DNA from: an uncultured Ignavibacteriaceae bacterium
GTDB lineage: Bacteria > Bacteroidota > Ignavibacteria > Ignavibacteriales > Ignavibacteriaceae
DNA length: 64,000 bases
Direction of reading: 5' to 3'
NCBI GenBank assembly: GCA_964531325.1
Contig: CAZHCW010000018.1
Coordinates: 11,785 to 75,784 of the forward strand
Shown: positions 1-64,000 of the stretch, in pieces
How positions within the stretch are numbered: the first letter of the stretch is position 1
How the letters are laid out: every line of letters begins with the position of its first letter
Position numbers and translations under genes: made by a program
The notes under the pieces: model-generated
The model's database searches: none
The model's input: the letters and a program-made list of their open reading frames with translations, nothing else
What the model was told of the DNA's origin: nothing

Positions 1-640
1 TAAATACCAGCTCTTCCCCGTCAGCGATAAATACAGTTTTATTGTCTCTATTCTCGATGATTCGTATTGTCATCCCCGGATAAACTTTCTCTGCAATAAT
101 CTGATTATACACATCCACAGGTTCATCTTCGATGTGTGTGATTCTGGCATATGAGTTTTCTTTTGCATCCCGTAAAACTATTCCTTTTCTTGGGGGAATA
201 TTCCCATTTTTGTCGGGTATGGGATCACCATCAGGATCATAAAGTGGATTGCCAAGTCGGGAGGCCAGATGATCAGCCTCTTCTTCACTTATCAGGTGTT
301 CCCTTGCCTCGGCATCTGCGTGCCACATATCCTGTGCCACCCCCGTTTTGTCAGCGAGATAACTCTCCCACAAACGATGAATTCTGATTATTTTAAGGGC
401 ATAACTTCGCCCTTCGGGGGTCATATAGATATTTTCACCCGTCACAGAGATAAGTTTAGAGTTCTCCAAAGATTCTTCAATATTCAATGCCACCCTTCTT
501 GAAACACCCAATGCTCCCGCAAGACTGTCTATTGTGGATGCTCCGTTTTTACTTTCATAATCGTACAGATGTTTTAGAGCATTTTCAAGCTGCTCTTTTT
601 CGAGAAATGCCTTCTGTTTTTTTGATCTAAAAAGATTCAT
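1..640 (-). CDS. DtxR/MntR-family metal-dependent transcriptional regulator; C-terminal end cut by the window edge
   Basis: Absent from the ORF track because no stop lies in the window. The reverse-strand ATG at 640..638 opens a frame reading MNLFRSKKQKAFLEKEQLENALKHLYDYE...ALKIIRIHRLWESYLADKTG...LGNPLYDPDGDPIPDKNG...RITHIEDEP. It shares the RxHRLWE helix and DP-x-G-x-PIPDK motif with the upstream paralog. Its ATG overlaps that gene's TGA (ATGA). Confidence 0.8.
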   Translation of the reverse strand, partial: MNLFRSKKQKAFLEKEQLENALKHLYDYESKNGASTIDSLAGALGVSRRVALNIEESLENSKLISVTGENIYMTPEGRSYALKIIRIHRLWESYLADKTGVAQDMWHADAEAREHLISEEEADHLASRLGNPLYDPDGDPIPDKNGNIPPRKGIVLRDAKENSYARITHIEDEPVDVYNQIIAEKVYPGMTIRIIENRDNKTVFIADGEELVF

Positions 641-1302
641 ATACTGTCCTCAATAAAAAACAGATTGGTTGAAATTTTTTCACTAATATTAAATGAATCT
701 TTACCTACCTGAATCATAGTTGAATTGTCATATGACAATCTTGAGACTATCGTTACCAATTTGTTTAATGATAATCCTATTTCGGTAAAATAATTCATAA
801 GTTCTTTGCTCGAATCGATAACTTTCACCAAACGGTAATCTTTCCCAACCTCACATAGTTGAAGTGGTAAACAATCTGGCAGCTCAGGTAAGTTTCCAAA
901 TTTGTCGGGTATTGGTTCACCATGAGGATCAAATCTTGGAAACCCCAAATATTTGTCCAATTTCTCAATCAGAAATTCTGAAGTCGAGTGTTCCAACACT
1001 TCAGCTTCCGCGTGTACTTCGCTCCATGTCAAACCCAAAACATCCATCAGGAAAAGCTCCCAAAGTCTATGGCGTCTGATTATATGAAGAGCAGTCTTCT
1101 TTCCTTCTTCGGTAAGCGACATTCCCCGATATTTTTCATAATTGAGGAATCCCTGCTCTGAAAGTCGCTGAACCATTTCACTGGTTGCTGCTTTTGAAAC
1201 TTCGAGTTTGTTTGCCACATCAGTTGTGCTAACACTTTTGTCGGGGTATGATTCAAGTTGGTATATAGCTTTGATGTAGTCTTCTTTAGATATTGTCGGC
1301 AT
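637..1302 (-). CDS. DtxR/MntR-family metal-dependent transcriptional regulator with FeoA/SH3-like C-terminal domain
   Basis: 221 aa. N-terminal HTH (TTDVANKLEVSKAATSEMVQRL), then IIRRHRLWELFL and FDPHGEPIPDKFG motifs. The C-terminal YRLVKVIDSS...IQVGKDSFNISEKI segment resembles a FeoA-type domain. Confidence 0.9.
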   Translation of the reverse strand: MPTISKEDYIKAIYQLESYPDKSVSTTDVANKLEVSKAATSEMVQRLSEQGFLNYEKYRGMSLTEEGKKTALHIIRRHRLWELFLMDVLGLTWSEVHAEAEVLEHSTSEFLIEKLDKYLGFPRFDPHGEPIPDKFGNLPELPDCLPLQLCEVGKDYRLVKVIDSSKELMNYFTEIGLSLNKLVTIVSRLSYDNSTMIQVGKDSFNISEKISTNLFFIEDSI

Positions 1303-1329
1303 ATAATTAAGTTTTCTTGTTATTTAAAT

Positions 1330-1348
1330 TTAAGCATTCCTAACTTAA
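1330..1348. promoter_or_regulatory. Candidate DtxR-box-like operator upstream of the DtxR pair
   Basis: TTAAGCATTCCTAACTTAA is 19 bp long and has TTAAG/CTTAA outer arms. By hand alignment it matches the remembered DtxR consensus TTAGGTTAGCCTAACCTAA at 13 of 19 positions, and at 9 of 10 in the right half. It lies 28-46 bp upstream of the ATG at 1302. Confidence 0.35.
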
Positions 1349-1380
1349 TAATCAAGAGTAATTTATTTCTGTTATTGAGG

Positions 1381-1560
1381 GAGTGGTATAGTTCCACGGA
1401 TTATCACAGATTTAGCACGGATTTTCATTGATTTTTTAGGGACGCGGATACACGCAGATTAGGCAGATTTCCGCGGAAGGGGATTTTAAGTTGAACGGGG
1501 ATAATTATGAACCATATCCTCCCCTCTACTTTTAGGAGAGGGGTCGGGGGTGAGGTACGG
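1381..1560 (-). repeat. Dispersed intergenic repeat, family A (phased CRCRGAT heptamers plus CCTC/GAGG hairpin module)
   Basis: Words ccacggat, tcacagat, gcacggat, acgcggat, acgcagat, ggcagat and ccgcggaa recur at ~10-bp spacing. Positions 1441-1470 are the reverse complement of TAATCYGCGTGTATCYGCGTCCC seen at 4400 and 59490. Positions 1518-1558 are the reverse complement of 9627-9665. Confidence 0.75.
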
Positions 1561-1598
1561 ATTTATCGCGGATAACCAATAAATCTCTAAATTTGGGA

Positions 1599-2156
1599 AT
1601 GAAATGGAAAATTTTTGCGAGTATTTTTGTTGTGATGCTCTCAACCGGAGTTAAAGCCCAGTTTATTCAACTCACTAAAGTTGGTGCTGGTGTTGGCTTG
1701 GGTGTTCTAAAGGGAAACACCGCTGAGGAATTTGGTTATTCTCTTCAAGGTTCGGTGGATTTTAAATTATGGTTCTCAGAGAAATATTATTTCCGAACTG
1801 CCGCATTTTATACAAGAAAATTTACAATACTTCTCCCTGAGGACAGATTTGGTAGAAATTACCCTTTCCTGCAAGGCTTTTCCCTCAAATTTATGGGAGA
1901 ACAACTCATTACTCCCCATATTTCGATTGAAGCCGGGGGTGGATTAGCAATAATTAATGACCGTTCTTTTCCGGAAGTTGACAGTTGGTCGCTTGGTAGT
2001 GGAATCTCGTTCCATACAGTTTTTTACTTCTATGATAAAACTATAGAAACCAGGGGACTTTCTCTTCATACAGGAGTTGAATGGAATGTTGGCTTTTTTA
2101 ATACTGTCCCTGAAATGAACGGAATTCAGGCCCAACTCCACTATAATTTTAATTAA
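1599..2156 (+). CDS. Hypothetical exported protein, possibly a small outer-membrane beta-barrel
   Basis: Signal peptide MKWKIFASIFVVMLSTGVKAQ. Alternating hydrophobic pattern rich in G, Y and F. The ATG at 1599 is preferred over the track's TTG at 1593. No family recognised. Confidence 0.5.
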   Translation: MKWKIFASIFVVMLSTGVKAQFIQLTKVGAGVGLGVLKGNTAEEFGYSLQGSVDFKLWFSEKYYFRTAAFYTRKFTILLPEDRFGRNYPFLQGFSLKFMGEQLITPHISIEAGGGLAIINDRSFPEVDSWSLGSGISFHTVFYFYDKTIETRGLSLHTGVEWNVGFFNTVPEMNGIQAQLHYNFN

Positions 2157-4188
2157 TAACTACTTTGCCAAAGAGGATTCCGTTTGTTGTATATACTCTT
2201 ACAAGGTAAGTTCCTGCCGCCCATCCTGATGAATTAACGAAAAAACTCTTCACTCCATCTTCCAAAAAAGAATCTCCCGACACAAAAACTCTCTCTCCTG
2301 TAATGGAAAATATTTCCACCCGGGATATGGTGGTTCTCTCATCCCTCACCGACACAGAAAAATCCCTTTTCGCCGGATTTGGGAAGATCGAAAGCGTAAT
2401 CTGTTTGGTCTCAGGTTTGATTATTTCTTCGTCTTCCACTCCCATAGCCGATTGAACAAATCTCCTTTGAGAGAAACTGAAACTGTTGGTTTTTATATTT
2501 GTCGCCGAAATTCTCAGATTATTAATTGCAATTACTTGCCGGGGAGCTATTGAACTTGTTGCCCTGTAAACAGAAGAATCACAAAGTGTCGATTCAGAGG
2601 TATCAAAAATAAACAGCGGGAAGTTTGAAGCAGTTACAGAGCTGTCCATACTTCGGAATGAGTAAAATGTCGTTCCGTTCCCATACATCCCAAACCTTAG
2701 TCTTCCCTTAAACATAGCCCACAATGCCGAACACATCCTGTTCTCATAAAGGTCAGAATCGTCGAACAAAGTGGGTTGATACGCCAAGTTTGCATCTGTA
2801 TTTAATCCCGTCCCAAAAGTCATTTTGCCTCTGTACGCTGCATAAATATCAGAAATTAAATTATCAGAAAAGCCTGTGGTAAAAAGTTTCCCCGTTTCAC
2901 CAAATGCAAATAGCTTCCAACCCGGTTGTTGAAGTTTGGTTCGTAAAATTCCGCCACAAACAGAACCCGAATTAAGTAGTGGTTTTAATCCGGAAAGATC
3001 ATCCCCGACAACAAACAGAGCCGATGAGCCAGAAAGTGTTGAAGTAAATGCAGTGTCAGTCTCCGAGTTTGAAGAATAATTCAAAATTTCCGCTGAATAT
3101 GAGAGGGATGAAAGTGTTGTTACTAATGAATTCGCCTGAGTAAGATATATCTGGTTTGTTAAAACGACAATTCTGCCCGAATTTATCGTCTGAAGAAATG
3201 TAGATAGTTGATTTGTCCACACATTTGGCTTAAAACCTGAACCTGCCAGAACAATATCAGTCACCGGTACACCGGGAGATGAAATGATAAAGGGTTTAGC
3301 AGATGCAGGGATGGTTTTAATCTGTTTATTGATGAAATCATATTCCCATCCTGCAACAAGCTGATGTGCAAGCAAATTCTCAATGTTATATGCGGGTTGA
3401 TTTGTAGTAATATTGGTAAGTGAATCCACTCGATAAATTGTTACCGCGCCACTCCCCATTACAGTTCCCGTTCCATCAGGCGAAATGCAAATTGCTGTCC
3501 TGTCATCAATTCCAACTATAGTTACATCATCTATCCCATCACTATGCAGCTTTGCAAATAGTGGCACCATTCTCCCCTGTCGTGCTCTTTCGATAACATG
3601 AGTATCAAAAAGTACACCCGGGATAAGTTTTAGAAAGTCACTTTCAACATGTGATTGGTTTATAAATGGATTGGGCAATGCATCATCGGGATAATAAGTA
3701 CCATATTTTGCCGAAAGGTCGTGCTCTCCAAGCACCATCGCTCCCGCTGAAGTACCGGAAATTACTCCACCCCTGTTAAAAACCACTTTGATCGCCTCTT
3801 CCGTCAAGGTTCCTTTCCAGTAGTTGACATAATTGTATTGATTTCCACCTTTAATAAAAACTCCATCCGACGCAACAATCGAGTCGTACATCGCCTGCGA
3901 ATCCGCAAGAGTTCTCGAGTTGATTCTCAGATTATAGGATGTTGATGCACCTAACGATCTAAAATAATCAGGTATCCAGGTGGTTTCCTCATTCACGGAG
4001 AGAACAACAATTTTCCCCGAGTCTGCTTTTTCTACAATCCAACTGTAAGGGGCACGGTTCCAATCATTTGTTCCCTCCGATCCCCCGCCAACAGCACAAA
4101 TATATCCCTGAGGTAATAACTCAACAGTCATCGCCAAAACAAGTACCAAAATCAATAAAATTTTCTTTAAACTCTTTTCCGGTAGCAT
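2149..4188 (-). CDS. Peptidase S51 (cyanophycinase-like) domain protein with T9SS C-terminal sorting domain
   Basis: 679 aa with a signal peptide. The N-terminal AVGGGSEG...IKGGNQYNYV...GGVISGTSAGAMVLG region resembles the S51 Ser-nucleophile motif. The C-terminus LSIFPNPAKRDFSVSV...GTYLVRVYTTNGILFGKVVIN is Por-type. Confidence 0.7.
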   Translation of the reverse strand: MLPEKSLKKILLILVLVLAMTVELLPQGYICAVGGGSEGTNDWNRAPYSWIVEKADSGKIVVLSVNEETTWIPDYFRSLGASTSYNLRINSRTLADSQAMYDSIVASDGVFIKGGNQYNYVNYWKGTLTEEAIKVVFNRGGVISGTSAGAMVLGEHDLSAKYGTYYPDDALPNPFINQSHVESDFLKLIPGVLFDTHVIERARQGRMVPLFAKLHSDGIDDVTIVGIDDRTAICISPDGTGTVMGSGAVTIYRVDSLTNITTNQPAYNIENLLAHQLVAGWEYDFINKQIKTIPASAKPFIISSPGVPVTDIVLAGSGFKPNVWTNQLSTFLQTINSGRIVVLTNQIYLTQANSLVTTLSSLSYSAEILNYSSNSETDTAFTSTLSGSSALFVVGDDLSGLKPLLNSGSVCGGILRTKLQQPGWKLFAFGETGKLFTTGFSDNLISDIYAAYRGKMTFGTGLNTDANLAYQPTLFDDSDLYENRMCSALWAMFKGRLRFGMYGNGTTFYSFRSMDSSVTASNFPLFIFDTSESTLCDSSVYRATSSIAPRQVIAINNLRISATNIKTNSFSFSQRRFVQSAMGVEDEEIIKPETKQITLSIFPNPAKRDFSVSVRDERTTISRVEIFSITGERVFVSGDSFLEDGVKSFFVNSSGWAAGTYLVRVYTTNGILFGKVVIN

Positions 4189-4237
4189 CCGGTCTCCATA
4201 TTTTTAAAAACTCCCGGGTAATATATGGATTTTTGGG

Positions 4238-4325
4238 GAACTTTAGAACTTTAGAACTTCAGAACCTCGGAACTTCAGAACTTTAGAACTTTAGAACTTT
4301 AGAACTTTAGAACTTTAGGACTTTT
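4238..4325. repeat. 8-bp tandem repeat (GAACTTTA)x11, copy 1
   Basis: Eleven head-to-tail 8-mers were counted by hand. Units 3-5 and 11 are variants (gaacttca, gaacctcg, gaacttca, ggactttt). The array starts 50 bp upstream of the minus-strand start at 4188. Confidence 0.95.
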
Positions 4326-4349
4326 GTGACTTGAGTATTTAATAACTCA

Positions 4350-4470
4350 TTCGCGTAACTTTCCCCCTCCGTGAAACTTTTAAAAATCCCTCTCTGCGTT
4401 ACTCAGTCTAATCCGCGTGTATCTGCGTCCCCCTTCCCTGCTCCGCATCACCTCTTCACCTCTATTGATA
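4350..4470 (+). repeat. Dispersed intergenic repeat, family A
   Basis: Contains ctccgtg, ctctgcg and GTCTAATCCGCGTGTATCTGCGTCCCCC, which nearly matches 59487-59512 and the reverse complement of 1441-1470. Confidence 0.7.
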
Positions 4471-4551
4471 CAAAGATTCCGGTATTATCCATGTCCTTTT
4501 TATTTTTTAACTTTGTAGTTACAAAAATTTAAAATTCCGCAACGGAGATAA

Positions 4552-6345
4552 ATGAATCACATCAGAAACTTCTGTATAATTGCACACATTGACCATGGTA
4601 AAAGTACCATAGCCGACAGATTGCTCGAAACCACCGGCACGGTAAGCGATCGTGAAGCCAAAGCTCAAATCCTCGACAGTATGGACCTGGAAAGAGAACG
4701 CGGTATTACAATTAAATCGCACGCAATACAGATGGAATATAAGGCTAACGACGGTTTTAATTATGTCTTAAATCTGATTGATACTCCGGGGCATGTCGAT
4801 TTCACTTATGAAGTTTCCAGATCCCTTGCTGCATGTGAAGGTGCACTCCTGATAGTTGATGCATCTCAGGGAGTTGAAGCCCAGACAATATCAAATCTCT
4901 ATCTGGCAATAGGTTCGGGACTTGAAATAATCCCCGTTCTCAACAAAATTGATCTTCCCGGTGCCGAGCCGGAAAGGATCGCTCAACAGGTGATCGATCT
5001 TCTCGGTTGCAACAAAGAGGATTTGATCTATGCGAGTGCGAAGGCAAAAATTGGTATCAAAGAAATTCTCGAAGCCGTTGTCGCTAAGATTCCCCCTCCA
5101 AAAGGTGATCCGGATAAACCGCTTCAGGCATTGATCTTCGACTCCGTTTTTGATCCTTATCGTGGTGCTATCGCCTATGTTAGAGTGATGAATGGTGTGA
5201 TCAAAGAAAAAGAGAAAATGCGCTTTTTCGCCCACGACAAAGAATATATCGCTGAAGAAGTGGGTACACTGCGTCTCGGTAAAATCCGTACCGGACAGAT
5301 AACTGCCGGTAGTGTTGGCTACATTGTTGGTGGAATTAAAGATGTTAAAGATACCAAAGTGGGTGATACAATCACACATGCCAAAGGCGGAGCCACCGAT
5401 CCCCTCCCGGGTTATCAGGAGATAAAACCGATGGTATATAGCGGTCTTTATCCCACTAACACGGAAGATTTTGAAGACCTGAGGGATGCTCTCGACAAAT
5501 ATATTTTAAATGATGCATCACTTATATATGAACCTGAAACCTCTGTTGCTCTCGGGTTTGGATTCAGATGTGGCTTCTTGGGCCTCCTCCACATGGAGAT
5601 TGTTCAGGAAAGACTTTTCAGAGAGTTTGACCAGGCAATTATCACCACGCTCCCCAATGTGGAATATGTGGTTTATAAACGAAACGGCGAAAAAGTTATT
5701 GTCGATAACCCCGATCACATGCCTCCTGTCGGAGATATTGATCTCATCGAAGAACCGTATGTAAAAGCACAGATTGTTACCCCAAGTGAATATGTTGGCG
5801 GTATCATGAAACTTGCCATGGATAAAAGGGGAATTTATAAAAATACGACATACATCGATCCCACAAGAGCCGATTTAAGTTTTGAGTTTCCACTTGCTGA
5901 AATCATTTTTGATTTCTACGACAAATTAAAGTCAATTTCCAGAGGTTATGCATCCTTCGATTATGAGTTAATCGGCTATCAGGAATCAGACTTGATAAAG
6001 CTTGATATTCTCTTGAATGCAGAGCCTGTTGATGCTCTATCGATGATTGTGCACCGCTCGAAATCTTACGACTGGGGCAGAAAAGTCTGTGACAAACTAA
6101 AAGACCTGATCCCAAGACAATTATTTGAGATTTCGATTCAAGCTGCTATTGGAAGCAAAGTAATCTCCCGTTCCACAGTAAAAGCGATGCGTAAAAATGT
6201 TATTGCCAAGTGTTACGGTGGCGACATTTCCCGTAAGAGAAAACTCTTAGAGAAACAAAAAGAAGGTAAGAAGCGGATGAAACAGGTAGGCAATGTTGAA
6301 ATACCTCAGGAAGCTTTCCTCGCCGTTTTACAGATTGAAGATTGA
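4552..6345 (+). CDS. lepA: Elongation factor 4 (LepA)
   Basis: 597 aa. [23 protein letters not shown]1 motif, [13 protein letters not shown], and the conserved LepA C-terminus ...[24 protein letters not shown]. Confidence 0.97.
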
Positions 6346-7187
6346 AAATATCAGATCGAAAATTTTACGGAAGACTGTTCTTTGTAATAGCAGTTGTTTT
6401 TCTTCTGATTATATCGGTACGCCTCTTCATAATCTCAACTTACAAAATAACCACCAACTCAATGGAGGCCACCCTTGAACCGGGTGATTTTATAGTAGTT
6501 TACAAGTTTGGATATACACGACAGGAACCCGTTTATATCCCCCTTACCAACCTCTCTCTCCCCTTTACAACCTGGGGTGGCTCAGCCAAACCGGAAAAAA
6601 ACTCGGTGATCGTCTTCAAATTTCCTGAAGGAAAAAAGGATGACAGATTAAATCCCGTGTATGTTAAAAGACTAATAGCTCTTCCCGGAGATACAATCAA
6701 AATTGTTTCGGGTGAAGTTTTTGTGAATGGTGTGAAACAACCCCGACCACCTCTGATGAGGCAATCAAAAATAAAATCGAAAGATGACGGCAGTTCACAG
6801 ATATTTCCCGGTGATGACGACTGGAACGAAGACAACTATGGACCACTCTACATTCCCAAAAAAGGTGATACCATTGAAGTCAACCTGGCGAATTATTCTC
6901 AATGGGAGGATATAATTAAAAAGGAGCAGGGAGACACTTCTTTAACGGTTTCAGGGCATAAATTCCTCTTAAACGGGAAAGAAATAAATAGTTATATTGT
7001 ACAAACTGATTATTATTTTGTAATGGGCGACAACCGTGACAATAGCCTCGACAGCCGGTTTTGGGGATATGTCCCCTATGATTATATCATCGGTGAAGTA
7101 TCTTTTATTTATTGGTCAGTTGATCCTTTCTCAACAGGTTCGTTTCCACAAATCAAATTCAACAGGTTCTTTAAAACGATAAACTAA
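6342..7187 (+). CDS. lepB: Signal peptidase I
   Basis: N-terminal transmembrane helix, catalytic-Ser box [21 protein letters not shown] and [17 protein letters not shown] boxes. A TTG start overlaps the lepA stop, and no upstream ATG precedes the transmembrane helix. Confidence 0.92.
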
Positions 7188-7196
7188 GGTTTTATC

Positions 7197-9239
7197 ATGA
7201 AAAATCTCCTCCTGCTCATCGCTCTTGTTATTATTTTACCATCCAGCCTCTCAGCTCAGGATAATTATATGGTGTTCCTGAAAAACAAAGGCTTCACCGG
7301 TGAATTCTCACACGGAAGTTTCCTGTGGTCATTGGCTGGCTCTACTCTCTCGAGCGAAAGCATCAACAGACGAATAAAACACCTCGGTGAAAAATACTAC
7401 CTTTCGGAGCAGGATATCCCCGTCTCCGCAGAATATATAGCAAAACTTGAATTGACAGGCGCCAAAATTCGCTGGAATCTAAAATGGTTCGATTGTATTT
7501 CTGTTACCGCCGATGCTACAACTCTTGATAAAATAAAAAAACTTGATTTTGTCAGTTATGTACGCCCCGTCATAAAAATTAAAGTCCCACTTGAATTTAG
7601 AAATCCCTTAAATCCCATTGAAGATGATGCCCTGGCTTCCCTCTCCGGAAAGGCTACTACTCCTGACTTTATACCTAATACCTCATACTTTATACCTGAT
7701 AATTATTCAGAGTCAGACCAAAAACTTTACGGCGGGTCTTACACACAGTATAAGATTTCGGATGTACCCGAAGTTAACAGAATGGGTGCTACCGGGAAAG
7801 GTGTGAGGATTGGTGTTCTCGATTCGGGTTTTGACTGGCAAAAACATGAAGCTCTCAAAACGAGAAAGGTTATCGCTGAATACGACTTTGTAAAAAAAGA
7901 TAAAGTAACTGCCAACCAGGAGGGTGACCCTGCCGGCCAACATGGTCATGGTACATTCTGTTTTTCGGTCTGTGGTGGATTCTTCGAAGGAAAACTTGTT
8001 GGTCCTTCTCACGATGCATCCTTTGTTCTGGCAAAAACCGAAACCACTGAATTTGAAAGAATGGTTGAAGAAGATAACTATGCCGCTGCAATTCAATGGA
8101 TGGACAGTATTGGCGTGGATATCACTACCAGTTCACTCGGCTACACTGTTTTTGATGATGCCACCTACAGATATGAAGACCTGACCGGAAATACTGCAAT
8201 CTGTACAAAAGCGATCAATTATGCATTTTCAAAAGGTATTTTAACTTTTACTGCAGCAGGGAATTCTGCAAATGACCCCTGGTTTTATGTTTCAACCCCC
8301 GGCGATGGATATGAAGCTTTGGCAATTGGGGCAGTTACAAAAAATCGTGAAATTGCAGACTTTTCTTCAGGTGGCCCCACTGCCGATGGAAGGATTAAAC
8401 CTGATTTTTCTGCCGCAGGGGTTTCAGTTTTTGGTGCACTTGCATCCTCAAAAAACAAATTTGAAAGATCAAACGGTACTTCAGCCGCAACTCCTATAGC
8501 GGCCGGGATAGGTGGACAACTACTCTCACTCTTTCCACATCTGAAAAACACTCAGGCAAGATTTATCCTGCGCTATACCTCTGATCAAAGAATGATGCCT
8601 GATAACCTTTTTGGATATGGCCTCGTTTCAGCTCTCGAAGCCGTAACCTATCCAAATCTTGAAAAGGAGAGGAACGGGACATGGTCGCTGCACAAACGGT
8701 TTAGAGACAAAGTAAGAGCTAAAAGTGTTTATCTGGTTTACAAAACGGGATATGGCAAAACTGATCGTATCCAGATGAATCAACTTGAGGATCAACACTA
8801 TAAAGTGAATCTTCCAAAAGTGGCAGACAAAGAGGCATTTGAGTTTTGGTTTGATGCGGGTGAATCAACTAATGGTGTAAATTTCCCTTCAACCGGTAGA
8901 AAATATTATACCCTTCCCGACAACGAAAATGTTTATACATCAGTTCCGACAAAAATTAACCTCAATAAATTTGCGAAAGAAAAAGCAGTAAAATTTACAG
9001 GGGTGAATCCAAGAATTTATGTCAAATTTAAAAGCGGTGCAAAATCAACCGTCGTGGTAATCAAAGATATCGCAGGAAATATTGTTTCCTCAATCCCGGT
9101 TGCTGATCTTCACTATGACAACAGAATTATCTGGGATGGTAAAAACTTTTCCGGAAAACGGGTACCTGTTGGAATTTATTCCTCAACAGTAATGATTGAT
9201 GGAAGACCGGGCGGAAAACAGATATTTTTTAGAAGGTGA
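7197..9239 (+). CDS. Secreted S8 (subtilisin-like) serine peptidase with FlgD-Ig-like C-terminal domain
   Basis: Signal peptide. Catalytic triad contexts GVRIGVLDSGFD, HGHGTFCFS and SNGTSAATPIAAG. The C-terminal ~70 aa (VVVIKDIAGNIV...IWDGKNFSGKRVPVGIYSSTV) resemble the C-terminus of the 25361..28606 protein. Confidence 0.9.
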   Translation: MKNLLLLIALVIILPSSLSAQDNYMVFLKNKGFTGEFSHGSFLWSLAGSTLSSESINRRIKHLGEKYYLSEQDIPVSAEYIAKLELTGAKIRWNLKWFDCISVTADATTLDKIKKLDFVSYVRPVIKIKVPLEFRNPLNPIEDDALASLSGKATTPDFIPNTSYFIPDNYSESDQKLYGGSYTQYKISDVPEVNRMGATGKGVRIGVLDSGFDWQKHEALKTRKVIAEYDFVKKDKVTANQEGDPAGQHGHGTFCFSVCGGFFEGKLVGPSHDASFVLAKTETTEFERMVEEDNYAAAIQWMDSIGVDITTSSLGYTVFDDATYRYEDLTGNTAICTKAINYAFSKGILTFTAAGNSANDPWFYVSTPGDGYEALAIGAVTKNREIADFSSGGPTADGRIKPDFSAAGVSVFGALASSKNKFERSNGTSAATPIAAGIGGQLLSLFPHLKNTQARFILRYTSDQRMMPDNLFGYGLVSALEAVTYPNLEKERNGTWSLHKRFRDKVRAKSVYLVYKTGYGKTDRIQMNQLEDQHYKVNLPKVADKEAFEFWFDAGESTNGVNFPSTGRKYYTLPDNENVYTSVPTKINLNKFAKEKAVKFTGVNPRIYVKFKSGAKSTVVVIKDIAGNIVSSIPVADLHYDNRIIWDGKNFSGKRVPVGIYSSTVMIDGRPGGKQIFFRR

Positions 9240-9362
9240 TTCAGGCAGGATAAAAAAAACCTGAAAGCGTAGTCAATACTTTATCTCAAAGTTGTGGAAG
9301 TCTAGAAGTTCAATTACTTCATCATTCCCAAATAAGACAGCGCTTTCAGGAAATTATTGGAT

Positions 9363-9515
9363 CAAAGGGACTACTGATAAAGTGTGCCTCCTCTGTTTGT
9401 TTTTAAAGATACTAATTCAAAGGGACTACTGATAAAGCTTGCCTCCTCTGTTGTTTTTAAAAGTCTGTTTAAAAGGGACTACTGATAAAGATTGCCTCCT
9501 TTGTTTGTTTTTGAT
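9363..9515 (+). repeat. Three tandem ~54-bp repeats
   Basis: The core AAAGGGACTACTGATAAAG-nnn-GCCTCCTYTGTTTGTTTTT occurs three times. The GGG of each copy starts at 9367, 9422 and 9475. Confidence 0.9.
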
Positions 9516-9619
9516 AAATCGAATCAAACTCACAAACCCGAATTCAACTTACAAAATTATTTCATTAATGTCAAGCACATTTAAACTATATTATTGAATA
9601 AAATCCGAGGCATCTTTGA

Positions 9620-9790
9620 ATTCGGACCTCACCCCCGGATCCTCTCCTAAAATGAGAGGGGTGGATTACGATTGAAAATAAATCCGCGATAATCCGTTTC
9701 ATCCGCGTTCTATCCTCCTGTTTCGTTTTGCAGACGGCAATCGGGACGATTACCACTCCTCACACTTGCGCTAAAAATCCGCGATCTATC
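9620..9790 (+). repeat. Dispersed intergenic repeat, family A (hairpin module, heptamers and a 45-bp module shared with 57438)
   Basis: cctcacccccggatcctctcctaaaatgagagggg is followed by aatccgcg, aatccgtt and catccgcg. Then gacggcaatcgggacgattaccactcctcacact is identical to 57438-57471. Confidence 0.8.
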
Positions 9791-9934
9791 AAACATTATT
9801 GGATTACTGCATTATTGGATTATCATGAAGACCTGCGTTTCATCACAACTTTTTCACATTTTAAGATAGTTATTGTTTCTCAAATAAATTATTATTAGAT
9901 TCCTTACATACAAAACTGAAGTTTGGATCTGTAC

Positions 9935-12900
9935 ATGAAAAAGTTATTCTTCTTCGTTATTATTATAATTTCTACCGTATTTCCACAAACCAAACCCGAA
10001 CTTATCCTTCCCGTTGGACACAAAAACAAAATAGATGCAGTGAACTTCAGCCCCGATGGGAAATTAATTCTTTCGGCGAGCTGGGACAACACCGCCAAAC
10101 TGTGGGATGCTAAAACAGGGGTACTGCTTCGCAATATTGAGGCTCACCGTGAAGAGGTTGTGGATGCTCAGTTCAGTCCTGACGGTAGCATGTTTTTCAC
10201 TCTTTCCTGGGATCAATCGATAAAAATTTGGGAAACCGTTTCGGGTAAATTGATCCATAATTTTTTCACTGAAGGAGATGCTGTAACGGGAGCTTCATTT
10301 AGTCCTGATGGGAAAAGGCTATTAATTACAGGATATGAAGGGAGGGTGGAAGTAAGGGATTTGGCTTCAGGAAATGTAGTTTTGCCACTGATTGGACATT
10401 CAGGATCCATTGAAACGGGCAGATACAGCAGAGATGGCAAACTGATAGTAACAATAGCCTGGGATGGAACAGTTAAAGTGTGGGACAGTCAAACAGGTAC
10501 TCTTAAACACTCACTCCCTACCGGAAACAACTGGCCTGTGAGTGCAGATTTTAGCTCCGATTCAAAATATTTCTACAGCGCTGCATATAATGGAACCGTA
10601 AGGCTTTGGGAAACTTCAACAGGAAAGATGGTCTCAGAATACAAAGGCATACCCTCTGAACAAAACCTTCCTGTTTTTAGCCCCGACAGCAAAAGTTTTG
10701 TCGTGCCTAATGCCGGTGATTCTGTTAATGTCTTCGAAATAGAAACCGGAACAAACATCGCAACTCTCTATCTCTTTTCCGAAGAACCATGTAATATTTC
10801 AGGGGTTCACTATACCGAAGACGGCTCCAAATTGATGGTCACATTTTTCCAGTCAAATCCGACGATATGGCGCACTGAAGATTATCAATTACTTCATGTG
10901 ATCTTTAGTATCCAATCACTTGTTGGAGCATCAAGCTTCAGTCCGGATGGAAATTCTGCTGTTTTTGCTGACTATAATGGCAAAATTATTACGGTGGATG
11001 TTGAAACAGGAGAACAGTTAACTGATCTGACGGGTAAAACTGTTTCAATAAATTCAGCGAATTTTAATCCTGATGGAGATAAAATAGTTGCCACCTACGA
11101 TAACGACAGTCTAAAGATACTCGATGTTTTAACAGGAAAAGCCCGCAGCATCAACCCGGGTGAGAGTATTGTGTCATGGTTTGCCGGCTTCAGCCCGGAT
11201 GGTAAAAAGATATTGGTGCCGGGTCTGGATTATTCTCTTCTTGTAATGGATGTTAATTCGGGTGAAGTAAAAAATCGGGTTGTGGGGAATGAAAATTTTC
11301 TGGTTGCTGCAGAATTTAGTCCTGAGTCTGATAAGGTTGTCTCTGTTACAATGGACTCCTCTGCTTCACTTTGGAATTTAAAAACCAATAAGGAGGAAAA
11401 AAATCTGAGTTGCGTAAGCGGCGACCCCTCATCCGTTGCATTTAGCCCCGATGGGAAAAAGATCGCCATCGCAAGAAGGGACAGCACCACTTCCATAATT
11501 GACCTCGCATCCGGAAAAGTGATTCTTACACTCTTTGGACATGTTTCATTCGTAAATTCTGCCAGATTTAATAAAGCAGGCACCAAAATAGTAACGGCAT
11601 CTCTCGATCAAACTGTTAAGGTGTGGGACGCAATCACAGGCAGTGGACTGCTTACTCTTTATGGACATAATTATAGTGTTTTATCCGCTTATTTTGATGA
11701 TGAAGGTGACAAGATAATATCGTTTGGAGAAGATAAACAGGCCATAGTCTGGGATGCAATCTCGGGTGAAATATTGAGTAAAATAAGCCTCAAAGGGATT
11801 GGCAAGGATGTAAATTTTAAGCGGGATATGGTGGTCTCCCATAAAAACAGCCTTCTTACTTTTTATGATCTTACCGATGGTTACGAACTTCTCTCGTTTG
11901 CCACATTTGGAACGGAAGACTGGTTTGTTACTCATCCATCCGGACTTTTTGACGCCTCCCCCGGAGCGATGGAACAGATGTATTATGTTCAAGGCCTCGA
12001 TATCATCGAATTTAACCAGTTGAAAGATAAATACTGGGAGCCGGGGCTTTTCAAAAAAATCATGAATGGTGAACAACTCCGCTCAGTTGAGGCGATCGAT
12101 AAAGAGATGGAGCTTTGGCCTGAAGTGAAGGGATTCGAGTTTAGTGGAAATTATGAAAAAGTGAATGTGACGGTCGAAAATAAAGGTGGTGGAATAGGTA
12201 AAATCCAGGTACTACTAAATGGCAAGGAAATGATAGCCGATGCCAGAGGTCCCGAATTGGATGTTTCCCAACGCACGGCTTTGTTAAGTATCGACTTAAA
12301 AAACCATCCCTATCTTATAAATGGAGAAAACAAAATTGAAATAATCACATGGAACAAAGATGGAAATCTTTCAAGTCCCGGTGATGTTGCTGATTTTCTT
12401 TTTGAAAAAGAAAAACTTGAGCCGGCAATTTTTATTGTTTCTGTGGGTGTTGGCGATTATACGGGAGATAAATTAGACTTAAAATATGCGGGGAAAGATG
12501 CCGGCGACATTTTCACCGCTCTGAATGTTGGTGCCCAACATCTCTTTTCGAAGGAGAGAACTTTTTCTTATTTGCTTTCAACAGATAACAAGTCAGGATT
12601 GATGCCAACAAAGGTCAACATCGTAAAAACCTTTAACGAAATAGCTAAAAAAGCGTCTTCAGAAGATGTAATAGTTGTATATCTTGCAGGTCATGGTATG
12701 AACCTTGGTGGTGAGGAGGGTGATCTCCACTATCTCACGCAGGATGCATTTTCTCCAAATCCTGAAGTTTATAAAGATGAATCGGTTAGAAAATCCACCA
12801 CCATTTCCGGAGTTGAACTGATTGAACTTCTTAAAAATGTTGCCGCGTTAAAACAGGTTCTGATAATTGATGCCTGTGCATCGGGCAAATTGGTGGATAA

Positions 12901-13585
12901 CCTCGCCGAGAAACGGGATATTTCGAGTTCTGTTATCAAAGCCATGGAAAGGATGAAGGACAGAACAGGTTTGCATATTATCACAGGAAGTGCAGCCGAT
13001 GCAGTGAGTTACGAAGCAAGCAAGTATGGTCAGGGTTTGCTTACCTACTCAATTCTTTCAGGGATGCGTGGTCTTGCCCTAAAAGACAACAGATCGGTGG
13101 ATATCAGCCTGCTTATGCAACATGCCCGGGAGATGGTACCCAAACTTGCTGAAGGGATAGGTGGAATTCAGGAGCCGAGGATCTTTTCACCAAAAGGGGC
13201 AGAAAGTTTTGATATCGGAATTCTCGATGACAAAGAAAAATCGATGATTCCCCTCTCGCAGGAGAAAGTAATATTCGTTAACTCGGTATTTATGGATATA
13301 ACTGAATTGTCTGACCACCTGAATCTCGCAGAACAAATCGATGAAAAACTTTCGGCAATTTCTGAAAATGGAAGTGCTAAATTGATCTTTTGGAATGTGA
13401 AGAGTTATCCCGGAGCCAACAAACTTTCAGGAACTTATTCACTGACGGGAGATAATATCGAAATAACTTTCAAAATTTTGCAGGATAAATACACTATAAA
13501 ATCGTTCACCAAAAAAGGAACTAAAAGCAAACTGGATATGCTTATAAATGATATTATTGGAGCAGTAGTGGAGAGTATAAGATAA
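9935..13585 (+). CDS. Exported multi-WD40/beta-propeller protein with C-terminal caspase-like (peptidase C14) domain
   Basis: Signal peptide MKKLFFFVIIIISTVFPQ; the ATG at 9935 is preferred over the TTG at 9923. About 14 or more FSPDG...WD repeats. Caspase dyad contexts VIVVYLAGHGM (His codon 12692..12694) and VLIIDACASGK (Cys codon 12875..12877). Confidence 0.85.
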   Translation: MKKLFFFVIIIISTVFPQTKPELILPVGHKNKIDAVNFSPDGKLILSASWDNTAKLWDAKTGVLLRNIEAHREEVVDAQFSPDGSMFFTLSWDQSIKIWETVSGKLIHNFFTEGDAVTGASFSPDGKRLLITGYEGRVEVRDLASGNVVLPLIGHSGSIETGRYSRDGKLIVTIAWDGTVKVWDSQTGTLKHSLPTGNNWPVSADFSSDSKYFYSAAYNGTVRLWETSTGKMVSEYKGIPSEQNLPVFSPDSKSFVVPNAGDSVNVFEIETGTNIATLYLFSEEPCNISGVHYTEDGSKLMVTFFQSNPTIWRTEDYQLLHVIFSIQSLVGASSFSPDGNSAVFADYNGKIITVDVETGEQLTDLTGKTVSINSANFNPDGDKIVATYDNDSLKILDVLTGKARSINPGESIVSWFAGFSPDGKKILVPGLDYSLLVMDVNSGEVKNRVVGNENFLVAAEFSPESDKVVSVTMDSSASLWNLKTNKEEKNLSCVSGDPSSVAFSPDGKKIAIARRDSTTSIIDLASGKVILTLFGHVSFVNSARFNKAGTKIVTASLDQTVKVWDAITGSGLLTLYGHNYSVLSAYFDDEGDKIISFGEDKQAIVWDAISGEILSKISLKGIGKDVNFKRDMVVSHKNSLLTFYDLTDGYELLSFATFGTEDWFVTHPSGLFDASPGAMEQMYYVQGLDIIEFNQLKDKYWEPGLFKKIMNGEQLRSVEAIDKEMELWPEVKGFEFSGNYEKVNVTVENKGGGIGKIQVLLNGKEMIADARGPELDVSQRTALLSIDLKNHPYLINGENKIEIITWNKDGNLSSPGDVADFLFEKEKLEPAIFIVSVGVGDYTGDKLDLKYAGKDAGDIFTALNVGAQHLFSKERTFSYLLSTDNKSGLMPTKVNIVKTFNEIAKKASSEDVIVVYLAGHGMNLGGEEGDLHYLTQDAFSPNPEVYKDESVRKSTTISGVELIELLKNVAALKQVLIIDACASGKLVDNLAEKRDISSSVIKAMERMKDRTGLHIITGSAADAVSYEASKYGQGLLTYSILSGMRGLALKDNRSVDISLLMQHAREMVPKLAEGIGGIQEPRIFSPKGAESFDIGILDDKEKSMIPLSQEKVIFVNSVFMDITELSDHLNLAEQIDEKLSAISENGSAKLIFWNVKSYPGANKLSGTYSLTGDNIEITFKILQDKYTIKSFTKKGTKSKLDMLINDIIGAVVESIR

Positions 13586-13613
13586 CTATCTGAAGTTTTC
13601 GTCTGTTTAAAGA

Positions 13614-14984
13614 CTAATGAACCTGAGAAATCCCTAATTTTTTTAACCTTTTATAAAGATTACTCCGGTCGATTCCAAGTTCTGCGGCAGCACTGGTGAT
13701 ATTATAATCAACTCTGTTTAGAACTTCCAGAATGAATTCTTTTTCCAATTCAGCTTTATGGAATTTGAGATTTGAAACAACCTCAGTCGGGACAAAATTA
13801 GTGAATCGTTGATCCTTCAAATTAAGTAACAAACTCACCTCTTCCAGACTTATAACTTTGTTTGAAGACAAAATGCACAGTCTGTCAACAAAATTTTTAA
13901 GCTCTCTTACATTACCATGCCATTCCTGCTCTGAGAGAAACTTAATTACATAATCCGACATCTCAACAAAGGGTTTATTATATTTTTGGGAGCTTTTAAT
14001 TAAAAAGTGTTTTAACAGTTCTGGAATGTCAGCTTTTCGTTCACGCAGAGGTGGAATGGTTATCGGAAAAACATTTAACCTGTAAAACAAGTCTTCCCTG
14101 AATGTTTTTTCTTCTACCATTTTATTAAGGGATTTATTTGTGGCTGCAATAACTCTTACATCCACTTCTTCTTCAGTATTCGCCCCGATTTTGGTTATCT
14201 TTCTCTCTTCCAGAACTCTTAACAATTTCCCCTGCAGTTCAAAATTCATGTCACCAATCTCATCGAGGAATAATGTGCCCTGATGTGCAGCTTGGATTTT
14301 TCCAATTCGGGTTTCATCTGCCCCAGTGAATGCACCCTTGGTATGTCCAAATAATTCGCTTTCAAGCAAATCTTTACTTAACGAAGCACAGTTCATCACA
14401 ATTATTTTTTTTGTCCGCCTTTTGCTGTTGTAATGTATCGATTTTGCAACCAGTTCTTTTCCGGTACCCGATTCACCTTGTATCAGAACAGTCACATCAG
14501 TCATTGCCGTCTTATAAATCAAATTCTTGATCTCTATCATCTTGTCACTTGAACCAACCATCCGGTATTTATCTTTGATTTCGTCAAGAAAAACTTTGTT
14601 TTCAGAAATTAATCGGCGGGTTCTCAGTGCGTTCCTGATCGAAACTGCGAGTCTGGTTGGCTCCACAGGTTTTTCGATATAGTCAAACGCACCCTGTTTT
14701 ATACATTCAACGGCGAGTTCAATAGAATTTTGTGCCGACACCATGATTACCGGGATTGAGGCATACTTTGAAATGACAATTTTCAGAAATTCAATTCCGT
14801 TTAAGCCCGGAATCCTTACATCCAACAATATACAGTCGTAACTGTGAGATTCAAGTTTTTCTAAAGCGTCTATTGATGAACAGGCAGTCTCCACTTCATA
14901 TCCAAAAGAAGTTCCTTCCAACCGCCGCTTGATAGAGATCAAATATGCACGATCATCATCAATTACTAAAATTCTGTTTTGCAT
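13614..14984 (-). CDS. Sigma-54-dependent response regulator (NtrC family: receiver, AAA+ domain and Fis-type HTH)
   Basis: Receiver ILVIDDD...CILLDVRIPGLNG, Walker A GESGTGKE, GAFTGA loop, ESELFGH, C-terminal HTH ITSAAAELGIDRSNLYKRLKKLGI. No histidine kinase gene lies in the window. Confidence 0.92.
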   Translation of the reverse strand: MQNRILVIDDDRAYLISIKRRLEGTSFGYEVETACSSIDALEKLESHSYDCILLDVRIPGLNGIEFLKIVISKYASIPVIMVSAQNSIELAVECIKQGAFDYIEKPVEPTRLAVSIRNALRTRRLISENKVFLDEIKDKYRMVGSSDKMIEIKNLIYKTAMTDVTVLIQGESGTGKELVAKSIHYNSKRRTKKIIVMNCASLSKDLLESELFGHTKGAFTGADETRIGKIQAAHQGTLFLDEIGDMNFELQGKLLRVLEERKITKIGANTEEEVDVRVIAATNKSLNKMVEEKTFREDLFYRLNVFPITIPPLRERKADIPELLKHFLIKSSQKYNKPFVEMSDYVIKFLSEQEWHGNVRELKNFVDRLCILSSNKVISLEEVSLLLNLKDQRFTNFVPTEVVSNLKFHKAELEKEFILEVLNRVDYNITSAAAELGIDRSNLYKRLKKLGISQVH

Positions 14985-15124
14985 TTAATTTCCGGATTTC
15001 TTATAACTATGATTAATACACAAAAAATTTTTCCGTTCGGACATTACCGGGAAAGAAATTGTCACTGTGTAACTAAAGAATGTCAAGAAGTTGTGGCAAA
15101 AACTACCAAAAAATAACAAAAATT

Positions 15125-15139
15125 TGGCAATAATTGCCA
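15125..15139. promoter_or_regulatory. Candidate upstream activator site (perfect palindrome TGGCAAT-A-ATTGCCA)
   Basis: The 15-bp palindrome is centred ~94 bp upstream of the -24 element. A weaker related site, TGGCAAAAACTACCA, lies at 15094..15108. Confidence 0.45.
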
Positions 15140-15224
15140 CTCAAATTTGAAGATATTTTTAATAAAAATGATATAAAACCGAATTATTTGTCTGAAATGA
15201 AATGATAATATTTTTATTCATCTA

Positions 15225-15240
15225 TGGCACACATTTTGCA
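15225..15240 (+). promoter_or_regulatory. Sigma-54 (-24/-12) promoter
   Basis: TGGCACacattTTGCA matches the TGGCAC-N5-TTGCA consensus exactly. It lies ~148 nt upstream of the ATG at 15388 and next to the divergent sigma-54 activator gene. Confidence 0.78.
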
Positions 15241-15387
15241 TCATAAAAATGCTGTTCTCTATACGAAATAGATGGTTCGGCAGTCGTGAGGGAGAAGCGC
15301 AGTTATCCCCCATTGTTTGAAATTTTGAAATCCAATACTTATTTATCTCCAGTTGAGTTTATCTCTATACCGAAAGGATGTTACAAG

Positions 15388-17973
15388 ATGACAAGAAGGA
15401 AAACTTTTTTGTTGTTTAATTTTATTTTTCTTTTATCGTGGGTCGGGTTCGCAAACCCTGCACCACAGACCGATTTTCTGCTGACACCCACCAATGGTGA
15501 AACAGGTATTTCAATTGAACCAACCTTTACCTGGACTCCGGTAGCAGGCGCAAGTTTTTATACAATAAGAATTTCGACAGCGGGTGGAGCAAATTTTGAT
15601 GCAAATGTAATTTATACCGAAACATCCATTGCCACATCAAATGTCCATCTTACTGAGGTAATCCCCGCAAATTATGTTGCAAACCCGGCACCTCCTTATC
15701 CGATACCGGCTGGTTATGCCATCCCGTTCAGTAATGACCGTCTTTACTATTGGCAAGTTGAAGCACATATTACAGGAACAAACCCGATATCCGATATTTG
15801 GTCTTTCAGAACTTATGCTAATGTTAATCTAACTCTTTTGTATCCCGGAACTAATGCAACAGTTGTGCCAACTGAAGTTTTGTTTTCGTATTATACAAAT
15901 GTTGTAAACAGTGGTTTTGACTTTAAACTTCAGGGAATAGCAGCCACAACTGCACCAAATGCCGGGTTAGGCGAATGGCTGTCACCTGATTTTAATCCTG
16001 CTGCGGTTCCTGAAATAACTCAAACCATTCCTGAGCTCGTTGGTGGCACAAAGTACTATTGGAGGGTTGTGCTTCTTCAAGCCGGAACAAATAAAATCCT
16101 GAAATACTCACCTGTCTCATATTTTAATACCTCCGGTGGTGCTGCGAAACCAACTCCTTTTTACCCATTAAGTGGAACTGTTTACACAAACACTCCAACG
16201 CTATATTGGTATCTTGGAGGGTTTAACACTGACCTCACTTTTGAGGTAGAAGTAAGTTTAACCAACGGAGCAGGAGCTTTTGTAAAAACCTACCCTGCAG
16301 TCGGTGATCCACCAATCGAAGATTTGTATTTTGAAATTCCCGAAGGTGGATGTTTGCCGGGAACGAAATATTATTGGAGAGTAAGAAGTGTTTATACCCC
16401 GGCAGGAGGTCCTGTGGTGTATTCCGACCCCAGTGCCTGGAAAAATTTTACAACTCACGGTGTAGGTACGGTACTAAAACCAACATGCTCCTATCCCAAA
16501 GATAACGCCACAGTATATAGCACTGTCCCATATCTGTTTTGGTATGTTGGTGGTTCATCTGAAGGTTTAACCTTTGATGTTGAAATTGTAAAGGCAACAG
16601 ATAACTTTTCAGGAACAGCTACCGCAGGTTTAACCGACATAGAAGAACTGTCTGTACAACTTGTAGATGCTTTAGAACCGGGTGTTCAGTATAAATGGAA
16701 GGTTTGTGCAAAAAATGCTGCGGGTGCTATCCTCTGGTCGGATCAAGCAAAGTTTAAAGTTACCGGTGGCACGGCAAACACACATACAGTCGTTATGTAT
16801 CCTAAAAACTACACTACGCTATACACCAAAAAACCCACACTTTTCTGGTATCTGGAAGGCGCAGATTTTGGTGTAACGGGATACAAGGTGAGATATAAAG
16901 AAAAAAATGAAGTTGCCTGGATAGAAATGTTGCCTGTAATCTCAGGTGTGGAAAACACGAGTTATGAATTCCCAACCGATATACCAGATTGTGAAGGAAA
17001 AAAATATGATTGGCAGGTAGCCGCTATTCATGATGGTATTATCGGTACTTATAGTTCCGGCAGTTTTAAGATAGTTGCAGGATCACAACCCGGAGTACCT
17101 GTTCTCACATACCCCAAAAACACCACTGTTTATACCGCATCACCAACTCTCTATTGGTATGTAAACGGTTCTACAACCAATGTCACCGGATACAATGTTA
17201 AATACAGTTATTCAAGTGAGTTTACGCCGACTACAACCGTCACTGATGTGACCACCGATCAATTTTATCAGTGTGAAAATCTTAATGACGGATACACCTA
17301 TTGGTGGAAAGTGCAGTTAATTGTTAACGATGTCCCTTATGGAGATTATTCTCAACCACAGAAGTTTTATGTAAAACCGGGTTCAGAGGCACCTTCATCC
17401 CCAATTGTTGGTGGTCCTGACAATATAAGTGTAACAACTACATCACCAACAATTGCCTGGGCTGTTCCTGCAGATCCTCCAATTGGTGCAACTTATGAGC
17501 TGGAAATCGCTGATAATCCCGATTTCACAAATCCTGTAATCATGGAAAACCTGGTAAATCAGAACCATGAAGTTCAGGGATTAACTGTTAACAGCGGATA
17601 CTTCTGGCATGTCAGGATGAAAGATGGACAAGGGAACTACTCCAATTATTCTTCAACTGCACAATTTATGGTGGTCAGCCCAACCGGTGTTGAAAACGAA
17701 ACAATACCTTCTGAATTTAATTTGGATCAGAACTATCCTAATCCGTTTAATCCTTCAACAACTATCAGGTTTAATCTCCCTGAAGATGTTAATGTGAAAT
17801 TAGTTGTTTTCAATTCACTTGGTGAACAGGTCTCACAGTTGATAAATGGACAAATGGAGGCAGGAACACACTCGATTAAATTTGATGCGAATTCCCTCCC
17901 ATCAGGTATTTATTTCTACAGAATTGAAGCCGGAAGCTTTAATGCGATACGAAAAATGATCTTGTTGAAGTAA
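15388..17973 (+). CDS. Secreted repeat protein (about eight Fn3/Ig-like modules) with T9SS C-terminal sorting domain
   Basis: Signal peptide MTRRKTFLLFNFIFLLSWVGFA begins at the ATG at 15388. The module P-x-N/G...PTL/F-x-W...Y-Y/K/D/W-W-x-V recurs (YYWQV, YYWRV twice, YKWKV, YDWQV, YWWKV, YFWHV). The C-terminus is LDQNYPNPFNPSTTIRFNLP...GIYFYRIEAGSFNAIRKMILLK. Confidence 0.82.
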   Translation: MTRRKTFLLFNFIFLLSWVGFANPAPQTDFLLTPTNGETGISIEPTFTWTPVAGASFYTIRISTAGGANFDANVIYTETSIATSNVHLTEVIPANYVANPAPPYPIPAGYAIPFSNDRLYYWQVEAHITGTNPISDIWSFRTYANVNLTLLYPGTNATVVPTEVLFSYYTNVVNSGFDFKLQGIAATTAPNAGLGEWLSPDFNPAAVPEITQTIPELVGGTKYYWRVVLLQAGTNKILKYSPVSYFNTSGGAAKPTPFYPLSGTVYTNTPTLYWYLGGFNTDLTFEVEVSLTNGAGAFVKTYPAVGDPPIEDLYFEIPEGGCLPGTKYYWRVRSVYTPAGGPVVYSDPSAWKNFTTHGVGTVLKPTCSYPKDNATVYSTVPYLFWYVGGSSEGLTFDVEIVKATDNFSGTATAGLTDIEELSVQLVDALEPGVQYKWKVCAKNAAGAILWSDQAKFKVTGGTANTHTVVMYPKNYTTLYTKKPTLFWYLEGADFGVTGYKVRYKEKNEVAWIEMLPVISGVENTSYEFPTDIPDCEGKKYDWQVAAIHDGIIGTYSSGSFKIVAGSQPGVPVLTYPKNTTVYTASPTLYWYVNGSTTNVTGYNVKYSYSSEFTPTTTVTDVTTDQFYQCENLNDGYTYWWKVQLIVNDVPYGDYSQPQKFYVKPGSEAPSSPIVGGPDNISVTTTSPTIAWAVPADPPIGATYELEIADNPDFTNPVIMENLVNQNHEVQGLTVNSGYFWHVRMKDGQGNYSNYSSTAQFMVVSPTGVENETIPSEFNLDQNYPNPFNPSTTIRFNLPEDVNVKLVVFNSLGEQVSQLINGQMEAGTHSIKFDANSLPSGIYFYRIEAGSFNAIRKMILLK

Positions 17974-18016
17974 CTTTGAAGGAGTGAGTAATAAACACTC
18001 TACTTATTAAATACAG

Positions 18017-18050
18017 GTGCCATCTCAATCCTGGGGTGGCACTTTTTTTT
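18017..18050 (+). terminator. Putative intrinsic terminator
   Basis: GTGCCA-14 nt-TGGCAC is followed by T8. The stem is short. Confidence 0.5.
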
Positions 18051-18135
18051 GATATTAAATCTATTGGCGATTAAAATTTTGATTAATTTTTTTGAAGAGT
18101 TATTATACTTGTGACCATTCAAACAACAATGATAA

Positions 18136-18444
18136 CTATCTAAAGTTTTCCGCAGTCGAATTAAATGATTGCCTTGTATCTATATTTTGACTAACTGTAT
18201 TCAGGATTTGGAATGAAGTTTTAAAACCTGAGTGAACATTTAGCCTGCCTGGATTATTTGATGTAAAAATCGGCTCGCTTGTGGTATTCACTTCTTGAAC
18301 ACGCTTGGGTGTTTGTGCCGAAATCTTTGCCAATTCAAGTTGTTCCTTCGCAAATCTCCGGTTAGAAGCAATTCTCGAAACAATTATAAATAACAGATTG
18401 CTTGCAGCTATTATAGAAACGAGGAAAAGAATTGATGTCATCAT
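18136..18444 (-). CDS. Hypothetical small membrane protein
   Basis: 102 aa with an N-terminal transmembrane helix (MMTSILFLVSIIAASNLLFIIV). No recognisable family. Flanked by very AT-rich DNA. Confidence 0.35.
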   Translation of the reverse strand: MMTSILFLVSIIAASNLLFIIVSRIASNRRFAKEQLELAKISAQTPKRVQEVNTTSEPIFTSNNPGRLNVHSGFKTSFQILNTVSQNIDTRQSFNSTAENFR

Positions 18445-18616
18445 AAATTAAAGTCTCGCTGTATTAAAAGAATATTTGGTTATTCAAATATATAATATTT
18501 CGTAATAATTACATGTGATTCTTATATTAATTTTAACCAATTTATCAGGGATGTGAGTTTGAGCACAAATACGCTTATTTTACCACCAAAACAGTTAATT
18601 TAACATCACTTTAATC

Positions 18617-20098
18617 TTAAAAATCTACCGGAGTATCATTAATCTCCCGTGCAGCAGTTGGAGCCTCTTTACTCGATTCAGGTCTAAACATCGCCATTAT
18701 TCCATATCTTTGTTCATCAAGGGCATGATCTGAAATTGAAGGGTCGTTCCCCTTTCCTTTTATATCCTCAGGGTCTTTTGTATCGTAGGTAACCGACATC
18801 ATTTCTGCAAGAAGAGGTTCATTTAATCCTTCAAAAATGAAGTATTTGGGTGGTTTTCCCTCCGAAGGAAATAAACTTTTCCATCCCCACCAGCCTGTTT
18901 TGCGGGAATTGTAGGCGGGACTTAAAAACAACCCCTCCACTTCAAAAACATCAGCAAATGTGTTTTCGTGGGCAATTACCGAAAATCTTTCCTTTTTTGC
19001 AAACGCATCAGTACCCGAAACGATAATCGAAGGTTTTCTGCCCCCTAACAATTTTCCTGTAACCGAATCCGGTTTTAACATCTCACTAATTGCCCGGGCA
19101 TGATCAACGGGTGTCCTCTGTTTTTCATAATATGTAAAAACCCTGTAATAGATTCCATTGTGGTCTCTGGCGGTTACACCAAAAGAACATGGAGAACTGA
19201 ATCCCGGATCGATGCTCCCTGTTAATGTCCAATCGGGTGGAATGGTAAAAGGTGGAATCACTTGTTGAAGTCTGTCAAAGTTTTTAAAGAACATCCCGCC
19301 AAAAACCTCCCAATCGCCATAAAGGTAAGCTAATCGTAATTCATTGGGAAGGGATTTTAGGTTCGCCGCATAAGTGCTTTTATCGATACAATATTCTCTT
19401 CTCTCCTCCTCACTCCATTTATTGTAATATGTGTCGGCAGAAATACCATCTTTTTTTAAGTGTTTTAATGACCAGAAAATATTATCCCATAAATATGATT
19501 GAATAAAATGAAATTGTGCGGGGTCTTCGTGTTTTTCAAATTTCCGATCTATAAAAAGTCGTTTAAGATATGAATGAGACACTCCACCCGGATTCATGGT
19601 TAAAATCATCTTGGGTGTGAATCCCGGTTTTACGGATCGATTGGAAGTTTTCAGAAACTGTATCTGATGAGGAGTACAATGTGAAGCTTCATCAATAAAT
19701 ACCAGATCAAACTCAAAACCCTGGAAAGAATAGATATCACTTTCACTGTCTGCGTATCCAAACTGAACTATGGGAGTGCCATCGGGAGCATACAATATTT
19801 TTTCTGATTTATTGTAATGCTCCATAATCTTTGGGTGGTTTTCATACAGAGGAAGTATGTGGTTCTTCAACAACTCTTTTGAATACCGTCTGAATATTAA
19901 AGATTTATAAGCAAACTCCGGCGAGAGTCCCAGAAGCACAGCAATCTCCCTGATGGCATGACTTTTTGCTCCACCTCGTGCTCCTCCATATCCAATCCAT
20001 GAATAACTGCTCCCCGTAATCAATTCTTTCAGCAGAAGTTGTTTTGGAAGCAGACTAAATTTTTCAATTTTAACAGGAGATTTTTTCCTGATAGTCAC
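18617..20098 (-). CDS. terL: Phage terminase large subunit (ATPase plus nuclease), apparently intact
   Basis: 493 aa. Walker A YGGARGGAKSH, Walker B DLVFIDEASH, nuclease-domain motifs SIDPGFSSP and SDHALDEQRYG. Confidence 0.85.
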   Translation of the reverse strand: MTIRKKSPVKIEKFSLLPKQLLLKELITGSSYSWIGYGGARGGAKSHAIREIAVLLGLSPEFAYKSLIFRRYSKELLKNHILPLYENHPKIMEHYNKSEKILYAPDGTPIVQFGYADSESDIYSFQGFEFDLVFIDEASHCTPHQIQFLKTSNRSVKPGFTPKMILTMNPGGVSHSYLKRLFIDRKFEKHEDPAQFHFIQSYLWDNIFWSLKHLKKDGISADTYYNKWSEEERREYCIDKSTYAANLKSLPNELRLAYLYGDWEVFGGMFFKNFDRLQQVIPPFTIPPDWTLTGSIDPGFSSPCSFGVTARDHNGIYYRVFTYYEKQRTPVDHARAISEMLKPDSVTGKLLGGRKPSIIVSGTDAFAKKERFSVIAHENTFADVFEVEGLFLSPAYNSRKTGWWGWKSLFPSEGKPPKYFIFEGLNEPLLAEMMSVTYDTKDPEDIKGKGNDPSISDHALDEQRYGIMAMFRPESSKEAPTAAREINDTPVDF

Positions 20099-20328
20099 AC
20101 CGGAAATCCTTTATCCCTTGTAAGGTCCACCACTTCGATTCTTAGAGCACTCCCCTGGTCAGAATCTTTAAGTCCTCCGGGTGGAAACACCTTGTCAATC
20201 AATATCTTTGCGGCGGCTATCCTGTGTGTAAGACTACCCCCTTTTTCTTCTCCCTCTCGAACCTTTATCAGAAACTCAATCGATTTGATCGCTTCTTTGT
20301 TTAAAAGCTCTATTCCCTCACTTTTCAT
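20095..20328 (-). CDS. Small protein upstream of terL, possibly a terminase small subunit or DNA-binding protein
   Basis: The ATG at 20328 gives MKSEGIELLNKEAIKSIEFLIKVREGEEKGGSLTHRIAAAKILIDKV.... Its stop overlaps the terL start by 4 nt. The longer 101-aa track ORF would read through a terminator hairpin. Confidence 0.4.
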   Translation of the reverse strand: MKSEGIELLNKEAIKSIEFLIKVREGEEKGGSLTHRIAAAKILIDKVFPPGGLKDSDQGSALRIEVVDLTRDKGFPV

Positions 20329-20358
20329 ACCACCCCAATTTTTTATATCTACAAATAT

Positions 20359-20394
20359 AAAAAAAAGGGGCTCCCATATCAAGATGCCCCTTTT
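20359..20394 (-). terminator. Intrinsic terminator, bidirectional hairpin (GGGGC-N14-GCCCC)
   Basis: The minus strand reads GGGGCatcttgatatgggaGCCCC followed by T8. The plus strand has TTTT after the hairpin. It lies only ~30 nt upstream of the small-subunit ATG. Confidence 0.6.
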
Positions 20395-20544
20395 ACACAA
20401 CTATTTGTTTAATCGTTTTAGCATAGTACAGGAGTTGGTACTTTGGAAAATTCGTTGGAGAAATGAGAATGCTTAGCCTTTTAGAATAAGAACTAATGAG
20501 GTAGAGTAAGGGTTATAATCCGAAAATTTAGTGCTCAAAACAAG

Positions 20545-20571
20545 AAAAAGACTGCCCCTTTCGAGACAGCC
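20545..20571 (-). terminator. Intrinsic terminator with GAAA tetraloop
   Basis: The minus strand reads GGCTGTCTC-GAAA-GGGGCAGTC followed by TTTTT. The sequence is nearly identical to the terminator at 51023..51050. Confidence 0.7.
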
Positions 20572-20586
20572 TTAATTTGCTCTGAG

Positions 20587-20675
20587 TGTGTGGCATCAAT
20601 TGCCACGAATATATATCCCGCTCTGCGGGAATTGGCTGGGGTGATGTGTCAACGAACGCTAACATATAATTTATT
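20587..20675 (+). repeat. Repeat family B (~54-bp unit containing a CCCGC-TCT-GCGGG hairpin)
   Basis: gtgtgtggcatcaattgccacgaatatatatcccgctctgcgggaattgg is followed by a degenerate second unit. Two further units lie at 57227..57324. Confidence 0.8.
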
Positions 20676-20760
20676 AAACAAATTGATGTTTTTTACAACC
20701 TCGATTAAGACTATATTTCTGCTGAAATGATATTTACACTTAAAAATGTTGCCATTAATT

Positions 20761-22863
20761 TTAAGCTAACTCTTTGACCTCCACCTCAAATTTCTCTTCT
20801 CTTAATTTTTTATCGGCAGAGTACAATGAAACCGTAAAAATCTGTTTTCCGAATTGTGTGGATTCGGGGATGTGAATTTTGTTAAAATAATCCTGTCCAA
20901 AATGTGAATTGGAATTACATCCAATTTCAAAGTTTTCGATATTTACGAGTTTTTTATCGCCCAGCAACACTTCAATTCTACAATCTTTGTAATCCTCATA
21001 CTTGTCGTTGATTACCCATATCTCAAAATTTAACATACTTCCGTGGTAATATTTATCCTGTCGTAAAAATACTGAAAGCAGAAGTGGATCAAATCCTGTT
21101 TTAACTGATTCATATCCCTTTTTGGGTACACCAAAATAGTCAACTACTGACCATGTAATCGATTGCCAACAATCCATAAAAAAGAACTGAAAGGCTCCGG
21201 TGATTCCTTTTCCTTTTCTTCTCCTGTACTGATGAATCGCAAATTTAAGCAGTTTTGCCTGGTAATTTTGTGAATTTTCAACAAATTCTGCGAGACTTTC
21301 CCCGGGTTCCACTCCTGCAATGTTAAAAGTCTGATCAGGTTGAAAATTATGGTAGTGCCACTCGGCATAATCATAAGGGGGTTCCACTGAGTTAAGAAAA
21401 CGGTGGAGTGATTCAACACTCGGTAGCCCCTGTGCTCCAAATTCTGTTACAAGTGGACCCATCGGCGCCCCGGCATAGTGCTCCATGGTTCCCCAATACC
21501 AGCCATCGTATGGATGCTCTTCATAATTTGATGCTCTGCGTATGATTCTTAATGAATCTTCCTCTTTAACAGCTTTTTCAAGATGAATATCAAGTGTTTC
21601 CACCTGTTCACCGGGTTCATTTTGGCAACACCAAAAAACTATTGAGGGATGGTTATAAAAAGAATTTACCATCTCCTTTATTTGTTTAATCGCATTTGAT
21701 GCAAATTCGGGTGATTCGTCGTAAGTCCACTGTAGAGGGAAATCCTGCCAAATCAATATACCGGCTTTGTCGCAGGCTTCATAAAATTCTTTGCGGGTGA
21801 TATGTGCGTGAACCCTGACAATGTTCACATTGGCATTTTTAAGCAGAGCCACCATCCCTTCAATCCTTTCTACCGAAAGAGAAGAAAGCAGTTGTTCAGG
21901 AATTACATTTGTACCCCGAAGGAACAATTCCTTGCCATTAATAAAAAACCTTTTGTTTTGATCCAGTTCCACTCTTCTGATTCCAAATCGTTCTCTGTAT
22001 ATCTCTTCTCCACCATAATAGAGCACCACTTTATGTAACTTTTGTTCACCCAAATCCCAGGGGTACCAAAGTTGTGGATTGGATATCTTGGTAATCAGAG
22101 AAATTTTATTCACTCCATGCGAAAAAACAGGATTTCGTTTAATGACTGTCTCTTCTCCATCGGGCGTCACAATCACAGCTTTTAATTCCTCTTTTTTGGC
22201 TTCACCCTCAGCCGCAAGAAGTTTTAGTTTTATGTTTAGTCCACATTCTGTGTCATTGTAAAATTCATAACTGACCTTCACTCTCGCCGGCACAACACCG
22301 TTGGTAATAATCAGCGTAACAGAATTCCATATCCCCCCTGTGTTGGCGCTCTGCCCCAGTTTCATATCCCAACCGCCGGGTCTGCAATCATGGTGATTTA
22401 GAACTCCCTTGATCAACTTCTTTTTAAGGGGCCAAACCTCTCCCGGTTCCTCCAATGGTGAAGTCACTCTCACAAGCAGTTTGTTCTCACCGATATGGAT
22501 ATTACTACCCGGCAACTCTATAAAAAAGCCGCCAAAATATCCTTCATGCCTGCCACAAAACTTTCCATTCAGGTAAACTTCACAAAAATAATCCACACCT
22601 TCAAATCTTAAAAAAGCAGAGGTTGATGGAGATATTTCATCAATTTCGATGTCCCGGCTGTACCACACAGTCCCGTTAAAATTTTTGAGTCCATGCAGTT
22701 CCCAGTTTGAAGGAAGTTCTGCTTCAGAAATGTTGGTACCTGAGAAAAACGAGGATGAAGCCTGGGCAACATCCATTTTTGAGTTTGGATCGGGCAAATA
22801 ACCCCATCTGCCATTTAAATCAATTTTTTTCATTAGAATCTTTTCCTTATTTCTCGAATCCAA
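20761..22863 (-). CDS. Glycoside hydrolase family 2 protein (beta-mannosidase/beta-galactosidase-like)
   Basis: 700 aa. GH2 sugar-binding N-terminal domain (WEL...FNGTVWYSR...FEGVDYFCEVYLNG). TIM-barrel motifs NIVRVHAH and FWCCQNEPG (NEP acid/base). Confidence 0.82.
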   Translation of the reverse strand: MDSRNKEKILMKKIDLNGRWGYLPDPNSKMDVAQASSSFFSGTNISEAELPSNWELHGLKNFNGTVWYSRDIEIDEISPSTSAFLRFEGVDYFCEVYLNGKFCGRHEGYFGGFFIELPGSNIHIGENKLLVRVTSPLEEPGEVWPLKKKLIKGVLNHHDCRPGGWDMKLGQSANTGGIWNSVTLIITNGVVPARVKVSYEFYNDTECGLNIKLKLLAAEGEAKKEELKAVIVTPDGEETVIKRNPVFSHGVNKISLITKISNPQLWYPWDLGEQKLHKVVLYYGGEEIYRERFGIRRVELDQNKRFFINGKELFLRGTNVIPEQLLSSLSVERIEGMVALLKNANVNIVRVHAHITRKEFYEACDKAGILIWQDFPLQWTYDESPEFASNAIKQIKEMVNSFYNHPSIVFWCCQNEPGEQVETLDIHLEKAVKEEDSLRIIRRASNYEEHPYDGWYWGTMEHYAGAPMGPLVTEFGAQGLPSVESLHRFLNSVEPPYDYAEWHYHNFQPDQTFNIAGVEPGESLAEFVENSQNYQAKLLKFAIHQYRRRKGKGITGAFQFFFMDCWQSITWSVVDYFGVPKKGYESVKTGFDPLLLSVFLRQDKYYHGSMLNFEIWVINDKYEDYKDCRIEVLLGDKKLVNIENFEIGCNSNSHFGQDYFNKIHIPESTQFGKQIFTVSLYSADKKLREEKFEVEVKELA

Positions 22864-24223
22864 GTCGTTGAAGTCCGTTTATAATCAATTTATCTTTCAT
22901 AAAATATTTCCAGACAAAATTGTTTTTGTAGTTTTCGATCATCAAAACAATGGGTCCTTGATCGATCCCAATTCTGTCGCTTGCTGTCCAGCCCGCTGTG
23001 GGATTAAATGAATCCTGGAATCCATATTTGGTCCAGAGCCCTGCTTCCCCATATTTATACTTTAAATTCATAAGAGTTGGAATGGCTATTTCGGGTGCAA
23101 AAGGAATTGATCCACCGGCAGCAGTTGGAGCAATTGTTCCATCTTCATTCCAATTATCCCCTTTTTTTGCAAAACCTCTTGCAGAGTAGTCAAGAAATTT
23201 ATAACCATCTTTGTTAAATTTTTCACCGGGACCATCACATGCCGAAAATCCCCAGGTAAATTCATCGTAACCGACCCATTTTTTTGGATTTTCCATTGCA
23301 TAAAACTGCTGTGTATAAGTTGCTCTGCGGGTGTTTTCCCAATAGTCGATTCCTTTTTCGCGAAGTTTTATATCATATATCCCTCTAAAATCGACAAACA
23401 TGTGCGAATAATGATGGCCAAACAATGGAGGAAAAATATAATGATCAAGTCCCGGGTAAGGCGCGTGCCATTCATAATCCCTCAACCAGCGGTCATAGAT
23501 TTTAACATGATCTTTGGAGTTGGCTCCTGCTGCCATAAGAAAAATCACAATTGCTTCATTATATCCCCACCAGCAATGATCTATCTGTCCCGTTTCAGGA
23601 TGCCACCCCATGCTCAGTCCGTTATAATATTTACTATTCGGATTGTTAATGGTAAAAAAGTCCCAGTCAGCCCTGTCCAAAATCTTTGTGATCCCGTCCC
23701 TGATTGCAGTATGAGTTGGATTATTGTCCGTATAATAGTTTCGTGCAAATATGAGACCGGCAAACAAGAGTCCGGAATCAATTGTGGAGAGTTCAGATTT
23801 CCACTCCCTCTTACCCGTTTTCATATCAAGGAAATGGTAGTAAAAACCTTTATACCCCGTTGCATCAGCCGCTGCACTTTGTTCACTGTTCAGGAGGAAG
23901 TTAACAAGATTTAAAGTGGTTTTTTCTGCAAACTCTTTTGTGATCCAACCTTTTTCTGCACCGAGTGCCCAGATGGGAACTGCAAATCCCGTGGATGCCA
24001 TACTCGCAGGTGCCCAATCGGCTGATCTGTCTTTAACCAGTCCATTTTCCGGATTCAACTCTTCAATAAAAAACAGAAAAGTTTGTTTTTGCAAAGAATC
24101 GAGAAAATTTTTCTGCTGAACGGGTATATCAGTGTATTTTACATATTTATCCGGTTCATACATCTGAGCCACGGAACAGCCACAAAACAGAAGCGTAATT
24201 GATAAAAGAAAAAGTTGTTTCAT
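22847..24223 (-). CDS. GH144-like ('glucoamylase family') lipoprotein, putative endo-beta-1,2-glucanase family member
   Basis: Lipobox LLFCGC. (alpha/alpha)6-type motifs SMASTGFAV and STIDSGLLFAGL. The C-terminal GIDQGPIVLMIENYKNNFVWKYFMK parallels AIDQGPILAMIENYRTGLLWNNFMK in the 37579 protein. The family call comes from memory of annotated homologs. Confidence 0.65.
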   Translation of the reverse strand: MKQLFLLSITLLFCGCSVAQMYEPDKYVKYTDIPVQQKNFLDSLQKQTFLFFIEELNPENGLVKDRSADWAPASMASTGFAVPIWALGAEKGWITKEFAEKTTLNLVNFLLNSEQSAAADATGYKGFYYHFLDMKTGKREWKSELSTIDSGLLFAGLIFARNYYTDNNPTHTAIRDGITKILDRADWDFFTINNPNSKYYNGLSMGWHPETGQIDHCWWGYNEAIVIFLMAAGANSKDHVKIYDRWLRDYEWHAPYPGLDHYIFPPLFGHHYSHMFVDFRGIYDIKLREKGIDYWENTRRATYTQQFYAMENPKKWVGYDEFTWGFSACDGPGEKFNKDGYKFLDYSARGFAKKGDNWNEDGTIAPTAAGGSIPFAPEIAIPTLMNLKYKYGEAGLWTKYGFQDSFNPTAGWTASDRIGIDQGPIVLMIENYKNNFVWKYFMKDKLIINGLQRLGFEK

Positions 24224-24278
24224 GTAAATCTCATGTGTGTTAAACTATTTTAATTCAATGCCGGAGTTGCAATAATTG

Positions 24279-24310
24279 AAAAAAAACCGCCGGAATAAAG
24301 TCCGGCGGTT
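24279..24310 (-). terminator. Strong intrinsic terminator ending the TonB receptor-to-PorV-like operon
   Basis: AACCGCCGGA-ataaag-TCCGGCGGTT forms a perfect 10-bp stem. The minus strand follows it with T8. Confidence 0.85.
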
Positions 24311-24332
24311 CAGGAATATTAACCAATCAGTA

Positions 24333-25349
24333 TCAGAATCCGATACCAAAAGTGAAACGGTGTGCCTGATCAAGCCTGCCATAGTCTGCCCAGGCATAAT
24401 CGAACCGGATAACATAACCACCCGAGATGGAGGCTTTAACTCCACCACCAAGAACGGCTCCCCCCTCGAGGTCTTCGAGGAAAAGGTTTCTGTATCCACC
24501 TCTCACATAAAATATATCCAGGAGTTGAAACTCACCACCCAGACTTATACTCTCTTTATTGTCATTGGGATGGAAAGCATCCGCTGTAAGAATGAGTTTA
24601 TAATCCTTTGAAAATCTCACAGGATATGACATTCCCACTCTGAATGCTGTTGGGAGACCCCATTCATCCATTCTGAGTTGTGCCGGAAGTTGATCGTTGT
24701 CACCATATTTTTTGGGATCAAAATCAAAATTAACATAAGCATCTCTTCCCTCATACTTTGCCCGGGGACCAAAGTTCATAAGGGCTGCGCCTATTGTTAA
24801 TCCGTCCACTTCAACCTGATATTGAACACCAATATTCAGAGCAAAGCCCGTAAGACTTGAGTGCCAAATTGATTCCTGGAAATAAGTCATCTGCAATCCA
24901 ACAGAAACTCTATCAGTGAGCATCAAACCATAACCGAGACCAAGAGCAAAATTAGTAACACTAAATCTCTCACCCGTTCCGAGGGGTTGTTCAACTGTTC
25001 TTACATCCATTTCTCCGGAGTTGAGGGAGGTCATCTGAATTGCCAGAGTACCAATTCCCTGAAGTGGAACACCCACAACAGCATAATTGTAGTTGATATC
25101 AGCCAGCCACTTGTTATAAGTAAACTGCGCATCTATCTTCTCAAGTCTGCCGAGTGATGCCGGATTATAATAGAGAGAAGTAGCTTCACCATAAAGTGAG
25201 GTACCTGCATTTCCCAATGCTGCCGCTCTTGCACTTGGTTCAATTTTCAGAAATTGTGCAATTGTTGTGCCTGCCTTGCTCTGAGCAAAGAGGACAGAAA
25301 CAGGAGCCAACAGAACAAAAACCATCACTACATATATTGATCTTTTCAT
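24333..25349 (-). CDS. PorV/PorQ-family T9SS-associated outer-membrane beta-barrel
   Basis: 338 aa with a signal peptide. The N-terminal KAGTTIAQFLKIEPSARAAALGNAGTSLYGEATSLYYNPASLG matches the signature I associate with PorV/PorQ-family proteins. It ends with an aromatic residue (GIGF). Confidence 0.7.
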   Translation of the reverse strand: MKRSIYVVMVFVLLAPVSVLFAQSKAGTTIAQFLKIEPSARAAALGNAGTSLYGEATSLYYNPASLGRLEKIDAQFTYNKWLADINYNYAVVGVPLQGIGTLAIQMTSLNSGEMDVRTVEQPLGTGERFSVTNFALGLGYGLMLTDRVSVGLQMTYFQESIWHSSLTGFALNIGVQYQVEVDGLTIGAALMNFGPRAKYEGRDAYVNFDFDPKKYGDNDQLPAQLRMDEWGLPTAFRVGMSYPVRFSKDYKLILTADAFHPNDNKESISLGGEFQLLDIFYVRGGYRNLFLEDLEGGAVLGGGVKASISGGYVIRFDYAWADYGRLDQAHRFTFGIGF

Positions 25350-25360
25350 TTTTTTGTCTC

Positions 25361-28300
25361 CTACTTCACAATTGCGAATTTACCGATATGAACACCCGCC
25401 GCACCGGCATCTACATGGAAGATATACAAACCGGGAGCAGCCTCAAGATTATCCTTGGTTCTGAGGTCCCACGGGACGAATCCTTCAAGAATGTTTCCGT
25501 CATGTTGAAGGGTTTGCACAAGTTCTCCCGTTATCGTATATATTCTAATCGAACAATTTGGAGGAAGATTCCTGAATTCCAGGCGTCTTTCACCTCTTCC
25601 CTGAACACCAAATCTCTGTGGTTCAAAAGAAGCTGCTCCAACATAAGGATTAGGCACAACATACGGTTTTTTGTTGAATTCACTGTTTGCCAGATTTTGA
25701 TCATATTTTTGTGCAATCGATCTGAAAGTGAATTCATCATCCCGGTTGAATGGTTTGTGGAGGGAAAACCTGTACTCATCTCCAAGAGTTGGAGGTACAA
25801 GTGGTCCCCGTTGCCATTGCCCGGTTGTATCAAGTTTGATATTCCAGGTTGGAATTGCAACATTTGGAGCTTTTGTCTGATATGTTTCGATCTCAATATA
25901 ATCATCGGGTTCGTCAAGTGTTTTTGAGTTGTTTTTATCGTAGAACTTAAAATCATACTCAAGAACAGTGCCGTCAGCTTTAATTCCGGTAACTTTAAAC
26001 ATGGCTTGTTTGGCCTGGAATCCGGGGAATGCTTTTGATGTGTCAAGTACCTGATTACTAAAAACAATTCTTAAGTCTTCAGGATAACCCGGTCTTTTAA
26101 GGTTAACAGGTCGAACCGCACTGTATCTAATGCCCAAAACTGAATTGGTTGAGCTGCCAGAAATAAATCCGGTTTTTGTTGAATCAACTCTAAATGTATC
26201 GATCGTGGAGACAACGGGAAGAAGTCCCAAAGCAGTTGGTCCCGAACCCAATCCTTTAAAATCAGACCCGAGTCTAAAAAGGGTGTCTCCCGTAGTTTCA
26301 TCAACCAATCTGTAAAGTTCAGCTTTTACACTGTCATCCTGACTTATAAACGAAACCTTAAAGAGATGGTTTTCAGGCACTTCTGCCGGATTAACCACCA
26401 ACACTTTCACCTCGCCAAAGCCATTTCCTTTGCTGTGAACAAGGTTCTCGGTTGTTGCAGGTACATATCCCATTGCATTGGGATTGGGAATTACTTCTAC
26501 AACATTTTTCGGAAGAACAGTTCCACCACGAAGAGTTTGTGTGACTGAATATGCATTCTCCGAAGGGAAAAGTTCAAGACTGTCTGATCCTTTATCGTAA
26601 GCAACTACTGCATAATAATATTTTTGACCATTCACCACTGTGGTATCTTTGTAGGTATGTTTTATTCCTGTGTCATCACCAAGATAGTACGCAACACCTT
26701 TAACCGTGGTTTTTGAATATCCCAGAACACCATTTTTTAGATCAAACTGTGCAAGAGCCTTACCAAATGGCATCGGTTCAGTACCCGTTCCACTATATAT
26801 GGTTTTAATGTCATTAAAATTGGGATCGGTGCTTCTGTAAATCTTGTAACCTTCAAAATCGTTTTCGCTGGTTACAGGATCAAAAGCTCTTTCTGAAGCT
26901 TCATCCCATGACAATGTAACGAATCCATCCCCTGCAAACGCAGTGGTGGTTGGTGTTGGAGGTGGAACCGCAAACTGGTAGTTGGCTTTGTAAATTTTTC
27001 CAACTATCTTAACATTGTTTTTAAGCTCACGAAGATCCCTGCCAAACGCAAGAGCAAGGCTGAATCTTTCGGTTTTTCCTGCCGGGAGTTTAAAAGGTCC
27101 TGATGCAAAAAGGAAACCGATATTAAGGTTTGTTCTTGTGATGGCAGCATCAAAAGAAGAGTCAGGACTCGAGAAATTTTTGTATAATCTTTCGGGCCAT
27201 CCTCTTCCATCATCGTAAAACACGATGTTGTCAGTTTGTCCACCACCGGCAGGATCGTTGATTCTGTTAAATTTGAAGCCGGTTAAACCGACCTGATCAG
27301 ATTCATCAACATCCACTTTATCAAATCCGGGTTCACCATTCGTGGGTATCCCATCATTTTCACCGGCATCGTTGGTGCCAAATACACCATCTTCGCCGGT
27401 ATCGTTAAAATCGGCGACCCAATCCATATCCTCATCGCCTGTCCACCAGATACCTCTTTTATAAGCAGGTCTGCTTTCGAGGGGACCATAAGTGGCTTCA
27501 AAATCAGCGATTGCATAATTGGCAGTTGCGTAATTGCGGATGTTATCCTGACCGGTGATCAAGATACCGGGACCACTGTCTCTTTTTTCATCCCTGATGC
27601 CGTCTTTGTCGTTGTCAAGGCCATCATACTGGTTACCCGGGGTTTCAAGATAAGAATATCCGAGGTATCCGGTTGGACCCTTAACACCATTTCCGTAGAA
27701 ATCCCATGTATAAACAAGGTTAATTCCCTCTTCTTTGGTGAAATAAGCGTTATCATCATCAGATTCTGGATAGGGGTCTTTTCCTTTACCGGAACCACCC
27801 ACACCGGAATCCATATAAAGTCCAAAGATTATATTGTCATTATAATCGGTGGTTCCTTCATTTGTAATATCATAATGGAAAAAGAGAACATCAGATGCCT
27901 GGGGATTATTCCACTGGAAACCTCTCTGTTCAATCCTTAGACCAAGCCCTCTGCGGGTACGGTCACGACTGTCGGGATAAAAATCCCATGCATCATAAAA
28001 GTTATCGTCGAGAACAACAAAACTTTCCTGCATTTCGAGTTTAGGAACCTTGCCAAAATAGCCGTTCCATGATCCTGCCCAACCCGGATCGGTAACATCA
28101 TCCATTTTATTTTGCCACTTGTTTGGCCAGGTTCTTGGATCGTTTGATAGAGCCACCGACCTGCCCACATTTATTGTTGGGTCGTCCTGATGATAGCCGG
28201 GCCGGGGTTCATAACGCATCGTTTTACCGGTAAGGGGACTTTGAGTCTGCCTTTCCCTGTAACCCGATTGCATCATATAAGCCACTTTTCCGTTTTCCTG

Positions 28301-28606
28301 CATAATTTTTGCAAGAACAAAAGGAGTGATACCATCTGTATAATTTTCACCCGATCCTTTAGGAATCTCAACCGAATGAAAAACGGTTAAATCAACTTTT
28401 AACGGATCAGGGGGATAATCACCCACCATCCCGTAATTGTAAAAACGGGTACGAATGTTGTTAAAATCGTGCTCACCCATTCTTTCAGCATCTATTCTGC
28501 CTCTTAGTTCGGGGGGCACCTGTGCATACATCAGACCGGGGAAGATGGTGAACAATATCACCAACATCGCGGTTTTAACTCTGATATCAGGTTTTTTAAA
28601 ATTCAT
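25361..28606 (-). CDS. Very large secreted protein with Asp-rich Ca-binding-like repeats and FlgD-Ig-like C-terminal sorting domain
   Basis: The ATG at 28606 follows GGAGG by 7 nt and is preferred over 28630. Signal peptide. DNDKDGIRDEKRD and GEDGVFGTNDAGENDGIPTNGEPG repeats. The C-terminus IRIYTITGELVQTL...PWDLRTKDNLEAAPGLYIFHVDAG...GKFAIVK. Confidence 0.75.
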   Translation of the reverse strand: MNFKKPDIRVKTAMLVILFTIFPGLMYAQVPPELRGRIDAERMGEHDFNNIRTRFYNYGMVGDYPPDPLKVDLTVFHSVEIPKGSGENYTDGITPFVLAKIMQENGKVAYMMQSGYRERQTQSPLTGKTMRYEPRPGYHQDDPTINVGRSVALSNDPRTWPNKWQNKMDDVTDPGWAGSWNGYFGKVPKLEMQESFVVLDDNFYDAWDFYPDSRDRTRRGLGLRIEQRGFQWNNPQASDVLFFHYDITNEGTTDYNDNIIFGLYMDSGVGGSGKGKDPYPESDDDNAYFTKEEGINLVYTWDFYGNGVKGPTGYLGYSYLETPGNQYDGLDNDKDGIRDEKRDSGPGILITGQDNIRNYATANYAIADFEATYGPLESRPAYKRGIWWTGDEDMDWVADFNDTGEDGVFGTNDAGENDGIPTNGEPGFDKVDVDESDQVGLTGFKFNRINDPAGGGQTDNIVFYDDGRGWPERLYKNFSSPDSSFDAAITRTNLNIGFLFASGPFKLPAGKTERFSLALAFGRDLRELKNNVKIVGKIYKANYQFAVPPPTPTTTAFAGDGFVTLSWDEASERAFDPVTSENDFEGYKIYRSTDPNFNDIKTIYSGTGTEPMPFGKALAQFDLKNGVLGYSKTTVKGVAYYLGDDTGIKHTYKDTTVVNGQKYYYAVVAYDKGSDSLELFPSENAYSVTQTLRGGTVLPKNVVEVIPNPNAMGYVPATTENLVHSKGNGFGEVKVLVVNPAEVPENHLFKVSFISQDDSVKAELYRLVDETTGDTLFRLGSDFKGLGSGPTALGLLPVVSTIDTFRVDSTKTGFISGSSTNSVLGIRYSAVRPVNLKRPGYPEDLRIVFSNQVLDTSKAFPGFQAKQAMFKVTGIKADGTVLEYDFKFYDKNNSKTLDEPDDYIEIETYQTKAPNVAIPTWNIKLDTTGQWQRGPLVPPTLGDEYRFSLHKPFNRDDEFTFRSIAQKYDQNLANSEFNKKPYVVPNPYVGAASFEPQRFGVQGRGERRLEFRNLPPNCSIRIYTITGELVQTLQHDGNILEGFVPWDLRTKDNLEAAPGLYIFHVDAGAAGVHIGKFAIVK

Positions 28607-28632
28607 TTTAAGACCTCCACATTTGTGCATGG

Positions 28633-31293
28633 TTATTTACTCCTGAAAGAAATACCAATTTCAATTTTTCTTGGTTCATAATATCTGCCCGGGTTCTGAA
28701 GTGAAGCTCTGTCGGCAAATGAATTAACTGAATAATCGGGACTTCCCGTATTTGCAAATACAAATCCATTAACAAAATTGGTGTTAAGCACATTTGTCGC
28801 TCTGGCAAATATGCTCAAATTGATAAAGGAGAGCTCAAAATATTTTTCAGCTCTTAAATCAAGCAAAACAAATCCGTCTTTTTGTCCCGAATTGGTTTCA
28901 AGATCTGCGTTGAAACCGGTACCAATAGCAGGAGTATAAGGCATTCCGCTGCCAAATCTCAAAATTGCAGCAATCGTAAAATCGGAAGGCTGGATGTATA
29001 TTGCCGTGAAATTAAGTGTATGCCTCTGATCCCAGCCAAAAGGAACATCACGAGGTCTGGGGTCTTTTCCGGCAGCAGCTCTGTTTGCAGTTTCATACGG
29101 ATCACTTGCGTTTCCTCTCGCCCACTGCATAGTGTAATCCACTGAGGCAGTAATTGGACCAAGTTTTCTCATTTCGAATGCAAGTGTAAAGCCATATACT
29201 GATCCAAAATCGATGTTTGTCATTCTTGGATAATCAGCAGCCGCATAAGTTGAAATGAATTCGGCACCGAGAAGGTCTCTTATATCTTTGTAGAATACAG
29301 TAACTTCGCCACCAAATACTTCGTTGAACGCCTGTTTCAATCCACCTTCATATTGAACGGTGAGCTGTGGTTTCAGATCAGGATTTCCCATCGTTCCGTA
29401 TGAAATTCCACCATCTTGAAGGTCTTTCAAAATTGTGTAATTGGAATTGGAATAAAGGTCTGCCAATCCCGGCATCTGATAAAAATGACCGTATGCGAAA
29501 TAAACTGAAGACATCGCAGTAAGCGGGAAACTGAAACCAAGTCGTGGAGCAATTGCAAATTTTGCGGTGGTTGGTTTCAAAACTGACTGAGGAGCTCCTG
29601 AAATTGAATTTGCAGGATTTGCAGGATCACTTGGCACTTCAGCATGGGCATCATAATATTCAAGTCTTATGCCGCCTCGAACAACAAGATCTCCAAGTTC
29701 AAGCCTGTCCTGAAGATAAAATGCGTATTGTTTTGGAAAATATCTGTCAATTCTTGGATCATTTATCAGGGTTGGTTTATCCTTTGCAACAAGAGTGGCA
29801 ACACCGTCAACAATGGTAGTCTGCAAAAATCCGGGTGACCCAAACTGAATGTCTGAAATCTGTCCCTCAAATCCGGCTTCAACCATGTTGGTTCTGTTGA
29901 GCTGCCAGGTAAAATCACCTTTTGCAATTATACTGTTGGTTTTTTGGATGTATCTGCCAAGATCAACACCCTGGACAATTGCGCCAAGTTCGTAGTTGTT
30001 ATCACTTTTGAACTCACCCGCAGAGATATACCGGGGATCAAAAACCGATTCATACATGTAAGATTTATAATCGAAATAGTTCTGACGAACACTCAATTTA
30101 TAAAACATCGACGATGAGAGGGTGTGTGTAAAATCGAGCCCGTGCGAAATTGATGAAGTGTTGTTTGGCTTGTTACCATCGGGATTGAGGCGCAATCCAT
30201 AATTGTAATAGTAACTCTCAATTGAATTCATTATCGCTTGATAACTGATACTGATGTTATTAAGAGAGGTGTTTGTGAGTTTAAATTGTCCGCTCCACTC
30301 CCTTGTTGTATTCATCGGAACAAGTTCGTTGTCACCAGTTGGATTAAATACTTTCCCTTCGAGGTCATTCCTGTCGGTAGGCAAAAATCTTCTTGTTCCA
30401 TAAAGATATCCGTCGCCGGCATATCTTCTTCCTGAAATGAGGAAGGTAGTCTGTGGAAGATAAGTTGGACCTGAAAGGGTTAACTGATAATTCTGTATTC
30501 CGAGAGGTCGAAGTTTGTCAACATTTGGATAACGATCACTATCAGTTGTATAATAACTTCCACCGTAAAATTCACCCGAGTATTCAAACTTGTCACTTCC
30601 CGTTCTGAGAACTGCGTTTACCACTCCCGACATTGCCTGACCATATTTTGCATCAAAAGTACCGGAGATTACCTGAACTTCCTGCAATACCGACTTGTCA
30701 AGCAACAGAGTTGACGAATTGTTAAACGGGTTGTTTATTGAAACACCATCGACCTGATATTGCACTTCACCAAGCCTGCCTCCTCTAAAGTGACCATCAA
30801 CCACACCTGCTTGAAGGTTTACAATCTGACCCAGATCCTGAACCGGTAAGAGGTCGATTTCCTCTTTCGAAACATTTACCACAGAAGAAGTTTGGTTAAA
30901 CTCGACCAATGGTTTATCGGCTGTTACAATAACTGTTTCAGTTATAAAAGAAGTACTCTGTAGAACTACATCTATTTTAGTTGTCTGGTCGGTAGAGATT
31001 GCGATTGATTCAATCTTCTTCGATTGAAAACCTGTATATCTGAACTCGGCAGAATATGTACCGGCTCTCATATTTAAGACCGCATAATATCCGTCATAAT
31101 CGGTTACTGCCCCTTTATTGGTCCCCTCAATAATAACGGTGGCACCTATAAGCGGCTGACCATTCTCATCGGTAACTCTGCCTGCCATCTTTCCGGCTGT
31201 TTGTGACATTACCTCCGATGAGAGCAGAACCATAAAGAAAAATAAAAAGATTATAACCGGAATCTTTTGAAAATTGTAACCGGTTTTTTTCAT
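28633..31293 (-). CDS. TonB-dependent receptor with N-terminal carboxypeptidase-regulatory-like domain
   Basis: 886 aa. GRVTDENGQPLIGATVIIEGTNKGAVTDYDGYY (CarboxypepD_reg), a plug region (DLGQIVNLQAGV), a long beta-barrel, and a C-terminal ...IEIGISFRSK. Confidence 0.88.
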   Translation of the reverse strand: MKKTGYNFQKIPVIIFLFFFMVLLSSEVMSQTAGKMAGRVTDENGQPLIGATVIIEGTNKGAVTDYDGYYAVLNMRAGTYSAEFRYTGFQSKKIESIAISTDQTTKIDVVLQSTSFITETVIVTADKPLVEFNQTSSVVNVSKEEIDLLPVQDLGQIVNLQAGVVDGHFRGGRLGEVQYQVDGVSINNPFNNSSTLLLDKSVLQEVQVISGTFDAKYGQAMSGVVNAVLRTGSDKFEYSGEFYGGSYYTTDSDRYPNVDKLRPLGIQNYQLTLSGPTYLPQTTFLISGRRYAGDGYLYGTRRFLPTDRNDLEGKVFNPTGDNELVPMNTTREWSGQFKLTNTSLNNISISYQAIMNSIESYYYNYGLRLNPDGNKPNNTSSISHGLDFTHTLSSSMFYKLSVRQNYFDYKSYMYESVFDPRYISAGEFKSDNNYELGAIVQGVDLGRYIQKTNSIIAKGDFTWQLNRTNMVEAGFEGQISDIQFGSPGFLQTTIVDGVATLVAKDKPTLINDPRIDRYFPKQYAFYLQDRLELGDLVVRGGIRLEYYDAHAEVPSDPANPANSISGAPQSVLKPTTAKFAIAPRLGFSFPLTAMSSVYFAYGHFYQMPGLADLYSNSNYTILKDLQDGGISYGTMGNPDLKPQLTVQYEGGLKQAFNEVFGGEVTVFYKDIRDLLGAEFISTYAAADYPRMTNIDFGSVYGFTLAFEMRKLGPITASVDYTMQWARGNASDPYETANRAAAGKDPRPRDVPFGWDQRHTLNFTAIYIQPSDFTIAAILRFGSGMPYTPAIGTGFNADLETNSGQKDGFVLLDLRAEKYFELSFINLSIFARATNVLNTNFVNGFVFANTGSPDYSVNSFADRASLQNPGRYYEPRKIEIGISFRSK

Positions 31294-31392
31294 GCTTACT
31301 CCAGTATGTATGTTGTTTGGAGAATATTAATTGTGACGAGTGAAATTTTGCCCGACTGATATAATCCACCGGGAACAGTTTCCATTAAATTA

Positions 31393-31423
31393 ATGACGAG
31401 TGACATTCAATTGTCACCCGTCA
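31393..31423. promoter_or_regulatory. 12-bp-arm inverted repeat between the CBM9-like gene and the TonB-dependent receptor gene
   Basis: TGACGAGTGACA-ttcaat-TGTCACCCGTCA has one mismatch. No U-run follows on the minus strand, so an operator or RNA structure is more likely than a terminator. Confidence 0.3.
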
Positions 31424-31445
31424 TCAACAAATCGTCACAAATAGA

Positions 31446-33332
31446 TTATTTCATCAATATCATTTTGCCTGTGGCTGAAGAAACAGCACCATCAAAGGCA
31501 TTTTTTAATGAAATTTTATAAAGATAAATGCCGGAAGTTAATCCTGAAGCATCAAAATTTACCTCTTGTGCACCGGCAACAGCATATACAACTTTTGTTG
31601 TAACAAGCTGACCCAATGTATTGTAAACTGCAACTTCAACCTGACCTGTTTGCGGAATAGCAAATTTGATCTTTGTTGAAGGATTAAATGGATTTGGGAA
31701 GTTACCATATAACTCAATTGAAGAAGGAAGAGTCGTGAGTTCATCTTCAACGCCTGTAACTCCGTCATTGCTCAAATATACCCATGCAAGTGCAGGACCG
31801 CCGCCATGCTCTCTCATAAACCATGTTCTGGTTCCATAATTAAGAGCAGGATCGGTGAATGAGTCGCCATCATACTGAACTGTCCCAAAGAAAAGATTCC
31901 TGTCACCAAGATCGGCGGGATAGCCGAGGATCGTGGTTAACTGGATTTTACCTTCAATTACATAACCTTCATCAACATCGTTGTTGTTGTTAATTGTTGA
32001 AGCTCCTTTTAAGGTAAAAGCATATGCTGACTGTGATGAATCGAGCAATGTCTGCATATAATCACCGGGTTTTAGTGCTCCGGTTGAATCAAACGAAAGT
32101 CTGAGCATCCTTGCCTCGAGGGCGTTGTCTGATGCACGAGAATCACGATCCATAACGATTATTGCCAGACCGTCAACTGCATCAAACAATGAAGTTCCTT
32201 GTATCAACTGATCGTTAAAATCAGCACCAAAATAAAGGAATCCGTCTCTGTGGAAATATTTAACTTTTACATATCCCGGATCAACAACAGGTGGTCTAAC
32301 GCCGGGTGTTATATCAGGCTGATACTGACCACTTTGGTAAGGTCCAATTCCGGGGTATGCTGCACGGCCAACTGTGTCATCCCAAGCGATAACAAGATCT
32401 TGTGCACCTGACCAAACTTCTTCATCCAATACACCATCTATTACAGGAGCGGGTTTGTTTGCACCGTTGTAAAAAGTGTATTCAACCGGTGCAAGAGGTG
32501 GGTTGGTTGTGTTGACGGTTACATCAGGTCGGGCATAGATTCTTGCTGCGTTTGCTCCATTTGCATTACCCCAAGGGTATTGAAAATATGCTCTTGCAGT
32601 GCTGATCCTCGATGGAGTGGTTCCGTGAACCCAGTCACAATCCCAAATTGAGAAGTTTAATTGCACTACATCACCCGAAGCCTGGGTTATGTTATATCCT
32701 AATTGAGAAACATCAATTCTCATTTCAACTTCCCATGCCTGGTCAGGACTTGAATCATCGCATGACACTCCGCCAACGGTTCTATAACCGGCATCCCAGG
32801 CGGCTCTCTGCTCGGGAGTTCTGGTTGTATCATTAAAATTACCAAATCTTCCGATAAAACGGGGAGGGGTTCCCGGCTGAATATACTGTGGAACATTAAG
32901 GTACCACCAGGTATAGAAGAATTCAACGGCAGGTAATGGTCTGTTTGGACTTGCCTTATCTCTGATGTTCATCAGGATTCCATCCCATCTTGCCCAGTCA
33001 GCTATTCCACCAACTGAAGAATCGGGCATTCTGAACCCAAGATAAAGATAATTGTCTTTTACGAGAAACTTTACTGTTGCTCGAATTGGATCAAAAATCG
33101 CATTCTCGTTAAATTCAGGTCCCCATCCACTTGTTGGGAGAGCACCCGGCTGACCATATATTACTTGAACCGAGTCGGCTAATGCCCAGTCGGCTTCATT
33201 CATATTACCATCAAGGGTAATAGTGCCTAAAGCATTTTTTGCCCATAGTGCATCCTCGCGGACAACATTCTGAGCGAATGATAAGTTAACTGCAAAAAGA
33301 AGAATGAACAAGGTTGATAACACTCGTATCAT
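31446..33332 (-). CDS. Secreted CBM9/DOMON-like carbohydrate-binding protein with T9SS C-terminal sorting domain
   Basis: 628 aa with a signal peptide. Two xDGxxxExxW modules (LDGNMNEADWALADSVQV and IDGVLDEEVWSGAQDL). The C-terminus is LYGNFPNPFNPSTKIKFAIP...GIYLYKISL...GKMILMK. Confidence 0.7.
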   Translation of the reverse strand: MIRVLSTLFILLFAVNLSFAQNVVREDALWAKNALGTITLDGNMNEADWALADSVQVIYGQPGALPTSGWGPEFNENAIFDPIRATVKFLVKDNYLYLGFRMPDSSVGGIADWARWDGILMNIRDKASPNRPLPAVEFFYTWWYLNVPQYIQPGTPPRFIGRFGNFNDTTRTPEQRAAWDAGYRTVGGVSCDDSSPDQAWEVEMRIDVSQLGYNITQASGDVVQLNFSIWDCDWVHGTTPSRISTARAYFQYPWGNANGANAARIYARPDVTVNTTNPPLAPVEYTFYNGANKPAPVIDGVLDEEVWSGAQDLVIAWDDTVGRAAYPGIGPYQSGQYQPDITPGVRPPVVDPGYVKVKYFHRDGFLYFGADFNDQLIQGTSLFDAVDGLAIIVMDRDSRASDNALEARMLRLSFDSTGALKPGDYMQTLLDSSQSAYAFTLKGASTINNNNDVDEGYVIEGKIQLTTILGYPADLGDRNLFFGTVQYDGDSFTDPALNYGTRTWFMREHGGGPALAWVYLSNDGVTGVEDELTTLPSSIELYGNFPNPFNPSTKIKFAIPQTGQVEVAVYNTLGQLVTTKVVYAVAGAQEVNFDASGLTSGIYLYKISLKNAFDGAVSSATGKMILMK

Positions 33333-33381
33333 CTTTTCCTCCCGTGGATTAATGATTGATTTATTGATTTAGAAAATTTAT

Positions 33382-34416
33382 TTAAAACAAAGGTGATGGA
33401 TTCTGCACATAACAGCCACAAGACCCGCCAATTATCAATCCTGTTGACAATTTTTCGTGATAGGCATCATGTGGATTTACTTCACCACCAATTACTTTCA
33501 GTAGATACCTCACCGCTTTGCTCCCAAGTTCTTCTATCGGTGCATGAACGGTGGTTAATCTGGGTGATAACAGCCTGCTTAGGTAGATATCATCAAATCC
33601 TGTAACAGCAATGTCGTCAGGAATTTTTACTCTCATCACCTTTGCGGCCTCATAGATTCCCAGAGCCATCATGTCGTTGGCAGCAAAAACCGCTCTTGGT
33701 TTATCAGCAAGGGTCATTAGTCTCAAAAAACCGTAATACCCGGAACGGACGCTAAAATCACCACTTACTTCCCATCCGGGGTTTCTCTCAAGTCCGTGTT
33801 TTGCAAGTGAATCGCAGTATCCGAGATATCGCTCCTCCGCATCACAGTTGTCTTTGGGCCCCTTCAGAATGGCAATTTTTGTATAACCATGTTCTATCAA
33901 ATGGTCAACATTTGCCACTGTCCCCTGATAATTATCGATGCTGATGCTAATTGCTTTATCTATATCGTTTAATGAATTAATGAGCACAACAGGTCTTTTG
34001 CTTTTACCAATTATTTCCGGTACTTCTTTGTGAATTTGAGGTGCCATCATAATCACTCCATCAACCCTGCCACTTGACATGAAATCGATCAAAGTTTCAA
34101 CTGCATTTCTTTGGCTGTGAGAACTCGCCACAATTATAAATTTATTCCATCTATACGCTTCTTCATCAATACCATGAATGATGTCAGTAAAAAATTCACC
34201 ACTTAAATCAGGGAGTATTACTCCTATGGTATCAGTCATGTTTGTTGAAAGTCCTCTTGCAAGTGGACTCGGTTTATAGTCGATCTCATCAGCGATTCGT
34301 AATATTTTATTTTTGGTCTCATCTTTAATCGATCTGCTGTTGTTAAAGGCACGCGACACTGTCGCAATAGAAACCCCGGCAAGTTTTGCCAGCTCGTGAA
34401 TGTTTTTTCGTGTCAT
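33382..34416 (-). CDS. LacI-family transcriptional regulator
   Basis: N-terminal HTH IHELAKLAGVSIATVSRAFNN followed by a periplasmic-binding-protein-like sugar-binding core. Confidence 0.92.
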   Translation of the reverse strand: MTRKNIHELAKLAGVSIATVSRAFNNSRSIKDETKNKILRIADEIDYKPSPLARGLSTNMTDTIGVILPDLSGEFFTDIIHGIDEEAYRWNKFIIVASSHSQRNAVETLIDFMSSGRVDGVIMMAPQIHKEVPEIIGKSKRPVVLINSLNDIDKAISISIDNYQGTVANVDHLIEHGYTKIAILKGPKDNCDAEERYLGYCDSLAKHGLERNPGWEVSGDFSVRSGYYGFLRLMTLADKPRAVFAANDMMALGIYEAAKVMRVKIPDDIAVTGFDDIYLSRLLSPRLTTVHAPIEELGSKAVRYLLKVIGGEVNPHDAYHEKLSTGLIIGGSCGCYVQNPSPLF

Positions 34417-34497
34417 TTCAGTTTGTCATATAATCTGTAAAATGGAATTAAAACTCAGTTTTTATTCCTCTGACTTTCAATTTTATAATAAAAGCCC

Positions 34498-35307
34498 CTA
34501 TTCCTTCACACTCCCCATCATTATCCCTTTTATGTAATACTTTTGCAAAACGAGGAAAAGCAGCATAACGGGAAGGATTGTAATAACACTCCCTGCCATC
34601 ATCAGTTCGGGATCTTTTGTGTGTTCACCCATCAGATTTGCCAGTGCCACAGGCAGAGTGTACATACTGCTGTCATTTAATACGATAAGGGGCCAAAGGA
34701 AGTCGTTCCATGTCCCCATAAAAGTAAAAATTGCCAATGTTACCATCACAGGCATCGCCAAAGGTACAATTATCTTGTAATAAATCTGAAAATCGGTTGC
34801 ACCATCAATTCTTGCAGACTCGATCAAACTGTCAGGAATTGCCATAACATACTGTCTTATGAGAAATATCCCAAAAACATTTGCCAACCCCGGTACCAAA
34901 ATTGCCATGTATGTATTCAAAAAGCCAAATTCTTTTAACATCAAAAACAACGGTAACATCGTAACCTGCGATGGAATCACCATTGAGCTAAGGAGCATTT
35001 TGAATATGGTATCTTTACCCCTGAATCTGTATTTTGCAAAAGCAAATCCAGCCATCGAGTTAAATATCAAAGAAACAACTGTAACCATAGTTGAAATTAA
35101 TACACTGTTTATCAGGTTTCTTGATACATCCAACCTCGAAAAAAGTGTTTCATACTGCACAAAAGTAAATTCATCCGGAAAAAACCTTGGTGGAAAAACC
35201 GAGGCGTGTCCGTCCAACATAAATGATGCCGATAACATCCAGATAAATGGTGCAAGGGTTAAAAATCCTGTGAAAATAAGGAAGCCATATAAAAAATATT
35301 TCCTCAT
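34498..35307 (-). CDS. Carbohydrate ABC transporter permease (MalG-like)
   Basis: 269 aa with six transmembrane segments and the EAA loop ESARIDGATDFQIYYKIIVPL. Confidence 0.92.
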   Translation of the reverse strand: MRKYFLYGFLIFTGFLTLAPFIWMLSASFMLDGHASVFPPRFFPDEFTFVQYETLFSRLDVSRNLINSVLISTMVTVVSLIFNSMAGFAFAKYRFRGKDTIFKMLLSSMVIPSQVTMLPLFLMLKEFGFLNTYMAILVPGLANVFGIFLIRQYVMAIPDSLIESARIDGATDFQIYYKIIVPLAMPVMVTLAIFTFMGTWNDFLWPLIVLNDSSMYTLPVALANLMGEHTKDPELMMAGSVITILPVMLLFLVLQKYYIKGIMMGSVKE

Positions 35308-36180
35308 TTATGCCTCCCGCCTCTTCTGTACCCACATCTGTACAAGTGTTCCCGCAAGTATAATCACAAAAAGTACAAACGCAATGGCTGATGAATATCC
35401 CATATTCCACCAACGGAAACCCTCTTGATACATGTAGAGAACAATACTGAGTGTACTGTCCAACGGACCCCCCTGCGTCATAATATAAGGTTCAGCAAAC
35501 AACTGAAAATAACCAATCATGGTTATGATTGTAATAAACACTGTTGTTGGTGCCAACATCGGAAGTGTTATTTTCGTAAATCTCTGCCAGCCATTAGCCC
35601 CTTCAATTTGTGCAGCTTCATACAGTTCCTCAGGAATATTCTGGAGTCCGGCAATAAAGATTATCATGTTATAACCAAAATTTTTCCATATCGATAAAAT
35701 TATAATCGATGGCATCGACCAAAATGGATCACCCAGCCAGTCAATTTTTTCGACTCCCACAAAACTTAAACCATAATTCAACAAACCAAATTCGGGATGA
35801 TAAATAAACCGCCAAACAATTGAAACAGCAACCAGAGTTGTAACAACAGGCATAAAATATACTAATCGAAAAATCCCCTTAAACTTTACAAGTTTTGAAC
35901 TGAGAATCATCGCTGCACCAAGTGAAACAGCAATCGAGAGTGGTCCCGAAATAATCACAAAATAGAAAGTATTTGTAAGAGCTTTCCAAAACAACCGGTT
36001 ATCAAACAGCTTAAAATAATTATCCAAACCTGTAAATCTGAATTTGCTGTAATCCCCAATGGCATAGATATCAAAATCAGTAAAACTGATTACGAATGCA
36101 CTTATTACGGGGATAAAGAAAAAAACAAATATCGCCGTAAGTGCCGGTGCCAAAAAGAAATATACAGGTTTAAATTTCAT
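35308..36180 (-). CDS. Carbohydrate ABC transporter permease (MalF-like)
   Basis: 290 aa with the EAA loop EAAQIEGANGWQRFTKITLPML. It abuts the downstream permease gene with no gap. Confidence 0.92.
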   Translation of the reverse strand: MKFKPVYFFLAPALTAIFVFFFIPVISAFVISFTDFDIYAIGDYSKFRFTGLDNYFKLFDNRLFWKALTNTFYFVIISGPLSIAVSLGAAMILSSKLVKFKGIFRLVYFMPVVTTLVAVSIVWRFIYHPEFGLLNYGLSFVGVEKIDWLGDPFWSMPSIIILSIWKNFGYNMIIFIAGLQNIPEELYEAAQIEGANGWQRFTKITLPMLAPTTVFITIITMIGYFQLFAEPYIMTQGGPLDSTLSIVLYMYQEGFRWWNMGYSSAIAFVLFVIILAGTLVQMWVQKRREA

Positions 36181-36250
36181 CTTTTATCTATTAATTGAAA
36201 AAATACTCAATACTTAATCGAAACTCCCAACTGCCGCAAAACCAAAATAA

Positions 36251-36285
36251 TACCTAATACTTAATACCTAATACCTAATACCTTG
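36251..36285. repeat. Heptamer tandem repeat (TACCTAA/TACTTAA)x5 spanning the binding-protein gene stop
   Basis: tacctaa tacttaa tacctaa tacctaa taccttg. Degenerate tactcaa and tacttaa units also occur at 36204-36217. Confidence 0.85.
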
Positions 36286-37582
36286 ATAACATCCACCTTC
36301 TCTTCTCAAGTATTATATCCACCCCTTTGTCCATCTCTTTCATGGCTTCTTCCACAGTCAAGGTTCCGCGCGCTGAATATTCTGCATATTGCTGAAGTTT
36401 TGAAAAAACTATCTGTTCCCACTCTGCAATTTTTGGAGTTGGCATCACAAACTGAAACTGATCGTAAAAAGCTTTTATAAAAGGATCATCCCTGAAAATT
36501 GGTTCATCCCATGCAGAACGGAGTGCCGGAAGATTGTTGGTCACTTTGTAAAATTCGAGCTGGGTTTTCTTTGTTGATAAAAATTCAATAAACTTCCATA
36601 CTTCCGGCTTAAGCTTTGAACTTTTAAACATCACAAGACTTGATCCTCCGGCGAGACTCACACCCGGTGAACTGTGCTTTCCGGGAATTGGCATCGTCCC
36701 CCACTTTTCTCCGGTTGAATCTTTCATCCATTTTTTGAATTCCGGGATGTTCCATGGACCCGAGATATACATCGCAAAAAATTCCTGCTCAAATGCCTGA
36801 TATACATTGGTGACCTGCGAAACTCCCATCGGGGTTAATCGCTCTTTATGAAATTGTATCACATATTTAAATGCCTCAACAAATTCAGGAGCACTGAAAT
36901 TTCCATAAGTCCAGTTTGCCCTCAAAATATCAGATCCGTTTTGTAATCCAAAAATTATAAAAGGAGCCCATTCATTTGTTGGAAGATAAATGGCATATTT
37001 GTTGGGATCGTTTTGATATTTTACGATCTTTCGGGAGAGATCAAGCAACTCTTCCCAGTTTTTGGGTGGTTCATCGTAACCGACTTTTTTGAAAATATCT
37101 TTTCTATAATAAATCAGTCTTGTATCGATATACCACGGAATTCCGTAAATTTTCCCCGTCACTTCATTTGTCTGCCAGATACCGGTAAAATAATTTTCCG
37201 GTTTTATTGTTTTGCTTTTTGAAATAAATCCGTCAAGCGGTTCAAGAGCTTCAAGCATCACAAACTGTGGCACCCAGGTGTTACCCAACTGGCAAAGATC
37301 CGGCATATTGTCAGCTGCAAAAGAGGAAATTAATTTTTCTTGAGCCGCCGTCCAGGGAATCATTTGAACTTTAACTTTAATACCCGGATTCTGTTTTTCA
37401 AATTCGGGTATCAAAAGTTTAATTTTTTCTCCCTCTGATCCCATTCCCCAAAATGAAATTTCTTTAACGGTACTCTCTTCTTTATTACAACCTGTAAATA
37501 CCAAAAAAAGTGGAAGCAAGACGAGTCCTCCCGTCAAAACCAATCGAATAATAAGGCCACCTTGCTTCCCGGAACTACTCAT
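36275..37582 (-). CDS. ABC transporter sugar-binding lipoprotein (family 1 solute-binding protein)
   Basis: 435 aa with lipobox LVFTGC. Typical extracellular solute-binding-protein fold motifs. Its ATG overlaps the upstream TGA (ATGA). Confidence 0.9.
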   Translation of the reverse strand: MSSSGKQGGLIIRLVLTGGLVLLPLFLVFTGCNKEESTVKEISFWGMGSEGEKIKLLIPEFEKQNPGIKVKVQMIPWTAAQEKLISSFAADNMPDLCQLGNTWVPQFVMLEALEPLDGFISKSKTIKPENYFTGIWQTNEVTGKIYGIPWYIDTRLIYYRKDIFKKVGYDEPPKNWEELLDLSRKIVKYQNDPNKYAIYLPTNEWAPFIIFGLQNGSDILRANWTYGNFSAPEFVEAFKYVIQFHKERLTPMGVSQVTNVYQAFEQEFFAMYISGPWNIPEFKKWMKDSTGEKWGTMPIPGKHSSPGVSLAGGSSLVMFKSSKLKPEVWKFIEFLSTKKTQLEFYKVTNNLPALRSAWDEPIFRDDPFIKAFYDQFQFVMPTPKIAEWEQIVFSKLQQYAEYSARGTLTVEEAMKEMDKGVDIILEKRRWMLSRY

Positions 37583-39984
37583 TTTAACAAAACCATTTTA
37601 CCACTAAGCACTTTTTCTCCCGAAGTGATTCTGTAGATATACACTCCTGAAGGTACCTGTTTGCCTGAAGTTGCTATTCCGCTCCAGATAAATTCATTTC
37701 TACCGGGTTGATAAATTCCTTCCTCTACAAATACTTTGTTAGCAAGAGCATCATAAATTTCAACCATCACTTTGCCACTTTCAGGAAGATCAAAAACCAA
37801 CTTCGTTGAAGGATTAAAAGGATTTGGATAATTCCCCTGAAGTTTAAACTCAGAAGGCATTTCCGGTAGCTCATCCTTAATCGAAGTAGTGGTATCAGCT
37901 GTAAAGCCAATTGCAGTTAACATCGGTGCGATTTCAGGATTTTTCATAAAATTATTCCAGAGCAATCCTGTTCTGTAATTTTCAATCATTGCCAGAATTG
38001 GACCCTGATCAATCGCAAGATAACTTGAAGCAAACCAGTTTTGCTGAGGATTAAATGAATCCTTAAAACCGTAAACTCCCCATAAACTCTCACCGTAGGT
38101 TCTATACATATTCTTTAGTGCAGCCATCGATTCAACGGGAGTATAGGGCATAGAAGAAAGAGCTGCTGTTGGTGCAATGGTTCCATTATCCCCCCAACTG
38201 GTTGGTTCATGAGCTGAATAACCCCATGGATCATCAGAAGCTGTGAGACCCCAGGTATTTGCATTGTAGCCTGCGTATCCTTTTGGGTTGGCGATGCAAT
38301 ATGCTCTGTTTACAAGTGTCTGATTTTTGTTATGTTCAAAATAGTTAGCAAACATATCTCTCTTGTGTCGCGGGTCGAATCCCAAATAAGAATAGTGTGC
38401 AAAGAAAAGAGGACCACCCGTGTTTTGTCCAACCCACAAACGATAGCCGTAATAAGTTCCTGTGTTCTGGTATCCCGAGTTTACAGTCCACCCAAGCCAG
38501 TAAGCCTGTGCCGGCATCGGATAAGTGGGAGATGCAACTGCCAACATATACATAATCATCGCTTCCATATATCCCGTAACGGGCATATTCATCTGCCATC
38601 CATAATTGGGTGACCAGTGCCAATAAAGTTTGTAGGTGTTAGAATAGCGTCTGTACCAGTTCCACTCAACGGTTTCCCAGGCTTCAGTAAGTTTTGTCCG
38701 CAGTTCTGTTTCAAGTGGAGTGGCAGAATCAAAATACTGTCTTAAAGTAAGAAGTCCCTGTATCATAAACGCAGTTTCAACCAGATCACCACCATCATCA
38801 TAAGTGCCAAATGGAATTACATCTCCTGTGGTACCGTTAAGCCAGTGTGACCATGCACCATGAAATCTGTCAGCTTTAGTGAGAAGGAAATTTACAATTT
38901 TTAATGCCCTTTCCGCCCCTTCCTCACGGGTAATGTAGCCCCTTTCAATTCCAACAGGGATGCCCATCACTCCAAACCCGGATCCGCCGATCGTTACCGT
39001 TTCGCCGCTGTTAAGTCTTTCTCTCGCAAGTCCTGAAACAGGGTGAGCATAATGCCAGAAGTAACGGAATGTTGCAGCTTGCACCATATCAAGAAAATCT
39101 TCATCTGTCATTTGAGAGGTTGTAACCGGGAGGTCAACAGTTCTTTCGGATTCATTATACGATGAATCAAAAGCCGTAATTGCAAATACACGGGAATTCC
39201 CCATTGCTCCTGTCCACTCATAATAATAGTTTTCGTTTGCGGTTGTATTTCCAATTCTTATATAGTTACTTCCTTCTTTTTTGTAGATGTTGTATCCCAT
39301 TAAATCATTCTCGGGGCTTTTCATCCATCTTAGATCAAAGTGTTTTTCATAACCTTTTGCCACGGGAAGACCGGGGACAGAAGGGGGAACAGGATCGATA
39401 CTCCCTTTGGAAACCATTCTCACTTCATCGATAAATACAATTCGTTGCGTGGTATCCGCCGCAGCTTTTGCAAAGAAAACATATTTAATTTTTGTGAGAT
39501 CGGTGGCACCGGCGTTATTTCTGAAAAGAGACAACGGAACCAGCACCCGCTTCCAAGAAAAGGCCGGGAGATCGCTCAAGAAGTTGGACATCAGAACACT
39601 ACTCGTTTGCTGTCCAACATTATCCTGAAGATAAAGCTTCGGAAGAATGTTACCACTTATCGCAGTTTCGGAATAAATGTAAAAACTGAGTGTATCTTTG
39701 TTATTTACATTAAACAAGGGATTTCCCGAACCTGCCACTCCCAAACGCCAATCACCTGAATCCATCGATTTCCAACGAAGTTTAAGTGCATTGGTGCCTG
39801 AAAAGACATGCTGATTGGAAACAGGAAATTTGCTGTCAAATATCAGTTCAACAAATGCCGGTGCACTGTATGAGCCAAGACTTGGATCCCAATAGGTGCT
39901 AACAGCACTGTTTGTGAAGAAGACAAAATCCTGTCCCGATACTATTCCAAAAAAAGCAACAAGGAATATTGTCAGATATTTCAT
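37579..39984 (-). CDS. Surface-anchored GH144-like protein: N-terminal binding domain, Fn3-like linker, (alpha/alpha)6 catalytic domain and T9SS sorting domain
   Basis: The ATG at 39984 (MKYLTIFLVAFFGIVSGQ) is preferred over the TTG at 40029. Catalytic-domain motif FLDMVQAATFRYFWHYAHPVSGLARER. The C-terminus is LQGNYPNPFNPSTKLVFDLP...GVYIYRITSGEKVLSGKMVLLK. Confidence 0.7.
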   Translation of the reverse strand: MKYLTIFLVAFFGIVSGQDFVFFTNSAVSTYWDPSLGSYSAPAFVELIFDSKFPVSNQHVFSGTNALKLRWKSMDSGDWRLGVAGSGNPLFNVNNKDTLSFYIYSETAISGNILPKLYLQDNVGQQTSSVLMSNFLSDLPAFSWKRVLVPLSLFRNNAGATDLTKIKYVFFAKAAADTTQRIVFIDEVRMVSKGSIDPVPPSVPGLPVAKGYEKHFDLRWMKSPENDLMGYNIYKKEGSNYIRIGNTTANENYYYEWTGAMGNSRVFAITAFDSSYNESERTVDLPVTTSQMTDEDFLDMVQAATFRYFWHYAHPVSGLARERLNSGETVTIGGSGFGVMGIPVGIERGYITREEGAERALKIVNFLLTKADRFHGAWSHWLNGTTGDVIPFGTYDDGGDLVETAFMIQGLLTLRQYFDSATPLETELRTKLTEAWETVEWNWYRRYSNTYKLYWHWSPNYGWQMNMPVTGYMEAMIMYMLAVASPTYPMPAQAYWLGWTVNSGYQNTGTYYGYRLWVGQNTGGPLFFAHYSYLGFDPRHKRDMFANYFEHNKNQTLVNRAYCIANPKGYAGYNANTWGLTASDDPWGYSAHEPTSWGDNGTIAPTAALSSMPYTPVESMAALKNMYRTYGESLWGVYGFKDSFNPQQNWFASSYLAIDQGPILAMIENYRTGLLWNNFMKNPEIAPMLTAIGFTADTTTSIKDELPEMPSEFKLQGNYPNPFNPSTKLVFDLPESGKVMVEIYDALANKVFVEEGIYQPGRNEFIWSGIATSGKQVPSGVYIYRITSGEKVLSGKMVLLK

Positions 39985-40025
39985 CCGGCTATGGTTCCTG
40001 AAACGATCTAAATACTCGACTGGTT

Positions 40026-42416
40026 TCAAATTTTGTTTCCAAGTGTGACTTTAACCGTAACCCGGCTTTTGGTCACTGGTTTTATTATATTACCTTCGTA
40101 TTCTTTACCATCTACTTCAACCCGGACTACTCCGCTTGAGACATGATCAGGATTAACCACCTCGATTTCATAACTGCAACCTCTGTAGAGTCTTTTAATC
40201 TTAAAGCCATCCCAATCGGAAGGAATTACAGGATCAACCAATAATCCATCATCCACCGCACGGACTCCAAGGATCCAGTCAACTGTTACTTTTTGATACC
40301 ATGAAGCAGAACCTGTGTACCAGGTCCATCCCGCTCTTCCATAATTCGGCGAGTCTGGTCCATCAATGTTACCCGGAGTGACATAAGGTTCAGCGGCCCA
40401 AAGATCGGGATCCATTCCATTAAGGATCGGAGAAATGCCTTGAAAAACTTTGTATGCCGTTTCGCTTTGTTTTAACTTGGCAAAAGCCCAAATCGACCAT
40501 GTTGCAGCGTGCATATATACTCCACCGTTTTCCCTCTTTCCGGGAGCATAACGGGAAAGATAACCGATATATTTATCAGGAACACTGTATGCAGGTTGAA
40601 GCAACAATGTACCGTTTTTCTTCAAAAGATATTTTTCAACAGCCTGAAGTGCCAGTTCCTGTTTGTTCAACGGAGCTATATCACTCATTACCGACCAGGT
40701 TTGTGGATTCAAGAATATTTTACCTTGCGTGTTTTCAGCAGAACCAAATTTTTCGCCGGTATCTTTTGTGCCACGATAATAATATTCACCATCCCAGGCA
40801 TGTTTGTTAAATGCGTCTTTTATCTTTTCCGCTCCCGAAAGAAGACGAGCCTCAGTGGATTTGTCACCTTTTTGTTTTGCAATGTTAGCGAATTCTGTTA
40901 AAACAAGATAGAAGAATTCAGCCATCCAAACCGATTCACCTTTCATTTCGAGTCCAACAGCACTCAGTCCGTCGTTCCAGTCACCGGCTCCAATAAATGG
41001 AATTCCACGACTGCTTATTCTGGAGAAAACAACATCTATTGCACGAAGTGAATGATCATAAAGTGATTCTTTAAGGTCTTTGTTGTCATAATATTCAATT
41101 TTTGTATCAACAAAAGAGAGATTACCAGTTTCTTTTATATACATTGAAAGAATAAAGGGAAGCCATAACAGATCGTCCACCATTCTTGTTGGGAGTCCGG
41201 TTTCAGAGATGGGATGCCACCAATGCAGAACGGTTCCCTCTTCAAACTGATGTGCAGCGTGAAGTTTTAACTGGTTTTCAGTTCTTTTTGGATCAATCGG
41301 CAACCAGACTAAAGAGTCCTGAAGTTGATCTCTGAATCCAAATGCACCACTCTGCTGGTAGTAGGCTGTCCTTCCCCAAAGTCTGCCTGAAATCGCTTGA
41401 TATCTCAACCATTTGTTCACAAGCAAATTCATTGAACTGTCGGGAGTTTCAATTTCAAGAGTTGATAACATTCCCTGCCACATCTCTTGAACAGCTTTAA
41501 GCGCTGAATCAACTTCGACGGGATTACTGTATTTTTTCATCTTGCCTTCGATCTCTGAAAGCTCTTTAACCAAACCAAGATGGTAAATTACAGTATCTTC
41601 CTGCCCGGCTTCAATTACTAATTCATTTTGTAAACAGGCAATTGGATCGTTCCACGACCCTGTCTGTTGTTTCAATTCTGTTCCATGCAGTGCAGCAGGA
41701 TGAATCAGATCGCCATAGTTCCCAATAAAATTCTCTTTTTCAGATTCGTAAGAAACAACTTTTTTGTTGACTCCAAAAAATCCGTGATATTGATAATCTA
41801 TGTTCCAGTGCCCACGGTCTCCAAGTGGGATTTCCCACAGTCGTTTGGTACCGTGCATGTAATTGCCTTTGTTATTAAAGGCGGTTTCAATAAAAGTTTT
41901 ATGGAATTCACGGTGAAAATCAGCCGATGAACCCAAACACCATTCAAAATATGTGAAAAGAATTAAAGAAACTTTTTTACCTGAATTGTTGATGAACTTT
42001 ACTTTCCATACTTCGAGTGTATCGTTTAATGGAACAAAAACAGTCATCTCAATTCTGATTCCTTTGTATTCTGAAGTGAAGACAGTGTAACCAAAACCGT
42101 ATCTGCACTCATAAAAATCCAAGGGAGTTTTAACGGGCATAAATGTGGGACTCCACACTTCACCTGTTTCATTATTTTTAACATAAAGATATTTGCCCCA
42201 GTTATCCTGTATCAGGTCCTGATGCCAGCGATTTACCCTGTTAAACTCTGAATGAGTAAGCCAGCTAAATCCGCCTCCGGTCTGCGAGATCACAAGCCCG
42301 TAATCACCATTCGATATGACATTCACCCATGGTTTCGGTGTATCATATCGTTTTATTACATATTCATTGCCGTCGGCTGAAAAATATCCATATTTAGTTT
42401 CAAATAATCTTTCCAA
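40026..42416 (-). CDS. GH94 glycoside phosphorylase (cellobiose/chitobiose/beta-glucan-oligosaccharide phosphorylase family), cytoplasmic
   Basis: 796 aa with no signal peptide. The N-terminus YGYFSADGNEYVIKRYDTPKPWVNVISNG...GGGFSW...NRWHQDLIQDNWGKYLYVKN is collinear with cellobiose phosphorylase as I remember it. Substrate is not resolved. Confidence 0.85.
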   Translation of the reverse strand: MERLFETKYGYFSADGNEYVIKRYDTPKPWVNVISNGDYGLVISQTGGGFSWLTHSEFNRVNRWHQDLIQDNWGKYLYVKNNETGEVWSPTFMPVKTPLDFYECRYGFGYTVFTSEYKGIRIEMTVFVPLNDTLEVWKVKFINNSGKKVSLILFTYFEWCLGSSADFHREFHKTFIETAFNNKGNYMHGTKRLWEIPLGDRGHWNIDYQYHGFFGVNKKVVSYESEKENFIGNYGDLIHPAALHGTELKQQTGSWNDPIACLQNELVIEAGQEDTVIYHLGLVKELSEIEGKMKKYSNPVEVDSALKAVQEMWQGMLSTLEIETPDSSMNLLVNKWLRYQAISGRLWGRTAYYQQSGAFGFRDQLQDSLVWLPIDPKRTENQLKLHAAHQFEEGTVLHWWHPISETGLPTRMVDDLLWLPFILSMYIKETGNLSFVDTKIEYYDNKDLKESLYDHSLRAIDVVFSRISSRGIPFIGAGDWNDGLSAVGLEMKGESVWMAEFFYLVLTEFANIAKQKGDKSTEARLLSGAEKIKDAFNKHAWDGEYYYRGTKDTGEKFGSAENTQGKIFLNPQTWSVMSDIAPLNKQELALQAVEKYLLKKNGTLLLQPAYSVPDKYIGYLSRYAPGKRENGGVYMHAATWSIWAFAKLKQSETAYKVFQGISPILNGMDPDLWAAEPYVTPGNIDGPDSPNYGRAGWTWYTGSASWYQKVTVDWILGVRAVDDGLLVDPVIPSDWDGFKIKRLYRGCSYEIEVVNPDHVSSGVVRVEVDGKEYEGNIIKPVTKSRVTVKVTLGNKI

Positions 42417-42450
42417 GGTCTCTTTCCATATTTATTTAAAGTGTAAAATT

Positions 42451-42594
42451 AACCACAGAGCACACATAGGGCACAGAGTCAGTTTTCAGGTGCTAAATTT
42501 TTCGAGTATTAACGATCGTCGTAAGACATGTGCGTCAATCTGTCTAATCCGCGTCCTCTTCTCTTCCTCGGTGAGCTCTGTGCGCTCTGTGGTT
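42451..42594. mobile_element. MITE-like 144-bp element with 16-bp terminal inverted repeats (related to repeat family A)
   Basis: The left end AACCACAGAGCACACA (42451..42466) matches the reverse complement of the right end TGTGCGCTCTGTGGTT (42579..42594) at 15 of 16 positions. The interior carries cacagag, aatctgt and TAATCCGCGTCC words. Confidence 0.45.
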
Positions 42595-42618
42595 TATAAA
42601 GTATTACAATTTACAATA

Positions 42619-44585
42619 CTACTTCATCAGGATCATTTTTTTCGTAGCGTTGAAATTACCTGCACTTATGGTATAATAGTAGATACCACTTGCAAGATTG
42701 GTCGCATTGAAATCCAATGTGTATTTACCCGATTCAAATTCACCATTAGCGAGTGTTGCAACTTCTTTTCCAAGAACATTGAATACTCTTACTGTAACAA
42801 ACGATTTGGTTGGTACAGCAAATGAAATGGTGGTTGACGGGTTAAATGGATTTGGATAGTTCTGATCGAGTGCATAGTCTGCAACTACATTACTGACTTC
42901 AACTACACTTGAGTAAGCAAATTCACCATTAAGATCAATTTGTTTTAATCTGTAATAGAGACTGCCTGTTACTTCTCTATCGATGTAGCTGTAGTTTGTT
43001 CTGTCGGTGGTTGTTCCTTTTCCTTCAACAAATGCAATTGCTGCAAAAGTAACTCCGTCGTTGCTTCTTTCAACCTGGAATCCGGAATTGTTGCTCTCGG
43101 ATGCGGTTGACCAAGCAAGTGTAACATTACCATTAGAGGCTTCTGCAGTAAATGATGTTAACTCAACAGGAGTAGAAATGTTGGTCAGGTTAAGGGTTCT
43201 CATGTTTGGACCCCACTCACTGCCCCAGAAGGTTTTGTGGAATGTTCCTTTTTCTCCCCATGGCACCATTCCATTATGGTATCCATCAGGATCAAAAAGT
43301 ACAAACATTACCTGGATGGTGGCTGGTACAGTTGTATATCCAAGAGCAGCAAGATCAATCATCAATTCTGCACTGTAACCATTATCGATTTGTGTGGTAT
43401 CGTTAACAACTGTACCAACTGCTTTTACCCCAACTCCGGCACCAAAATTGGCTCCGGGGCCTTCATAAACCATATTAGGATCTGCACCACCCGCGTTGAA
43501 ATAGAGTTTATACTCCTTATCAGCATTGGTTGCATCTTTAATCTTCATGAACAAGCCATCACCTTCCCAACTGTCACCAAAACGGCATACAGATTTATCA
43601 GTTGAGCTAAATCCGATATAGAGCTTGCTGCCGATTCTGAGAACTTTAAGGGGAGTTAAGGTTGTGTCTGTATAAGGACCTTTTACGAGAACAGTTGATG
43701 TTACTGTTTTCGCCATTGGAGGAGGCGTTGAAGTTGGTCCAAACATCAAATAATCAGTTTGATATTGCCAATCAGCTTCATTAAGTAATCCATCAACCAC
43801 GATAGGAGCTGATGCAACTTTAACATCAAGTGCCGGAGGATCCATGAAGAAAACGAGTTCTCTCATTACAGGACCCCATTCACTGCCCCACCAGGTTTTG
43901 TAGAAAGTTCCCGGGGCAACCCATGGAATCATTCCATGATGATACATGTCAGGATCAAAAATGTTGATCATCACAGGAACGGATGTTACATTAGGACCAT
44001 ATCCAAGTGAATCAAGATAGATGAGAAGTTCGGCACTGTAACCGTTGTCAATCTGGGTAGTATCGTTAACGATTGTGTTGCTTCCCTTTAAACCTGCACC
44101 CATACCGGGAGCCTGTGCTTCATAAACCATATCAGAATTTATACCCGGCGCATTAAAATAAAGTTTGTACTCTTTGTCAACGCCATTCGCATCTTTGATT
44201 TTCATGAAAAGGCCATCACCTTCCCAACTGTCACCAAATCTGCATACATATTTGTCGTCACTCCAGAAACCGATGTAGAGTTTATTCCCCACTTTGAGGA
44301 ATTTCATTTTTGTGAATGTTGTATCCACATAAGGTACCTGATTGGTAACATGAACTCCTCCGGTAACACCTTGCATCTGCATGGTGGACGGTGCGTTTGG
44401 TCCGAAGACCAAATATTCCTGGACACTGTTCCAGGCTGCTTCATTCATATTTCCATCAACTGTGATGGGTCCGGCGCTGAGATATGCCTCACGAGCCTTG
44501 GGATCGACATATTGCTGAGCGTATAGTGCCTGCACTGTTGAAAGCACAAATACTACTGCGATTAGCTTGTAAAAATTGCTTTTCA
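42619..44585 (-). CDS. Secreted tandem CBM9-like carbohydrate-binding protein with T9SS sorting domain
   Basis: The GTG at 44585 follows AGGAGA and gives the signal peptide (M)KSNFYKLIAVVFVLSTVQALYAQ. Two ~220-aa modules each contain VCRFGDSWEGDGLFMKIKDA...DKEYKLYFNA. The C-terminus is LDQNYPNPFNPSTTISFAVP...GIYYYTISAGNFNATKKMILMK. Confidence 0.78.
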
Positions 44586-44833
44586 CGGGATCTCCTGTTT
44601 TTTTGTTAATTAAAAAATGTAAACGGTTACACACCGTTAAATTAAACTATTTTTATTTAATAGTCAAGTAATATTTTTATATTTTTTAAGTTTTTTTACT
44701 TTTTTTTACATGTTATGACATCATTGTCTCTTTTTACCCTCTTTTTTATATTTTGCAGGATGATTTTTAGCAAAATTTGAGGATTCAGCTCGCTTTATTA
44801 TTATACTGAATTCTTAATTGGAAAATTTATTAA

Positions 44834-44846
44834 TGTAAATTTTACA
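44834..44846. promoter_or_regulatory. Candidate operator: perfect palindrome TGTAAA-T-TTTACA in the divergent promoter region
   Basis: It is embedded in overlapping inverted repeats: AATGTAAAT...ATTTACATT at 44832..44858 and TGAAT-ttac-ATTCA at 44847..44860. It lies ~70 bp upstream of the ATG at 44915. Confidence 0.35.
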
Positions 44847-44914
44847 TGAATTTACATTCATTTTCGCAAATACTCAGGTTTTTATTCACTCTCCATTTAT
44901 AAACAGGTTCATCG

Positions 44915-47900
44915 ATGAAAAACAGACTTTTCTATTTTGGTTTTTCGCTTATTATGTTCACTAATTTTTATCTGAATGGTCAAATATTTTTTAGGGAAAA
45001 TTTCGATAAACCGGACTCCTGGAAGATTAATGCCTCCGAAGGAGTTGAAGTATTATCCAAAAGTGACCAAGGAGTTTCAGGAGAGTGTATCAGTTTTGAT
45101 GTTAACTTCACTCTTGGCAGCGGTTATGGCGGGATTTATGATTTGGTTGATGTTGAACTGCCGGAAAATTATCAGTTGACCTTTTGGGTAAAAGCAAAAG
45201 ATATCCCCTCAAATAATTTTGAAATAAAACTTGTGGATCCTTCCGGTGACAATGTCTGGTGGATGAATAAAAAAGGATTTGACTTCCCCGGAGAGTGGAC
45301 AAAAATTACCGTCCACAAACGCAACCTGAATTTTGCATGGGGTCCTCAGGGGGGTGGTGAAATTAAAAGAATTGGAAGAATTGAATTTATTGTCGCCTCA
45401 GTGAATGGAGGAAAAGGAACAATCTATTTGGATGATCTGAAAATTGAAAAACTTGATCCGCCATCCGCCCCTACTTCTGATCCTGTTGTCTCTTTTTCGG
45501 ATGTTACACTAAAGAGCACAGGAAACCAATTATTTGATAAAAATCCGGAAACCTTTTGGAGTGGCGGAAAAGGAATAAAGAACTTTGAACTTAACATCGA
45601 TTTCACCGGACACAAAGAGTTTGGTGGAATTGTGACCGATTGGGCAAACAACGACTTCCCCGCTAAATATATATTTGAAGGTTCAAATGATAAAATCAAC
45701 TGGACAAAACTTTCTGAGTCAAAAGGTAAATCGGGTAAATCTTATATTGTAACCCCCGAAGCCCGTTACAGATATTTAAAAATGAAAATCCAAAACGATA
45801 ACAAAAATGAACTCAGATTAAATGACATCGTTTTTAAAGACATCACTTTTGGAGACAATAACAACAACCTGTTTTATGAAATAGCCGCCGAAAGTCCAAA
45901 AGGAAGATTCCCCCGCTACACACTTAAACAACAAAACTATTTCACTGTGGTTGGTGTCTCGGGTGATGTGAAGGAAGGACTGCTTAATGAGGACGGTCTG
46001 CTTGAGACCGATAAACAATCTTTTTCCGTAGAGCCATTTCTTCACTTAAATGGAAAGTTTATAACCTGGCATGATGTTGAAATTTCTCACGCCCTACTCG
46101 ACAACTATCTCCCCTTGCCATCAGTTACCTGGAAAGGAGACGGGTTTGAACTTAAAATTTTGGCTTTCGCTTCAGGTGAACCGGGCAGTTCAATACTCTA
46201 TTCAGGATATGAAATAACCAACACCGGGAACAAAGATTTATCAGGCAATTTTTTCCTTGCATTACGACCATTTCAAGTTAATCCACCCTGGCAAGACCTT
46301 AACTTCTATGGTGGAACTGCAAAGGTTGAAACGATTGAATTCAAAAACAATTTTGTTCTTGTAAACAATAAAACAACCGTAATCCCTCTTGATAAATCAG
46401 ACAACTTTGGTGCTCTCCCCTTTGTTGAGGGAGATATCACTTCGTTTCTGGCAGAAAATAGACTGCCTGAATCGAAATCAATAACAGATAATCAGGCTCT
46501 TGGGTCAGGCGCATTTTCATTTAATCTTTATCTGAAACCGGGCGAAATAAAGTACATCCCATTTGCAATCCCTCAGTATCAGAATATTCAACCTGATTCT
46601 GTTTTGAAACAAAATTTGAATTCATATCTCTTTGATGTGGAATACACTAAAACCAAAGATTTCTGGGTGAAAAAGCTGGATCATGTAAAGTGGACAGTCC
46701 CCGCTGAACTGCAGCAAGTATTTAATACAGTAAAAAGCAATATGGCTTATGTCCTTATCAATCGGGATAATGTTGGTATTCAACCGGGCTCCCGCTCCTA
46801 TGAAAGATCATGGATCAGGGATGGAGCACTAACCTCAGCCGCACTGCTTAAAATGGGGCTAAAGGAGGAAGTGAAGGAGTTTGCAGAGTGGTATGCAAAA
46901 TATCTCTACAAAAACGGAAAAGTGCCGTGTGTTGTTGATAAAAGAGGACCCGATCCCGTTCCTGAAAATGACAGCAATGGTGAGTTTATTTACTTAATCT
47001 ACCAGTATTACAGATATACAGGTGACAAAGAATTTATTAAAAACCTCTTCCCAAAAGTGGAACAGGCAGTTGGCTTTATCCGGCACATGATATCGGAAAG
47101 AAGTACCCCTCACTACAGAGATAATAAAAATGATTCCATAAGATCGCTATACGGTCTGGTACCCGAATCTATCAGTCATGAAGGTTACTCCGACAAAGCT
47201 ATGCACTCTTACTGGGACAATTTTTTCACCCTCCTTGGTCTAAAAGATGCCGTCACCATGGCAAAACTTCTCGGGAAAGACGAACTGACAAAATCATACA
47301 CTGCAACCCGCGATTCATTTGAAACAAATCTTTATAACTCAATTCGCCTCGCAATTAAAAGAACAGGAATTGATTATATCCCCGGTTGTGCCGAAAAAGG
47401 TGACTTTGACGCCACTTCCACAACTATCGCTGTGTATCCGGGTGGTGAGATCCATAATCTCCCCCAACCTTACCTTGATAATACTTTCAAAAAATATTAT
47501 CAGTTCTTTAAAGATCGCAGAGATGGAAAACTTAAGTGGAATGAATATACTCCCTATGAAGTGAGAACAATTGGAACATTTAATTTCAGCGGACAGACCG
47601 ATATTGCCTGGGAATTAATACAGTTTTTTACGAAAGATCAAAGACCACAAGGATGGAATCACTGGGCAGAGGTTGTTACCCGCGATTACAGATTTGCCCG
47701 ATTTGTTGGAGATATGCCCCACACATGGTGTGGATCTGATTTTATAAATGCTATCAGAGCAATGGTAATCCACGAAAGAGAATCCGACAATTCACTCTTG
47801 ATCGCCCCCGGTTTCCCCGATGCCTGGTATGAGTTTGAAGAGGGATTTTCATTCACTAATCTGCCAACTTATTATGGTGAAGTCAGTTATGAGATTAAAA

Positions 47901-48094
47901 AGAAAGGTATCGAGGCAAATATTTATATTTCAGGTGATGTAAAAATTCCGGAGGGTGGAATAAGATTTGTGGTCCCAAAAAAATTCCGGAAGGAAAGAAT
48001 TGAACTTAACGACAAACATATTGAACCGGGATTATCAGGCGAGGTGATTATAAACTCACTTCCGGCAAAGGTTGAACTAATTTACTGGAAATAG
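44915..48094 (+). CDS. Secreted discoidin (F5/8 type C) domain protein with C-terminal GH15-like (alpha/alpha)6 domain
   Basis: 1059 aa with a signal peptide. The discoidin-like region is NPETFWSGGKG...EFGGIVTDWANNDFPAKYIFEGSNDKINWTKL. The C-terminal region is SYERSWIRDGALTSAALLKMG...NGEFIYLIYQYYRYTGDKEF. Confidence 0.72.
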   Translation: MKNRLFYFGFSLIMFTNFYLNGQIFFRENFDKPDSWKINASEGVEVLSKSDQGVSGECISFDVNFTLGSGYGGIYDLVDVELPENYQLTFWVKAKDIPSNNFEIKLVDPSGDNVWWMNKKGFDFPGEWTKITVHKRNLNFAWGPQGGGEIKRIGRIEFIVASVNGGKGTIYLDDLKIEKLDPPSAPTSDPVVSFSDVTLKSTGNQLFDKNPETFWSGGKGIKNFELNIDFTGHKEFGGIVTDWANNDFPAKYIFEGSNDKINWTKLSESKGKSGKSYIVTPEARYRYLKMKIQNDNKNELRLNDIVFKDITFGDNNNNLFYEIAAESPKGRFPRYTLKQQNYFTVVGVSGDVKEGLLNEDGLLETDKQSFSVEPFLHLNGKFITWHDVEISHALLDNYLPLPSVTWKGDGFELKILAFASGEPGSSILYSGYEITNTGNKDLSGNFFLALRPFQVNPPWQDLNFYGGTAKVETIEFKNNFVLVNNKTTVIPLDKSDNFGALPFVEGDITSFLAENRLPESKSITDNQALGSGAFSFNLYLKPGEIKYIPFAIPQYQNIQPDSVLKQNLNSYLFDVEYTKTKDFWVKKLDHVKWTVPAELQQVFNTVKSNMAYVLINRDNVGIQPGSRSYERSWIRDGALTSAALLKMGLKEEVKEFAEWYAKYLYKNGKVPCVVDKRGPDPVPENDSNGEFIYLIYQYYRYTGDKEFIKNLFPKVEQAVGFIRHMISERSTPHYRDNKNDSIRSLYGLVPESISHEGYSDKAMHSYWDNFFTLLGLKDAVTMAKLLGKDELTKSYTATRDSFETNLYNSIRLAIKRTGIDYIPGCAEKGDFDATSTTIAVYPGGEIHNLPQPYLDNTFKKYYQFFKDRRDGKLKWNEYTPYEVRTIGTFNFSGQTDIAWELIQFFTKDQRPQGWNHWAEVVTRDYRFARFVGDMPHTWCGSDFINAIRAMVIHERESDNSLLIAPGFPDAWYEFEEGFSFTNLPTYYGEVSYEIKKKGIEANIYISGDVKIPEGGIRFVVPKKFRKERIELNDKHIEPGLSGEVIINSLPAKVELIYWK

Positions 48095-48238
48095 ACCAAA
48101 ATGTATTAATAGTTTATATATTCCATATCCGATAGCACTATATATAGCTATCTTGATGAGAAATTTAAAAATCCCTGCTGCACTTTTGAGTAGAAGTATG
48201 CCGATGAGGATTATGACCAAAAGTCCTATTATGTCCAT
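48077..48238 (-). CDS. Possible 53-aa hydrophobic peptide with two transmembrane segments (below the ORF-track cutoff)
   Basis: Hand translation gives MDIIGLLVIILIGILLLKSAAGIFKFLIKIAIYSAIGYGIYKLLIHFGLFPVN. It overlaps the convergent 3' end of the 44915 gene by 18 nt. Confidence 0.25.
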   Translation of the reverse strand: MDIIGLLVIILIGILLLKSAAGIFKFLIKIAIYSAIGYGIYKLLIHFGLFPVN

Positions 48239-48376
48239 GATTTAATTATCTTTTGTTTTTGATTATTGACTGAAGTTTATAAAACAGGAAAATTTCACCG
48301 TTAATATGCAAATTAACTCATATTAACCACCAACTTCGTAATTTGAGTTTGATATTTCTCAAATTTGAGGTGCAAA

Positions 48377-49624
48377 ATGCTCCGACCCGTTTTATCTTTA
48401 TTCTTTCTTGTTTTGCTTTTGGCACTTCCAACAGTTGCGCAATCCCCCCATCCAAATGCCATGAATGTCCCTTCGGGAATCGATTCAAAATTTAGATCCG
48501 ATCCTGAAAAGAATTTAACTGAATTTGTTAATACCATTCTCAAAGGAATCACTTCAGACGAAGAGAAAATCAGAATTCTTCACGACTGGACTGCCCTGAA
48601 CATCCGCTACGATGTTGAGGGTTATTTTGGGAACAGTAAAATTGTTTACAACACTTTTGATGTTATTAAAACAGGAAAATCTGTCTGTGAAGGTTATTGT
48701 AATGTGCTTGAAGTGCTGCTCACCACCGCAGGAATCGAGAATAAAAAAGTCCCGGGCTACGCCCGTGGGTATGGATTTGATATTTTTGCCGGAAATGAAA
48801 AATTTGAATCAAACCATGCATGGACTGCAGTAAAACTGAACGGGAAATGGGAGTTGATTGATGTAACATGGAATTCGGGATTCATCGATGGAATTAGATT
48901 TGTATCCAACTACTCCCTTGGTTATTTTCTGATATCCCCACAAAAATTTGTTTATACCCATTTCCCTGAAAATTCTGATTGGCAATTGTTATCCCCTCCC
49001 CACTCTTTTGAAGAGTTTAGTAACATGCCCTACCTTTCAGACCGGTTTTTTGCCCTGGGTCTTGATCTGATCAATAAACCTGCAAGAATTCTTGATGCCG
49101 GAGCAGAATTTAAACTTGATATCTCCATCCCCAACGGAATTCTCTTAATAGCAAAACTTGAAGATCTGGAAGAGAACAGTTATGACAAGGCCACCATCAC
49201 TCAAAGAGTTGGTGAAAAAGGAACCGTCTATATCGTTTTTCCAAAAAAAGGTAATTATGTCCTTACACTCTTTGCAAAACATAAAGACGAAACGGGTAGT
49301 TATTCGGGAGTTGCAGATTTTGGACTAAAAGCCTCTGCCGGTAGTGATGCAAAATTTCCCATGCTTTTCAAAAAATTTATGGAATTTGGATGCCGACTCA
49401 TTTCACCCCTCACAAAACCATTTAAAATGGGACCGGATCAAATGGTTGATTTTGAGTTCTACGCTCCCGTTGAAGAGGTGGGTGTTGAGTGTGATGAGCT
49501 GATAACCATGCTCACAAAAAATGCCGCTGGTAACTTTGCAGGTAAAGTAAAAATTACAAGTTACCCCGTCAGAGTTTTTATGAAAACTGGCGACAGGTTG
49601 CAATTCTTCTGTAGCTGGGAGTAA
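48377..49624 (+). CDS. Secreted transglutaminase-like cysteine peptidase domain protein
   Basis: The ATG at 48377 gives the signal peptide MLRPVLSLFFLVLLLALPTVAQ. The core is GKSVCEGYCNVLEVLL...NHAWTAVKLNGKWELIDVTW, a Cys-His-Asp arrangement. Confidence 0.8.
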   Translation: MLRPVLSLFFLVLLLALPTVAQSPHPNAMNVPSGIDSKFRSDPEKNLTEFVNTILKGITSDEEKIRILHDWTALNIRYDVEGYFGNSKIVYNTFDVIKTGKSVCEGYCNVLEVLLTTAGIENKKVPGYARGYGFDIFAGNEKFESNHAWTAVKLNGKWELIDVTWNSGFIDGIRFVSNYSLGYFLISPQKFVYTHFPENSDWQLLSPPHSFEEFSNMPYLSDRFFALGLDLINKPARILDAGAEFKLDISIPNGILLIAKLEDLEENSYDKATITQRVGEKGTVYIVFPKKGNYVLTLFAKHKDETGSYSGVADFGLKASAGSDAKFPMLFKKFMEFGCRLISPLTKPFKMGPDQMVDFEFYAPVEEVGVECDELITMLTKNAAGNFAGKVKITSYPVRVFMKTGDRLQFFCSWE

Positions 49625-49635
49625 TGGTAATTTTT

Positions 49636-49692
49636 ATTGCGATTTTTTTCGTTGCGATTTTTTTCGCAATCAATTCATAAGTTGATGATCAA
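49636..49692 (+). repeat. ~57-bp direct repeat, copy A, flanking the ATPase gene
   Basis: attgcgatttttttcgttgcgatttttttcgcaatcaattcataagttgatgatc aligns with copy B at 50843..50898. It contains a TTGCGA-T6-TCGCAA hairpin. Confidence 0.85.
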
Positions 49693-49740
49693 TCATGATT
49701 AATAATTATGCCCTTATTGTTTTTGGGGATTGGACAGATG

Positions 49741-50838
49741 TTACCACTCCCCAATTCGCCTCTCGATAAGCCATTTACTGAACATTGGATCATCAATCTC
49801 ATACTTCGAATCAATCTTGATTACCATACCTTTTTCTTCAAGTTTTTTAAGGGCACTGAATGTTGTGCTGTTCGCCCCCAAATTATACTTTTGTCGAAAG
49901 GCTTCAGAAAGTGGTAGTAATTCCCCCTCGACAAGTCCAAGCATAATTTTTTGTTCGGTTTTTGTTAAAGTTGTCCACAGTCTTTCAAAATCATTATCGT
50001 GAATTTCCACCAGCTCAGCCATGGCAGCTTGGACCGGTGCCTGATTGCCTCTTTGTTTTGAAATGACTTCCCATACACCAAATGCAAGGCATTGAGTGTA
50101 ATAAGGGTGTGAGTTGGTGACTTTAATAATTTCTTCTGATATTGCAGGCGCATTGTCAGTTATTTCAATAAATCGGGAGATTAAAAACTCCATAAATTCT
50201 TCTTTTGGGATTTTACCGATCGGCATCAAAAATCCAAAATTATAAAAAGGAGATTTCTTTTTCTCAAAAATCTCTCTCATCATTGACTCTTTGCTGCCAA
50301 GAAATACAAAATTTACTTTTTTATGATGCTGAATTATTGCCCGCAGTTTCTGTTCAAGCCAGGTATCCAGTCTTTTTATTTCTTGAAACTCATCAATTAT
50401 CACAATTAATTTGTTGTCGTCGGAACTGATGTCCTCCAACAGCCTTAGAACATCCTCTATCACAACCTCGGGTGCACTTTGAGGATGAAATGTTATGTCA
50501 ATATTGTTGGTTTGAACATTCAGGGTTATAGCAGGGGTTATCTTAAAATTCTTTAAATATTGTTGAAATTTTTTGTAAGGATAAAGTTTATGTACCTTTT
50601 TTAGCAACTGTGCCGCGAAATCATTTGTGGAAGTTATCAGTTGCATATCCAAATAAATTACGGGACGGTCCATTTTTCGCACAGTCTTTAGTATAAGACT
50701 TGTTTTCCCAAATCTTCTTGGACTGATTATTATCAAATGGTTTTTGCTTTCCAAAACCGAATTGATACGGGCAATTTCTGCTATTCTGTTAGTGAAATGT
50801 TCACCATCAACTACGCTGCCAAACTTAAAAGGGTTCAT
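49741..50838 (-). CDS. AAA ATPase of the archaeal-ATPase/DUF234 type (ATP-binding protein with C-terminal winged helix)
   Basis: NPFKFGSVVDGEHFTNRIAEI...LIIISPRRFGKTSLI (Walker A), LIVIIDEFQEI (Walker B), and a C-terminal ...FSALKKLEEKGMVIKIDSKYEIDDPMFSKWL. Confidence 0.8.
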   Translation of the reverse strand: MNPFKFGSVVDGEHFTNRIAEIARINSVLESKNHLIIISPRRFGKTSLILKTVRKMDRPVIYLDMQLITSTNDFAAQLLKKVHKLYPYKKFQQYLKNFKITPAITLNVQTNNIDITFHPQSAPEVVIEDVLRLLEDISSDDNKLIVIIDEFQEIKRLDTWLEQKLRAIIQHHKKVNFVFLGSKESMMREIFEKKKSPFYNFGFLMPIGKIPKEEFMEFLISRFIEITDNAPAISEEIIKVTNSHPYYTQCLAFGVWEVISKQRGNQAPVQAAMAELVEIHDNDFERLWTTLTKTEQKIMLGLVEGELLPLSEAFRQKYNLGANSTTFSALKKLEEKGMVIKIDSKYEIDDPMFSKWLIERRIGEW

Positions 50839-50842
50839 TTTG

Positions 50843-50898
50843 ATTCCGATATTTTTCGTTGCGATTTATTTCGCAATATACTAAAAAGTTGATGATCC
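50843..50898 (+). repeat. ~57-bp direct repeat, copy B, flanking the ATPase gene
   Basis: attccgatatttttcgttgcgatttatttcgcaatatactaaaaagttgatgatc shares tttttcgttgcgattt, tttcgcaat and aagttgatgatc blocks with copy A, in the same order and orientation. Confidence 0.85.
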
Positions 50899-51022
50899 AG
50901 CCAAATTAATTTCTTGAGATGTAAACAAAAGTGCAGACTTCGGAAGAAAATGGATTGACCCAAATAATGATTAAAAAAGACAACGAAGAAATCGATTTGT
51001 CAGAATCTGATGGTAAAATTAT

Positions 51023-51050
51023 AAAAAAGGCTGCCCCTTTCGAGACAGCC
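51023..51050 (-). terminator. Intrinsic terminator with GAAA tetraloop
   Basis: The minus strand reads GGCTGTCTC-GAAA-GGGGCAGCC followed by T6. It lies ~95 nt downstream of the stop at 51145. Confidence 0.8.
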
Positions 51051-51144
51051 ATTATAAATTAGATATTGATTTCAGATTCCTGTTCCTCCGACTGAATTCA
51101 GAGTTTATCGGTACAGTACGCTACTCTGCTACTTCGATACTCTG

Positions 51145-54100
51145 CTACTTAAGAAACAAAGCTTTCATCGTTTTAGTGTAACTTGTGCTCGTAAGTTCGA
51201 GCGATTGAGCACTCAAACGGAAAATATAAACACCGGAAGAGAACTTCGTTCCATTGAATCTTTTTTCGTACATGCCCTTTTCCATCTCACCGGAGACAAG
51301 TTCTGCAACCTTTTGTCCTGCAATGTTGTAAACATCCAGGGTTACATTGCTTCTCTCTTTGAGGGAGAATTTTATCACTGTCTAAGGATTAAATGGATTG
51401 GGATAGTTGTTGTATAGAGTATAGTCATATTCAATTCCTTCAGATTTTGTTCCACTTACCTGAGGTTTGTTCATTGGACCATTTCCTGATGTTGAATTAT
51501 TTGACACTTCACTAAACAACAGGTTTGCTGATTTTGTGTATTCAGATGTCGGGAAATTACTGTTCAGATAAGTAAGTATAGGGGTAACCATTCCAACTGT
51601 ATCAATTAGTCCTGACGATTTGTATTTCTCTTCAAGAAGATTGTTGTAAATCATCATTACTTCTTCACTGTTGTCACCTGCTCCATACATCTTATTGTTT
51701 CCTGCATTCAGGATTTCCTGTTTGTATGTATCCATGTTTTCAGTGTCAATATTCATTAAGAGTCTTGTGGTAAACTTAAAGAGACCACCCACATTTCTTA
51801 TTGAAAGCAGATTACTTTTTAATTCACTCATATTGACATACTCATAACATTGAGGAATTAAACTGATAGCAGATTTTTTGTATCTGACATCAGCAGTTCC
51901 GTTTATGATATCTGTAAGAACAACAAGAGCATCACGAAGTTGTCCTTGGACAATCATTCTTTTGACATCTTTTATCAGAGTCTTAATACTGTCAGGGTCT
52001 CCGCCACTTTCCATCTGCTTCGGTGATGAAGAACCACCACTCAACATATTTGGATTCAGCCATATCCCTGAACAATCAGAATTGAAGCCATCTGTATTTA
52101 CGGTTATTCCACTGCCTAAAATTATTCTGAATTCACTTGGGTCTGTTGTTCCCCAATCATTACCATAAGCATCTATTTCGTAATCCAACCCCGGAGTTTC
52201 ATTTACTGTCCGGAGACTTGTTGTATCAGCATAAAAACAATTTCCACCAATATAGTTTTCTTTACTGTCAATCATCCCAAGAATTGGAGTCGAATTAACT
52301 GCGTAAATTGAAGTACCATTTAGATAGAATCTGTTATTACCAACTGTATCTGCAGTTTTAAGTAACCTCGGTGCAGAACCCGTGTATGCCCTTAAGGCGT
52401 GCTCAGTAATATTTGTAAACAAGTTATTATGTAGCCTTGGTTTGGATCCAACCATTGTAATTCCCCACAACTGACTGTCTTCGAAGGAAGAATTCCTGAT
52501 CACGGTGTTATCAGAACCATAGTTGTAACTGTAGTACAAACTTATTCCGGTATGCGTATTTTCTGTCGATACCCCATCAATTGTGTCTCCGGGGCTAACA
52601 TGACTGTATATACCACAACTGGCATTCTTTATTATCGCATTACTGATTTTCAGAGGAGTTCTGTAAGCAAATATTCCGTTACCGGCTGACCAGTGTTTTG
52701 CAACAAAGTCAAATTCCACTTTGTTGGTTGGTGTACCTTTAACCTCAAGTTGGCCATCCAGGATCAGTAGTTTGCCTGACTACATAAAAGTCAAGTTGGC
52801 ACCGGCATTTACAGTCAACTTAACATTCTGAGGAACTACAAGAGTAGTATCAACAGTATTTGAGCCTGATCTGATTGTTTCATTTGCTACAAGTGTTCCA
52901 CCGGTTTGAACTGTTGGTTCAATCTTTAGGAGTGTACCATGCCCTGCTTTAAGGAAAAGGGTAACCCATCCATCATTGGTTGTGTAATAAACTGAATCTG
53001 ACTTAAGGTCGGTAACTGTATAATTCCTGAATGTTGTATCCATATTGAGCCGAAATGAAATATTCCTGTCTGAATTATCGGTGGTAAGATCGTCTAAATC
53101 AGGTTCCTGAATATTACATCTTCTGTTAACCAGGTAAATATATTTTGCATCAACAATCTTTCCTGCAGGAGGATTAAGTTCATTAAAATAGCCGATTTCT
53201 ACATACTTATTTACATCCGGTGGGTAAAAAGTGCCCGGATATTGTGTATATACTTCAGATATCCAATCTATCGTATAATCTTCAGCACTGTGCCAGCTAA
53301 TTGCATCAAGCCAGTTTAATCCAAGAATTTTATTCTCAATTTTCCTGGTATCGTCAATTAGGGCTTTTGTTGCGTAATATCTGTAGTTTGGTACTTGAGC
53401 ATTACACGGGTTTTGAACCAGTCCCTCTCCATCGGTACCCAAATAGGGATTTTGGAATTCATCAAAAATTCCAAAGGTATTCCATACAGTTTTATTTGGT
53501 TCCGGTTCTGCATTCCAAGTAGGAGTCATATATATCATAAATCCTTTGGCTCCGTAAGCGAGTGCCATGTTTCCCTGAACAAATATTTCATCTCTTGTTG
53601 GTGCTCTCCTCATACTTGTCGCATTCGGGACTATACTAAACTGACCACCGGAATTATATACCACATGCTCAGCATGAACTTGTAAAATATATATCAGAGG
53701 GATGTCATTGGTAAGTTGGGTATCAAATTTTTTAGCTGCTCTTATTGCAGGGCGTAGTCCTAAAAACTGATAAGAGAGGGTATCTGGATCATCACCGATG
53801 AATCGGAAATTCACCAACTCCTCAAGTGCAGTTTGAACATCTGACTGGGTTGTATCAACCTCTTGTCTGAAAGGATAAACATTATAGAGAAGATATTTTC
53901 TCTTATATTCTTCATCTGTTGCGGATTTCCCGTATTGTTGGTCAAACCGCATTCCTCATTCGGCGTGAGGACCTACTGCCCCATTTAATTCCATGGCAGT
54001 TGTACTTCCAGCAAGTGTTGACCATACCAAATCATTTATGTGTGAGAATGCTTCCGTTGCAAGAAGAGGTGGTTCATCCACATACATGCTGTGCAGGGCT

Positions 54101-55212
54101 GAACCCGCATTTTGATATTTAGTTGTAATTTGAGTACTAAAATCAGGTGGTGCGATCGGATTGGATTTGAGAGTAGGATTAAACATTCTGTCGTAGAATT
54201 CATTAAACATAATCATTCTATCACAGTAAATTGTTGCTTCCCCTGTTCAAACTGCATAATAAGCAATATTTGTATCTCCGGGTACCTTAAAAGCAGGAGT
54301 AGTGATCCATCTATAAGTTCCGGCAGAGTCCATCAACTGTCCGGCTGTTACCTTATAAGCAGCAGACAAAAAATTAGTCTCTATCCCCTCTGTAAAGTTT
54401 GGCTCTTCAATGGTCATATTTGAGTTGTATGGTCTCTGGTATAATGCATCGCCGGCAATTACATAAATCGATAAAACCACAGCATGTGGATCAACTTCTT
54501 TTTCAAGCTCATTTGCATCTCCCCTAATGAAAAATGACAACTGATAAGTTGTATCAGCATGGGGGAAATGCCCTGCTTCAATGTTGCCATAGAACATCGT
54601 GCCACCCCTTGTATGATTGTCCTCTTCTGAAGCATATCTGACTAGACTCTCGCCCAAAGGTGGGACATCATCAAATTCGTCATTGCCTGTCAATTGGGGA
54701 CTTCCAGCCGGTTGTTTTGTTGGTTCCATCGCCCAACGGGAGGACATATCGGTAGTCCCAAAACCATAGTTTTTCTGATCCGGGTTCCATGTCATATCCC
54801 AATAGCCCCCGATTTGATGTCCAAATTTGTCGGGATTGTTCCCTGTTGCCTTTACATATCTCCCCGGATCAAATGGTCCATCACCATTTCCATCCCAACC
54901 AAAGTCCATGTCAAGGAATTTGATATTACCGTAAGTGGAATTAAGTGATGGGTACGATTTGATAAATCCGAAATCACTGACGATGTTGGTCAATCCCAAA
55001 TTTACTAAGGAAGGGTAATAAAAGCTTTTTAAAAGCATACTATCCACATAGGCTTGTGAACTACAATTATGTTCTTGCCTTGCATGCTTTGGATAGACCG
55101 CAAAGTCCCAAAATGACATGTAAGGGAAGTAGTCCTTTCCCGGAACTCCTGAATTTTGGCTAAAAGATACCGAAGTTAGAATTAAGATTGTAATTATTAT
55201 TAATCTTTTCAT
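51145..55212 (-). pseudogene. Giant secreted beta-helix protein gene with T9SS sorting domain, interrupted by four in-frame stop codons
   Basis: Five track ORFs (54247..55212, 53956..54216, 52780..53952, 51382..52719, 51145..51378) share one frame, because every coordinate difference is divisible by 3. The stops are TGA at 54247..54249, TGA at 53956..53958, TAG at 52780..52782 and TAG at 51382..51384. The first piece carries the signal peptide MKRLIIITILILTSVSFSQ. The last TAG splits the sorting motif NYPNPFNP*TVIKFSL. Confidence 0.8.
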
Positions 55213-55242
55213 TGAAATTTTCTCCAGAATTATTTATTCTAC

Positions 55243-56841
55243 TTATTTTGTTAAAACTATCTTCACACTTTTTTTATTTCCTTTTTTATTCATAAATGCT
55301 CCTTCATTTGTTTGTAAATCAGTTGATTTAAGTAACATATCAAGTATATAAACCCCTGATGATATGTTCAATTCTCTGAAATCAATCTTCTCGGTTCTTT
55401 TACCGGCTGTAACTTCAATTCCCTTTTTTATCAGTTCCCTTCCTGTGGTGTTATATAATCTTAATTCTGCATACCCGCTGTAATTTCCTGCTATTTCAAC
55501 AGTTATCTCTCCCATTGTTGGATTTGGGTACGCTTTTAGTGTAATTTCTTCTTTTTCCGCATTTTCTACTTCATCATCTTCAATAGCCATGGCAACTCTT
55601 TCTCCAGCCATGATGTAGAATGTTCCTTGTGCAGCTCCGGGTTCACCGTGAGTACCAATTCCAATATCGTCAAGTCCGTCACCGTTTACATCTCCAACCC
55701 GTTCAATTATATTTGTAGGCCCTGAATAATATTTGATTGGCGTGTCATCCGGTTTATGATTTCCTCCTAGGAAAAGTCTTCCTCCACTATAGGACAATGA
55801 TGTTAAAAAATCTCCATAGCCATCCCCATTAACATCCCCAATCGAGCGACTATAAGTCCATCCCTCATTTTGTGTATTAAAACCTTCTTCCGGAGTAATA
55901 TTCACATCTCTTGTTCCGTAGCTGATTCCTATCCGATACCAATATGGATATTTGTTCTGTCCATCGTGAGTTAACAAATCAGCTTTTCCATCTTTATTTA
56001 TATCCTGAATAATGTTGTTATTGCCTACAAGTTGAAAGGACTCCAAGAAATTCACGGTATCTTCGAATGAAAAATCAGCTCTTCCAAACACAAATCTTCT
56101 CAGGTCAAAGTTTACTGGAATTGAAGGACTGTTGAGTAAAAAAGTCAAATCAGTTCTACCATCTCCATCCAGGTCTCCGTGGGTTATATCTACACCTTGT
56201 ATAGCCTCATCTGGATAGTAAGTTACTATTTGATCCGGGATCGAATCCATTTCCGGTGAGGAATTGTATATCAGAAAAGCACTTTTACGATCAAACATTT
56301 CATAGGCTCTTACGATCAATTCTTCATATCCATCTCCATTGAAATCTACCGGCCAGTCTCCTCCAATAAACTTGAAAGAACCCACTGAATTATCCGGAGC
56401 TCTAAAGGTGAAATCGGGGATTGTATCCATGTTCGGACCCCCAAGATATATATTAAGTACTAAGGGCTTCAAATTAAATGTAGTAATAATCAAATCTCTA
56501 TATCCATCCCTGTTAAAGTCACAAGCACTGATGGTGTTAGATATGGAGCCCTTAAATGCAACTTCGAAGACAGGATTGGGGCTGATTGGGTTTCCCCCAT
56601 AGAAAAGCAAGGCTTTTGCATCATAACCCCAAGTGGAAGGATATGTGACAAGTACAAAATCATCGCGACCATCATCATTCTGGTCACCCATGAAGATGAC
56701 AGTCCGTGGTGCGTATATATCATTCCTCGCAAATATAATCGAATCAAACTGGGCTTTAACTTCCGTTGACATTGTTAACAAAAGAAGAAGCAATCCAGAT
56801 AATGGCACAAATCGAAACGGGTTTAGTTTTAATTTAAACAT
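55243..56841 (-). CDS. FG-GAP/VCBS-repeat beta-propeller protein with T9SS sorting domain
   Basis: Signal peptide. Repeats DFNRDGYRDL, DFNGDGYEEL, DLDGDGRTDL, DINKDGKADL, DVNGDGYGDF and DVNGDGLDDI. The C-terminus is LKAYPNPTMGEITVEI...GVYILDMLLKS.... Confidence 0.82.
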   Translation of the reverse strand: MFKLKLNPFRFVPLSGLLLLLLTMSTEVKAQFDSIIFARNDIYAPRTVIFMGDQNDDGRDDFVLVTYPSTWGYDAKALLFYGGNPISPNPVFEVAFKGSISNTISACDFNRDGYRDLIITTFNLKPLVLNIYLGGPNMDTIPDFTFRAPDNSVGSFKFIGGDWPVDFNGDGYEELIVRAYEMFDRKSAFLIYNSSPEMDSIPDQIVTYYPDEAIQGVDITHGDLDGDGRTDLTFLLNSPSIPVNFDLRRFVFGRADFSFEDTVNFLESFQLVGNNNIIQDINKDGKADLLTHDGQNKYPYWYRIGISYGTRDVNITPEEGFNTQNEGWTYSRSIGDVNGDGYGDFLTSLSYSGGRLFLGGNHKPDDTPIKYYSGPTNIIERVGDVNGDGLDDIGIGTHGEPGAAQGTFYIMAGERVAMAIEDDEVENAEKEEITLKAYPNPTMGEITVEIAGNYSGYAELRLYNTTGRELIKKGIEVTAGKRTEKIDFRELNISSGVYILDMLLKSTDLQTNEGAFMNKKGNKKSVKIVLTK

Positions 56842-57226
56842 AGAATTTCCTCACACAAAGTTTGTGTTGATGGATCAAAAAAGGAAGATTTAGAATGAAA
56901 AGTTTGTGGAAGGTACAAAAAAGTTGGATATCCCAAATTAAAAGCGGAACTAATGATAAGAGAAGACAGGAAGTTACAAACTGACAGATCAGTTTCTATT
57001 TCTCTTGTTTGAGAAAAGGAGACTTCTCTACAAGTTACAGGATTATAAAAGCTACAAACGACATTCCACCAAAGCATCATGCCCTCATAGGCTCCGAAAT
57101 CAACGATTTATGGAGTCAACTATTAAAAAATATTGTTTCCGGGTATTAAAGTATGAATATTCAATTTATTAAACAAATTTAAAAATGCTTTTTTAAGAAA
57201 ATTTTTTGGGTGTTGAAAAAAAGAGT

Positions 57227-57324
57227 CAACAAATGCTACGAATATTTATCCCGCTCTGCGGGAATTGGTCAAGGTAAGTGTGTCATCGATTGCTACGAAT
57301 ATATATCCCGCTCTGCGGGAACTT
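57227..57324 (+). repeat. Repeat family B, two tandem ~54-bp units
   Basis: gtcaacaaatgctacgaatatttatcccgctctgcgggaattgg is followed by gtgtgtcatcgattgctacgaatatatatcccgctctgcgggaactt. This matches 20587..20636. Confidence 0.85.
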
Positions 57325-57339
57325 TTGTAACTTTTTTAT

Positions 57340-57485
57340 AAAAAACATCCGTGAAAATCTGTGTTAAATCTCCCAAAGGGATGCCTTCGGCATGTGTCAT
57401 CCGTGGAACTATTCCTCTTACGGTTGATCACTCAACTGACGGCAATCGGGACGATTACCACTCCTCACACTCACGCTAAAAATTT
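57340..57485 (+). repeat. Dispersed intergenic repeat, family A
   Basis: catccgtg, aatctgtg, catccgtggaactattcctc and the 45-bp module gacggcaatcgggacgattaccactcctcacact shared with 9733. Confidence 0.8.
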
Positions 57486-57591
57486 GTTCGACAATTATGC
57501 ACCCAATTTTAATTCCCGAAACCACAATCAATAATTTTGCAGGTGAGCTATTTTTCATAAATTGTACACTTTAAAATTCTGAATTGAGATA

Positions 57592-58101
57592 ATGGAAAAA
57601 TTTGTAAGATTTAATGATAAACTACAAGAAATAGCCGGTACAACAGCATCGGTGCTTTCGTTGATTTTGGTGTTGCTTGTCTCGGCGGATGTTGCAGGAA
57701 GATATCTTTTTAATACAGGCAGTGTTGCGGCCCAGGAACTTGAATGGCATATTTTTGCAGTCATATTTCTCCTTGCAGCAGGTTACACAATGAAACACGA
57801 TGAACATGTAAAGGTGGATGTGCTTTACACAAAATTTTCACCAAAGAGGAAACTTTTGACCAATATCTTTGGCACCATTTTTATGCTTTTCCCCTTTTGT
57901 CTTTTTATCATCTATTATTCAATCGAATTTTTTCTTGCCTCACTTGATATGCACGAATCTTCACCTGATCCGGGAGGTCTGCCTGCCCGTTATCTACTAA
58001 AATTGATGATCCCAATTGGATTTACCCTCTTGCTCTTGCAAGGGATTTCTTTCCTTTATAACACAATTCAAGAATACAAAAAATTGAAAGAGAGTGTATA
58101 A
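57592..58101 (+). CDS. TRAP transporter small permease (DctQ-type)
   Basis: 169 aa with four transmembrane segments. The motif GRYLFNTGSVAAQELEWHIFA...HVKVDVLY is present. It overlaps the large-subunit start (TAATG). Confidence 0.85.
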   Translation: MEKFVRFNDKLQEIAGTTASVLSLILVLLVSADVAGRYLFNTGSVAAQELEWHIFAVIFLLAAGYTMKHDEHVKVDVLYTKFSPKRKLLTNIFGTIFMLFPFCLFIIYYSIEFFLASLDMHESSPDPGGLPARYLLKLMIPIGFTLLLLQGISFLYNTIQEYKKLKESV

Positions 58102-59399
58102 TGGAAGAATTTGTACCTCTGATATTTTTTGCAGTAATAATCATCTCTCTACTGATGGGTTATCCTGTGGCATTCACCCTTGGTGGAGTCTCAATAATTT
58201 TTGGTACACTGATGCTTGGACCGGAATTTCTCTCTCTGCTCCCCCTGAGAATCTGGGGAGTGATGTCGAATTTTGTCCTGATTGCAGTACCACTTTTTGT
58301 TTTTATGGGCGTGATGTTTGAAAAATCGGGAATCGCCGAGGAGTTATTGGAAACTATGGCTCTTATATTCGGGAAATTTCGAGGGGGACTTGCAATTGGA
58401 GTACTGCTTGTTGGGGCGCTTCTTGGTGCATCCACTGGAATCGTTGGTGCAACAGTTGTAACAATGGGTGTTCTTTCACTCCCCGTTATGCTCAAAAGAG
58501 GTTGTTCCCCTCAGGATTCCTGTGGAATTATTGGTGCATCAGGAACATTGGGACAGATAATTCCACCAAGCCTTATTCTTGTACTTCTCGGAAGTGTTGT
58601 TAACCTGCCCGTCGGTGACCTCTTCATGGCAGCAGTAATTCCGGGTTTCATCCTGGTATTTTTATTTTTCCTCTGGATTGTGATTTTGAATTTTATCAAA
58701 CCCTCTGCGTTCCCTCCAATGCCTGAGGCGGAACTTGTGGAATTCAGAAAAGGGAGAATGAAAAAGATTTTTACTGCGTTTTTTCTCCCCGGTATCCTGG
58801 TTTTTCTTGTGCTCGGTACTATTTTTCTTGGACTGGCATCCCCCACAGAAGCTGCAGGAATAGGGGCACTTGGTGCAATTGGTTTAGCGGCACTTCGGAA
58901 AAACCTGAATATGGAAAACCTGAAGTATGTGATGAAAAAAACAGTGACCATTACAACGATGGCTTTAATCATCCTTGTGGGTGCCACTGCTTTTTCACTG
59001 GTTTTTAGAGAACTTGAAGGAGATGTTATCCTTACTGACATCATAATGGCTTCAGAAATTTCGCCCGGAATTTTCCTTTTCCTTGTAATGTTGATAATTT
59101 TCTTTGCAGGATTTCTGATCGATTTTATCGAGATAATTTTTATAATCGTGCCGATCGTTGATCCAATTTTCCGCCATTTTGGAATGGATATGATGTGGAT
59201 AGCAATCCTGATTGCAATGAATCTTCAAACCTCATTCCTGACACCACCATTTGGTTTTACCCTCTTTTATTTAAAAGGAGTGGCACCACCGGAGGTAAGA
59301 ACCCTTGATATGTATAAAGGAATGATCCCTTATATCATCATTCAGCTTCTTGCGTTGACTCTTGTTGTGACTTTCCCCGGGATTGTAAGATTACTTTAA
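58101..59399 (+). CDS. TRAP transporter large permease (DctM-type)
   Basis: 432 aa and polytopic, with typical DctM segments (GYPVAFTLGG, PLFVFMG, IPPS, FGFTLFYLKGVAP). No DctP-type binding-protein gene is adjacent. Confidence 0.92.
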   Translation: MEEFVPLIFFAVIIISLLMGYPVAFTLGGVSIIFGTLMLGPEFLSLLPLRIWGVMSNFVLIAVPLFVFMGVMFEKSGIAEELLETMALIFGKFRGGLAIGVLLVGALLGASTGIVGATVVTMGVLSLPVMLKRGCSPQDSCGIIGASGTLGQIIPPSLILVLLGSVVNLPVGDLFMAAVIPGFILVFLFFLWIVILNFIKPSAFPPMPEAELVEFRKGRMKKIFTAFFLPGILVFLVLGTIFLGLASPTEAAGIGALGAIGLAALRKNLNMENLKYVMKKTVTITTMALIILVGATAFSLVFRELEGDVILTDIIMASEISPGIFLFLVMLIIFFAGFLIDFIEIIFIIVPIVDPIFRHFGMDMMWIAILIAMNLQTSFLTPPFGFTLFYLKGVAPPEVRTLDMYKGMIPYIIIQLLALTLVVTFPGIVRLL

Positions 59400-59465
59400 A
59401 ATGACAAATTAATTTTCAATTCTTCTACCCATACAGCACCCCATCCGGGGCGAAGTTTGATTGAT

Positions 59466-59635
59466 TAATTATTCTCCGCGAAAATCCGTTTAATCTGCGT
59501 GTATCTGCGTCCCCTCTATCCGCGAAAATCCGTGATCAATCCGTGGCATCCGTGGAACTGTCCTTCCTCTCTGCGAAAATCCGTTTAATCTGCGTGTATC
59601 TGTTCGCCGAGGCGAATCTGCGTCCCCAAAAAATT
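59466..59635 (+). repeat. Dispersed intergenic repeat, family A: best example of the phased ATCYGYG heptamer array
   Basis: About 12 heptamers start at 59484, 59493, 59503, 59518, 59528, 59539, 59548, 59569, 59579, 59588, 59598 and 59625. Most spacings are 9-11 bp. An internal 30-bp perfect duplication joins 59478..59507 and 59573..59602. Confidence 0.85.
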
Positions 59636-59650
59636 ATCGCATTATTGCAT

Positions 59651-60589
59651 TCACAAAAACATATCCGCATCTTTATTTTTCACTTTGTAAAGGTGTGGTG
59701 CAAAAGGCTCTATATGACAGAGGACATCTGATACATTAGGATACATCTCTTTTATGGAATCCTTCACCCAATGAGCAATTTCATGGCCATCATGAACAGA
59801 AATATCACCATCCACAATTACATGCATATCGATGTAATATTCAAATCCCATTTTTCGCACAAAACATTTTTCTATATCCCTTACACCTTTTACTTTTTTT
59901 GCACAGACCTTTATCTTCTCCCTGAATTCCTCGGGGGGAGCAGTATCGAGTATCTCCCTAAGTGCGGGCATAAAAAGGGAAATGGCATTGTAAACAATTA
60001 TGAATGACGCAAAAAGAGCTGCATAATCGTCACTTTGTTCATAACCCTCTCCCCCAATCAAGGCAATCGAAATTCCGATAAATGCTGCGGCAGATGTAAT
60101 GGCATCACTTCTGTGGTGCCAGGCATCGTTTTTCACTGCCACACTCCCCAATCCCTCTCCAACTACAATTATCTTCCGGAAAAGCACTTCCTTAACAAAA
60201 ATTACAGCTACGAGCACTATAAGTGTATAAGGAGCCGGTGCATGGTGTGGAGTGATTATTTCATGAAGAGCCTGAACAATGATTACTATCGCCGCCGCCA
60301 CAAGCATCAATGCAACAAACATCCCGGCAAGTGGTTCTGCCTTTCCATGACCGTATGGGTGATCTGCATCCTTTGGACGGGAAGCATATTTAAGCCCCGC
60401 AAGTACGATGGTTGAAGTGAAAATATCTGAAAGGGATTCAATTGCATCTGCTACAAGAGCATAAGAATTACCAAGAATTCCCGCAGTTCCTTTGATTATC
60501 ACAAGGACAAACGAAACAAGTATCCCAATGAATGTGGTTTTCATCCCCTTTCGGGAAGATTTTTCCAAATTACTTATTTTTTTTGTCAT
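59651..60589 (-). CDS. Cation diffusion facilitator (CDF) family metal efflux transporter
   Basis: Six transmembrane segments with ALVADAIESLSDI and HHRSDAITS metal-site motifs, plus a C-terminal cytoplasmic domain. The ATG at 60589 shares one nucleotide with the upstream TGA (TGATG). Confidence 0.9.
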   Translation of the reverse strand: MTKKISNLEKSSRKGMKTTFIGILVSFVLVIIKGTAGILGNSYALVADAIESLSDIFTSTIVLAGLKYASRPKDADHPYGHGKAEPLAGMFVALMLVAAAIVIIVQALHEIITPHHAPAPYTLIVLVAVIFVKEVLFRKIIVVGEGLGSVAVKNDAWHHRSDAITSAAAFIGISIALIGGEGYEQSDDYAALFASFIIVYNAISLFMPALREILDTAPPEEFREKIKVCAKKVKGVRDIEKCFVRKMGFEYYIDMHVIVDGDISVHDGHEIAHWVKDSIKEMYPNVSDVLCHIEPFAPHLYKVKNKDADMFL

Positions 60590-61224
60590 CAAACCTTCTT
60601 CTCAATCAGAACCACTTTATATGCCCTGATTTGTTCTTTTTTGAAAAACATGGGCTGAATAGCCTGATTGTAGGATGTTAATATTACGATCCCAGGGATG
60701 TCTTTTGATTCCGTATAAATTTTTAATGCACCTTTCGTTTTGTCATAAAGAGCAACCACGAGATCACCATCCTTTAATTTGCCATAAAGACTAACCAATA
60801 CATAATCTCCCGGATTCACCATTGGCATCATGCTGTAACCAAATTCTTCATCAATTTTCAGATAAAAGTGGGTGTCGGGATCATACTCAAGGTTTTTAAA
60901 TTCGTTGAGTTCACTCCAGTCTTGAACATCAGCTTTACCAGCCGGAACAGTTCCCAAAACACGGAACATCTTCTCTTTTGTCGCTTTTATACCGTAAGGT
61001 TTTTCTTTCGGGTTTTTATCTGTACCAGTTAATAGCCAATCAATGTCACAGCCCATATCGGATAGTTTTATCAGAAGCTCTGAACCAGGGGAGATTTTGC
61101 CCGAAAGATAGGAATTCAGAGTCTGGGGCGACATATCAAGAGAACCGGCAAAGTCTTTTAACCTGTCAGTTTTGGAATATGCAAATTCTCTCAGCCTTTT
61201 GGCAATAAATATTTTTTCTTTCAT
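60589..61224 (-). CDS. XRE-type HTH plus S24 (LexA/CI-like) self-cleaving repressor
   Basis: N-terminal HTH FAGSLDMSPQTLNSYLSGKISPGSELLIKL. The C-terminal S24 fold has FGYSMMPMVNPGDYVLV (Ser) and ...IRAYKVV (Lys). Confidence 0.85.
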   Translation of the reverse strand: MKEKIFIAKRLREFAYSKTDRLKDFAGSLDMSPQTLNSYLSGKISPGSELLIKLSDMGCDIDWLLTGTDKNPKEKPYGIKATKEKMFRVLGTVPAGKADVQDWSELNEFKNLEYDPDTHFYLKIDEEFGYSMMPMVNPGDYVLVSLYGKLKDGDLVVALYDKTKGALKIYTESKDIPGIVILTSYNQAIQPMFFKKEQIRAYKVVLIEKKV

Positions 61225-61372
61225 TTCAATTTTAAACTTGACTTATATAAGCTTTTTATCTTAGTTTAGCAGCGTGATAAGTTAATTATTTTATTTTTTG
61301 TAAGATTAACATCTTAAATGTAACACATTTTAAACAAATAACAATATCCAAAATAGTAAAAGTGAGGAGAAT

Positions 61373-61600
61373 ATGGATACACTTCCGGGAAAGAATTTTG
61401 AAGAACTGCGAAACCTTGGTTTAATAGATGAATCAGGTTACCGCAACTTTAAGATCAAACAAAAATTTGACGAATTAAAAAATCAGGGGTTAAAAACCAG
61501 CATCATAAAGGAAATTCTTGCTGATGAGTTTTCTCTCTCCCCTGAATCAATCCACGGTATCTATTACAGAAAAAAGGAGAAATACAGGTTTGTGAATTGA
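61373..61600 (+). CDS. Small 75-aa protein divergent from the CI-like repressor (Cro/regulator-like position)
   Basis: A strong GAGGAG sequence lies 5 nt before the ATG, and a strong terminator follows the gene. No family recognised. Confidence 0.5.
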   Translation: MDTLPGKNFEELRNLGLIDESGYRNFKIKQKFDELKNQGLKTSIIKEILADEFSLSPESIHGIYYRKKEKYRFVN

Positions 61601-61611
61601 AATATGGATAA

Positions 61612-61643
61612 GGCTGCTCATCGACCTGGGCAGCTTTTTTTTT
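61612..61643 (+). terminator. Intrinsic terminator
   Basis: GCTGCTCA-tcgacc-TGGGCAGC forms an 8-bp stem with one G-U pair, followed by T9. Confidence 0.85.
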
Positions 61644-61651
61644 GACTGAAC

Positions 61652-61684
61652 AAAAAAAGAGGCAACCTCTTTCGAAGCAGCCTC
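61652..61684 (-). terminator. Intrinsic terminator with GAAA tetraloop
   Basis: The minus strand reads GAGGCTGCTTC-GAAA-GAGGTTGCCTC followed by T7. It lies downstream of the stop at 61713. Confidence 0.8.
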
Positions 61685-61712
61685 TCTCTGCGAACAATTA
61701 ATTAGTATTGAA

Positions 61713-62066
61713 CTAAACTTTTTTGACTTCTATCTTCTTTACAGGCATTGATTCTTTGTCAGAAGATGTTTTCCCTTTTTCACCTGTTACAGGGCATTCC
61801 GTTTTATCTCCTGAATAAGGACATTCACCCTTTTTCCCTGTATAGGGGCATTCAGAGCTTCCTGCTTCTTTTTTCACCTTGTTCGAAGCACCCTTTTTCC
61901 CGGTATAAGGACAAGTTGCTGTCTTCTCTCCGGTAAGATACGGACACTCTTGTTTTTTTACTTCCTTCTTAGGATCACCATTGTTACCTGCCAGTGTGGT
62001 GTGTCCCGTCCAGGAAAAACCCAAAATAAAAGCTGCAACAAAAGATGCATATACAAACAATCTCAT
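61713..62066 (-). CDS. Small exported Lys-rich protein with five tandem E/T-C-P-Y/V-x-x-G-x-K repeats
   Basis: The ATG at 62066 follows GGAGG and gives the signal/transmembrane segment MRLFVYASFVAAFILGFSW. The repeats are ECPYLTGEK, TCPYTGKKG, ECPYTGKKG, ECPYSGDKT and ECPVTGEKG. Confidence 0.6.
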   Translation of the reverse strand: MRLFVYASFVAAFILGFSWTGHTTLAGNNGDPKKEVKKQECPYLTGEKTATCPYTGKKGASNKVKKEAGSSECPYTGKKGECPYSGDKTECPVTGEKGKTSSDKESMPVKKIEVKKV

Positions 62067-62140
62067 TATAACCTCCATGCTTTATTATTACGAACCATTA
62101 TTATCAAACACAAGTTCCCAAAAGCCTCAACTCACTCAAG

Positions 62141-62300
62141 TTCTAAGGTTCTAAAGTTCTAAGGTTCTAAGGTTCTAAAGTTCTAAGGTTCTAAGGTTCT
62201 AAAGTTCTAAAGTTCTAAGGTTCTAAAGTTCTAAAGTTCTAAAGTTCTAAAGTTCTAAAGTTCTAAGGTTCTGAGCTTCCGAAGTTCCGGGGTTCCAAAT
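62141..62300. repeat. 8-bp tandem repeat (TTCTAAAG/TTCTAAGG)x~20, copy 2, inverted relative to copy 1
   Basis: Twenty head-to-tail 8-mers were counted by hand, and the last four are degenerate. TTCTAAAG is the reverse complement of a rotation of GAACTTTA at 4238..4325. Confidence 0.95.
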
Positions 62301-62312
62301 TATTTACTAATT

Positions 62313-63092
62313 TTGTCCTTTAACTTTTTTAGATTCAGCAATAAAATTGTGGACGATCTTCTTAAATATTCTCTTCTCCTCATAACAGGTTTTTTTACCG
62401 GCATACTTAATATTATGGCAGGCGGTGGCTCCATACTTACACTTCCGGCTTTAATCTACATAGGACTCGATCCAAACCTTGCCAACGGCACAAATCGTAT
62501 TTTCATTCTGATGCAAAACCTCACTGCCGTGGTGGCTTTCTCTAATGAGAAGATGAGTTATTTTAAGGAATCATTTCGACTTGCCATCTTCACAATTCCG
62601 GGAGCGATTATTGGTGCTTTTGCCGCAGTAAAAGTGGATGGAGATGTATTTGTAAAGATTTTGGGTGTGGTAACAATTATTTTATCCCTCCTGATGTTTA
62701 TCCCTGTAAAAACAGGTGAAGGATCAAACCCCGTAAAATCAAAACTTCTGCTCTATCCTCTCTTGTTTTCAATCGGTTTTTATGGCGGATTTATTCAGGC
62801 AGGTACCGGCATATTTATTATGTTTGTACTACGAAGTTTTCTTAAACTTGACCTCGTGAAAGTGAATGTACATAAAGTATTTATTGCTTTTATTTTCACC
62901 ATTCCTGCATTTTTTATCTTTGTTTACCATGGTCAAATTGATTGGATTGCAGGTTTTATTTTGGGAATTGGTTCCATTTTTGGCGCATGGTTTTCGGCAA
63001 AAGTACTTTCAAAACATGGCGAAAAAATCGTGAGAGTTGTCCTCCTTATTTCAAGTTTTCTTATTGCATTAGACCTTTTGGATGTTATCTGA
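62313..63092 (+). CDS. TauE/SafE (TSUP) family anion exporter
   Basis: 259 aa with 7-8 transmembrane segments. The motif NIMAGGGSILTLPALIYIGLDPNLANGTNRI is present. The start is uncertain: TTG at 62313 or GTG at 62349. Confidence 0.85.
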   Translation: MSFNFFRFSNKIVDDLLKYSLLLITGFFTGILNIMAGGGSILTLPALIYIGLDPNLANGTNRIFILMQNLTAVVAFSNEKMSYFKESFRLAIFTIPGAIIGAFAAVKVDGDVFVKILGVVTIILSLLMFIPVKTGEGSNPVKSKLLLYPLLFSIGFYGGFIQAGTGIFIMFVLRSFLKLDLVKVNVHKVFIAFIFTIPAFFIFVYHGQIDWIAGFILGIGSIFGAWFSAKVLSKHGEKIVRVVLLISSFLIALDLLDVI

Positions 63093-63093
63093 T

Positions 63094-64000
63094 ATGAAAT
63101 TAGCCTCAATCATTACAATTATTATCCTTTTTACCCTCACCACATTTGCACAGGTTGAAAACATTCAAATTGACAATCCGGTCTATTCTTTCCTGAAACG
63201 GATGAAAGTAAAGGGGATTATCGAAAGTATCCATGACGATGTGCCAAATATGTCGAGATCAGAGGTTAATGGACTTTTAACGCTGATAAAGGAACAGGAA
63301 GAAAAACTTTCCCCCACTGAAAAACAAAAATTAAACCGTTTTATTGAAAACTTCTCAGGGATCACCCGGGGTGAAAATGTAACGAACCTCTGGGGTGGCG
63401 TAAGTTTTGGACAAAATCTCAAAGACATCGTTTCCGATAAAATAAAATACCTTTATGCCTACAAAAATGATTTTGTTTCTCTATACGCTGAGGGGATTGG
63501 CTCACTTCAATATGGGCACCGCCTAAAACCCGATGTAAATAATTCAGCCATTTATGATGTCGGGTTTAGAGTTCAGGGCACCGTGAACGACAATTTTGGA
63601 TATATGCTCTATGTTGTGAAAGGACTTGCAACCGGAAACAGGCAGTTCTCTTTGGATGTTGATCCCCGACTCGCTTACAATTTTAAATTTGTTGAAAACA
63701 TCGAAATTGCTCCAAGTTATGATTACACCGATGGCTATTTAAAATGGAGTAGCACCCCAACTAAAGGGATGGAAGTTTTAGCACAGATCGGAAGAGAAAA
63801 AACTAAATTTTCTTTTGGCTACGGTAGTAACCTCGTGATGTCGGGCAATCACGCAAATCTTGATTTTTTAAAGTTCCAGTTTAAGTATGGTTCGGTTCGT
63901 TATACATCTTATCAAGCTTCAACTGTGGGACGATTCCAAACAATAAGGAATGACAATTATACCAAATATTTTGCTGCCAACAAATTTCAACTGCACATAC
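63094..64000 (+). CDS. Capsule-assembly Wzi-like outer-membrane protein; N-terminal part, runs off the window
   Basis: Absent from the ORF track because no stop lies in the window. The ATG at 63094 gives MKLASIITIIILFTLTTFAQVENIQIDNPVYSFLKRMKVKGIIESIHDDVPNMSRSEVNGLL..., which resembles the Wzi-family N-terminus as I remember it. Confidence 0.5.
   Translation, partial: MKLASIITIIILFTLTTFAQVENIQIDNPVYSFLKRMKVKGIIESIHDDVPNMSRSEVNGLLTLIKEQEEKLSPTEKQKLNRFIENFSGITRGENVTNLWGGVSFGQNLKDIVSDKIKYLYAYKNDFVSLYAEGIGSLQYGHRLKPDVNNSAIYDVGFRVQGTVNDNFGYMLYVVKGLATGNRQFSLDVDPRLAYNFKFVENIEIAPSYDYTDGYLKWSSTPTKGMEVLAQIGREKTKFSFGYGSNLVMSGNHANLDFLKFQFKYGSVRYTSYQASTVGRFQTIRNDNYTKYFAANKFQLHI

Follow-up and report, generated by a model that had tools for sequence, protein, structure and literature searches.

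Why should a TonB-dependent receptor, a giant secreted protein and a PorV-like outer-membrane barrel be encoded side by side in a glycan locus of an uncultured Ignavibacteriaceae bacterium? The question is raised by a minus-strand trio at 24333-31293 of the window (the whole 64,000-nt stretch of DNA analysed; Table 1), in which the receptor gene is followed by that of a ~1,080-residue secreted protein, here called BIG, and then by that of the barrel. The first-pass annotation had read these ORFs as one operon for a dedicated surface complex. The answer we favor, with somewhat more confidence than doubt, is that the trio is a single copy of an outer-membrane nutrient-uptake cassette, unnamed but widespread in the FCB group, in which BIG would be exported by the T9SS, held by the barrel and feed the receptor.

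The ORF list bears out the three genes and their spacing as first described, with 26 nt between receptor and BIG, given the 1,081-aa start, and 11 nt between BIG and the barrel. Both gaps hold a Shine-Dalgarno site, and in the shorter one AGGAG overlaps the stop codon. The longest BIG ORF, 25361-28630(-), encodes 1,089 aa; the second ATG (28606) has a perfect GGAGG 7 nt upstream and is the start in the NCBI gene calls. The closing terminator noted earlier is also present (GAACCGCCGGA-CTTTAT-TCCGGCGGTTT, then TTTTT, read 24311..24284), is a strong one, lies 21 nt past the barrel stop codon and is the top-scoring site in a 14.5-kb scan. Upstream of the receptor, copies of GTCACTCGTCA lie at 31334-31344 (-), 31394-31404 (-) and 31413-31423 (+), of which the second and third are an inverted pair, and a scan of the 64-kb window finds these three matches where 0.55 are expected. 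This region is the probable promoter/operator of the trio; because the exact motif recurs in near-identical relatives alone, its function is something we infer. Gaps, Shine-Dalgarno sites, terminator and motif-rich upstream region together point to a single, probably co-transcribed operon.

Table 1. Features of the trio and its surroundings (window coordinates)
Feature	Coordinates	Strand	Basis or remarks
GH2-like protein, 700 aa	20761-22863	minus	Pfam; downstream of trio
GH144-type (Glycoamylase PF10091) protein, 458 aa	22847-24223	minus	Pfam; downstream of trio
Intrinsic terminator of trio	24284..24311	minus	11-pair stem, 7 G-C, 6-nt loop, T5 tail
PorV/PorQ-family outer-membrane barrel, 338 aa	24333..25349	minus	NF033709 (PorV_fam) 193.2 bits, cut-off 90
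BIG, 1,081 aa (1,089 from 28630)	25361..28606	minus	Sec signal peptide, no lipobox Cys
BIG C-terminal domain (CTD), residues ~989-1089	25364..25666	minus	variant T9SS type-A-like sorting domain
BIG further Ig-like beta domains, residues ~705-985	25676-26518	minus	model secondary structure
BIG FN3-like domain, residues ~556-700	26531..26965	minus	signature DFEGY.IYRS ... G..YYY.V.AYD (family alignments)
BIG N-terminal domain, residues ~38-555	26966..28519	minus	predicted galactose-mutarotase-type beta-supersandwich (AF2)
TonB-dependent receptor, 886 aa	28633..31293	minus	signal peptide, CarboxypepD_reg, Plug and TonB barrel (Pfam)
Receptor upstream region, 152 nt	31294..31445	minus	three copies of motif GTCACTCGTCA
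Secreted protein, 628 aa	31446..33332	minus	Por_Secre_tail E=2.9e-9, ordinary type-A T9SS CTD

The receptor, named 'TonB-dependent receptor' by NCBI, is of the CarboxypepD_reg type, as had been proposed, with the N-terminal extension at residues 37-123, a plug at 134-224 and a 22-strand-type barrel at 346-835. As a SusC/RagA protein it was rejected, with TIGR04056 giving 72.6 bits against a cut-off of 368 over a match limited to residues 35-158. The likeness to SusC/SusD (RagA/RagB) lies in organization: in both, the gene of a presumed extracellular partner comes straight after that of a TonB-dependent transporter bearing a CarboxypepD_reg-type extension, the pair stands in a substrate-specific glycan locus that also encodes secreted enzymes, a regulator and an inner-membrane importer, and several paralogous copies per genome sit beside different enzyme sets. 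Besides its receptor, which fails the SusC/RagA model, the cassette differs in its partner, which is no lipoprotein, lacks a lipobox, SusD homology and any Pfam match, and is all-beta and multidomain, whereas SusD has an alpha-helical TPR-like fold. Anchoring of BIG would be C-terminal, via the T9SS-type domain, rather than by an N-terminal lipid, and a third gene, that of the PorV-family barrel, is obligatory.

The barrel passes the PorV_fam model, matches the solved F. johnsoniae PorV (PDB 6h3i_F; E=1.1e-4) and scores 25.9 bits with Pfam PorV (cut-off 27). The earlier assignment to PorV/PorQ stands at the level of the family and of dedication to one neighbouring cargo, but not at that of either equivalog, since the scores for PorQ (100.8 bits, cut-off 220) and PorV (65.7 bits, cut-off 250) are too low. 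Membership in PorP/SprF (just 15.7 bits) and BamG (24.9 bits, cut-off 250) was likewise rejected. In a phylogenetic tree, orthologs from six other lineages form a group with the barrel (SH-aLRT 100%), while paralogs from its own genome and true PorV fall outside this ortholog group. These comparisons place it in a separate, cassette-specific subfamily of the PorV/PorQ family. A genuine PorU-PorV pair is encoded elsewhere in the same genome, its genes adjacent and in the cargo-then-barrel order of the cassette.

A closer look at the BIG tail does not bear out the FlgD-Ig-like domain first assigned to it: FlgD_ig reaches 13.2 bits (cut-off 27; E=0.088), below threshold, and the tail is instead homologous to type-A CTDs. 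Profile alignment (hhalign) with the ordinary type-A CTDs of the same genome gives 96.8% (E=2.9e-10), supporting the T9SS-type CTD implied earlier for this cargo. Its pattern, VVPNPY-[~20-aa GRGER insert]-..IRIYT..GELV.TL...W.L.T.....A.G.Y...V....G..IGKFAI(I/V)K, includes a cassette-specific insert after PNP that ordinary type-A CTDs lack. There is no Por_Secre_tail match, and because the curated type-A models all miss the domain, its recognition by the T9SS is assumed from profile-profile homology. Within the genome, a cassette-CTD HMM gives the seven cassette proteins 129-161 bits and one orphan 75, and no other CTD exceeds 46; by these scores the domain is a divergent type-A T9SS CTD of a sharply separate subclass. 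The pairing with barrels recurs in Roseithermus sacchariphilus and a Melioribacter roseus MAG, where 21 of 30 PorV-family genes, counted over the two genomes, have right before them a gene whose product ends in a cassette-class CTD (70-142 bits).

Conservation of the triplet as a unit, implied by the first reading, is borne out by relatives, and the sequence-based checks proposed with that reading do not refute it. Among the best 80 of at least 548 related loci, wherever the contig reaches far enough, a receptor lies directly upstream of the BIG homolog (70/70) and a barrel directly downstream (68/68), with a median gap of ~11 nt ahead of the barrel gene; the automatic count gave 68 and 66, and the four misses were accounted for from the table of matches. 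These loci come from Ignavibacteriales, Melioribacteraceae, KSB1, Caldithrix, Zhuqueibacterota, Kryptoniota and Rhodothermales, and the cassette type is found in thousands of sequence clusters. The earlier picture of one trio with one giant cargo was right about the unit but not about its being a one-off, as the cassette occurs about eight times in this genome. Eight of its 12 PorV-family genes directly follow a receptor gene, and in seven of these cases a BIG-type gene intervenes, which makes seven trios and one receptor-barrel pair (C35) that lacks a BIG-type gene and has two lipoproteins with lipoboxes as its neighbours. Another BIG-family member (C17) has neither receptor nor barrel as a neighbour. 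An arrangement found at every related locus that could be tested, and eight times over in one genome, is far beyond chance. For the seven paralogous cassettes, the similarity matrices of the three genes correlate (Mantel rho 0.88 for receptor-barrel, 0.72 for CTD-barrel and 0.61 for receptor-CTD; p 0.001-0.02), which implies that each cassette was duplicated, and has diverged, as a whole.

Since the known role of PorV is that of a shuttle (PMC10202324), a barrel of this family could do the same here and nothing more: it would collect BIG from the SprA translocon and pass it on, and BIG, released or LPS-linked, would bind or process glycan in a free or loosely attached state, with no stable complex and a receptor that is merely co-regulated. 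The genome has PorU for CTD cleavage, and the cassette loci hold many other secreted CTD proteins, both of which suit this account. We nevertheless hold it to be unlikely, if far from negligible, as a general PorV is already present, the one-to-one pairing of CTD class and private barrel together with receptor co-divergence fits lasting cognate partners such as PorQ-PorZ and PorP with its type-B cargo, and the receptor-BIG-barrel order is stricter across phyla than co-regulation usually yields. In PorU-PorV and PorZ-PorQ of Porphyromonas gingivalis, a 14-strand PorV/PorQ barrel keeps a large surface protein by its type-A-like CTD, which stays on the barrel (PMC10202324). The cassette differs in that its barrels fall below both equivalog cut-offs, its pairs number 7-17 per genome rather than one and are joined to TonB-dependent receptor genes in catabolic loci, and its cargo is unrelated to CTD processing. 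In type-B CTD systems such as SprB/SprF of Flavobacterium johnsoniae, a special CTD class is likewise encoded beside, and dependent on, a private PorV-like barrel; type-B cargo genes cluster with cognate PorP/SprF genes, and PorP/SprF-like barrels are thought to anchor the uncleaved cargo at the surface (PMC10202324). SprB/SprF units, however, include no TonB-dependent receptor, and the cassette CTD is a type-A derivative served by a PorV/PorQ-family barrel.

The C35 pair, with receptor and barrel in the absence of BIG, raises another possibility, that the barrel is primarily the receptor's partner rather than BIG's anchor. It would pack against the receptor as FadL-like BamG does against BamA, and offer a platform or lateral channel to the extracellular partner of the cassette, be it a BIG-type protein or lipoproteins. 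Receptor and barrel are invariant (8/8 in this genome), C35 has its two lipoproteins in place of a BIG-type gene, a similar receptor-barrel adjacency occurs at Roseithermus locus L129, and the receptor and barrel matrices are the best correlated. An attachment role for a FadL-type barrel also has a precedent in BamG-BamH of the Bacteroidota BAM complex, where a FadL/PorV-like 14-strand barrel packed against a larger one is the platform for extracellular proteins (PMC12578637). BamG is of another subfamily than the cassette barrel, tethers lipoproteins at the N-terminus and is part of an assembly machine that is essential, whereas the cassette barrel belongs to nutrient loci. We see a small chance for this reading, which leaves unexplained why the private CTD subclass is found only in proteins encoded just before barrels; it and retention of BIG by the barrel are not mutually exclusive and can both hold.

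What BIG itself might do is suggested by its predicted structure. No Pfam or NCBIfam family matches it at E<=0.1, and every named member of its cluster is a 'hypothetical protein', leaving the family uncharacterised. The full-length AF2 model has a mean pLDDT of 81, and the N-terminal part modelled alone reaches pLDDT 85 and pTM 0.85. Its predicted fold is the supersandwich of the carbohydrate-associated GH94, GH116, GH149 and Cgs proteins, and in the model neither an (alpha/alpha)6 nor any other recognisable catalytic domain follows it. The match is partial (TMq ~0.3) and falls short of proof of glycan binding, which it would suggest. The domain carries a helix-containing, Asp-rich insert (residues ~335-450), and the Asp-rich repeats reported earlier are present as DxDxDG-type stretches at residues ~336-351 and 398-446. 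The FN3-like domain has a weak profile match to the Fn3-like protein 3mpc and is also indicated by the secondary structure of the model; the Foldseek list for full-length BIG is mostly FN3 arrays, and PorZ and PorU are among its structural and profile matches. Paralogous cassettes keep the FN3 domain and CTD, with the N-terminal part varied or shortened. As this fold is known mostly from glycoside hydrolases and phosphorylases and the family is uncharacterised, BIG might be an enzyme, such as an unrecognised glycanase or transglycosylase, and the cassette a surface degradation unit with an importer. We consider this improbable, because the supersandwich is the non-catalytic N-terminal domain of those enzymes, and a variable N-terminal part on a constant FN3-CTD portion is what one would expect of binding modules that determine specificity.

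SprA, PorU and PorV are all present in the genome, and SprA is found in 8/8 distant cassette-bearing genomes. In a 301-genome sample of the phylum, SprA occurs in 128/128 cassette-positive genomes and the cassette in 0/64 SprA-negative ones, a co-occurrence that is phylogenetically weak because all SprA-negative genomes belong to one family. SusD (PF07980) has no match in this genome and a match in one of the 21 genomes searched (this one and 20 relatives). The description of a lineage without SusD thus fits the genome and its family, but the cassette also occurs outside SusD-less lineages; many genomes elsewhere in the phylum carry it alongside SusD genes, so it is no simple SusD replacement.

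The locus is a glycan locus, as first stated: besides a GH94 gene and two of the GH144 type, it holds a GH2-like gene, LacI and a sugar ABC importer, and GH144 and/or GH94 homologs flank the cassette of the BIG ortholog group in all phyla sampled. For this group the trio, though a genuine unit, was an incomplete account: almost every related locus whose flank is long enough encodes a homolog of the 628-aa protein immediately ahead of the receptor, and by position its gene is the conserved fourth gene of these loci. The 628-aa protein has no second Pfam domain and no PDB relative by sequence. The homologous cluster of I. album, from the same bacterial order, is the published beta-1,2-glucanase (SGL) gene cluster IALB_1177-1187. 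It likewise carries a pair of GH144 genes together with a GH94 homolog; its ABC transporter comes with a protein that binds sophoro-oligosaccharides, and its TonB-dependent transporter was put forward as the importer, while BIG and the PorV-like barrel go without discussion in that paper (Kobayashi et al. 2022, PMC8861115). An I. album MAG locus (L040) encodes a BIG ortholog of 63% identity. From this context, our copy of the trio probably handles beta-1,2-glucan.

Oar-type receptors also carry a CarboxypepD_reg N-terminal domain, and Myxococcus Oar and PopC are the model for a further idea, TonB-energised export of BIG. That an Oar-like receptor with such a domain moves BIG across the outer membrane without the T9SS, the barrel then holding it, would suit the failure of curated T9SS models on the CTD, but is highly improbable given a CTD clearly homologous to type-A T9SS CTDs, a barrel that is a T9SS-family component, SprA in all cassette-bearing genomes examined and a catabolic locus with a matching periplasm-to-cytoplasm import route (PMC8861115).

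We therefore return to the uptake cassette, a reading that draws on locus anatomy, family memberships, strict gene order, co-divergence, the pairing of CTD class with barrel, SprA co-occurrence and substrate context. Nearby GH144 enzymes, secreted by the T9SS, would release beta-1,2-gluco-oligosaccharides. PorU would leave the BIG CTD uncleaved, and the domain would remain on its private PorV/PorQ-family barrel, like PorZ on PorQ and PorU on PorV, so that BIG would be displayed at the cell surface next to the receptor. There its mutarotase-like supersandwich and FN3/Ig stalk would catch glycan and pass it to the receptor, perhaps as a 'lid' in physical complex with it, as the first-pass annotation had imagined. 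The receptor would bring the oligosaccharides in, those of beta-1,2-glucan for this copy, and the ABC system of the locus would take them up for phosphorolysis by GH94. Our literature search found no published description of a receptor-BIG-barrel module, in agreement with the earlier view. Through capture and hand-over of glycan, BIG would thus fill the role of the SusD/SusE/SusF lipoproteins in Bacteroidia, and the cassette is probably a counterpart, so far undescribed, of the SusC/SusD pair by which Bacteroides captures nutrients.

The minus strand carries three consecutive open reading frames in the same orientation, for a TonB-dependent receptor, a large secreted protein (BIG) and a β-barrel. 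Within the longest reading frame of BIG, the second ATG, at 28606, is the likely start. A correctly spaced GGAGG lies ahead of it, and the NCBI records begin the gene there; the 1,081-aa length and the 26-nt gap reported in the first-pass annotation follow from this start. The 11-nt gap ahead of the barrel gene carries an AGGAG that overlaps the BIG stop codon. A terminator had been proposed to close the trio, and we indeed find, 21 nt past the barrel stop codon, a hairpin of 11 pairs (7 G-C) with a T5 tail, which is the strongest terminator-like site of the region; other minus-strand candidates inside the three genes are weak and about as numerous as chance would give. In the 152-nt spacer 5' of the receptor gene, GTCACTCGTCA occurs three times, twice in direct and once in inverted orientation, against an expectation of 0.55 for the whole window, and this cluster is consistent with a promoter/operator belonging to the trio. 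At the same place elsewhere, exact GTCACTCGTCA is seen in near-identical genomes only (L027 and L033), and comparison of related loci showed no conservation of the motif past these. Sequence features predict that the trio is a co-transcribed operon.

Coordinates of features in the window and elsewhere in its own genome (G000; C-numbers are contigs, C18 being the one that contains the window)
Feature	Location	Strand	Remarks
TonB-dependent receptor gene, 886 aa	28633-31293	-	ORF; CarboxypepD_reg-type N-terminal extension, plug and barrel
BIG gene, 1,089 aa as longest ORF	25361-28630	-	ORF
Barrel gene, 338 aa	24333-25349	-	ORF
Spacer 5' of receptor gene	31294-31445
628-aa protein	31446-33332	-	Ordinary type-A CTD; no other recognisable domain, no PDB relative
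680-aa protein	7197-9239	+
493-aa ORF	18617-20098	-
Variant set (L024)	G000:C35:21114-27561
Orphan BIG-family member	G000:C17:83714-85795
Set with tandem barrels (L025)	G000:C13:24813-28333
~126-aa ORF sites	C18:36-416, C9:30-410, C16:19-399, C48:102-482, C10:144051-144431, C57:57-812, C2:273346-274002

With one genome taken per species, at least 548 relatives of BIG were confirmed. The best 80 of these are spread over Ignavibacteriales, Melioribacteraceae, KSB1, Caldithrix, Zhuqueibacterota, Kryptoniota and Rhodothermales; Roseithermus sacchariphilus, which is in culture, is among them. In every locus among these 80 with enough contig, BIG has the receptor gene immediately before it and the barrel gene immediately after it, all on one strand and with a median gap of ~11 nt ahead of the barrel gene, and the triplet is therefore conserved as a unit across several phyla. 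The automatic count was 68/70 for the receptor and 66/68 for the barrel; the hit table explains the four exceptions, as the spacer of L069 is longer, the longest ORFs of L089 and L067 are over-extended, and BIG is frame-disrupted in L093. Chance co-location of the three genes was considered and rejected. The family is large: searched by profile, 1.84 billion representatives gave 1,546 clusters at E<=1e-30, a number that rises to 5,021 at E<=1e-10, and in a sample of 301 genomes from the GTDB phylum, BIG was matched (E<=1e-20) in 128 genomes, representing 73 of 144 genera.

Profile models place both membrane proteins. The first gene encodes a TonB-dependent receptor (PF07715, 27.9 bits with a cut-off of 23.9; PF00593, 116.5 bits with a cut-off of 27) outside the SusC/RagA family, as TIGR04056 gives 72.6 bits versus the 368 required over the whole barrel, the match being confined to residues 35-158, that is, the N-terminal extension and the start of the plug. 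The barrel had been called PorV-like, and its membership in the PorV/PorQ family is confirmed by NF033709 (193.2 bits versus a cut-off of 90; residues 28-338 on model positions 1-326), which the other seven cassette barrels of the genome also pass at 169 to 224 bits. It is neither PorV itself (NF033710, 65.7 bits over the N-terminal half only, versus >=250) nor PorQ (NF033711, 100.8 bits versus >=220, with 94 to 130 bits for the other cassette barrels) nor PorP/SprF (TIGR03519, 15.7 bits versus >=90.55), and its direct match to the solved Flavobacterium johnsoniae PorV in the PDB reaches only E=1e-4. [quoted passage not shown] In a PorV-family tree the window barrel groups with its cross-phylum orthologs at 100% support, apart from the paralogs of its own genome, which indicates that the paralogous cassettes are old; its deep branches, between cassette barrels on one side and PorV or the orphan barrels on the other, are not resolved. 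A FadL-type channel for hydrophobic substrates was rejected for the barrel, as the context is purely glycan.

BIG itself carries a Sec signal peptide, lacks a lipobox and matched no Pfam or NCBIfam family, and every named member of its cluster is a "hypothetical protein." AlphaFold2, run with a 50-sequence alignment, gives a confident multidomain all-β model (pLDDT 81). Its first domain is a supersandwich with an Asp-rich insert; next come an FN3-like domain bearing the family signature and additional Ig-like domains, and a flexible linker then leads to the C-terminal β-sandwich. The Asp-rich repeats that had been noted, and read as Ca-binding, correspond to this insert, which has at least one DxDxDG loop. 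BIG lies outside SusD/RagB, having no Pfam match, no lipobox and an all-β model versus an α-helical fold. Foldseek with the full-length model returned FN3/Ig arrays only (TM<0.1), PorZ and PorU among them, which we take as hints only; likewise, a weak match to the PorZ C-terminal domain (CTD) in a PDB profile search (E=0.18) was not used as evidence.

The tail of BIG had been read as FlgD-Ig-like, a reading that does not stand, since PF13860 scores 13.2 bits (E=0.088) versus >=27 and the CTD is type-A-like instead; BIG as an FlgD or flagellar protein was rejected. The isolated C-terminal 103 aa show no match to the Por_Secre_tail models PF18962 or TIGR04183 even at E<=10, and ordinary cargo of the same loci matches type-A models at E values of 1e-9 to 1e-12. 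We defined a type-A CTD by homology and fold as a C-terminal β-sandwich of ~80 to 100 aa with PNP, I.IY..G.LV, G.Y and a terminal K-x-hydrophobic. On both counts the BIG CTD is of this type: residues 1014-1089 form a confident AlphaFold2 β-sandwich, and profile-profile alignment (hhalign) with the type-A CTDs of the same genome gives 96.8% probability (E=2.9e-10, 78 columns), bringing PNP, IRIYT..GELV, GLYIF and GKFAIVK into register. It differs by an extra, cassette-specific insert of ~11 columns (GRGER) after PNP. An HMM of the cassette CTD scores 129 to 161 bits on the seven cassette proteins of the genome and 75 on an orphan, versus <=46 bits on each of ~80 other CTD proteins, PorU included, a gap that marks the cassette CTD as a discrete class. 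Two further tails were seen. A 680-aa protein in the window ends in ...GKQIFFRR, which matches neither the ordinary KM(I/V)LLK tails nor that of the cassette proteins; its score on this HMM is 18.5 bits. A near-identical ORF of ~126 aa with the type-A CTD end ...SGVYIYSLRVNDININKKLVILK lies at many contig ends of the genome and is evidently a multi-copy repeat that breaks the assembly.

The order receptor, BIG-type protein, barrel recurs at seven sites of the genome by phmmer (C18, where the window lies, C21, C11, C4, C12, C2 and C7). With lengths of 678 to 1,210 aa, the middle proteins vary in their N-terminal part, but the FN3 signature and the CTD are common to all. Similarity matrices over the seven cassettes are correlated (Mantel rho, 0.88 for receptor-barrel, 0.61 for receptor-CTD and 0.72 for CTD-barrel), implying that the three genes of a cassette were duplicated together and have diverged together. 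Neighbors of the other cassettes encode T9SS cargo containing CBM9, CBM48/CBM20, GHL10 or BNR domains and a DPP-IV peptidase, so that the cassettes serve different nutrient loci. Other arrangements exist in the genome. On C35 a variant lacks the BIG-type gene, and its receptor and PorV-family barrel are flanked by a 518-aa lipoprotein with an LSSC lipobox on the receptor side and a 374-aa NHL-repeat lipoprotein on the barrel side. The orphan, a 693-aa BIG-family member on C17, follows metabolic genes 1.2 kb from the contig end, with no receptor or PorV-family neighbor. On C13, a 531-aa protein whose C terminus matches the end of the PorU model precedes tandem PorV-family barrels (300 and 336 aa), possibly as a further unit of cargo and barrel or as a set of the PorZ/PorQ type.

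PorV-family matches number 18 in Roseithermus and 15 in a Melioribacter roseus MAG. Among 30 such loci fetched from these two, a gene with a cassette-type CTD (70 to 142 bits) lies directly ahead of 21; a receptor directly precedes one more, and PorU precedes the true PorV. The pairing implies that the rule of a cassette CTD encoded just before a private PorV-family barrel holds beyond the ortholog group of the window. At the Roseithermus locus L129, a receptor is directly ahead of the PorV-family gene.

GH144 is a family of endo-β-1,2-glucanases, and GH94 includes 1,2-β-oligoglucan phosphorylase. The trio was described as part of a glycan locus, and this setting is borne out by GH94, a T9SS-secreted GH144-type enzyme, an ABC sugar importer, LacI, a 628-aa type-A CTD protein, a second GH144-type gene and a GH2-like gene. 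GH144 and/or GH94 flank the cassette in related loci of all phyla sampled. The 628-aa protein has a homolog immediately ahead of the receptor in almost every orthologous locus, whatever the phylum, and gene order thus points to it as an uncharacterized fourth member of this β-1,2-glucan unit. A 493-aa ORF that adjoins the locus matches the phage terminase large subunit (Terminase_3, E=7e-8) and could indicate the remains of a prophage or the boundary of a mobile element. The homologous cluster of Ignavibacterium album is a published β-1,2-glucanase gene cluster, and the available sections of that account do not discuss BIG or the barrel (PMC8861115).

With SprA, PorU and PorV all present, BIG is predicted to be exported as T9SS cargo. 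SprA was found in 8/8 distant cassette-bearing genomes examined and, in the phylum sample, in 128/128 cassette-positive genomes, the cassette occurring in 0/64 SprA-negative ones; this co-occurrence is weak evidence because all SprA-negative genomes belong to one family. The first-pass annotation had suggested that the trio could play the SusC/SusD role in a lineage without SusD. The second half of that proposal agrees with the PF07980 model, which has no match in the whole genome and a match in only 1 of 21 genomes (this one and 20 relatives). In the class sample, BIG is found in 53/74 genomes and a SusD match in 14/74. The cassette is not, however, a strict alternative to SusD: many genomes in the rest of the phylum carry both, typical SusD-rich families lack BIG, and strict complementarity was rejected.

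In the best-supported model for the cassette, BIG would be exported by Sec and cross by the T9SS via its variant CTD, which, uncleaved, would be kept on the cognate barrel; the glycan-binding supersandwich/FN3 stalk would then be displayed beside the receptor, which would import oligosaccharides. There are precedents: PorU-PorV and PorZ-PorQ retain CTDs on a barrel, type-B CTD cargo is clustered with cognate PorP/SprF barrels, and cognate PorV-like barrels have been hypothesized to shield CTDs from cleavage (PMC10202324). The cassette shares with the PorQ-PorZ, PorV-PorU and PorP/SprF systems a PorV-like barrel, here putatively cognate, with a CTD protein. BamG, a FadL-type barrel, can serve as a platform on another barrel (PMC12578637), and a similar barrel-on-barrel arrangement is conceivable here.

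Four main alternatives bear on this model. The barrel may be a shuttle only, or it may primarily be the partner of the receptor, as suggested by the C35 variant, in which receptor and barrel are found with lipoproteins. The receptor may have an Oar-like export role. Lastly, BIG may be enzymatic; among the features of GH94/GH116/GH149-type enzymes the supersandwich alone matched (the N-terminal domain was folded separately for the structure search), the rest being FN3/Ig-like β domains, and in the AlphaFold2 model no (α/α)6 catalytic domain follows it.

Returning to BIG as a retained capture protein, we tentatively propose, with a shade more doubt than belief, that the triad is a third, unrecognized design of surface TonB-dependent uptake beside SusD-type and other lipoprotein partners. 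Its capture subunit would arrive by type IX secretion and be held permanently on a private PorV/PorQ-family barrel by an uncleaved type-A CTD subclass; the design would be ancient, multiplied like polysaccharide utilization loci (8 copies here, and up to 17 PorV-family genes in Roseithermus), and the principal design for importing glycans in Ignavibacteria, Rhodothermia, Calditrichota, KSB1 and related FCB lineages. The parts are of known kinds: surface partners are familiar from TonB-dependent uptake, and CTD proteins are held by cognate PorV-like barrels elsewhere. Their combination and the CTD subclass appear undescribed: the openly accessible full-text literature yielded no description of a cassette of TonB receptor, T9SS cargo and PorV-like barrel.

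Glycan foraging is understood on the model of SusC/SusD pairs, which also serve as the marker by which polysaccharide utilization loci are found; Ignavibacteria and many other FCB phyla, which lack these pairs and abound in sludge, sediments and hot springs, are therefore poorly annotated. If the proposal is true, a receptor, a protein with a GRGER/GKFAI(I/V)K tail and a PorV-family barrel would provide a new marker for such loci, and a family of >1,500 clusters at 50% identity, "hypothetical" everywhere, would gain a role. The dozen or more PorV paralogs in such genomes would be explained, a fourth practical CTD class would become available for predicting T9SS cargo, and the T9SS principle that a cognate barrel keeps its cargo would reach from the secretion machinery to nutrient uptake.

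Follow-up and report, generated by a model that had tools for sequence, protein, structure and literature searches.

Four in-frame stop codons in a large secreted-protein gene of an uncultured Ignavibacteriales bacterium: a probable young pseudogene in a strain-variable cassette

Introduction

How does a gene of 4.1 kb come to carry four in-frame stop codons and not a single frameshift? The question is raised by a locus on the minus strand of a 64-kb stretch of DNA (here called the window) from an uncultured Ignavibacteriales bacterium. An earlier note, made from the sequence alone, described five minus-strand ORFs that lie in the same frame and are parted by four single stops, and took them for the remains of one protein of about 1,350 aa. 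It named recent multi-hit inactivation, selection for truncated products, read-through of the stops, and consensus artefacts from a mixed population as possible causes. The first of these fits the results presented here best. The gene is probably an ordinary, very young pseudogene that resides in a dispensable, strain-variable cassette.

Structure of the interrupted gene

Translation of 51145-55212 (minus strand) bears out the description of the five ORFs: there is a single frame of 1,356 codons with four internal stops and no frameshift, and all five pieces share it. A frame of this length with just four stops cannot be due to chance in DNA of 40% GC and, together with its homology to other proteins, this identifies it as a real gene. 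Its parts, from the N-terminus, are as follows.

54250..55212, minus strand: segment 1, codons 1-321, with a signal-peptide-like N-terminal start (MKRLIIITILILTSVSFSQ, judged by eye only) and the beginning of an uncharacterised N-terminal module
54247..54249, minus strand: internal stop 1, TGA, codon 322; ancestral TGG (Trp); plus-strand 54247 is T, versus C in relatives
53959..54246, minus strand: segment 2, codons 323-418
53956..53958, minus strand: internal stop 2, TGA, codon 419; ancestral TGG (Trp); plus-strand 53956 is T, versus C in relatives
52783..53955, minus strand: segment 3, codons 420-810, a conserved module
52780..52782, minus strand: internal stop 3, TAG, codon 811; ancestral AAG (Lys); plus-strand 52782 is A, versus T in relatives
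51385..52779, minus strand: segment 4, codons 812-1276, a right-handed beta-helix (NosD/Beta_helix) and, after it, helical repeats
51382..51384, minus strand: internal stop 4, TAG, codon 1277, where the T9SS sorting domain begins; ancestral GAG (Glu); plus-strand 51384 is A, versus C in relatives
51148..51381, minus strand: segment 5, T9SS type-A C-terminal sorting domain (TIGR04183, PF18962)
51145..51147, minus strand: natural stop codon, TAG

The last piece had been read as a T9SS sorting domain, and profile matches agree (TIGR04183, 24.6 bits against a cut-off of 23; PF18962, E 8e-6). The same domain is found in the intact orthologue P0001 (PF18962, 35.2 bits, cut-off 27). Segment 4 matches PF05048 (NosD/beta-helix) with 36.5 bits, above the gathering cut-off of 23.6, and in the AF2 model of P0003 residues 390-650 are confidently predicted as all-beta. 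The module in segment 3 has no match in Pfam or PDB; it does have 129 remote relatives, and a T9SS sorting domain was present in all seven of those tested. The N-terminal module (~760 aa) gave no match by sequence in Pfam, NCBIfam, or PDB. Its consensus sequence produced only a sub-threshold match to Melibiase_C (E 0.038), and a profile search returned close family members only. AF2 confidence over this module is low (pLDDT <50), and the top Foldseek matches, with TM-scores <0.1, are meaningless.

Judged by these features, the ancestral product is predicted to be a large T9SS-secreted protein of ~1,355 aa, comprising a putative signal peptide, the N-terminal module, a beta-helix, helical repeats, and the sorting domain. 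It resembles T9SS type-A cargo (Por_Secre_tail/TIGR04183 with a beta-helix) in its putative signal peptide, its NosD/Beta_helix passenger, and a C-terminal sorting domain that opens with NYPNPFNP. It differs from such cargo in that its N-terminal module has no counterpart among Pfam families or solved structures, and in that a stop in the window copy cuts the sorting domain off from the passenger.

Intact and broken relatives

The orthologue P0001 is one intact protein of 1,356 aa that aligns end to end with the window frame at 73% identity, and all length differences between the two are multiples of 3. Two further relatives, P0002 (1,321 aa) and the ORF of L007 (1,322 aa), are likewise intact single ORFs. 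The proposal of one original protein is thereby confirmed by intact, colinear orthologues; the case that the earlier note had named as its refutation, orthologues that exist as five separate genes, was not seen, the relatives encoding a single protein.

Closer relatives (~90% or more amino acid identity) carry W, W, K, and E where the window copy has its four stops, in codons that are one base away from a stop. Each internal stop is therefore a single base change (TGG to TGA twice, AAG to TAG, and GAG to TAG), and the changes are isolated, not part of imported clusters of change. The Trp at codon 322 is invariant across the six aligned family members. The TAG at 51382 had been placed at a Ser/Thr position of the sorting-domain motif; this proved incorrect, as direct relatives have Glu (GAG) there. 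None of the four sites is a stop in any relative. Near-identical copies were not found in genome and metagenome contigs, the closest DNA relative being 90% identical. The five pieces thus derive from a single ancestral gene, in which every stop arose by a single base change.

Other copies of the gene are also broken. The copy in L019/L020 has a TGA at Trp303, and that in L017/L018 has a TGA at Gly72 and a deletion of 232 nt. The L015 copy is deleted and truncated, and frameshifts are found in L008, L010, and a second copy in L019. L019 is identical to L020, and the same TGA occurs in L017 and L018. Paralogous copies are present at 84-90% identity. The gene family has been broken repeatedly, by stops, deletions, and frameshifts.

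A strain-variable cassette

The broken gene is one component of a larger unit, whose features are listed below.

55243..56841, minus strand: intact partner gene for an FG-GAP/VCBS repeat protein that has a T9SS sorting domain of its own; 30 nt separate it from the broken gene, which lies downstream
50957..57234, no strand assigned: strain-variable 6.3-kb cassette (partner gene, broken gene, terminator), replaced by ~100 nt in the conspecific contig L024 and the sister lineage L021
51029..51050, minus strand: intrinsic terminator hairpin (GGCTGTCTCGAAAGGGGCAGCC) and T run, downstream of the big gene
57235..57321, minus strand: REP-like hairpin element (TTCCCGCAGAGCGGGATA...), two copies directly adjoining the cassette at its upstream end
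20552..20631, minus strand: orphan copy of the cassette terminator hairpin (20552-20571) with a REP-like element (20602-20631)

An intact FG-GAP partner in the same operon had been reported before, and the gene at 55243-56841 is indeed intact; partner and big gene are paired at every fetched locus. Past the end of the 4.1-kb frame, the hairpin at 51029..51050 is the sole strong terminator on that strand, and all family copies with a fetched 3' flank have this hairpin downstream of the big gene. L024 is 99.4-100% identical to the window on both flanks and lacks the cassette. The same polymorphism of occupied and empty sites is repeated in a second lineage (L022 versus L021), and the sites at which the cassette is found differ among L001, L004, L005, and L019. 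The orphan hairpin at 20552..20631 occupies the exact position at which the related genome L001 carries its cassette, which suggests that a cassette was once present here and has been lost. The left junction of the cassette is matched at 100% identity by an independent Logan assembly from run ERR3839025.

The cassette is accessory and dispensable. It resembles flexible genomic islets in that near-identical strains with identical flanks may either have it or lack it, in occurring at several sites in related genomes, and in being bounded by short repeated hairpin elements. It differs in containing neither an integrase nor a transposase.

Genetic code and recoding

An in-frame TGA at a Trp position or a TAG within a conserved gene is reminiscent of stop-codon reassignment (TGA to Trp or Gly in codes 4 and 25; TAG to Gln in some phages and in code 15). 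A change of genetic code can, however, be rejected. Long ORFs in the window terminate in TAA 17, in TGA 14, and in TAG 9 times, so that all three stop codons end other genes here; TGA and TAG together close 23 long ORFs, the broken gene with its own TAG among them. The lengths of window genes equal those of their orthologues in L001 and L021. In a scan of the window and all loci (282 kb), single internal stops in real genes were confined to this family, and the remaining ~55 kb of coding sequence in the window has none. Unlike in reassignment, then, in-frame stops affect one gene, its neighbours terminate with TGA or TAG, and the TAG sites were formerly Lys and Glu. As the code is standard, translation is expected to end at codon 322.

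Programmed read-through and the insertion of selenocysteine or pyrrolysine are rejected as well, since orthologues encode W, W, K, and E at the stops and no recoding signal was detected with Rfam (no element, such as SECIS, at gathering score in the window). The 64-kb window contains no tRNA genes and hence no suppressor tRNA. By inspection, the stretches that surround the four stops share no motif that would hint at methylation-linked errors or editing, and no TACG-type TadA site is among them.

Constraint and mutational pattern

On the branch specific to the window copy, 67 changes are synonymous, 32 missense, and 4 nonsense, and dN/dS is ~0.15. The sister copy in L005 has a dN/dS of 0.12, so that the window branch is similarly low and shows no relaxation of constraint; this value is compatible only with very recent inactivation.

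A survey of Salmonella enterica provides a yardstick for the types of mutation involved: 346 of 378 pseudogenes had a single hit, and premature stops made up 131 of these 346 (38%) (Kuo and Ochman 2010, PMC2916853). Given this share, the probability that four of four inactivating changes are nonsense is ~0.02. The window gene resembles the multi-hit pseudogenes of that study (PMC2916853), being intact in relatives, disabled by premature-stop point mutations, strain-specific, young, and located in accessory DNA; it is unlike them in having four changes that are all nonsense, with no indel and no measurable relaxation of dN/dS. The earlier note had found it odd that four nonsense codons should occur with no frameshift. 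That view is only moderately supported. The probability above is low, and the surplus of stops relative to missense changes reaches significance only on the assumption that the gene had earlier been constrained about as strongly as its sister lineages. With a prior omega of 0.12-0.15, three extra stops in the neutral phase have a P of 0.02-0.002, and significance is lost only if omega was <=0.05.

The identity of the stops was also considered. TAA is absent among the four, although it accounts for ~42% of expected nonsense mutations (P ~0.1). Family-wide, six of six nonsense changes are TGA or TAG and none is TAA (P ~0.04 from the TAA share, post hoc). Three of the four TGA changes fall on Trp codons, with a P of 0.09-0.17 when transition bias is allowed for and 0.009 under a uniform model; two of these three codons, W302 and W322, are invariant in the alignment. 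With nonsense changes only, no TAA, and a dN/dS still at 0.15, the mutational pattern is mildly unusual.

Origin of the stop codons

If the gene is a young pseudogene, purifying selection would have acted on it until shortly before the stop mutations, and for this reason the rest of the frame would still resemble a working gene. Four independent single-base nonsense mutations would then have been acquired in the window strain, leaving a predicted 321-aa signal-peptide fragment without the sorting domain, and downstream pieces without an export signal. The absence of frameshifts is probably a matter of chance over a short time. Two processes that could have introduced the stops otherwise were rejected: gene conversion from a decayed paralogue, because the stops are isolated single changes carried by no relative, and DGR-type mutagenesis, because adenine is affected in only one of the four changes.

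The stops might instead be a composite of a population, if the strain population has several loss-of-function or sense alleles of the cassette and the MAG consensus joins stops from different ones, or if some are minority variants or errors. We regard this as unlikely, but it would also account for the unrelaxed dN/dS, and the cassette varies within populations: two lineages show both occupied and empty alleles. The five pieces occur in the deposited NCBI contig. Over 5.9 kb the window is matched at 100% identity by the Logan contig from ERR3839025, which stops 81 nt short of the gene, and exact copies in Logan assemblies were found for none of five cassette proteins versus seven of eight flanking proteins. 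The paralogous copies could, moreover, tangle an assembly graph. On the other hand, mixing of alleles or paralogues needs reads that bear the stops, and no relative has a stop at these sites; a general error process would also strike the remaining coding sequence of the window, which is free of internal stops. A majority-rule consensus requires each stop to exceed 50%, which implies that they co-occur, and the independent nonsense changes in other assemblies (shared by L019 and L020, and by L017 and L018) indicate that such mutations are real in this family. We infer that a single real haplotype carries the four stops together.

Inactivation might also have been selected for, for example if the surface protein is costly or is a target of phage or predators. 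This is quite improbable, and just as doubtful is a stepwise course in which the stop at codon 1277 came first and stranded the protein in the periplasm, cost cutting then favouring further stops upstream. T9SS cargo without its C-terminal domain accumulates in the periplasm, and the last stop removes exactly the sorting domain. The family has been broken independently in several lineages, the cassette is gained and lost among strains, and stops exceed the neutral-decay prediction if constraint was otherwise unchanged. Frameshifts would, however, be equally useful to selection, so that the all-nonsense pattern is left unexplained, and toxicity or phage pressure has no direct support. This account overlaps with that of a young pseudogene and differs from it in cause only.

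A very improbable reading is that the stops are leaky or suppressed, allowing low or conditional expression through tRNA-Trp at TGA or a suppressor tRNA encoded elsewhere or by a phage; that the gene is a conditional hypomorph, with stops tolerated as leaky, and not dead is most improbable. The unrelaxed constraint on the window branch would agree with expression of this kind, as would the bias to TGA and TAG and the TGA changes on Trp codons, where read-through by tRNA-Trp would restore the wild-type protein, but the statistical signals were noted post hoc and are individually weak. Four successive read-throughs at natural leak rates would yield negligible full-length protein, and no common suppressor would restore the Lys and Glu at the TAG sites. 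No relative conserves the stops, TGA and TAG serve as ordinary terminators in the window, the gene's own end included, and neither a tRNA nor an Rfam element such as SECIS occurs there. The breakage of other copies by frameshifts and deletions argues against a family-wide read-through system. Genome-wide or strong suppression, which the earlier note had listed, is disfavoured on the same grounds, namely the many genes that close with TGA or TAG, the lack of conservation of the stops, and the indels that disrupt family copies. We infer that no full-length product is made.

Implications

A pseudogene in itself matters little. If the stops were read through after all, the locus would be a case of natural nonsense suppression that throttles the expression of a secreted surface protein in an uncultured lineage; if they were separate alleles in one population, it would be an example of parallel, selected loss of a surface protein. 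As a young pseudogene, it is of a kind that annotation pipelines would split into five hypothetical proteins. Together with its FG-GAP partner, the T9SS cargo family makes up a cassette, an accessory module that has been lost repeatedly in Ignavibacteriales.

A single gene interrupted by four stop codons

Translation of window positions 51145-55212 (minus strand) yields one frame of 1,356 codons with four internal stops, and all five mechanically called ORFs lie in this frame. The fourth piece carries a NosD/beta-helix domain and the last piece matches a T9SS type-A sorting domain. The FG-GAP partner gene, located 30 nt upstream, is intact and has its own sorting domain. Translation and domain matches thus agree with the description of the locus in the earlier note (one frame, four single stops and an intact FG-GAP partner).

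55243-56841, minus strand: FG-GAP partner gene
54247-54249, minus strand: internal stop 1, TGA, codon 322
53956-53958, minus strand: internal stop 2, TGA, codon 419
52780-52782, minus strand: internal stop 3, TAG, codon 811
51382-51384, minus strand: internal stop 4, TAG, codon 1277
51145-51147, minus strand: natural stop of the beta-helix gene, TAG

The proposal that these pieces derive from one original protein, not five genes, is borne out by intact single-protein relatives. A search with the joined sequence recovered P0001 (1,356 aa, 73% identity, 99% coverage) and P0002 (1,321 aa), and locus L007 contains a further intact ORF of 1,322 aa. Closer relatives, at roughly at least 90%, were found by exact-sequence look-ups (P0034, P0038 and P0039). 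The residues at the four stop sites are Trp, Trp, Lys and Glu in every relative; the fourth stop had been placed at a Ser/Thr position, which is not so, as the direct relatives have Glu there. In the DNA, the codons ancestral to the stops read TGG, TGG, AAG and GAG, and each stop is therefore a single base change. Every length difference between the interrupted gene and its intact orthologue is a multiple of three.

Stop codon usage in the window

Long ORFs in the window terminate with TAA (17), TGA (14) or TAG (9), and the neighbouring genes are equal in length to their orthologues in the 3.2-Mb genome contig L001 and the sister lineage L021. In a scan covering the window plus every locus fetched (282 kb), the only real genes found as two ORFs in one frame with a single stop between them belonged to the beta-helix gene family. 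On these grounds a different genetic code was rejected. The 64-kb window contains neither a tRNA gene nor an Rfam match. One strong intrinsic terminator is found on the strand of the beta-helix gene, after the whole 4.1-kb frame.

Mutational pattern

Sites at which the window departs from three relatives that match one another were assigned to the window-specific branch. This branch carries 67 synonymous, 32 missense and 4 nonsense changes, with a dN/dS of ~0.15, close to that of the sister copy in L005 (0.12); the intact FG-GAP gene is evolving faster. The chance of a stop per random non-synonymous mutation is 0.05-0.06, such that four or more stops have a probability of 0.10-0.16 even if all 32 missense changes are placed after inactivation. 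If omega was earlier 0.12-0.15, as in sister lineages, the neutral phase was short and the probability of three or more extra stops is 0.02-0.002. In Salmonella, premature stops account for 131 of the 346 pseudogenes with a single hit, and multiple hits are seen in only 32 of 378 (PMC2916853); given the former share, four nonsense mutations out of four hits have a probability of ~0.02. TAA, which makes up ~42% of expected nonsense mutations, is absent among the four stops (P ~0.1), and the Trp codons hit by two of these stops and by that of locus L019 give P 0.09-0.17 under transition bias. These tests are post hoc and overlapping; taken together they point either to very recent inactivation or to a contribution from something other than neutral decay, and an exotic mechanism is not required.

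The protein family and its broken members

The N-terminal module (~760 aa) has no sequence match in Pfam, NCBIfam or PDB. Remote relatives number 129 in a full HMMER scan; seven were tested, and each has a T9SS sorting domain, four of them with beta-helix matches as well. A sub-threshold Melibiase_C match and the glycoside-hydrolase neighbourhood hint at a putative role in carbohydrate work. The AF2 model is confident for the beta-helix only, and the fold search was uninformative.

Other copies are also broken. L019/L020 have a single TGA, in frame, at Trp303 and are otherwise colinear over 1,346 codons. In L017/L018 a TGA at Gly72 is accompanied by a 232-nt deletion, which is also present in L015, a truncated copy. 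Frameshifts affect L008, L010 and the second copy in L019. Given these indels, there is no mechanism that yields stops alone. In two metagenome contigs, IS3-family transposase genes (rve) adjoin decayed copies (L018 41-1320, L010 427-1341).

Variable presence of an accessory cassette

The window flanks are 90-93% identical to L001. There, the FG-GAP and beta-helix gene pair is only 73-75% identical to that of the window and occupies another site, between a GH2 gene and the terminase-like gene. In the window, that site holds nothing but a REP-like element and an orphan cassette-terminator hairpin (20552-20631), which we read as the scar of a lost cassette.

51029-51050: cassette terminator hairpin; an orphan copy lies within 20552-20631
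18617-20098, minus strand: solitary terminase-large-subunit-like phage gene (phrog_2, E 5e-29; Pfam Terminase_3)

The conspecific contig L024 is 99.4% identical to the window on the DctQ side of the cassette site and 100% on the ATPase side, and has 100 nt in place of window positions 50957-57234. The same pair of occupied and empty alleles recurs in a second lineage (L022 versus L021). The ATPase-DctQ intergenic site is occupied in the window (50957-57234) and L022 (1-278) and empty in L024 (201-300) and L021 (9783-9882), where the empty alleles hold ~100 nt of unrelated filler. It behaves like a flexible genomic islet without integrase or transposase. The cassette is found in other contexts, also in tandem, in L004, L005 and L019. 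An independent assembly of run ERR3839025, from Logan, reproduces the left junction exactly and breaks off 81 nt before reaching the gene.

The REP-like hairpin element TTCCCGCAGAGCGGGATATATATTCGTAGC has only three copies in the window (20552-20631; 57235-57321). Two abut the cassette (57235-57321), and the third marks the L001 cassette site, beside the orphan hairpin; this placement suggests that cassette gain and loss are repeat-associated. GH97 gene fragments flank one L019 cassette copy on both sides (355-1088, 8997-9233), suggesting that this copy either landed inside a glycoside hydrolase gene or was duplicated along with one.

Other features of the window

No other recognisable phage genes lie near the terminase-like gene, which is conserved in the equivalent position in L001; possibly it is what remains of a prophage, or else it has been domesticated. 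One octamer forms two intergenic tandem arrays in opposite orientation, GAACTTTA x11 and AAGTTCTA x17 (4238-4324, 62138-62272). A 53-nt unit is repeated 2.8 times (9362-9512) in the intergenic region upstream of the gene for the 1,220-aa WD40 protein. A 46-nt element (9733-9778) is found again close to the DctQ gene, where it matches L021 9534-9579 and L024 504-549.

9923-13585, plus strand: 1,220-aa bacterial protein, almost wholly WD40 beta-propellers, conserved in L001

Origin of the interrupted gene

Leaky or suppressed stops are disfavoured, because none of the four stops is conserved and both TGA and TAG act as ordinary terminators here. A less likely alternative to a pseudogene is that alleles from the population were merged into a composite, or that the consensus contains errors: the cassette is heterogeneous and Logan assemblies fail to reproduce it, but this explanation needs existing stop-bearing reads, and elsewhere the window is clean. 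Also less likely is selected loss, or truncation in steps starting at the C-terminus. Most likely, the beta-helix gene is an ordinary recent nonsense pseudogene. Translation would halt at codon 322, giving a product without the sorting domain, and the later pieces would have no export signal. On this reading the pseudogene is very young and is carried by a cassette that is dispensable and varies between strains.
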